Shown: positions 1 through 8,247 of the stretch, in pieces
Position numbering within the stretch: the first letter of the stretch is position 1
How the letters are laid out: each line of letters opens with the position of its first letter
Origin: a virus
Lineage: Duplodnaviria > Heunggongvirae > Uroviricota > Caudoviricetes
Strand: one strand, 5' to 3'
Virus record (IMG/VR): IMGVR_UViG_2534681834_000008
DNA: 8,247 nucleotides
The notes under the pieces: model-generated
The model's input: the letters and a program-made list of their open reading frames with translations, nothing else
The model's database searches: none
What the model was told of the DNA's origin: nothing
Made by a program: the position numbers and the translations under genes

Positions 1-1143
1 CTATGCTGTTTTGATATCTACGATAATCCAGTCTTTACCACGATCATCATTGTATCGGTCGGTCATTTTTCTGGATTTATGGCCTAACAATTTTTGCGTA
101 TCCAGACCCTGTTCCCGATATAACCGTTCTGACAGAGATCGCTGCTCATGAAATGTGGGCGCAGTTCCTTGCTCCCATTTTATGCCACATTTTTCCCGGG
201 CCTTTTTAAAAGCCGTTGTCAGAGTATTTGCAGAAACCTGGTCTCCTCTGTTTGCTTGAGAGGTAGTGTGACGGTAATGGACCAGATATTTACTAACAAC
301 AGCATCCCTGCACTGAGATATAACTTCACGAAGGGTAATATTCAGAGCATCGCATTTCAGGTTAAGCGGAATAGCAAGTTTTGAACCGGTTTTTTCCTGA
401 GTAATGTGCAACATGTCGTCCCATATATCAGAGAATTTCAAATTGCAGATATCGCCTAAACGTTGTCCAGTAACAAGAGCAAGTAGCATGCCGCATTTTA
501 AATAGGGCTGCCGTCTGCTTACGCTTTCAAATATTGCCTGCCATTCGGGCAGTGACAATCTTTGGCGGTTTACTCGATTTCGCGGTTGTTTTGTTGCCTG
601 CGCTGGGTTAAATCCTGGCGGAACATGTCCTGCGTGTTGTGCTTCTTTGAAGACGTCGATCAACACCATTCTCACGACTTGCGCCATCCTGTTATGACCT
701 TCAGCCTTTACAGCATCAATTATTTCGGCAATATCAAGTGCGGTAATATCCTTGAGGTGTTGCATTCCACAATGCTCACGGAAAAGACGAATGGGTTTGC
801 CTTTTTGCCGATAGGAGTTGGGTCTTAGTTCATTATGTTGCAGCCTGTCCTCCTGGATAGAAATATATTTATCAAGCCATTCTGTCACCGTAATGTCTGA
901 GCGCCTGCCTTTCATTCTTTCCAGACGCTCATTGACGCTTAATATTTGTCGGGTACGTTGTTCAGCAATAATGGTATTTGCTTCAGTAGCAACTTGTTTT
1001 GCTTCATTCTCATCAGTTCCTAAGCTATGAAAACGACCGGATAGTGGATGTTTGTATTGCCAATATACCTTTCCGGTTCGCTTATCTAATTTGCAATATA
1101 AATTGGGTATAGAGATTTTGTGAGATCGGGGTCTAGCAGCCAT
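1..1143 (-). CDS. int: Tyrosine site-specific integrase, lambda Int family (complete)
   Basis: 380-aa ORF from the track; reverse-complement stop TAG sits at window positions 1-3. C-terminal catalytic region HEQRSLSERLY ... LLGHKS ... DRYNDDRG parallels lambda Int (HELRSLSARLY / LLGHKS / YRDDRG, recalled). Start ATG at 1143..1141 overlaps the 3' end of the xis remnant, as for lambda xis-int. Overall sequence is clearly not lambda Int itself. Confidence 0.93.
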   Translation of the reverse strand: MAARPRSHKISIPNLYCKLDKRTGKVYWQYKHPLSGRFHSLGTDENEAKQVATEANTIIAEQRTRQILSVNERLERMKGRRSDITVTEWLDKYISIQEDRLQHNELRPNSYRQKGKPIRLFREHCGMQHLKDITALDIAEIIDAVKAEGHNRMAQVVRMVLIDVFKEAQHAGHVPPGFNPAQATKQPRNRVNRQRLSLPEWQAIFESVSRRQPYLKCGMLLALVTGQRLGDICNLKFSDIWDDMLHITQEKTGSKLAIPLNLKCDALNITLREVISQCRDAVVSKYLVHYRHTTSQANRGDQVSANTLTTAFKKAREKCGIKWEQGTAPTFHEQRSLSERLYREQGLDTQKLLGHKSRKMTDRYNDDRGKDWIIVDIKTA

Positions 1144-1321
1144 CAGCGATTATCCGTTGGAGTTTTGGGTTTGCGTTTATTGGGAGTTGCGGTTCTGCAA
1201 GCGTTCCTACAAAACGGGAATTTCGGTCAATCATCCAGTAGCGACCAACTTTTATAGCGGGTGGGGCCATCATTTTCCCTTGCGCGTATTTTTTCAGAAC
1301 TCGCTCACTTGGTGCTAAGTC
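1133..1321 (-). pseudogene. xis: Excisionase (lambda Xis family), 3' fragment separated from its 5' end by IS10
   Basis: Hand translation of the minus strand from 1321 down to stop TAG at 1135..1133 gives DLAPSERVLKKYAQGKMMAPPAIKVGRYWMIDRNSRFVGTLAEPQLPINANPKLQRIIADGC. It joins in frame, through the 9-bp target duplication, to the 5' fragment at 2651..2707. The stop overlaps the int start by 11 nt. Confidence 0.8.
1313..1321. repeat. IS10 target-site duplication, left copy (TGCTAAGTC)
   Basis: Nine bases immediately left of the IS10 outside end are identical to the nine bases immediately right of the inside end (2651..2659). 9 bp is the known IS10/Tn10 duplication length, and the core matches 5 of 6 positions of the recalled hotspot consensus NGCTNAGCN. 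Confidence 0.92.
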
Positions 1322-1344
1322 CTGATGAATCCCCTAATGATTTT
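1322..1344. repeat. IS10 outside-end terminal inverted repeat
   Basis: CTGATGAATCCCCTAATGATTTT; by hand alignment about 17 of 23 positions match the reverse complement of the inside end. Confidence 0.8.
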
Positions 1345-1367
1345 TATCAAAATCATTAAGTTAAGGT

Positions 1368-1436
1368 AGATACACATCTTGTCATATGATCAAATGGTTT
1401 CGCCAAAAATCAATAATCAGACAACAAAATGTGCGA
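1368..1436 (-). ncRNA. IS10 antisense RNA-OUT (approximate coordinates), complementary to the 5' end of the transposase mRNA
   Basis: Placed from recalled IS10 biology: pOUT starts near IS10 bp 115 and transcribes about 69 nt towards the outside end, overlapping RNA-IN and the transposase start codon at 1429. Not derived independently from the sequence; the ends are approximate. Confidence 0.45.
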
Positions 1437-2637
1437 ACTCGATATTTTACACGACTCTCTTTACCAATTCTGCCCCGAATTACACTTAAAACGACTCAAC
1501 AGCTTAACGTTGGCTTGCCACGCCTTACTTGACTGTAAAACTCTCACTCTTACCGAACTTGGCCGTAACCTGCCAACCAAAGCGAGAACAAAACATAACA
1601 TCAAACGAATCGACCGATTGTTAGGTAATCGTCACCTCCACAAAGAGCGACTCGCTGTATACCGTTGGCATGCTAGCTTTATCTGTTCGGGCAATACGAT
1701 GCCCATTGTACTTGTTGACTGGTCTGATATCCGTGAGCAAAAACGGCTTATGGTATTGCGAGCTTCAGTCGCACTACACGGTCGTTCTGTTACTCTTTAT
1801 GAGAAAGCGTTCCCGCTTTCAGAGCAATGTTCAAAGAAAGCTCATGACCAATTTCTAGCCGACCTTGCGAGCATTCTACCGAGTAACACCACACCGCTCA
1901 TTGTCAGTGATGCTGGCTTTAAAGTGCCATGGTATAAATCCGTTGAGAAGCTGGGTTGGTACTGGTTAAGTCGAGTAAGAGGAAAAGTACAATATGCAGA
2001 CCTAGGAGCGGAAAACTGGAAACCTATCAGCAACTTACATGATATGTCATCTAGTCACTCAAAGACTTTAGGCTATAAGAGGCTGACTAAAAGCAATCCA
2101 ATCTCATGCCAAATTCTATTGTATAAATCTCGCTCTAAAGGCCGAAAAAATCAGCGCTCGACACGGACTCATTGTCACCACCCGTCACCTAAAATCTACT
2201 CAGCGTCGGCAAAGGAGCCATGGATTCTAGCAACTAACTTACCTGTTGAAATTCGAACACCCAAACAACTTGTTAATATCTATTCGAAGCGAATGCAGAT
2301 TGAAGAAACCTTCCGAGACTTGAAAAGTCCTGCCTACGGACTAGGCCTACGCCATAGCCGAACGAGCAGCTCAGAGCGTTTTGATATCATGCTGCTAATC
2401 GCCCTGATGCTTCAACTAACATGTTGGCTTGCGGGCGTTCATGCTCAGAAACAAGGTTGGGACAAGCACTTCCAGGCTAACACAGTCAGAAATCGAAACG
2501 TACTCTCAACAGTTCGCTTAGGCATGGAAGTTTTGCGGCATTCTGGCTACACAATAACAAGGGAAGACTCACTCGTGGCTGCAACCCTGCTTACTCAAAA
2601 TCTATTCACACATGGTTACGTTTTGGGGAAATTATGA
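1429..2637 (+). CDS. tnp: IS10 transposase (402 aa, apparently intact)
   Basis: ORF from the track beginning MCELDILHDSLYQFCPELHLKRLNSLTLACHALLDCKTLTLTELGRNLPTKARTKHNIKRIDRLLGNRHL, which I recognise as the IS10/Tn10 transposase. ATG at 1429 is 107 bp inside the outside end, the canonical position. Confidence 0.95.
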   Translation: MCELDILHDSLYQFCPELHLKRLNSLTLACHALLDCKTLTLTELGRNLPTKARTKHNIKRIDRLLGNRHLHKERLAVYRWHASFICSGNTMPIVLVDWSDIREQKRLMVLRASVALHGRSVTLYEKAFPLSEQCSKKAHDQFLADLASILPSNTTPLIVSDAGFKVPWYKSVEKLGWYWLSRVRGKVQYADLGAENWKPISNLHDMSSSHSKTLGYKRLTKSNPISCQILLYKSRSKGRKNQRSTRTHCHHPSPKIYSASAKEPWILATNLPVEIRTPKQLVNIYSKRMQIEETFRDLKSPAYGLGLRHSRTSSSERFDIMLLIALMLQLTCWLAGVHAQKQGWDKHFQANTVRNRNVLSTVRLGMEVLRHSGYTITREDSLVAATLLTQNLFTHGYVLGKL

Positions 2638-2650
2638 GGGGATCTCTCAG
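2628..2650. repeat. IS10 inside-end terminal inverted repeat (contains a GATC Dam site)
   Basis: Plus-strand GAAATTATGAGGGGATCTCTCAG, reverse complement CTGAGAGATCCCCTCATAATTTC; GATC at 2641..2644. Confidence 0.8.
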
Positions 2651-2659
2651 TGCTAAGTC
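2651..2659. repeat. IS10 target-site duplication, right copy (TGCTAAGTC)
   Basis: Identical to 1313..1321 and immediately abuts the IS10 inside end. Confidence 0.92.
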
Positions 2660-2707
2660 CCCAAATTCTTCTTTAGCCCAGTCCTGTAAAGTGATTAGTC
2701 GAGACAT
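2651..2707 (-). pseudogene. xis: Excisionase (lambda Xis family), 5' fragment with start codon and ribosome-binding site
   Basis: Minus-strand ATG at 2707..2705, preceded by AGAGGAGGACAA (GGAGG about 6 nt upstream). Translation MSRLITLQDWAKEEFGDLA; LTLQDW parallels the lambda Xis N-terminus LTLQEW (recalled). In the present sequence the frame runs into IS10 and would end after about 14 foreign codons. Reconstructed pre-insertion protein is 78 aa. Confidence 0.8.
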
Positions 2708-2846
2708 TTGTCCTCCTCTTAGCTGCTGAGGGAGTTTGTGACCGATATATCTGACATGATATTAAGCTCATGGCAGGTACATCTCTTGACTGGTCATAGA
2801 GATAAATTTAATGCTGAGAAATGCAGTATTGAATTTATCAATTTTT

Positions 2847-3086
2847 CTATTTTCTGCGTATGGCACGTAACTTCTTAATGTGTTCTGCCGTTTCGATCTC
2901 TTCTGCTATCCGATCTGCATCAGCTTTATTCACAGGTTCAAAGTCATGATTAAAGCGGAACATGCTGGCGATACATGTTCTGCCTTTTCGGATGTAGTGA
3001 ACTTTGTTGTGGGTAGAACGCAGGATTTTGCAGGGAGTGCCGTGGTGGTCGACGTACCAGGTGTTAGGAAAAATGATTCTGAACAT
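2847..3086 (-). CDS. Hypothetical small protein (79 aa) in the prophage b-region
   Basis: ORF from the track; minus-strand ATG at 3086 preceded by GAGGTG with about 5 nt spacing. Scattered His/Cys residues (HHGTPC ... H ... C) might bind metal. Sits just upstream of xis, where lambda carries its ea genes. Function not recognised. Confidence 0.6.
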   Translation of the reverse strand: MFRIIFPNTWYVDHHGTPCKILRSTHNKVHYIRKGRTCIASMFRFNHDFEPVNKADADRIAEEIETAEHIKKLRAIRRK

Positions 3087-3133
3087 TTTTACACCTCAGT
3101 TGGACGATGTTGAAATTTGCTGCTTTGAGGCCA

Positions 3134-3352
3134 TCACAATCCCCATTGTTTGTTCTTAAGTTCGATCTCCTCCTGGCAACTTGCACAAGTCCGACAACCC
3201 TGAACGACCAGGCGTCTTCGCTCATCTATCGGATCGCCACACTCACAACAATGAGTGGCAGATACAGTCTGGTAGTTCAGACGACGCATTTTTATTGCTG
3301 TATTGCGCTGTAATTCTTCGATTTCTGATGCTGAATCAATGATGTCTGCCAT
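3134..3352 (-). CDS. TraR/DksA-family C4 zinc-finger protein (72 aa)
   Basis: ORF from the track with the paired Cys motif CCEC ...(about 17 aa)... CRTCASC, at the small size typical of TraR-like proteins. Lambda orf73 in the same region is a recalled TraR homolog. Confidence 0.78.
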   Translation of the reverse strand: MADIIDSASEIEELQRNTAIKMRRLNYQTVSATHCCECGDPIDERRRLVVQGCRTCASCQEEIELKNKQWGL

Positions 3353-3401
3353 CTTCCATTAATCCCTGAATTGTTGGTTAATACGCTTGAGGGTGAATGC
3401 G

Positions 3402-3428
3402 AATAATAAAAAAGGAGCCTGTAGCTCC
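3402..3428 (-). terminator. Candidate intrinsic terminator for leftward transcription
   Basis: Inverted repeat GGAGC (3414..3418) / GCTCC (3424..3428) with a 5-nt loop. On the minus-strand RNA it is followed by UUUUUU AUUAUU (plus-strand A-run 3408..3413). Lies 22 nt downstream of the stop of the 3451..3732 ORF. The stem is short (5 bp), so this is a weak call. Confidence 0.4.
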
Positions 3429-3450
3429 CTGATGATTTTGCTTTTCATGT

Positions 3451-3732
3451 TCACCGTTCCTTAAAGACGCCGTTTAACATGCCGATTGCCAGACTTAAGT
3501 GAGTCGGTGTGAATCCCATCAGCGTTACCGTTTCGCGGTGCTTCTTCAGTACGCTACGGCAAATGTCATCGACGTTTTTATCCGGAAACTGCTGTCTGGC
3601 TTTTTTGATTTCAGAATTAGCCTGACGGGCAATACTGCGAAGGGCGTTTTCTTGCTGAGGTGTCATTGAACAAGTCCCATGTCGGCAAGCATAAGCACAC
3701 AGAATATGAAGCCCGCTGCCAGAAAAATGCAT
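3451..3732 (-). CDS. Hypothetical small protein (93 aa from the first ATG; 71 aa if translation starts at the internal ATG at 3666)
   Basis: ORF from the track. Neither candidate start has a strong Shine-Dalgarno sequence. The reading frame is stop-free and lies in the leftward operon between the methyltransferase and the TraR-like gene. Function not recognised. Confidence 0.55.
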   Translation of the reverse strand: MHFSGSGLHILCAYACRHGTCSMTPQQENALRSIARQANSEIKKARQQFPDKNVDDICRSVLKKHRETVTLMGFTPTHLSLAIGMLNGVFKER

Positions 3733-3742
3733 TCAGTGGTTG

Positions 3743-4300
3743 TCATGCAGCCTCCCGACGGGCAAGAATCCTTGAGCCGAACGCCATCAACTCTCCACGA
3801 TCAACGGTCGTAAAGTGGCAGTGTGTACGGGGGTATGGGTGCCAGATAATGAGCATCGAGCCTTTATTATTTCCACTGACGGGTTTCTCAGTGAGTGGGT
3901 TAATAAATGCCAGTCGTCCTGCCGTGATGAATCTGACCTCACTGGCGGTTTGTATCGCTTCATGAAACCATCCGACAGATGTGTCAGCAGGCAATAACAT
4001 TACACATCCCACACTACTGAATTTGTTTTCAGTGGCTGCCTTTTTCACAAAAGGGGAAATATTGCTGTATGGTGGATTCAACCAGACATAACCAGAGGCA
4101 TATCCCATTGCTTCAGGCCATGAAGTGGTTAATGTGTTCTGCTCCTGTGAGATAAAAAGCCGACATAGTCGGTTTTTTTCGCTGGCGGCAGCATCAAGTT
4201 GAAAAACGAACTCTGCATTAAGCGCAGCAAAAATCTCTGGTGGTGTGCGCCAGCTGTCGCGATGTTCGGCAGGAGTATTGCTTCCGGTGAAATCAGTCAT
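3743..4300 (-). CDS. Phage-type DNA N6-adenine methyltransferase (185 aa), apparently orphan
   Basis: ORF from the track with the catalytic NPPY motif in the context YVWLNPPYSNISPF. Its size and layout fit the small phage Dam family rather than host Dam. The start ATG at 4300..4298 overlaps the stop of the upstream small ORF (ATGACTGA). No adjacent restriction endonuclease candidate is visible. Confidence 0.85.
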   Translation of the reverse strand: MTDFTGSNTPAEHRDSWRTPPEIFAALNAEFVFQLDAAASEKNRLCRLFISQEQNTLTTSWPEAMGYASGYVWLNPPYSNISPFVKKAATENKFSSVGCVMLLPADTSVGWFHEAIQTASEVRFITAGRLAFINPLTEKPVSGNNKGSMLIIWHPYPRTHCHFTTVDRGELMAFGSRILARREAA

Positions 4301-4460
4301 ACAGCCCCCGTTTATTATTTATCTCCTCAGCCAGCCGCTGTGCTTTCAGGGGATTTCGGATAACAGAAAGGCCGGGAAATATCCAGCCTCGCTTTGTAAC
4401 GGAGTAGACGAAAGTGATCGTGCCTACCCGGATATTATCGTGAGGATGCTTCATCGCCAT
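4293..4460 (-). CDS. Small ORF (55 aa) between exo and the methyltransferase; not in the supplied ORF track
   Basis: Hand translation of the minus strand gives [55 protein letters not shown], then stop TGA at 4295..4293. The second ATG (4454..4452) overlaps the exo stop as ATGA, and the ORF end overlaps the methyltransferase start, so the three genes look translationally coupled. The position immediately after exo matches lambda orf60a, which I recall as similar, but I could not verify this. Confidence 0.5.
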
Positions 4461-5131
4461 TGCTCCCCAAATACAAAACCAATTTCAGCCAGTGCCTCGT
4501 CCATTTTTTCGATGAACTCCGGCACCATCTCGTCAAAACTCGCCATGTACTTTTCATCCCGCTCAACCACGACATAATGCAGGCCTTCACGCTTCATACG
4601 CGGGTCATAGTTGGCAAAGTACCAGGCATCTTTTCGCGTCACCCACATGCTGTACTGCACCTGGGCCATGTAAGCCGACTTTATGGCCTCGAAACCACCG
4701 AGCCGGAACTTCATGAAATCCCGGGAGGTAAACGGGCATTTCAGCTCAAGGCCATTGCCGTCACTGCATAAACCATCGGGAGAGCAGGCGGTGCGCATAC
4801 TTTCGTCGCGATAGATGATCGGGGATTCAATAACATTTACGCCGGAAGTGAACTCAAACAGGGTTCTGGCGTCGTTCTCGTACTGTTTTCCCCAGGCCAG
4901 CGCTTTAGCGTTAACTTCCAGAGCCACACCGGTGCAAACCTCAGCCAGCAGGGTGTGGAAGTAGGACATTTTCATGTCAGGCCACTTCTTTCCTGATCGG
5001 GGCTTTGCTATCACGTTGTGAACTTCTGAAGCGGTGATGACGCCGAGCCGTAATTTGTGCCATGCATCATCCCCCTGTTCGACAGCTCTCACGTCGATCC
5101 CGGTACGCTGCAGGATAATGTCCGGTGTCAT
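4451..5131 (-). CDS. exo: Lambda-type 5'-3' exonuclease (Red alpha), 226 aa
   Basis: ORF from the track beginning [65 protein letters not shown] and ending GFVFGEQWR, recognised as lambda Exo with only a few substitutions (from memory). The start ATG overlaps the bet stop as ATGA. Confidence 0.96.
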
Positions 5132-5913
5132 GCTGCCACCTTCTGCTCAGTGGCTTTCTGTTTCAGGAATCCAAGAGCTTTCACTGCTTCGGCCTGTGTC
5201 AGTTCTGACGATGCGCGAATGTCGCGGCGAAATATCTGGGAACAGAGCGGCAATAAGTCGTCATCCCATGTTTTATCCAGGGCGATCAGCAGAGTGTTAA
5301 TCTCCTGCATGGTTTCATCGTTAACCGGAGTGATGTCGCGTTCTGGCTGACGTTCTGCAGTGTATGCAGTATTTTCGACAATGCGCTCGGCTTCATCCTT
5401 GTCATAGATACCAGCAAATCCGAAGGCCAGACGGGCACACTGAATCATGGCTTTATGCCGTAACATCCGTTTGGGATGCGACTGCCACGGCCCCGTGATT
5501 TCTCTGCCTTCGCGGGTTTTGAATGGTTCGCGGCGGCATTCATCCATCCATTCGGTAACGCAGATCGGATGATTACGGTCCTTGCGGTAAATCCGGCATG
5601 TACAGGATTCATTGTCCTGCTCAAAGTCCATGCCATCAAACTGCTGGTTTTCATTGATGATGCGGGACCAGCCATCAACGCCCACCACCGGAACAATGCC
5701 GTTCTGCTTATCAGGGAAGGCGTAAATTTCTTTCGTCCACGGATTAAGGCCGTACTGGTTGGCGACGATCAACAATGCGATGAACTGCGCATCGCTGGCA
5801 TCACCTTTAAATGCCGTCTGGCGAAGAGTGGTGATCAGTTCCTGTGGGTCGACAGAATCCATGCCGACACGTTCAGCCAGCTTCCCTGCCAGCGTTGCGA
5901 GTGCTGTACTCAT
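5128..5913 (-). CDS. bet: Single-strand annealing recombinase (Red beta), 261 aa
   Basis: ORF from the track beginning [66 protein letters not shown], recognised as lambda Bet (from memory). The 4-bp overlap with exo is the classic lambda arrangement. Confidence 0.96.
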
Positions 5914-5918
5914 CCGTT

Positions 5919-6215
5919 TTATACCTCTGAATCAATATCAAACTGGTGGTGAGCAATGGTTTCAACCATGTACCGGATGTGTTCTGCCATGCGCTCCTGA
6001 AACTCAACATCGTCATCAAACGCACGGGTAATGGCTTTTTTGCTGGCCCCGCAGCGTTGCAAATGATCGATACAGAGTGATTCAAACAGGTGCTGTGGAA
6101 GACCTTTTTCCATGTCGTCTGCCAGTTCTGCCTCTTTCTCTTCACGGGCGATCTGCTGGTAGTGACGTGCCCAGCTCTGAGCCTCAAGACGATCCTGAAT
6201 GTAATAAGCGTTCAT
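5919..6215 (-). CDS. gam: Host RecBCD nuclease inhibitor Gam, short form (98 aa)
   Basis: ORF from the track beginning [60 protein letters not shown] and ending [10 protein letters not shown], recognised as lambda GamS. AGGAG lies about 7 nt upstream of the ATG. An in-frame TAA at 6272..6270 is 19 codons upstream, so no longer N-terminally extended form can be made here. Confidence 0.94.
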
Positions 6216-6291
6216 GGCTGAACTCCTGAAAATGGCTGTGAAAATATCGCCCGCGAAATGCCAGGCTGATTAGGAAAACAGGAAAGAGGGG

Positions 6292-6702
6292 TTAGTGATT
6301 CAGGCCGTTACCGCGTCCGTCGAGAAAAACTTCTACGAGCAAATCACGGGTATAAGTGCGCTCGATGCCGCGATGCAGATAAAGCCGTCCGCGTAAATTA
6401 GCTGATGCAGTCCAGGTACCATCTTTGTGTTTGACCAGCATTCCTGGCATGACCGCACCGCGATTAACGGTCTGCGTTCCGTAATGTTGATGAACCATAA
6501 AAACTCCTGCCCGTAAGCTGGGCTGCTGAACATATAAAGACTTCTGCGCGTATTCAGGCGGTGGATGGCCGCCGGTTGTCATAACTAAGCCGCCTCGTTG
6601 AAGCGACTGAGGTATGAAGTGTTGAGTTGATTTCAGCTGGTCACACCGACGTTCACGCGTCCGCTTCACCCCTCGCACTCCCCGGAGCCTGCTGAAATTC
6701 AA
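6292..6702 (-). CDS. Hypothetical protein at the position lambda uses for kil (136 aa from the first ATG; about 96 aa if started at the internal ATG at 6582)
   Basis: ORF from the track. The C-terminal part (MPGMLVKHKDGTWTASANLRGRLYLHRGIERTYTRDLLVEVFLDGRGNGLNH) looks protein-like. The N-terminal 40 codons of the longest form are Arg-rich and low complexity, so the true start is uncertain. I could not match it to lambda Kil from memory. Confidence 0.5.
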   Translation of the reverse strand: MNFSRLRGVRGVKRTRERRCDQLKSTQHFIPQSLQRGGLVMTTGGHPPPEYAQKSLYVQQPSLRAGVFMVHQHYGTQTVNRGAVMPGMLVKHKDGTWTASANLRGRLYLHRGIERTYTRDLLVEVFLDGRGNGLNH

Positions 6703-6783
6703 GCTGCGGATCTAAGCGGTCATCGCAACGGTGAATCAGGTGATTGCCGTATCGTTGTGTTGTTGCGACATGGTGATAATAGC

Positions 6784-6819
6784 TATTGCTATTGATGATA
6801 TCAATACTTATTGCTATTG
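6784..6819. repeat. Direct repeats flanking a palindrome in the intergenic region (possible operator or protein-binding site)
   Basis: TATTGCTATTG occurs at 6784..6794 and again at 6809..6819, each itself a tandem of ATTGCT-like units. Between them is the 8-bp perfect palindrome TGATATCA at 6796..6803. A second small inverted repeat ATCGC-ATA-GCGAT lies at 6878..6890. Function unknown. Confidence 0.3.
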
Positions 6820-6944
6820 CTAGATGTGTTTTGATATTAAATATTTGATAGCAAAAAGAATTAATTTTGTGACTTGCATCGCATAGCGATAACTGAAGCG
6901 GGGTTGTGGTGGTTTTTTGAACGGTGTGTGTGATGAGGGGAGGC

Positions 6945-6982
6945 AAAAGAAAACCCGGCACGGTGGCCGGGACGTTTTATTT
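6945..6982 (-). terminator. Intrinsic terminator (bidirectional in appearance) directly downstream of the DUF4411-like gene
   Basis: GC-rich hairpin CCCGGC (6954..6959) / GCCGGG (6966..6971) with a 6-nt loop. On the minus-strand RNA it is followed by UUUUCUUUU (plus-strand AAAAGAAAA at 6945..6953). On the plus strand it is followed by ACGTTTTATTT (6972..6982). The hairpin begins 5 nt after the stop codon at 6977..6979. Confidence 0.65.
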
Positions 6983-7489
6983 CAAAGAAAAATTATGACT
7001 AGCGTATCTTGGAAGAAATTCATATAGTGTTAATGTCTTAACGCCGTGAGAAGCAGCAGCATCCGGGATCATTATTCTTTTTTTAGGTTTGCCACCGGAT
7101 GGTTTCTCATGGGTAATAATAGTATATCCATGTGTCATCGCATGGGCTATTAAAAAAGCATCTGCTTTTTCATGGCTTGCAAAATCAAACTTTGCCTTTT
7201 CGGTAACATCTAATTTAGTTGACCAATTTATTAACTTTGCATAATTTTCTATTGAACTATGCTCATCTTCGAAGAATGATGATGGTAACTCTTCTTTAAT
7301 CCATTTACACAATGGATCATCTTTTGCACATAGTTCTTTTTTTACAGCATTAATGCTATAAATCAGACCATTAATGTGTAAAGCGAGAAGAAAATCCCAA
7401 AATATTTTGCAATAATTGAAGTTATATGCAAAGTTTTTTGCCTCTATGAAGACATTACTATCAATTAAGAATTTTCCATTATGAATCAT
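6977..7489 (-). CDS. DUF4411-like protein, predicted PIN-like nuclease fold (170 aa)
   Basis: ORF from the track. N-terminal FLIDSNVFIEA resembles the first acidic motif of PIN-like domains, followed by FWDFL, G-IYSI-V-KEL, ADAFLIAHA and a C-terminal IMIPDAAASHGV, which together match my recollection of the DUF4411 family pattern. The start ATG at 7489..7487 overlaps the stop of the upstream peptidase gene as ATGA. The gene is visibly AT-rich compared with the Red genes. Confidence 0.7.
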   Translation of the reverse strand: MIHNGKFLIDSNVFIEAKNFAYNFNYCKIFWDFLLALHINGLIYSINAVKKELCAKDDPLCKWIKEELPSSFFEDEHSSIENYAKLINWSTKLDVTEKAKFDFASHEKADAFLIAHAMTHGYTIITHEKPSGGKPKKRIMIPDAAASHGVKTLTLYEFLPRYASHNFSLK

Positions 7490-8247
7490 AGAGATTCTCG
7501 TTTTTTATAAAATTCAACAACTGTATCTGCTTTTACATTTAGCAGTACGCCTGCTTCCCTTAATGGTAATTGTTGAGACATTGCTTTGGAAATTATTATA
7601 TTCGTAAGTTTTGGACTGTTACGAACAGGTAATGTGTTAAAGAAAGAACCACCATTGGATTCTTTTTTGGGCTTATTGTAAGCTTGATCTTTAATTATCT
7701 CCAAAGTGTTTCTTTCTATCAAATCTAATTGTAACGCTTTGATTGCACAAGCGAAATCACTAACCTTAAATAACTTAGAAACCTCTTTTACTCGATAATA
7801 ATTATTATCGCTGGATGCATTAAGCCAGAAAGATTTGAAGAGATTATCAGGCATTAAGATTTCAGCAGCAACTTTATTACAAAAAGATTCTATGTTTTTT
7901 TCTGTGTCCCACCCAGAGACTCCATCGACTCCAAGCCAAAGATGAGCCACCTCATGAAATAATGTAAATACCTGCGCAGATAACGCGTCCGAGCTATTTA
8001 CAAAAATGATCGGAGCAACGCTATCAGATATACAGAAACCACGAAACTCTCGCGTGTCAAGTTTTCTTTTATTATTATTACCCACAACACCATTCTTGAA
8101 AACTAATACGCCAGTGTCTTCTATTAGTTTTGCCACTTTAGAAAAATAGCTCTCAAAAGTGACATTTTTTATCTCTTTTTGTATATCAAAATGTATTGTG
8201 TTTGCTATGTCTGTAGCAACAACCTTATAATTTAATTTTCTATTAAA
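7486..8247 (-). CDS. ImmA/IrrE-family HExxH metallopeptidase domain protein, 5'-partial (gene continues past the window end)
   Basis: Contains FTLFHEVAHLWLG, the HExxH zinc-binding signature in the context typical of ImmA/IrrE proteins. The track ORF (7486..8136) starts at a GTG, but hand translation of the minus strand from 8247 shows 37 more in-frame codons with no stop (FNRKLNYKVVATDIANTIHFDIQKEIKNVTFESYFSK...). That is unlikely by chance in such AT-rich DNA, so the true start, and probably an N-terminal domain, lies outside the window. Confidence 0.75.
   Translation of the reverse strand, partial: FNRKLNYKVVATDIANTIHFDIQKEIKNVTFESYFSKVAKLIEDTGVLVFKNGVVGNNNKRKLDTREFRGFCISDSVAPIIFVNSSDALSAQVFTLFHEVAHLWLGVDGVSGWDTEKNIESFCNKVAAEILMPDNLFKSFWLNASSDNNYYRVKEVSKLFKVSDFACAIKALQLDLIERNTLEIIKDQAYNKPKKESNGGSFFNTLPVRNSPKLTNIIISKAMSQQLPLREAGVLLNVKADTVVEFYKKRESL

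Follow-up and report, generated by a model that had tools for sequence, protein, structure and literature searches.

In lambda-type systems, Int alone integrates the phage and Xis is required to form the excisive complex on attR. The decay of prophages through insertion sequences and the target preference of IS10 are both textbook matters. Prophages that have become immobile through mutation of int, xis or att are called 'grounded' or cryptic and have been reviewed (PMC6379469). The loss of Xis is not equal to the taming of a prophage, because the excision-defective delta xis/int form of Gifsy-1 still kills its host upon induction (PMC10433948). For IS10, the target consensus is NGCTNAGCN (PMC4574204, PMC2744996), adjacent genes can be driven by pOUT, and the same nucleotide is re-used by the element in independent events (PMC2744996, PMC4574204).

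The locus described here lies in a window (the whole stretch of DNA that was analysed, 8,247 nucleotides) that holds 8.2 kb of a prophage, with the att sites, the repressor and the late genes lying outside. As in grounded prophages and lambda xis mutants, the directionality factor is lost, the integrase is kept and the prophage is predicted to be stuck. There is an inactivating lesion, xis::IS10, next to an intact int. The locus differs from the described grounded prophages in that its immobility is predicted from sequence and in that the cause is IS10 at a repeatedly used site.

The interrupted excisionase gene

A sequence-only reading of this DNA had reported a complete 1329-bp IS10 with both ends, flanked by perfect 9-bp direct repeats, and all of these positions are correct to the base (Table 1). 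It had also proposed that removal of IS10 and one repeat restores a 78-aa minus-strand ORF that has a GGAGG ribosome-binding site and a stop codon overlapping the start of int. This reconstruction is confirmed, wherein the restored ORF has 237 nucleotides and encodes exactly 78 aa, and its stop codon (1133-1135) precedes the int ATG (1141-1143) on the top strand to give an 11-nt overlap. The restored 6909-bp sequence has 0 mismatches to NZ_CP025753.1 4012122-4019030 from E. coli CV839-06, a related strain that carries the same prophage uninterrupted by IS10; ETEC1731 is another relative in which the site is empty. There, the 78-aa ORF is annotated as the excisionase WP_000088653.1 (RefSeq). 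The Red genes, a Dam-type methyltransferase gene and the neighbouring cargo in the window, which had been called apparently intact, are identical to those of this uninterrupted prophage.

Table 1. Features of the int-xis region and of the inserted element (window coordinates)
Feature	Position	Strand	Remarks
int	1..1143	-	complete 380-aa lambda-type tyrosine integrase with arm-binding domain (phage-21/icd type)
xis 3' fragment	1133..1321	-	includes left target copy; last 11 nt overlap int
Internal ORF in xis 3' fragment	1133..1273	-	46 aa; starts at Met33
Target-site duplication, left copy	1313..1321		TGCTAAGTC; xis nt 49-57, codons 17-19
IS10 (complete, IS10-left variant of Tn10)	1322..2650	+	1329 bp; imperfect terminal inverted repeats
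IS10 outside end	starts 1322		CTGATGAATCCCC...
RNA-OUT antisense RNA	1367..1436	-	Rfam RF00240
IS10 transposase gene	1429..2637	+	intact ORF, 402 aa; Pfam DDE_Tnp_1, NCBIfam transpos_IS4_2
xis 5' fragment	2606..2707	-	native codons 1-19 (2651..2707), then IS10 inside end
IS10 inside end	finishes 2650		...GGGGATCTCTCAG
Target-site duplication, right copy	2651..2659		TGCTAAGTC
xis ribosome-binding site	2712..2716	-	GGAGG, 5 nt upstream of ATG

The sequence-only reading had assigned the split gene to the lambda-family excisionases, and alignment of the restored protein to Xis families upholds this assignment. Its exact sequence carries the UniRef name VXIS_BPP21 (phage 21 Xis) and is found on at least 1000 contigs. 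The protein scores 26.5 bits against Pfam Exc (PF07825; cut-off 23) and matches the excisionase family PHROG 629 with an E value of 5e-36. There is no match in NCBIfam, and phmmer against the PDB returned chance Ig-domain matches only. A BLASTP comparison with lambda Xis (NC_001416) gives a weak match to lambda residues 3-47 (21% over 47 aa), such that the link to lambda Xis is made through Pfam, PHROGs and this weak match. Judged by these families, what IS10 has split is a genuine excisionase gene.

The genomic context agrees with this identity, in that a small gene lies at the prophage end, upstream of, overlapping and co-oriented with a tyrosine integrase gene, as is expected for xis. The int product scores 98.9 bits against Pfam Arm-DNA-bind_1 and 84.3 bits against Phage_integrase, and it shares 35% identity with lambda Int over the full length (E 2e-65). 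In CV839-06 the same gene is annotated as a site-specific integrase, and the int-xis pair adjoins icd in this genome as well as in NZ_CP053785 and NZ_CM166349. The integration site of phage 21 and e14 is icd. The module is intact in phage 4A7 (genus Bievrevirus, ICTV-classified), where it lies next to an icd fragment and includes a 100% identical xis. As in lambda, xis directly precedes int and the two genes overlap; unlike in phage 21, the gene in the window is broken after codon 19, leaving no intact xis ORF. The annotation of the window should thus be corrected to a xis pseudogene interrupted by IS10-left.

Identity of the inserted element

The element shows the features that characterize IS10. 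It measures 1329 bp, its terminal inverted repeats (CTGATGAATCCCC... and CTGAGAGATCCCC...) are imperfect, and a perfect direct repeat of TGCTAAGTC lies on either side. The target core, GCTAAGT, agrees with GCTNAGC at five of six positions and the site resembles the consensus NGCTNAGCN, as had been expected from the habit of IS10 to duplicate 9 bp at GCTNAGC-like sites. The element encodes one transposase, an intact DDE enzyme of 402 aa, which scores 402 bits against the NCBIfam IS4 transposase model (transpos_IS4_2) and differs from the IS10-right type at four amino acids. RNA-OUT lies at the outside end, antisense to the start of the transposase gene, and matches RF00240 over the full model (positions 1-70) with 97.3 bits (gathering score 41).

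At the DNA level, the element shares 100% identity with the gltS-side copy of Tn10 in R100 (NC_002134.1 36132-37460), whose gene product is WP_001352368.1. There are 15 differences from the other R100 copy, located beside tetC and an adjacent HTH gene that is presumably tetD. With left and right assigned from the Tn10 gene order in R100 and the map of Tn10, the inserted element is IS10-left of Tn10 and not IS10-right. It shares with the IS10-left of Tn10 the terminal repeats, the 402-aa transposase, RNA-OUT and the 9-bp duplication at a GCTNAGC-like site, and it differs in being a solo copy in the chromosome, outside Tn10.

IS10-left is the less active arm of Tn10. It has moved nonetheless, both in the window and in strain 13TMH22, where an identical copy is present at another location. 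The insertion in 13TMH22 was considered as a possible instance of the same event and rejected, since that copy lies within the int gene of another prophage, one located at tRNA-Thr. Transposition of IS10-left has also been observed in NEB5alpha (PMC11481808).

The arrangement is not a product of chance, since other genomes have the site empty and the inserted DNA matches a known insertion sequence with 100% identity. One might suppose that it arose by a jump in a Tn10- or IS10-bearing cloning host or during passage, or by misassembly, given the well-documented cases in which IS10 has jumped into cloned DNA in laboratory hosts (PMC4574204, PMC11481808). In addition, the window's own insertion is absent from the complete E. 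coli genomes searched, and searches of GTDB species representatives, JGI metagenomes and IMG/VR for the exact IS10-xis junction gave no match. However, the clean junctions and the perfect 9-bp duplication are those of real transposition rather than misassembly, and the same site is also filled by IS10 in natural isolates. A natural source of IS10 is at hand in the lineage, because related porcine strains carry IS10-left copies: the plasmid of one such strain has two identical copies, consistent with Tn10, and the ETEC1747 chromosome matches the window in 15 places that are probably IS10 copies. We therefore regard a laboratory or assembly artefact as very improbable.

Recurrent use of one target site

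There are two other complete E. coli genomes in which the same 9-bp target is occupied, each by an IS10-right-type copy. The copy in NZ_CP053785 has the same orientation as that in the window and the copy in NZ_CM166349 has the opposite one. IS10 entered the target independently in both genomes. This target is the only site within xis that agrees with GCTNAGC at five of six positions. With IS10 repeatedly entering the sole near-consensus site in the gene, its target preference suffices to account for the insertion. Disruption is nevertheless rare, because the intact target site is present in 1623 of 5426 complete genomes, and all but five of the 1628 complete genomes that match keep it uninterrupted.

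There is a second class of defective xis genes. On 33 contigs elsewhere, the 46-aa C-terminal ORF has been annotated as a gene in its own right, and these contigs were considered as candidates for xis genes broken by an insertion sequence. They were rejected because most of them carry a one-nucleotide deletion in an A6 run. The resulting A6-to-A5 frameshift is another null allele of the same xis and occurs on about 30 contigs. The 33-aa product predicted for the 5' fragment, comprising 19 native and 14 IS-encoded residues, has no exact counterpart among genes on record elsewhere.

Perhaps xis disruption has been selected repeatedly, such that the insertion is adaptive and stabilizes a useful prophage, with pOUT possibly adding constitutive Int in the absence of Xis. 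This proposal could draw on the fact that one 9-bp site has received IS10 three times independently, from two IS10 variants and in both orientations, on the frameshift alleles described above, on the fact that RNA-OUT and pOUT face int, and on candidate useful cargo that includes the Red genes, the Dam methylase, Iss, Lom and a defence-like ImmA/DUF4411 pair. Yet the site is the sole near-consensus target for IS10 in xis, IS10 is known to return to one site in the absence of selection on the function disrupted (PMC2744996, PMC4574204), and pOUT faces away from int in NZ_CM166349. The large majority of uninterrupted genomes also argues against it, as does the observation that locked prophages still kill when induced (PMC10433948). 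We consider an adaptive insertion unlikely. The more specific proposition that the site is a convergent IS10 target, with xis::IS10 and the frameshift alleles positively selected and pOUT-driven Int favouring the integrated state, is one to which we give little credence.

Predicted consequences for excision and for int

The best explanation for the locus is that a free IS10-left, acting as an insertion sequence and moved by its usual cut-and-paste transposition, entered a phage-21-type lambdoid prophage at icd through the sole near-consensus target in xis, where 9 bp were duplicated. The gene is cut within the N-terminal stretch that can be aligned to lambda Xis, and no intact Xis can be made. 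The predicted products that remain are the 33-aa N-terminal stub and at most the 46-aa C-terminal piece. Poor excision is expected because lambda-type excision needs Xis on attR, a requirement that is established for lambda and applied to phage 21 by analogy. The loss of Xis, and with it of efficient excision, can be soundly inferred, and the prophage is probably stranded in the chromosome.

Adequate excision might still be achieved if Xis were supplied in trans by a second prophage, if IS10 were precisely excised or if Int acted independently of Xis. Some genomes hold two copies of the xis region, which is the maximum observed and would permit complementation, and the perfect 9-bp repeats are a substrate for precise excision of Tn10 and IS10. 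However, genomes carry a median of one copy, precise IS10 excision is rare, and lambda xis mutants are strongly excision-defective. Such a rescue of excision thus seems improbable.

The closest relatives of this prophage provide evidence on its general condition. Of three comparators that are base-identical or near-identical, the two that were examined, CV839-06 and ETEC1747, match the window with 100% identity once the insertion sequence is set aside, and in both the tail gene J is a pseudogene with an internal stop. In CV839-06, IS1 is also present, the lysozyme gene contains an IS3 and the tape-measure gene is broken. The prophages of the other two IS10-occupied genomes are visibly degraded: in NZ_CP053785 bet is truncated and a replication gene is cut by IS1, and the NZ_CM166349 prophage carries IS1. 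Because J is broken in the comparators, the prophage had probably already lost the ability to produce infectious particles.

These observations raise the prospect that the insertion is functionally irrelevant, wherein IS10 merely occupied a preferred site in the dispensable DNA of a dead remnant. We judge this to come close to an even chance. For the strain of the window itself, however, the late region lies outside the view, and the state of J is taken from the comparators. Moreover, a prophage defective in J can still excise, replicate, kill its host or be lost, so that the loss of Xis alters its stability. There is overlap, and no conflict, between this reading and the best explanation. We consider it quite probable that an IS10-left insertion governed by target preference removed Xis from a probably already decaying icd prophage, for which very poor excision is expected.

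The insertion may also have changed the expression of int. IS10 cuts int off from its upstream phage promoters, and transcription from pOUT is predicted to start at 1436 and to proceed towards the end of the element, the xis remnant and int. A simple scan for sigma-70 promoters found none in 1100-2900 and was too strict to detect pOUT; therefore, its position is based on the RNA-OUT match and the literature. Low, unregulated transcription of int without Xis would then be possible, and pOUT may drive int expression in the window. A similar architecture has been described for otsBA::IS10 (PMC2744996), where the outside end with RNA-OUT and pOUT likewise reads into a same-strand neighbour, and the re-use of one nucleotide position by independent events is common to both. 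The present case differs in that pOUT-driven int is deduced from orientation and in that one of the three natural insertions is oppositely oriented.

The sequence-only reading had seen in this locus the domestication of a prophage by an insertion sequence. The part of this claim that stands is that IS10 disrupts xis. The wider interpretation fares less well, as J is already broken in the comparators, target preference suffices and the loss of Xis is not taming. Most plausibly, IS10 followed its target preference into a prophage that was probably already decaying, and the event was not a selected domestication step.

The event is real and ordinary. It represents a known kind of prophage decay that is most simply explained by IS10 target preference, and its value lies in a clear, verifiable example and a correction to the annotation; it raises no new question. 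What is new here is the IS10-left identity, the orientation of pOUT, the recurrent 9-bp target, the rarity of the disruption and the broken J in the closest comparators. Given that the phage-21-type int-xis module is found at icd in about 30% of complete genomes, the locus illustrates one concrete route to lost mobility for a widespread E. coli prophage, in which a single 9-bp site in xis serves as a repeat target for IS10. For the strain, the prophage and its cargo are predicted to be hard to cure or transfer, and the host may still die on induction.

Insertion anatomy and the restored excisionase gene

The outside end of the IS10 (CTGATGAATCCCCTAATGATTTT) is the start of the element and its inside end (GGGGATCTCTCAG) is the finish. 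Its length and the perfect 9-bp repeat flanking it, both claimed in the sequence-only reading, match the window sequence exactly. When the IS10 and one repeat copy are deleted in silico, the minus strand carries a 237-nt ORF whose 78 residues are precisely those proposed in that reading, and the described ribosome-binding site and overlap with int are also present, as a GGAGG located 5 nucleotides upstream of the ATG and a final 11 nucleotides shared with the int start codon. The same prophage is found without IS10 in CV839-06, where positions 4012122-4019030 of NZ_CP025753.1 match the restored 6909 bp at every base, and BLAST gives 100% identity to two more porcine ETEC chromosomes. The structural claim is right, being backed by exact matches.

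Features of the insertion and its surroundings in the window
Feature	Position	Strand	Basis
int, complete, 380 aa	1-1143	minus	lambda arm-binding domain and tyrosine-recombinase catalytic domain
9-bp direct repeat TGCTAAGTC	1313-1321 and 2651-2659		read from sequence
IS10	1322-2650		1329 bases between the repeats
RNA-OUT, full-length	1436-1367	minus	Rfam, 97.3 bits (gathering score 41)
Transposase ORF, 402 aa, single, intact	1429-2637		Pfam DDE_Tnp_1; NCBIfam IS4 transposase, 402 bits

The assignment of the restored ORF to the Xis family is borne out. RefSeq labels it excisionase WP_000088653.1 in CV839-06, and its product scores 26.5 bits against Pfam Exc (PF07825; cut-off 23 bits) and E 5e-36 against PHROG 629 'excisionase'. 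The exact 78-aa sequence is found on at least 1000 contigs of a protein collection, where its UniRef name, 'Excisionase ... RepID=VXIS_BPP21', denotes Xis of phage 21. In BLASTP, residues 5-51 pair with residues 3-47 of lambda Xis (NC_001416) at 21% identity (E 0.001, a single-comparison value). The product of int, which lies downstream of xis, shares 35% identity with lambda Int along its whole length. Three comparators were examined at that end (L001 from CV839-06, L003 from isolate 2-101 and L004 from CH4794), and in each the int-xis pair directly adjoins icd, the known attachment site of phage 21 and e14. Phage 4A7 (NC_049946, genus Bievrevirus) has the same int and xis beside an icd fragment, with xis plus flanks 100% identical to the window prophage across 320 nt; thus, the module also exists intact in the genome of a phage that has been sequenced and classified by ICTV.

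The IS10 enters at xis nt 49-57, so that only codons 1-19 are still connected to the promoter and the ribosome-binding site, and it interrupts the N-terminal stretch that BLASTP aligns with lambda Xis. Translation of the interrupted gene is predicted to give a 33-aa stub, in which 14 IS-encoded residues follow 19 native ones, and at most a 46-aa piece from Met33. By any reasonable reading of the sequence, xis::IS10 would be a null allele.

There is an apparent different null allele of the same gene, in which an A6 run (CTGAAAAAATAC) at xis nt 75-80 (equivalent to window 1290-1295) has lost 1 nt, splitting xis into 32-aa and 46-aa ORFs with an ATGA overlap (loci L010-L017). About 30 contigs of varied origin encode the 32-aa product and at least 1000 the intact protein; the deletion is either real variation or a homopolymer error. 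In several draft assemblies, including loci L009 and L018, contigs stop inside xis (nt 95-97), which is some 40 nt further downstream than the IS10 site, and proteins of 39-46 aa labelled 'excisionase, partial' are numerous. This recurrent break could be a mosaic boundary common to two prophages or another insertion.

IS10-left and its outward promoter

We rejected canonical IS10-right as the identity of the element, which is instead 100% identical to the R100 copy at NC_002134.1 36132-37460; that copy encodes WP_001352368.1 and is the one at the gltS side of Tn10. It differs at 15 positions from the second R100 copy, which encodes WP_001339197.1 and adjoins tetC and a helix-turn-helix gene, presumably tetD. 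The standard Tn10 map places IS10-left on the gltS/jem side and IS10-right on the tetD side. Identical IS10-left copies are widespread, with 100% matches in at least 25 plasmid records. The source description of one such plasmid (H126, matched at two places in the record) fits CV839-06, the empty-site comparator, and 15 places in ETEC1747 match the window and are most probably IS10 copies. A donor within the same lineage is therefore plausible.

From the position of RNA-OUT, pOUT is predicted to fire towards the IS end at 1322 and onwards into the xis remnant and int, both of which lie on its strand. There is no difference between the window's IS10 and IS10-right-type copies at element positions 108-202. 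This stretch takes in the sequence immediately upstream of the RNA-OUT start, the predicted location of the pOUT -10 and -35 elements. Adjacent genes can be switched on by pOUT (PMC2744996, citing Simons 1983).

A second case of IS10-left in a prophage integration/excision gene is found in 13TMH22 (L002 8005-9333, NZ_CP019256.1), where a copy 100% identical to that of the window lies inside int of a different lambdoid prophage at tRNA-Thr, with the 9-bp repeat CCCTGAGTT.

Recurrence at one 9-bp site

Complete E. coli genomes were searched with a 240-bp probe spanning the empty site. Of 5426 such genomes, 1623 have the site unbroken, almost always with identity of at least 99%. With junction probes, IS10 is found in this site in only two complete genomes, those of isolate 2-101 (NZ_CP053785; bird of prey, Portugal), oriented as in the window, and CH4794 (NZ_CM166349; human, Sweden), oriented oppositely. 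Both have the same 9-bp target and duplication as the window, both copies are IS10-right-type with 16 differences from the window's IS10, and the two prophages differ in cargo. Judged from these sequences, the three insertions are independent.

The restored 6.9 kb has no site that matches GCTNAGC perfectly. Among its 34 matches at five of six positions, the only one inside xis is the site used, and IS10 is documented to strike one nucleotide repeatedly in independent experiments (PMC4574204, PMC2744996). Target preference is therefore sufficient to explain the recurrence. Convergent, selected inactivation of xis would be another explanation. With the site unbroken in 1623 of the 1628 matching genomes, nothing indicates that disruption is strongly selected. 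The data do not favour that explanation.

The prophage of 2-101 is a remnant of roughly 7 kb, in which a truncated bet is fused to part of a regulator and IS1 interrupts the replication gene (L003 13198-15554, NZ_CP053785.1).

Prophage state and neighbourhood

The Red genes, methyltransferase and cargo had been read as apparently intact, and the remaining genes of the window are indeed intact and identical to the uninterrupted comparator. These comprise DUF4222, a TraR/DksA zinc finger, kil, lambda-type exo (YqaJ), bet (RecT family), gam, a Dam-type N6-adenine methyltransferase, a DUF4411 protein and the C-terminal part of an ImmA/IrrE-type metallopeptidase. The DUF4411 protein (170 aa) is encoded directly downstream of the M78 metallopeptidase (6977-8247, minus strand), which matches the PADLOC models capP (E 4.5e-15) and RmrA. 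This pair is found in only some relatives of the prophage; it looks like accessory cargo, possibly defence-related. Cargo also differs between prophages at the methyltransferase slot (window 3743-4300), which holds a DGQHR-domain protein in 2-101 (L003 11305-12369), H6 and H7.

In CV839-06 (L005 32867-37604, NZ_CP025753.1), the phage-21-like prophage is arranged in tandem with a remnant of the e14 type (a pin pseudogene, an AAA ATPase and mcrC) followed by an icd' fragment, and thus two elements occupy one icd site. The remnant and icd' fragment at the tail-fibre end are absent there in ETEC1747, whose tail-fibre end instead adjoins zinT/msrPQ/hprRS (L019 7228-9598, NZ_CP122722.1). This junction points to a rearrangement of the chromosome that has an endpoint where the prophage stops.

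In lambda, Int and IHF carry out integration, and excision additionally needs Xis, which bends attR and recruits Int; lambda xis mutants excise very poorly. Given this requirement and the homology, it is reasonable to expect that the prophage should be excision-defective. The block is leaky in principle, through a second copy of this xis in some genomes or rare precise IS excision via the perfect 9-bp repeats. Outside the IS, the window does not differ from CV839-06 or ETEC1747, each of which carries an internal stop in tail gene J; CV839-06 has further lesions (IS1, IS3 in the lysozyme gene, a broken tape-measure gene). These comparator lesions suggest that the lineage was probably already unable to form infectious particles, the late genes lying outside the window.

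The framing of the insertion as domestication is tempered by the broken J in the comparators, by the leaky block and by the fact that a stuck prophage is not a harmless one: Gifsy-1 lacking xis and int can still kill its host on induction (PMC10433948). Published work already holds that recombinase-gene mutations "ground" prophages (PMC6379469), and the event is ordinary IS-mediated prophage decay. What is added here is the IS10-left identity, a pOUT predicted to point towards int, three independent strikes on a single 9-bp target, the observation that a very common intact allele is rarely disrupted, and signs of an already-defective prophage lineage.

Follow-up and report, generated by a model that had tools for sequence, protein, structure and literature searches.

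The closest described relatives of the gene studied here encode small N6-adenine methyltransferases of phages. M.EcoVT2Dam, the product of orf32 of the Stx2 phage VT2-Sakai and identical in 933W-type phages, is described as "known to target GATC" in a passage that cites Radlinska and Bujnicki 2001 (PMC6602927). M.EcoT1Dam, gp20 of the virulent phage T1, is a GATC modifier, and M.Btr190III, which shares 35% identity with it, also modifies GATC, though with considerable activity at other sites (PMC4996451). The enzyme of phage HP1 (orf13) is listed among the Dam-like phage proteins (PMC7556043). Two other orphan m6A methylases from prophages, M.EcoGII (PMC5778455) and Hia5 (PMC3299994), are non-specific and are believed to be made only once the prophage is induced.

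The window, i.e. the whole stretch of 8,247 nucleotides that was analysed, carries on its minus strand an open reading frame of 558 bp with an ATG start, hereafter dam, which encodes 185 aa. In a Pfam search, the protein matched PF05869 "DNA N-6-adenine-methyltransferase (Dam)" with 190.5 bits (E 2.3e-56; profile positions 1-168 of 169; cut-off 28.1 bits), and in NCBIfam it matched the equivalog TIGR01712 "phage N-6-adenine-methyltransferase" with 165.6 bits (positions 3-165 of 165; cut-off 97.05 bits). The match to the family, including the WLNPPYS motif, is therefore far above chance. It was also matched by phrog_111 "DNA methyltransferase" (E 1.5e-77), its best PADLOC match was the "orphan methyltransferase" (oMTase) model (8e-32), and nearly all of ~730 homologues in a large protein collection are named phage N-6-adenine-methyltransferase. 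The original prediction, made from the NPPY motif in this reading frame, had proposed a phage Dam-family enzyme and a profile search as a check; the motif lies where it was placed, and all four profile resources agree on the family. The ORF is a genuine, if unremarkable, prophage member of the phage Dam family. Three plus-strand ORFs antisense to it (3660..3965, 3815..3997 and 3981..4091) oppose a well-supported gene, are absent from the PGAP record and were rejected as spurious. The features of the window are listed in Table 1.

Table 1. Positions of the features of the window referred to in the text.
Feature	Position	Strand	Evidence or remark
IS10, complete, 1329 bp	1322..2650		flanking 9-bp target duplication TGCTAAGTC (1313..2659 in all)
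IS10 RNA-OUT	1367..1436	-	Rfam match, 97 bits
IS10 transposase, 402 aa	1429..2637	+	
Terminator-like hairpin + T-run just after the orf61-like gene	3412..3430	-	consensus scan, pattern match only
orf61-like gene, 93 aa from ATG 3732 (10 nt past dam stop)	3451..3732	-	phrog_303 over residues 1-93; PGAP 71 aa at 3451..3666
dam-like CDS (185-aa phage N-6-adenine DNA methyltransferase)	3743..4300	-	ORF listing, PF05869, TIGR01712, phrog_111, PADLOC oMTase; PGAP coordinates identical in strain CV839-06
Non-lambda cassette (dam)	3747..4297	-	replaces lambda 31009..31193 = orf63
Catalytic motif IV, WLNPPYS (residues 73-79)	4064..4084	-	invariant residues in family alignment
Putative AdoMet-binding motif I-like segment, LDAAAS (residues 35-40), end of first beta strand	4181..4198	-	L35, D36, A39 invariant
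ATGACTGA junction, dam start overlapping orf60a stop	4293..4300	-	read from sequence; translational-coupling type
orf60a homologue (DUF1317), 53 aa from PGAP start; alternative ATG 4460	4293..4454	-	PF07026 5e-33
GGGGG Shine-Dalgarno-like run, 4 nt upstream of dam ATG	4305..4309	-	sequence context
exo	4451..5131	-	ORF listing, PGAP name
bet	5128..5913	-	ORF listing, PGAP name
gam	5919..6215	-	ORF listing, PGAP name
DUF4411	6977..7489	-	first part of low-GC (0.33) two-gene module 6977..8247
ImmA/IrrE metallopeptidase	7486 to beyond window end	-	379 aa in CV839-06

The dam product resembles M.EcoVT2Dam in its PF05869/TIGR01712 assignment, in full-length sequence (47% identity), in size class (175 vs 185 aa), in the NPPYS motif and in being an orphan of an E. 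coli lambdoid prophage. However, M.EcoVT2Dam is encoded in the nin region, right after ninB in the rightward operon, and more than half of the residues differ. M.EcoT1Dam belongs to the same family and shares 45% identity in the core, but it is 237 aa long, has an N-terminal extension of ~40 aa as well as an insertion of 14 aa, and comes from a virulent phage with a different genomic context. HP1 Dam (173 aa, 39% identity), also of this family, ends an early operon of a temperate phage, yet this is a P2-like phage of Haemophilus, in which it is unlinked to recombination genes. The alpha-class enzymes E. coli Dam, T4 Dam and DpnM, in contrast, show no detectable sequence homology to the dam product and carry DPPY and an inserted target-recognition domain. 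The dam product falls outside the alpha-class Dam family (PF02086), as PF05869 was its sole Pfam match and it is a single domain with NPPY; no PDB Dam chain matched it in sequence. M.EcoGII (beta-class, 349 aa) and Hia5 (Dam-related alpha-class) were rejected as relatives, since both are DPPY enzymes of other families.

In an alignment with the VT2, T1 and HP1 Dams and also among 35 close homologues, W73, N75, P76, P77, Y78 and S79 of the catalytic motif were invariant, and NPPY (residues 75-78) conforms to the (N/D)PP(Y/F/W) pattern of motif IV. A confident AlphaFold2 model built on 35 homologues (pLDDT 84, pTM 0.83) revealed one compact alpha/beta domain with a Class I (Rossmann-like) SAM-methyltransferase fold of the amino-methyltransferase type. 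WLNPPYS directly follows strand 71-74 in this model, and strand 33-37 is present at the LDAAAS segment, which we take as a putative motif I. The nearest solved structures to the model are N6-adenine methyltransferases, the closest being the eukaryotic mRNA cap m6Am methyltransferase CAPAM/PCIF1. A sequence search of the PDB returned no homologue of the dam product (a single chance match at E 0.28) and no solved structure for PF05869, so recognition residues could not be mapped.

The minus-strand gene order is kil, gam, bet, exo, orf60a, dam, orf61-like, TraR/DksA-like, DUF4222, xis (interrupted by IS10) and int, and the remaining genes of the window are DUF4411 and ImmA/IrrE. Within 3.5 kb on either side of dam all neighbours were identified, with no restriction enzyme among them, and neither the window nor the full prophage region as annotated yielded a restriction endonuclease partner. 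The lack of a partner endonuclease had been claimed for the window; as there is no such enzyme nearby, dam is an orphan (solitary) methyltransferase.

Around the dam start the minus strand reads ...GGGGGCTGT-ATGACTGA..., where the dam ATG (4300..4298) and the orf60a TGA (4295..4293) share an eight-base overlap. The orf60a homologue, which shares 94% identity with its lambda counterpart over 50 aa, in turn overlaps the exo stop, either by ATGA with the PGAP start at 4454 or by 10 nt with the ATG at 4460. Both overlaps had been pointed out, as had the tie of dam to exo-bet-gam that they create. The arrangement is that of the lambda leftward early operon and its exo-xis region, with dam on the strand of gam-bet-exo, overlapping boundaries, lambda-like flanks and no intervening promoter or terminator. 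Since the start of dam overlaps the stop of orf60a, which overlaps the stop of exo, dam belongs to the gam-bet-exo leftward early operon. A promoter scan detected no minus-strand promoter-like site in 2650..6400, with promoter counts overall at chance level, and gave no evidence for an independent dam promoter. The first good minus-strand terminator-like hairpin downstream of dam (3430..3412) is a possible end of the dam sub-operon unless antiterminated. Terminator-like matches inside coding regions (4390..4368, 4172..4160 and 4227..4213) were treated as chance. Rfam and tRNA scans gave no match in the dam region, the only hit being the IS10 RNA-OUT. The lambda leftward early operon is repressed in the lysogen; by analogy, dam should depend on the leftward early promoter, stay silent in the lysogen and come on early once the prophage is induced or a cell is infected.

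The window was compared with lambda 27700..33300 using blastn. Window 3157..3746 corresponds to lambda 30418..31008 (96.6% identity) and window 4298..6298 to lambda 31194..33193 (97.2% identity). The segment in between is occupied by dam in the window and by orf63, annotated at 31005..31196, in lambda. The gene is thus a gene-for-gene replacement of orf63 in its place between orf60a and orf61, and the recombination breakpoints coincide with its start and stop codons. What had been described as an insertion among early-left accessory genes can now be put more sharply as an exact swap, and it provides a clean textbook example of lambdoid mosaicism. Lambda orf63 (DUF1382) has the same slot in the exo-xis region and the same overlapping boundaries, but encodes an unrelated 63-aa protein that is not a methyltransferase. 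Downstream of the cassette, the orf61-like gene matched lambda orf61 only over residues 33-56 of the latter. Given the 96.6% DNA identity of this segment, lambda orf61 may be a frame-shifted or truncated form of a longer gene.

The 558 bp of dam are 100% identical in Escherichia phage PhiR30_1 and in lambda-like prophages that several E. coli strains carry beside icd, and the gene has the same arrangement there. The copy in strain CV839-06 is annotated by PGAP as "phage N-6-adenine-methyltransferase" (WP_000129285.1). Among complete E. coli genomes, 312 of 5426 (~5%) carry dam, always on the chromosome, and 241 of these copies are at least 99% identical; the copies among the matches listed are annotated as phage N-6-adenine-methyltransferase. 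The gene is already catalogued, its family is known and its anatomy is as expected, and the finding matters little beyond correct annotation.

Homologues with 66-74% identity occupy the same early-left slot, where a recombination module precedes them and int follows. The upstream module is RecT-Gp157 or Erf in Klebsiella prophages, YqaJ-RecT with DUF1317 in an Atlantibacter prophage, Gam-RecT-YqaJ in a Pluralibacter prophage and GamL-RecT-exonuclease in Enterobacter phage CobraSix. The clade of the window dam is found just downstream of five different recombinase modules: lambda Exo/Bet, GamL-RecT-exonuclease, RecT-Gp157, Erf and YqaJ-RecT. Genes of more distant relatives were noted in other positions. 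In 933W/VT2-type Stx phages and Erwinia phage 49 (L005 2046..3016; L017 1893..2962; L014 3542..4546), such a gene directly follows ninB/orf (recombination mediator) in the nin region, with a start-stop overlap of 4 nt between the two genes in the Stx phages, and in Klebsiella phage VLCpiS13e one is located between terminase and portal. With the exo-xis (Exo/Bet, RecT, Erf) and ninB placements together, adjacency of Dam-family genes to recombination genes is recurrent.

A 5'-truncated dam pseudogene was observed in the DLP12 prophage of E. coli BL21(DE3) (locus L006, 4003..4371), 98.7% identical over nt 188-558. It lies in the context dam-orf61-traR-DUF4222-xis-intD and abuts a ren fragment. 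This pseudogene is the scar of a deletion by which the exo-xis and replication regions became joined.

Based on its family, motif, fold and setting, we conclude with good confidence that the dam product is a small, single-domain, AdoMet-dependent DNA N6-adenine methyltransferase, an orphan encoded by a mosaic cassette in the orf63 slot of a lambda-like prophage that sits beside icd, presumably expressed early and most likely methylating GATC on phage DNA. The original prediction had rightly left the target specificity open, and homology now favours GATC. The VT2, T1 and HP1 Dams share only 30-35% identity with one another and the window protein is closer to each of them, which places it inside their diversity. 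In view of this homology to the VT2 and T1 GATC methylases, GATC is the likely target. The window contains 27 GATC sites versus 32 +/- 5 expected, and as they are neither depleted nor enriched, composition gives no hint of specificity. Our literature search found no experiment on the dam product or on any homologue more than 47% identical to it. For a family with neither a solved structure nor defined recognition residues, sequence alone does not decide the target.

An active m6A DNA methyltransferase whose target is not strictly GATC, but another short motif or a relaxed set of sites that would give broad anti-restriction protection, seems unlikely to us, though it is the main rival. The dam product and the characterised GATC enzymes share only 39-47% identity, the 185-aa single domain has no separate target-recognition domain, and the prophage orphans M.EcoGII and Hia5 are non-specific, albeit members of other families. 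Within the family, M.Btr190III methylates many related sequences in addition to GATC (PMC4996451), and strict GATC specificity would therefore not be guaranteed for the dam product either. Nevertheless, all characterised family members with a motif reported in the literature we found target GATC, and the window protein lies within the sequence diversity of these enzymes.

Amino-methyltransferases flip out their target adenine and use NPPY as the catalytic loop. From its motif and fold, we infer that the dam product, with AdoMet as methyl donor, acts in the same way. Translationally coupled to orf60a and exo and transcribed with gam-bet-exo, dam would be expressed early in lytic growth, alongside the Red functions. 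Its product would then methylate the adenine of GATC on fast-replicating phage DNA and outpace the host Dam. Full GATC methylation could make this DNA resistant to restriction enzymes which cut GATC but are sensitive to m6A, could let it behave like host DNA even where Dam is limiting or absent, and could permit growth in Dam-poor hosts. A GATC methylase looks superfluous when the E. coli host is dam+, and the selective benefit of dam is for this reason hard to see. In CobraSix, gp41 (L015 2633..4546), in the exo-xis slot, consists of an N-terminal C5-cytosine methyltransferase (PF00145) and a C-terminal Dam domain that is ~73% identical to the window protein. The same fusion was observed in P0050, P0060, P0068, P0069, P0072 and P0087. 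Several Enterobacter prophages carry such a fusion. Such fusions of Dam with a C5-cytosine methyltransferase would fit, and point to, a role in protective methylation.

The recurrent adjacency to recombination genes raises another idea, namely that dam is kept beside them because it cooperates with them through evasion of MutH-directed mismatch repair. We consider this quite improbable. Extra Dam, if made along with Exo/Bet, would cut the time for which GATC sites stay hemimethylated and thereby blunt MutH-directed repair; if true, Red-mediated recombination between diverged (mosaic) phage sequences would increase. This would be the natural counterpart of an engineered situation in recombineering, where co-expression of Dam with Beta has a mismatch-repair-evading effect (PMC4770203). 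The adjacency may merely reflect that lambdoid genomes have few accessory slots.

It is also very improbable that the dam product is decayed, i.e. catalytically dead, or acts on RNA. Such a view could draw on CAPAM/PCIF1, an mRNA-modifying enzyme, as the closest solved structure and on the truncated copy in BL21(DE3), but the ORF is unbroken, with 99-100% conservation in 241 genomes, its product keeps every family-invariant residue, and members of the family were shown to be DNA GATC methylases. Hardly credible at all is the proposal that dam supplies the methylase of a restriction-modification or other defence system with its partner elsewhere in the prophage, e.g. the DUF4411/ImmA pair 2.7 kb away: the low GC (0.33) of these genes (6977..>8247) does suggest separate acquisition and the ImmA part matches the capP/RmrA models of PADLOC, but the whole Red operon and kil separate them from dam, related prophages have dam without them (PhiR30_1 carries different genes there, and the matches of H9-H16 end at ~6971), the Klebsiella, Atlantibacter and Pluralibacter loci have no nuclease partner save for HNH homing-type genes in one locus, and PADLOC groups the dam product with orphan methyltransferases.

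The presence of IS10 near dam, which the original prediction had pointed out in connection with Dam regulation, was confirmed, and the element has GATC sites at 1388 and 2641. Both sites are methylated anyway if the E. coli host is dam+. Since dam should in addition be repressed in the lysogen, no effect on IS10 is expected from the orphan GATC methylase we propose; by this reasoning such an effect would be unlikely and speculative. IS10 splits the excisionase gene xis, which is intact in strain CV839-06, and as a result the prophage in the window can probably not excise normally. An identical type of IS10 junction occurs, with 97.5% identity, in one RefSeq genome (NZ_CP053785.1), and another, CH4794, has ISVsa5 at the same spot, which suggests that this site is an insertion hot spot.

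At the other end of the window, the DUF4411 and ImmA/IrrE genes overlap by 4 nt and form a module between kil and the repressor gene. With the peptidase matching the PADLOC models capP and RmrA, the module is a possible defence or toxin-antitoxin-like moron. It is missing from PhiR30_1, and other strains have a DGQHR-domain gene in its place.

What the first reader, a model, noticed from the sequence alone, without database searches (positions are those of the whole stretch)
6292..6702. Unidentified gene at the lambda kil position immediately upstream of gam
In lambda the gene just upstream of gam is kil, a small host-toxic FtsZ inhibitor. Here that position holds a different ORF of 96 to 136 aa, depending on the start, which I could not match to anything from memory. 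It is followed by a 76-nt gap before gam. Genes at this position in lambdoid phages are often host-interaction or host-toxic functions.
Basis: inference. Interest (0 to 1): 0.4.

Follow-up and report, generated by a model that had tools for sequence, protein, structure and literature searches.

The report
KilR-type phage cell-division inhibitor gene
The "unidentified" gene upstream of gam is an ordinary, already-annotated 68-residue relative of KilR, the Rac-prophage protein that blocks bacterial cell division, sitting in the slot that lambda fills with its unrelated kil gene.

Summary
The ORF is real: 6292-6702 on the minus strand, 136 aa from a TTG or 96 aa from an ATG, with a 76-nt gap before gam. 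Only its last 68 codons are the gene (6292-6498, ATG at 6498, AGGAG Shine-Dalgarno at 6504-6508). All 20 relatives from other enterobacterial genera with readable upstream DNA start at this same Met. Thirteen of them have in-frame stops 1-26 codons upstream. Two near-identical phages carry indels that break the upstream extension but leave the 68 codons intact. Median dN/dS is 0.11.

The protein is not unknown. RefSeq names the identical product "phage encoded cell division inhibitor protein" (WP_000233576.1). It matches PHROG 294 at 1e-38, the family that also holds Rac KilR and phi80 Kil. It is 36% identical to K-12 KilR (E 9e-13). It has no similarity to lambda Kil.

The model is a small SH3-like beta-barrel with floppy ends, as published for KilR. 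The gene always heads the recombination module, whether that is gam-bet-exo or ydaE-recE-recT.

"Unidentified" and "96-136 aa" do not. This is a known kind and of low interest. Toxicity and FtsZ targeting are untested for this 68-aa subfamily.

The parts
6292..6498 (-). kil (KilR-family) coding sequence, 68 aa plus stop: MVHQHYGTQTVNRGAVMPGMLVKHKDGTWTASANLRGRLYLHRGIERTYTRDLLVEVFLDGRGNGLNH
   Evidence: Identical to WP_000233576.1, 'phage encoded cell division inhibitor protein', in E. coli CV839-06. PHROG 294 at E 1e-38. NCBIfam NF008465 at E 2e-17. 36% identical to Rac KilR, E 9e-13. Median dN/dS 0.11. Same Met start in the 20 related loci with readable upstream DNA.
6504..6508 (-). Shine-Dalgarno AGGAG, 5 nt upstream of the ATG at 6498
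   Evidence: Read directly from the sequence. GGAG/GAGG/GGGG-type sites sit at the same position in the related loci.
6499..6702 (-). It is part of the 5' leader, not of the protein.
   Evidence: 13 of 20 relatives have in-frame stops 1-26 codons upstream of the conserved ATG. Phages PhiR30_1 and Turner carry indels that change the frame here while the 68-aa CDS stays intact. No family hit is specific to this part.
6216..6291 (-). 76-nt kil-gam spacer, shared with lambda-kil-type phages
   Evidence: In one search, 163 of 180 matching phage records fall in the 95-99% identity band. Every listed partial match, in records annotated with lambda-type Kil or in Stx phages, covers only query 1-83 (window 6216-6298). 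So the cassette boundary lies at the kil stop codon.
5919..6215 (-). gam, the downstream neighbour and first gene of the Red module
   Evidence: Pfam Gam PF06064, E 2e-63.
6499..6769 (-). Predicted untranslated leader of about 270 nt, from the pL-like start to kil
   Evidence: Inferred from the promoter-like site. No Rfam family. Fold no more stable than shuffles, z -0.48.
6776..6804 (-). Promoter-like site (-35 TTGATA, 17-nt spacer, -10 TATTAT); candidate pL
   Evidence: 10 of 12 matches; the count is not significant on its own. It lies inside the operator-like repeat shared with the cI-cro region.
6770..6818 (.). Operator-like block (candidate oL), containing the perfect 17-bp palindrome TATTGATGATATCAATA at 6790-6806
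   Evidence: 49-nt direct repeat, 76% identical to the cI-cro intergenic region of the same prophage (L004 11138-11186). The motif TTGCTATTG is enriched, 14 matches against 4.7 expected. Palindrome located. This is the most variable segment among otherwise 97-99% identical phages.
6954..6971 (.). Bidirectional intrinsic terminator closing the upstream ImmA/IrrE-DUF4411 cassette

Best explanation
The window is the early-left arm of a lambdoid prophage integrated next to icd. Position 6292-6498 (minus strand) encodes a 68-residue member of the KilR family, whose founding member is the 73-aa KilR of the Rac prophage. It replaces lambda kil, to which it is unrelated, in exactly the same slot, and the exchange boundary lies at the stop codon. 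What is shown: it is a real gene under purifying selection, and it starts at the ATG at 6498. It is homologous to KilR. It has the architecture published for KilR: a small all-beta SH3-like barrel, about 7 floppy N-terminal residues and a short floppy C-terminal tail. It keeps the KilR position at the head of the phage recombination module. What is inferred from homology: when the prophage is derepressed, the protein is made early, probably from a CI-controlled pL-like promoter about 270 nt upstream, as the first ORF of that transcript. It would then bind or disturb FtsZ, and possibly the MreB system, through the barrel plus the C-terminal tail. That would block Z-ring formation, so that cells filament and stop dividing while the phage recombines and replicates. 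It would be toxic if over-expressed.
Against: No member of this 68-aa subfamily was found to have been tested experimentally. Identity to the tested protein is only 36%, and the score is below NCBIfam's curated cut-off (63 against 92 bits). The C-terminal tail after the conserved VFL/VYL is 9 residues (DGRGNGLNH) against 12 in KilR. In KilR, shortening the tail to 9 residues removed the cell-rounding (MreB) effect, and further shortening reduced toxicity. So potency and target range could differ. The pL assignment rests on consensus and repeat matches only. No transcription start is known.
Confidence: 0.82

Rival explanations
1. The gene makes a longer protein of 96 aa (ATG 6582) or 136 aa (TTG 6702), whose N-terminal part adds a function. 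This is how the first reader and several automatic gene callers read it.
For: The frame is open for 71 codons upstream in the window and in phages 4A7, PhiR47_2 and PhiR26_1. Metagenome and phage gene calls of 83-116 aa and 125-128 aa exist. N-terminal fusions to KilR remain active (mCherry-KilR).
Against: The extension is not conserved outside close E. coli relatives. Thirteen of 20 loci have stops 1-26 codons upstream, many with no alternative start. It is frame-shifted in PhiR30_1 and Turner while the CDS is intact. The ATG at 6582 has only a GAGG 10 nt away, inside a hairpin arm. No family profile extends meaningfully into it: the PHROG match starts at residue 60 of 136.
Confidence: 0.04
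2. It is a KilR-fold protein whose activity has diverged. With its shorter tail it may inhibit division only, act on another host target, or be weakly toxic or non-toxic and serve another early-phage role such as supporting recombination.
For: The tail is 9 aa against 12. In KilR, tail length sets toxicity and the MreB effect. Identity to KilR is only 36% and falls below NCBIfam's subfamily cut-off. The gene is tightly linked to recombination modules of two unrelated types. P22 kil matters for growth when anti-RecBCD is missing (PMC3961180).
Against: The 9-aa tail is the norm across the family, in phi80, HK639, phiES15 and HK225, and Rac KilR is the outlier. The core residues H5, G7, R13, V16, P18, G19, S32, A33, Y40, V57, L59 and G63 are invariant between the subfamilies.
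Confidence: 0.12
3. The ORF is a chance open frame in non-coding DNA and no protein is made.
For: There is no hit in the local Pfam copy, and the upstream two thirds of the ORF do look non-coding.
Against: dN/dS is 0.11. There is a conserved start with a Shine-Dalgarno sequence. 133 homologues have E <= 1e-3. The model is confidently folded. The local Pfam copy has no model for Rac KilR either, so the Pfam miss is uninformative.
Confidence: 0.01

Closest known systems
KilR (Kil) of the E. coli K-12 Rac prophage, 73 aa, b1352. It inhibits FtsZ-ring formation and disturbs MreB (PMC12482147).
   Same: They are homologous: 36% identity, E 9e-13, and the same PHROG 294. They have similar sizes. Both have a beta-barrel core with short disordered N- and C-termini. 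Both sit at the head of the recombination genes in the leftward early operon of a lambdoid prophage, after a long untranslated leader.
   Different: The window protein has 68 aa against 73. Its C-terminal tail is 9 aa (DGRGNGLNH) against 12 (GRDGLPVKAESW). It is followed by gam-bet-exo rather than ydaE-racC-recE-recT. Its leader has no DNA similarity to the Rac leader or the KilS sRNA region. It scores below the NCBIfam NF008465 cut-off. It has not been tested experimentally.
The identical or near-identical 68-aa 'Kil' of Escherichia phages 4A7, 1W, PhiR47_2 and PhiR26_1 (100% aa), and of HK225 and mEp237 (84-85%)
   Same: These are the same gene in the same slot, with the same leader in the 100%-identical group.
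   Different: Nothing of substance differs. Annotations vary, from 'Kil' and 'hypothetical protein' to an erroneous 'membrane carboxypeptidase'. Some records call longer or misplaced ORFs.
Lambda Kil, 47 aa, Pfam Lambda_Kil PF06301, a ZipA-dependent FtsZ inhibitor (PMC3961180)
   Same: It occupies the same genomic slot immediately upstream of gam. The spacer down to the stop codon is shared. The physiological outcome, a division block, is the same if the KilR homology holds.
   Different: There is no sequence similarity. Lambda Kil falls in different PHROGs (3924, 2461, 2055). KilR toxicity does not depend on ZipA, unlike that of lambda Kil. This is an analogous replacement, not an orthologue.
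phi80 Kil (PHI80_42, 69 aa)
   Same: It belongs to the same PHROG 294, is 41% identical, and has the same 9-aa tail pattern, LDGHGNPLTH.
   Different: In phi80 the gene lies downstream of an N gene and its nutL and tL1 terminators. In the window no N-like ORF lies between the candidate pL and kil.

Membership tests
KilR family (PHROG 294; NCBIfam NF008465/PRK11354; Pfam PF27398) | Significant match to the family profile over its full length | tested here: met
   PHROG 294 matches at E 1.3e-37, residues 1-68 on profile positions 13-80 of 83. Rac KilR and phi80 Kil hit the same PHROG. All homologues carry the precomputed PF27398.
KilR family (PHROG 294; NCBIfam NF008465/PRK11354; Pfam PF27398) | Score above NCBIfam's curated cut-off for NF008465 (92 bits), that is, membership of the narrow Rac-KilR subfamily | tested here: not met
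   63.1 bits, E 1.8e-17. It is a homologue, but from a sister subfamily rather than the Rac-type subfamily proper.
KilR family (PHROG 294; NCBIfam NF008465/PRK11354; Pfam PF27398) | Direct pairwise similarity to the experimentally characterised Rac KilR | tested here: met
   BLASTP gives 22 of 61 identical (36%) and 57% positives, E 9e-13. Thirteen columns are invariant across seven divergent members.
KilR family (PHROG 294; NCBIfam NF008465/PRK11354; Pfam PF27398) | A protein of about 70 aa with a central beta-sheet core and short unstructured N- and C-termini (PMC12482147) | tested here: met
KilR family (PHROG 294; NCBIfam NF008465/PRK11354; Pfam PF27398) | A C-terminal unstructured tail long enough for toxicity (12 aa in KilR; the effect depends on length) | tested here: inconclusive
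   A tail is present but has 9 aa. In KilR a 9-aa tail kept toxicity and filamentation but lost cell rounding. Whether that rule carries over to this subfamily is unknown.
KilR family (PHROG 294; NCBIfam NF008465/PRK11354; Pfam PF27398) | Location in the leftward early operon of a lambdoid phage, directly upstream of the recombination genes | tested here: met
   In the window the order is kil-gam-bet-exo. In related loci it is kil-ydaE-recE(-recT) or kil-...-gam-bet-exo. In Rac it is kilR-ydaE-racC-recE-recT.
KilR family (PHROG 294; NCBIfam NF008465/PRK11354; Pfam PF27398) | Toxic on expression; blocks Z-ring formation; toxicity suppressed by extra FtsZ | not testable with these tools
   This needs expression experiments. 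No published test of a 68-aa subfamily member was found.
Lambda Kil (Pfam PF06301 Lambda_Kil) | Match to the Lambda_Kil profile or to the lambda Kil sequence | tested here: not met
   There is no Pfam hit at E <= 1, whereas lambda Kil itself scores 2e-20. BLASTP finds no alignment at E <= 100.
Lambda Kil (Pfam PF06301 Lambda_Kil) | Position immediately upstream of gam | tested here: met
   There is a 76-nt spacer to gam. The spacer is shared at 95-99% with lambda-kil-type phages up to the stop codon.

The most novel reading that the evidence does not exclude
The 68-aa, short-tailed KilR subfamily could be functionally distinct from Rac KilR. For example, it could be a pure division inhibitor without the MreB arm, or it could have a different partner. 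In this N-less phage group it may also be the very first product of the CI-controlled leftward transcript, preceded by a 270-nt leader that might hold a KilS-like sRNA or an attenuator (hairpin at about 6588-6608). If so, control of the division block in these phages would differ from both lambda and Rac.
Probability: 0.15. Interest if true: 0.35.

Novelty: already known. Interest (0 to 1): 0.12.

Why it matters
It matters little beyond correct annotation. The gene shows a clean non-orthologous replacement: two unrelated small division inhibitors, lambda Kil and a KilR relative, are swapped in one slot with the junction at the stop codon. Gene callers also often over-extend this ORF, to 83-136 aa. 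The 68-aa subfamily is widespread in enterobacterial prophages and is the commoner tail-length form. It would therefore be a sensible second test case for the KilR tail-length model. Nothing here is surprising to a phage biologist.

Tried and rejected
- **Pfam:** the scan of the 136-aa and 68-aa versions found no family. This is uninformative, because the local copy has no KilR model; Rac KilR itself gets no hit.
- **PADLOC:** no hit for Kil or for the DUF4411 protein.
- **PDB:** the sequence-profile search found no solved relative. BFVD gave only one uncharacterised Pantoea phage protein.
- **Rfam:** the whole window gave only IS10 RNA-OUT and nothing in the kil leader.
- **Leader fold:** no more stable than shuffles, z -0.48.
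- **Leader against Rac:** no DNA similarity to the Rac kilR leader or the KilS region.
- **Leader against HK639:** no DNA similarity to the HK639 pL/putL-like antiterminator region. I therefore dropped the ideas of a KilS homologue or a put-type RNA as unsupported.
- **Leaders of the 20 related loci:** they are mosaic, with no family-wide conserved element.
- **Other ORFs in 6499-6976:** the 102-aa ORF at 6653-6961 (minus strand) and the 66-aa ORF at 6333-6533 (minus strand) have no family hits.
- **Tail length:** I considered reading the 9-aa tail as a 'natural delta-3C'. I rejected it as a firm claim, because 9 aa is the family norm and Rac KilR is the outlier.

Full report
**Observation.** The window carries the left arm of a lambdoid prophage, read on the minus strand. 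The order is:
- int (1-1143)
- an IS10 insertion
- small early genes
- an N6-adenine methyltransferase (3743-4300)
- exo (4451-5131)
- bet (5128-5913)
- gam (5919-6215)
- the ORF of the finding (6292-6702)

The ORF is 136 aa from a TTG at 6702. An in-frame ATG at 6582 gives 96 aa, and another at 6498 gives 68 aa. The stop is 76 nt from the gam ATG. Gam is confirmed by Pfam PF06064 at E 2e-63.

**Where the gene really starts.** Four independent lines put the start at the ATG at 6498.
- A canonical AGGAG lies 5 nt upstream of it, at 6504-6508.
- In the 20 loci from other genera with readable upstream DNA (Citrobacter, Leclercia, Klebsiella, Kluyvera, Siccibacter, Raoultella and others), the homologue begins at the same Met with a GGAG-like site in front. 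In 13 of them an in-frame stop lies only 1-26 codons upstream, often with no alternative start.
- Every full-length homologue aligns from M[VI]xQHYGT.
- Among phages that are 97-99% identical over this stretch, PhiR30_1 and Turner carry indels that change the reading frame of the upstream extension. Their 68-aa sequences are unchanged or differ by one residue.

The 68 codons are under strong purifying selection. Nei-Gojobori dN/dS has a median of 0.11 and a range of 0.02-0.28 over 97 pairs, with synonymous sites near saturation. The 96- and 136-aa readings are therefore over-extensions into the 5' leader. Many automatic calls in public data make the same error.

**What it is.** The identical 68-aa product is WP_000233576.1, 'phage encoded cell division inhibitor protein'. 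It is annotated in E. coli CV839-06, whose prophage next to icd is 100% identical to the window apart from the IS10. Phage 4A7 calls it 'Kil protein for bacterial septation inhibition'.

Several searches agree on the family.
- It matches PHROG 294 at E 1e-38.
- It matches NCBIfam NF008465 (PRK11354, 'FtsZ inhibitor protein') at E 1.8e-17 over the whole profile. The score of 63 bits is below the curated 92-bit cut-off.
- BLASTP against KilR of the K-12 Rac prophage gives 36% identity over 61 residues, E 9e-13.
- Rac KilR and phi80 Kil hit the same PHROG 294.

Lambda Kil is a different family. It falls in other PHROGs and in Pfam Lambda_Kil. It has no detectable similarity to the window protein. 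The empty Pfam result reflects a library copy with no KilR model. Rac KilR also gets no hit, while the precomputed annotation of all homologues lists PF27398.

**Context.** The homologue always heads the phage recombination module, whichever type that is. It is followed by gam-bet-exo in the window and in L006. In L018, L022 and L023 the lambda-type genes lie further downstream. It is followed by ydaE-recE(-recT) in at least nine other loci, which is the Rac order kilR-ydaE-racC-recE-recT.

Similarity to phages that carry lambda-type kil stops at window 6298. In one search, every listed partial match covers only query 1-83. Both kil types end ...CAC TAA. The two unrelated kil genes are therefore alternative cassettes, with one junction at the stop codon.

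**How it most likely works.** The mechanism is inferred from KilR (PMC12482147; PMC3961180). On derepression the small protein accumulates in the cytoplasm and prevents Z-ring formation, so cells filament. In KilR this is relieved by extra FtsZ, does not depend on ZipA, and needs the C-terminal tail.

The window protein's tail after the conserved VFL is 9 residues against 12 in KilR. In KilR a 9-residue tail kept toxicity but lost the MreB cell-rounding effect. However, 9 residues is the norm across the family, in phi80, HK639, phiES15 and HK225. I therefore treat a 'division-only' phenotype as a possibility, not a prediction.

I found no experiment on any member of the 68-aa subfamily. Function is thus inferred from 36% homology, shared fold and synteny.

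**Expression.** This part is inferred. Between the bidirectional terminator at 6954-6971, which ends the upstream ImmA/IrrE-DUF4411 pair, and kil lie 455 nt without a credible ORF. Window 6770-6818 is a 49-nt, 76%-identical repeat of the cI-cro intergenic region of the same prophage. The motif TTGCTATTG is enriched and clusters at those two places. A perfect 17-bp palindrome, TATTGATGATATCAATA (6790-6806), has a one-mismatch counterpart in the cI-cro region. A minus-strand promoter-like site (TTGATA, 17 nt, TATTAT; 6804-6776) lies within it.

Among otherwise near-identical phages, this is the segment that diverges, at 67-95% identity. That is expected of immunity-specific operators. In phage Turner a CI-like repressor gene is the next annotated gene upstream, with no accessory cassette in between.

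The simplest reading is that this is oL/pL. The ImmA/IrrE-DUF4411 pair would then sit in the rexAB position, and kil would be the first ORF of the leftward early transcript after a leader of about 270 nt. No N-like gene is present. The leader shows no Rfam family, no excess folding, and no similarity to the Rac KilS region or to the HK639 put-like RNA.

**Verdict.** The 'unidentified' label is wrong, and the guess of a host-toxic function at the kil slot is right by homology. This is an already-annotated member of a known family and is of low interest.

Noticed in passing
window 1323-2651 (RNA-OUT at 1367-1436, minus strand; transposase ORF 1429-2637, plus strand): An IS10 copy is inserted inside the prophage excisionase gene, about 47-56 nt after its start. 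It is flanked by a GCTNAG-type target duplication (GTGCTAAGT). The otherwise identical prophage in E. coli CV839-06 lacks it. The insertion should impair excision and lock the prophage in.
   Followed up: partly
window 6770-6818 and 6776-6804 (minus strand); L004 11138-11186: There is a candidate oL/pL directly upstream of kil. It consists of a 49-nt repeat of the cI-cro intergenic region, a perfect 17-bp palindrome TATTGATGATATCAATA, and a promoter-like site. No N-like gene follows, so kil would be the first ORF of the leftward operon.
   Followed up: partly
window 6977-7489 and 7486-8247+ (minus strand); full gene in L004 9148-10287: A DUF4411 (PIN-like) protein and a 379-aa ImmA/IrrE metallopeptidase, which gives weak PADLOC hits to CapP and RmrA, sit as a two-gene cassette between cI and the candidate oL. 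This is the rexAB position, and the cassette is closed by a bidirectional terminator at 6954-6971. Related phages carry other cassettes in the same slot: ASCH plus a hypothetical protein in 4A7, GevA in PhiR47_2, and none in Turner. It is probably a prophage accessory or defence hot spot.
   Followed up: partly
window 6557-6618 (minus strand), 59-120 nt upstream of the kil ATG: A 62-nt leader segment is 97% identical in phage HK225 and partly conserved in one gut MAG (L024), although the Kil proteins are only 74-85% identical. It is absent from the other 19 loci compared. It contains a 9-bp hairpin (AGUCGCUUC-AAC-GAGGCGGCU) followed by UAGUUAU, and it also contains the ATG of the 96-aa reading. 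It could be an attenuator or a recombination patch. This is unexplained.
   Followed up: partly
L003 (phage D2, OM475427) 3075-3420: Phage D2 keeps the window-type leader and the kil Shine-Dalgarno and ATG. The ATG is fused to the 3' end of lambda cIII (…RKLRDGWK…), followed by lambda kil. It is a hybrid whose junction sits exactly at the kil start codon. The record has Ns at this point.
   Followed up: partly
window 6292-6298 / 6216-6298: Similarity to phages carrying lambda-type kil stops within the last two codons of kil. Both genes end His-stop (CAC TAA). The junction of the alternative kil cassettes is therefore precise.
   Followed up: yes
proteins P0072, P0103, P0109, P0119: Some database homologues carry an internal double frameshift: a run of 8-30 residues is replaced and the frame is then restored. 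These are either sequencing errors or decaying copies of a toxic gene in prophages.
   Followed up: no
phage records OM475428 and OM475430: The same kil region is annotated 'membrane carboxypeptidase' in phages 1W and 3W. PhiR30_1 places its 'Kil' CDS about 170 nt away from the conserved ORF. These appear to be annotation errors in public records.
   Followed up: no

Follow-up and report, generated by a model that had tools for sequence, protein, structure and literature searches.

The closest characterized relative of the gene pair described here is VapBC52 of Mycobacterium tuberculosis. The pairing was outlined by comparative genomics in 2009 (PMC2701414, Makarova) and described in its exact form, HTH-DUF955 with DUF4411.1, in 2017 (PMC5499597, Matelska). 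The M. tuberculosis genes Rv2515c/Rv2514c were validated as a toxin-antitoxin (TA) pair by toxicity and rescue (TASmania 2019, PMC6504116), and the structure and biochemistry of VapBC52 have been published (NAR 2026, PMC13273310; PDB IDs: 9vzy/9vzz). The complex has one antitoxin to 2 toxins, with toxin binding requiring the N-terminal domain of the antitoxin. VapB52 is induced by ssDNA to cleave itself, which removes that N-terminal domain, an activity lost in H216A/H220A, and VapC52 cleaves tRNA. Overexpression of VapC52 led to resistance to phage D29, whereas with VapB52 co-expressed M. smegmatis was unprotected (PMC13273310).

The window analyzed here is a stretch of 8,247 nucleotides of the IMG/VR virus record IMGVR_UViG_2534681834_000008. 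An original prediction, made from the letters of this DNA alone, had picked out 2 genes at its end, one for an ImmA/IrrE-type metallopeptidase and one for a DUF4411 protein, as a pairing with no demonstrated function. That novelty claim fails because a well-characterized homologous pair exists (PMC6504116; PMC13273310), predicted in 2009 and 2017, and such a pair is what the prediction itself had named as removing the novelty. Its picture of a signal-activated protease that controls the nuclease through a cleaved repressor has to be given up as well, the protease of the characterized homolog being the antitoxin itself, which cuts itself. The reading as a TA or abortive-infection module was a reasonable one.

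The 2 genes compared with VapBC52

The names antitoxin and toxin are used here for the counterparts of VapB52 and VapC52. The features of the 2 genes in the window are these:

7486..8247, minus strand: 3' two-thirds (codons 127-379 and stop) of the 379-aa antitoxin/sensor gene (Pfam M78, PADLOC, PHROG, VapB52 profile)
7942-7956, minus strand: HEVAH, antitoxin residues 224-228 (sequence)
7915-7917, minus strand: S237, at the position of the VapB52 cysteine switch (profile alignment)
7888-7890, minus strand: E246, third zinc ligand (sequence)
7486..7489, minus strand: ATGA stop/start overlap from antitoxin to toxin (direct sequence reading)
6977..7489, minus strand: predicted toxin gene, 170-aa DUF4411 (PIN-like nuclease) (Pfam, PHROG, AF2 model, VapC52 profile match)
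7460-7462, 7334-7336, 7160-7162 and 7106-7108, minus strand: predicted catalytic acids D10, E52, D110 and E128 of the toxin (conservation)

The peptidase reading frame is open from 8247 to its stop at 7486-7488 on the minus strand, with 253 codons inside the window, and the overlap at 7486-7489 reads directly as ...CTA TGA / ATG ATT..., which implies translational coupling of antitoxin and toxin. The original prediction had described 2 minus-strand genes with this ATGA overlap, an HExxH motif, a PIN-like LIDSNVFI motif and a GC content below that of the Red genes, and all of these stand, LIDSNVFI being residues 8-15 of the DUF4411 protein. It was also right that the window ends inside the peptidase gene. 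The full gene sequence, taken from CV839-06 and IAI1, runs 378 nt past 8247 and supplies 126 more codons, encoding an N-terminal domain of 5 helices and a PDLR linker motif; beyond it come a 129-bp intergenic region and the prophage cI. Of the further components foreseen past the edge, then, the N-terminal domain was found, without a Pfam HTH match, and a third gene was not, between the peptidase gene and cI in the recovered flanking sequence.

The window part of the antitoxin comprises a zinc-peptidase core of the ImmA/IrrE (M78) family together with 2 helical parts, a subdomain and a C-terminal domain. Pfam Peptidase_M78 matches it with E = 8.5e-14 and 51.9 bits against a curated cut-off of 22, which bears out the family expected beforehand, as does the toxin match given below. 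The best PADLOC match is capP (E = 4.5e-15), and PHROG 2439 aligns with E = 1.4e-52 over profile positions 125-366 of 367. NCBIfam gives only a sub-threshold match, to the spr1629 repressor/antitoxin family, at 25.7 bits against a cut-off of 335. In the AF2 model (pLDDT 87) the peptidase core is flanked by 5 helices on the N-terminal side and by further helices at the C-terminus, and the top fold matches of the model are CapP (7t5t), IrrE (3dti) and PprI with ssDNA (8sln). The zinc site H224, E225, H228 and E246 (ExxCN) is invariant in 50 homologs, and both HExxH and ExxCN are kept in 77/77 surveyed loci.

The PDLR motif is residues 77-80, past the window, and by profile alignment it falls on DFRR of VapB52. 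D78 and R80 are kept in 76/76 surveyed loci, with position 79 being F in 58, L in 13, M in 2, C in 2 and Y in 1. As for the N-terminal domain, Pfam HTH models have no match there in any of 50 family members, and by fold the domain resembles DdrO and the phage 186 CI repressor only weakly (prob ~0.15-0.2). A firm HTH assignment was dropped on those grounds, and the term HTH-like is used for the domain solely because it is collinear with the N-terminal domain of VapB52. A candidate autoregulatory operator upstream of the gene, the perfect 7-1-7 palindrome CAACAAT-A-ATTGTTG, lies over the -10 element of a promoter-like sequence (TTGACG-17-AACAAT), at ~11055-11074 of L001, our longer sequence of the locus. 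It was rejected: upstream palindromes in 74 homologous loci have a best arm averaging 5.18 versus 5.06 in shuffles, and the shuffled E. coli upstream region reaches arms of 8-9, longer than the 7 observed.

The toxin matches Pfam DUF4411 with E = 1.2e-37 and 129.6 bits, against a curated cut-off of 23.5, and PHROG 11126 with E = 1.3e-67. Pfam PIN_3 reaches E = 0.2 only, NCBIfam gives nothing, and no PADLOC family matches the protein at E up to 1. Its AF2 model has a pLDDT of 85.9, and the Foldseek matches in the PDB are all VapC/PIN toxins with a probability of 1.0, the best being VapC of M. tuberculosis, Shigella and Rickettsia. The 4 acids are invariant in 44 homologs and present in 79-80/80 surveyed loci.

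With VapBC52 itself the comparison is one of sequence profiles against PDB sequences. The antitoxin profile aligns to 9vzy_A (VapB52) with E = 4.1e-23, collinear over positions 9-370 versus 4-383, and the DUF4411 profile aligns to 9vzy_D (VapC52) with E = 1.3e-13; single-sequence E-values against the VapBC52 chains are 8e-7 and 7e-6. Gene order and overlap are alike, the toxin acids are shared (D10 here is D6 there), and the antitoxins, of ~380-415 aa, have in common a collinear N-terminal domain, an [F/L]R linker, an HExxH...E...CN core, and helical and C-terminal domains. On this profile evidence we assign the pair to the already predicted and characterized VapBC52 family, and do not regard it as an uncharacterized system. 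The differences are that the E. coli proteins are distant homologs at roughly 20-25% identity, that the linker motif is L-R where VapB52 has F-R, that the N-terminal domain lacks Pfam HTH recognition, and that they are encoded in the immunity region of an E. coli lambdoid prophage and not on a mycobacterial chromosome.

A further difference concerns the zinc-capping cysteine switch, C229 in VapB52, with which Ser237 aligns here. Serine is found in 75/77 loci, in the motif G[V/L/I]S[D/N], and the authors of the CapP work report that some CapP homologs and IrrE also do without the cysteine switch (bioRxiv 10.64898/2026.05.16.725639). The switch marks the published regulatory model and not the homology of the family. 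Because C229 is replaced by a nearly invariant serine, the auto-inhibition and ssDNA gating of VapB52 may not transfer to the E. coli pair. Since most of the family has Ser in place of Cys, the activation model as published applies to no more than a minority variant.

The slot between cI and OL

The features that place the pair within the prophage are these:

6972..8247, no strand: low-GC (~33%) cargo cassette (GC values, and blastn breakpoints against L082, L083 and L084)
6944..6971, minus strand: intrinsic-terminator-like site, with a 6-bp all-GC stem and 6-nt loop at 6954-6971 and a U-tract at 6944-6953 (sequence and folding)
6770..6878, minus strand: OL-like cluster of cI-operator repeats with a pL-like promoter (49-nt repeat, motif counts, promoter scan)
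6780-6789, 6786-6795 and 6811-6820, minus strand: GCAATAGCAA-type operator repeats (motif search)
6804..6776, minus strand: pL-like promoter TTGATA-17-TATTAT, directed toward kil/gam/bet/exo (promoter scan)

The GC content is 31.8% in the DUF4411 gene and 33.5% in the peptidase part, versus 52.2% in bet, 52.6% in exo and 47% in the rest of the window. The blastn breakpoints put the left junction of the cassette at 6971/6972 (L001 9372/9373), and the right junction is the cI stop codon at L001 11155-11157, which would be ~8755 in window coordinates, past the window end. The pair is a low-GC cassette gained horizontally, the moron of the original prediction. Where that prediction went astray is in the position, which it had likened to that of ral and sieB in the leftward early operon of lambda, whereas the operator repeats and pL-like promoter are found between the pair and kil, at 6770-6878. 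Because they are on that side, the pair occupies the slot between cI and OL, which is the position of rexAB and bstA. The region from cI to N is known as a mosaic hotspot; rexAB and bstA, abortive-infection genes expressed in the lysogen, are located there (PMC8585504). With RexAB of lambda and BstA of Salmonella phage BTP1 the likeness is of position only, downstream of the repressor and before OL/pL with a terminator at the end; neither sequence nor domains relate them to the pair, and they work by unrelated mechanisms.

Several observations support the OL-like assignment. A 49-nt repeat is common to the cluster and to the cI-cro intergenic region, and the pL-like promoter overlaps the operator repeats. 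The operator motif occurs 7 times in L001 versus 2.05 expected, with 0/200 shuffles reaching 7, and 5 times in the window versus 0.89 expected, a count reached by 2/200 shuffles. The sibling prophage that carries SIR2 in the slot (L083) has the same operator and promoter arrangement.

The terminator-like site starts 5 nt past the DUF4411 stop, with the hairpin CCCGGC-CACCGU-GCCGGG at 6954-6971 and then UUUUCUUUUG. The original prediction had called it a strong terminator; the hairpin and U-tract are there, and the strength is not, the fold being moderate at -11.8 kcal/mol (z = -1.4, with 12/200 shuffles as stable). The site is predicted to close the transcription unit of cI and cargo. That it might be part of the cassette was considered and rejected, since the backbone homology of the siblings reaches 6971/6972, and sibling prophages with other cargo share the backbone, terminator included.

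The cI of this backbone has an HTH domain and an S24 autopeptidase domain (S24, E = 1.3e-18), and the backbone is found in ~13% of complete E. coli genomes. In siblings that have this cI, the slot is filled by different cargo that PADLOC lists as defense candidates, namely PDC-S25 (SIR2; E = 2.7e-235), PDC-M11A (E = 2.9e-133) and PDC-M11B (E = 6.8e-52), and the slot has also been found holding 2 unannotated small ORFs. What emerges is a defined cargo slot, bounded by the cI stop codon and the OL-proximal terminator, that swaps candidate defense genes. Since it exchanges SIR2/PDC-S25, PDC-M11, the present pair and the 2 small ORFs, it is a useful site in which to seek untested systems.

Distribution and related peptidase systems

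We surveyed 79 genomes or loci from many phyla, the counts for single motifs covering 76-80 loci. In 78/78 loci with upstream DNA, the gene just upstream, in the same orientation, encodes a peptidase homolog, so the survey of gene neighborhood suggested beforehand returned a universal pairing, and in 79 loci the upstream peptidase ORF reaches or overlaps the DUF4411 start. Homologous pairs occur on ~25 plasmids, of which 15 are conjugative, and, in many phyla, at chromosomal loci outside prophages. Within E. coli the pair is present in 33 genomes, and the same type of cI in 719. Among the 50,697 phage genomes of INPHARED the pair is absent save for one distant homolog in an unannotated fecal contig. 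For 7/8 matched sequenced phages the kil-side flank alone is covered, so that none of these phages carries the pair. The E. coli gene essentiality work (Rousset 2020/2021) has a TA example that is a different system and not this pair. In Enterobacter kobei, DUF4411 genes are split or truncated.

Among known systems beyond VapBC52, RosmerTA (RmrT/RmrA; Millman 2022; Ernits 2023, PMC10440598) is similar in having an ImmA-type zinc-peptidase antitoxin, often with an N-terminal HTH, and a swappable toxin. RosmerTA systems occur in phages and prophages, some members have proven anti-phage activity, and in NetFlax the ImmA node has PIN-like partners (PMC10440598). The RmrA models (PADLOC-DB v2.0.0), however, match only the peptidase core of the antitoxin, and weakly: 13 of them score from 4e-8 to 2e-3, each over ~90-160 residues. 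The DUF4411 toxin matches no RmrT model, and the characterized RmrT toxins are unassigned in function or membrane-depolarizing and are not PIN nucleases. We regard the VapBC52 family as a branch of the RosmerTA-like class with zinc-peptidase antitoxins. Canonical VapBC modules share the PIN fold of the toxin, although their antitoxins are RHH/AbrB/PHD proteins of 8-13 kDa where this one is a 379-aa multidomain protease, and the toxin here comes from the DUF4411 branch.

CapP/CapH (Lau 2022; bioRxiv 10.64898/2026.05.16.725639) resembles the pair in having an ssDNA-activated M78 peptidase whose substrate is cut at F|R beside an HTH domain, the cut in CapH being at F82|R83 (bioRxiv 10.64898/2026.05.16.725639). 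There, however, protease and HTH substrate are separate and the output is de-repression of the adjacent immune operon, whereas here the substrate and protease are fused, the output by analogy would be the release of bound toxin, and the cysteine switch is missing. A CapH-type substrate gene was not found in the cassette, which has 2 genes only, and the neighboring HTH protein is the S24-bearing cI. ImmA/ImmR of ICEBs1 and IrrE(PprI)/DdrO of Deinococcus have in common with the pair the M78 fold, the HExxH...E site and a DNA-damage-linked proteolysis of an HTH-containing partner, with the difference that a separate repressor is cleaved to turn genes on and there is no toxin partner. At the present locus no coupling of the peptidase to a separate repressor was found, the junction being at the cI stop and the peptidase being always with DUF4411.

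How the pair may act

The reading that we favor, and consider probable, is that the pair is a prophage-borne type II TA or abortive-infection module of the VapBC52 family, with an antitoxin made of an HTH-like domain and an M78 protease, and a DUF4411 PIN toxin. The 379-aa antitoxin would bind and neutralize the translationally coupled 170-aa PIN nuclease and, if VapBC52 is a guide, one antitoxin would hold a toxin dimer by its N-terminal domain while its C-terminal helices block the active site. Upon a trigger, the M78 protease would cut its own linker at PD[L/F]|R, here L79-R80, and the freed toxin would cleave RNA, by analogy tRNA, bringing the cell to arrest. Because the cargo slot is the rexAB/bstA position, expression in the lysogen is most likely, as is a role in aborting infections by other phages, with stabilization of the prophage as a by-product. 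We infer the toxicity, neutralization, self-cleavage, tRNA target and lysogen expression by analogy, and on the same footing an anti-phage role is likely.

The weakest step to infer is the trigger. It would be ssDNA going by VapB52 and CapP, where ssDNA is known to act, and their gating cysteine is a serine here. An ssDNA trigger would also pose a problem of self-immunity, since the Exo/Bet/Gam functions and replication of the prophage after induction yield ssDNA. We entertain, as a doubtful possibility, that the E. coli clade is gated otherwise than by the ssDNA cysteine switch, for example by IrrE-like substrate stabilization, by zinc availability or by a phage protein; a different trigger could explain how the module does not fire on the prophage's own ssDNA. 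If that were true, and if the pair, in its rexAB slot, were transcribed with the cI operon, lysogens would have in it an exclusion system that answers to a distinct trigger, perhaps along with some means of self-immunity. The mycobacterial phage resistance was obtained with overexpressed toxin, and a lambda-type setting in E. coli is a tractable one for testing phage defense by an intact module of the VapBC52 class.

The pair might instead be a plain addiction module that retains the prophage or the cassette and has no role against other phages. The VapBC52 homolog is after all a validated TA pair (PMC6504116), intact VapBC52 gave M. smegmatis no protection from phage D29, and the plasmid-borne and non-prophage chromosomal pairs would fit such a role, as would the state of xis in the window's strain, which is broken by IS10 so that the element stays as a fixed island. 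We nevertheless rate it as rather unlikely, considering that the slot is that of rexAB and bstA and is filled in siblings by SIR2/PDC-S25 and PDC-M11, that RosmerTA-class systems with the same antitoxin type defend against phages, and that an ssDNA-responsive sensor protease exceeds what simple addiction needs.

Wiring into the life cycle of the prophage, in which the protease is switched on by DNA damage or induction and the freed nuclease reshapes host or phage RNA pools or aborts induction, with exclusion of foreign phages at most a secondary role, appears improbable to us. It would draw on the response of IrrE, CapP and VapB52 to ssDNA or DNA damage, on a cassette that abuts an SOS-cleavable cI (HTH and S24), and on the Red/Gam genes, which make and protect ssDNA ends, being one promoter away. 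Against it, the cI backbone works with unrelated cargo or small ORFs (719 genomes), from which the pair is dispensable for the phage cycle, and the pair is kept as a unit outside prophages.

More remote still is an anti-repressor of the ImmA/ImmR type that cleaves cI or another repressor, as in the 3-component circuit of Xre, COG2856 and PIN put forward in 2009. The order of XRE repressor, M78 peptidase and PIN resembles the arrangement that was predicted (PMC2701414; PMC5499597), and separate HTH repressors are indeed the substrates of ImmA and IrrE. Here, however, cI is backbone, with the cassette junction exactly at its stop codon; it has its S24 autopeptidase (E = 1.3e-18), the PD[F/L]R motif is not seen in it, and cI without the pair is ~20x commoner than cI with it. 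In 78 loci the peptidase travels with DUF4411, and an N-terminal domain and a PD[F/L]R site are part of the peptidase itself.

That the pair is an inactive relic passively carried in the prophage, as the damaged DUF4411 genes of E. kobei and the IS10 damage to the window's prophage might suggest, is highly unlikely in view of 2 intact frames with every catalytic and ligand residue present, and of a 1648-bp region that is 99.8-100% identical in 25 genomes among the matches listed and occupies at least 2 integration sites.

The gene pair and its families

The window comes from a lambdoid prophage of E. coli and covers its left arm; the genes run int, IS10, a DUF4222 gene, a TraR-like gene, a Dam-type methyltransferase, exo, bet, gam, kil, with the pair of interest last. 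The original prediction of an ImmA/IrrE-type peptidase gene followed by a DUF4411 gene on the minus strand holds up in its layout, with the 2 genes overlapping by ATGA, and in its motifs, which are located as follows:

6977-7489, minus: DUF4411 gene, 170 aa, with LIDSNVFI at residues 8-15 of the protein
8247 (window edge) to a stop codon at 7486-7488, minus: peptidase open frame, cut by the edge
7942-7956, minus: HEVAH motif (HExxH) of the peptidase gene
6954-6971, minus: hairpin with an all-GC stem of 6 bp, then UUUUCUUUUG, beginning 5 nt past the DUF4411 stop codon

Pfam profile searches confirm both assignments above the curated thresholds, with Peptidase_M78 at 8.5e-14 and DUF4411 at 1.2e-37; PIN_3 matches the DUF4411 protein only at E = 0.2. 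The low GC content relative to the Red genes is likewise real, at 31.8-33.5% in the pair versus 52% in bet and exo and 47% in the remaining window. A terminator described as strong is present as the hairpin and UUUUCUUUUG, but is graded as moderate on its folding energy of -11.8 kcal/mol and its z of -1.4 against shuffles. As for components suspected beyond 8247, the peptidase gene does continue, to 379 codons in total in the prophages that CV839-06 carries at icd (L001) and IAI1 beside ybhC (L002), but neither of these longer loci has a third cassette gene.

Among the DUF4411 homologues (62 clusters), D10, E52, D110, and E128 are invariant, and the AlphaFold model (pLDDT 85.9) finds only VapC/PIN toxins as fold matches in the PDB, with probability 1.0 and TM-scores of 0.5-0.67. 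The peptidase homologues (464 clusters) have as invariant features W15, the PFGFLFL..PP segment, H224, E225, H228, E246, C249, and N250, as well as D78 and R80 of a PD[L/F]R motif. In the peptidase model (pLDDT 87), a linker connects 5 N-terminal helices to an alpha/beta peptidase core, and helical bundles form the C-terminal part; the top fold matches are CapP (7t5t), IrrE (3dti), and ssDNA-bound PprI (8sln). In PADLOC the peptidase matches capP at 4.5e-15 and the RosmerTA antitoxin RmrA at about 1e-7, and the DUF4411 protein has no match. No Pfam HTH model matches the N-terminal domain in the 50 family members scanned, and upstream palindromes are not enriched, which leaves DNA binding and autoregulation as mere possibilities.

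Conserved pairing and a characterized homolog

Scanning one genome per species gave at least 356 DUF4411 relatives, from which the best 79 loci were examined, spanning Gamma-, Beta-, Alpha-, and Deltaproteobacteria, Actinobacteria, Chloroflexi, Spirochaetes, Chlorobi, Planctomycetes, Cyanobacteria, Acidobacteria, and others. One locus has no upstream sequence; in all the other 78, the gene immediately before DUF4411, in the same orientation, encodes a peptidase homolog and runs up to or into the DUF4411 start, so that the neighborhood proves to be conserved. The upstream peptidase is full or near-full length where the contig permits, being truncated by contig ends in a few loci, and motif conservation is nearly complete. 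In a Candidatus Kapaibacterium genome bin (L064 3792-5486), the 2 homologs share one stop-free frame, which may reflect either a natural fusion of antitoxin and toxin or a misassembly. Enterobacter kobei carries DUF4411 fragments of 94 and 108 aa (P0038 and P0039) on the same 4.6-Mb contig, and a 170-aa E. coli relative (P0061) matches along just 38% of its length and has no Pfam hit; such split or truncated genes are what one would expect if a toxin gene is inactivated now and then.

The claim that the pairing has no demonstrated function fails on the literature. It was reported by Makarova et al. 2009 (PMC2701414) and by Matelska et al. 2017 (PMC5499597), who named HTH-DUF955 + DUF4411.1 a predicted toxin-antitoxin system, and the RosmerTA zone of the toxin-antitoxin network includes ImmA-domain antitoxins, some with PIN-like partners (Ernits et al. 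2023, PMC10440598). Searching the PDB with both proteins finds one entry holding both partners, 9vzy, whose chains are a 393-residue "HTH cro/C1-type domain-containing protein" and a 162-residue "DUF4411 family protein." This is the VapB52-VapC52 complex of Mycobacterium tuberculosis (Rv2515c/Rv2514c), a homologous pair that has been characterized. Our family profiles match it collinearly over the full length, the peptidase at E = 4.1e-23 (positions 9-370 on 4-383) and DUF4411 at E = 1.3e-13.

A 2019 study (PMC6504116) had shown that one member of Rv2515c/Rv2514c is a toxin and the other an antitoxin able to rescue from it. VapC52 is a PIN tRNase whose dimer is held by one VapB52, the N-terminal domain of which is required for toxin binding while the C-terminal domain blocks the active site; ssDNA makes VapB52 shed its N-terminal domain by self-cleavage, which H216A/H220A prevents, and the authors propose a conserved linker FR motif as the probable cut site (PMC13273310, 2026). 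In the same work, overexpressed VapC52 protected M. smegmatis against phage D29, and did not when VapB52 was co-expressed. The E. coli PDLR, HEVAH, and IESFCN align to VapB52 DFRR, HEFVH, and LEARCN, respectively, and the related peptidase CapP cleaves CapH at F82|R83 (10.64898/2026.05.16.725639).

A sequence difference of mechanistic interest is that, against the CHARACTERISED homolog, the zinc-capping C229 of VapB52 corresponds to Ser237 in the E. coli protein, with serine in 75 of the 77 loci surveyed; Ser237 likewise stands where CapP has its zinc-capping cysteine, the residue known as the "cysteine switch." The cysteine is also absent from IrrE and some CapP homologs, and IrrE is active without ssDNA, though ssDNA stimulates it (10.64898/2026.05.16.725639). 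The published VapB52 gating step therefore cannot be assumed for the E. coli protein.

A cargo slot between cI and OL

Upstream of the peptidase gene in CV839-06 and IAI1 there is a 129-bp intergenic region, then the 230-aa prophage repressor cI (HTH_3 and Peptidase_S24 domains) and a divergent cro-like gene. A 49-nt piece of the cI-cro intergenic region recurs at L001 9171-9219 (window position x is L001 x + 2401). Clusters of the motif GCAATAGCAA, with up to 1 mismatch, are confined to the cI-cro region and L001 9181-9221 (window 6780-6820); L001 has 7 copies versus 2.05 expected (0 of 200 shuffles reach this), and the window alone has 5 versus 0.89 (reached in 2 of 200). A kil-directed promoter-like site, TTGATA-17-TATTAT (10/12 matches), overlaps the repeats. 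Because the repeats are shared with the cI-cro region and overlap this site, we assign them as the OL/pL region, which falls between the pair and kil. The location of the pair is therefore between cI and OL, where lambda has rexAB and BTP1 has bstA (PMC8585504), and not in the pL early operon with genes such as ral and sieB, as had been suggested. In the sibling prophage with SIR2 cargo, the operator motifs are likewise between kil and cargo.

Among siblings, conservation of the kil-to-cargo interval (about 480 bp) is 97-98%. The 68-aa kil gene is the sole RefSeq annotation in the kil-to-OL interval, which is overlapped by 2 long mechanical minus-strand ORFs at 6292-6702 (136 aa) and 6653-6961 (102 aa); besides OL/pL, unannotated small genes or a regulatory RNA could be present.

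In pairwise blastn against sibling prophages, the cassette is bounded by the cI stop codon (L001 11155-11157) on one side and by L001 9372/9373, window 6971/6972, on the other. Given the latter junction, the terminator is part of the backbone, ending the cI/cargo transcription unit irrespective of cargo. Between cI and the peptidase gene there is no minus-strand terminator-like site, and the spacer has a weak promoter-like site, TTGACG-17-AACAAT (9/12). Outside the window, a palindrome TTCAACAATTATTGTTGTGC lies at the putative peptidase promoter (about L001 11055-11074), and a 90% identical, also palindromic copy 641 bp away within the cI coding region (L001 11696-11715) could be chance or another binding site.

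This cI type is found in 719 genomes versus only 33 for the pair, those being the genomes among 5426 with at least 80% of the 1648-bp region 6600-8247; the 25 complete E. coli genomes among the matches listed are 99.8-100% identical over it. Sampled siblings carry other cargo in the slot:

L083 2287-3894: 535-aa SIR2 protein, PADLOC PDC-S25 at 2.7e-235
L084 1504-2920: 353-aa protein and ASCH protein, PADLOC PDC-M11A/B at 2.9e-133 and 6.8e-52
L082 3198-3917: 2 unannotated ORFs, 87 and 147 aa, with no match in Pfam or PADLOC, a candidate system

The cI-to-OL slot is an exchange site for defense candidates. In L001 and L002 the immunity region and pair are 99.8% identical at different integration sites with different integrases, and therefore the immunity/cargo block transfers between lambdoid backbones.

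Reading of the pair

This analysis establishes the homology, the motifs, the pairing, and the genomic slot. The best-supported reading is a toxin-antitoxin or abortive-infection module expressed in the lysogen, whose protease-antitoxin would cleave itself and so free a PIN RNase. We infer toxicity of the DUF4411 protein, its neutralization, the self-cleavage, the RNA target, expression, and anti-phage activity, with the trigger being the least secure step. That the pair is purely an addiction module seems to us unlikely, and that it serves the induction of its own prophage rather more so; an ImmA-type anti-repressor targeting cI is very improbable, as is, to the same degree, a dead relic. What is new is that a pair of this known kind occurs in E. 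coli and in this setting, the rexAB slot of a lambdoid prophage.

The window IS10 (1323-2649; transposase ORF 1429-2637, plus strand; 9-bp target duplication TGCTAAGTC) disrupts the excisionase gene, the site falling within xis in CV839-06 (L001 4872-5108), and the prophage of this strain is probably unable to excise.
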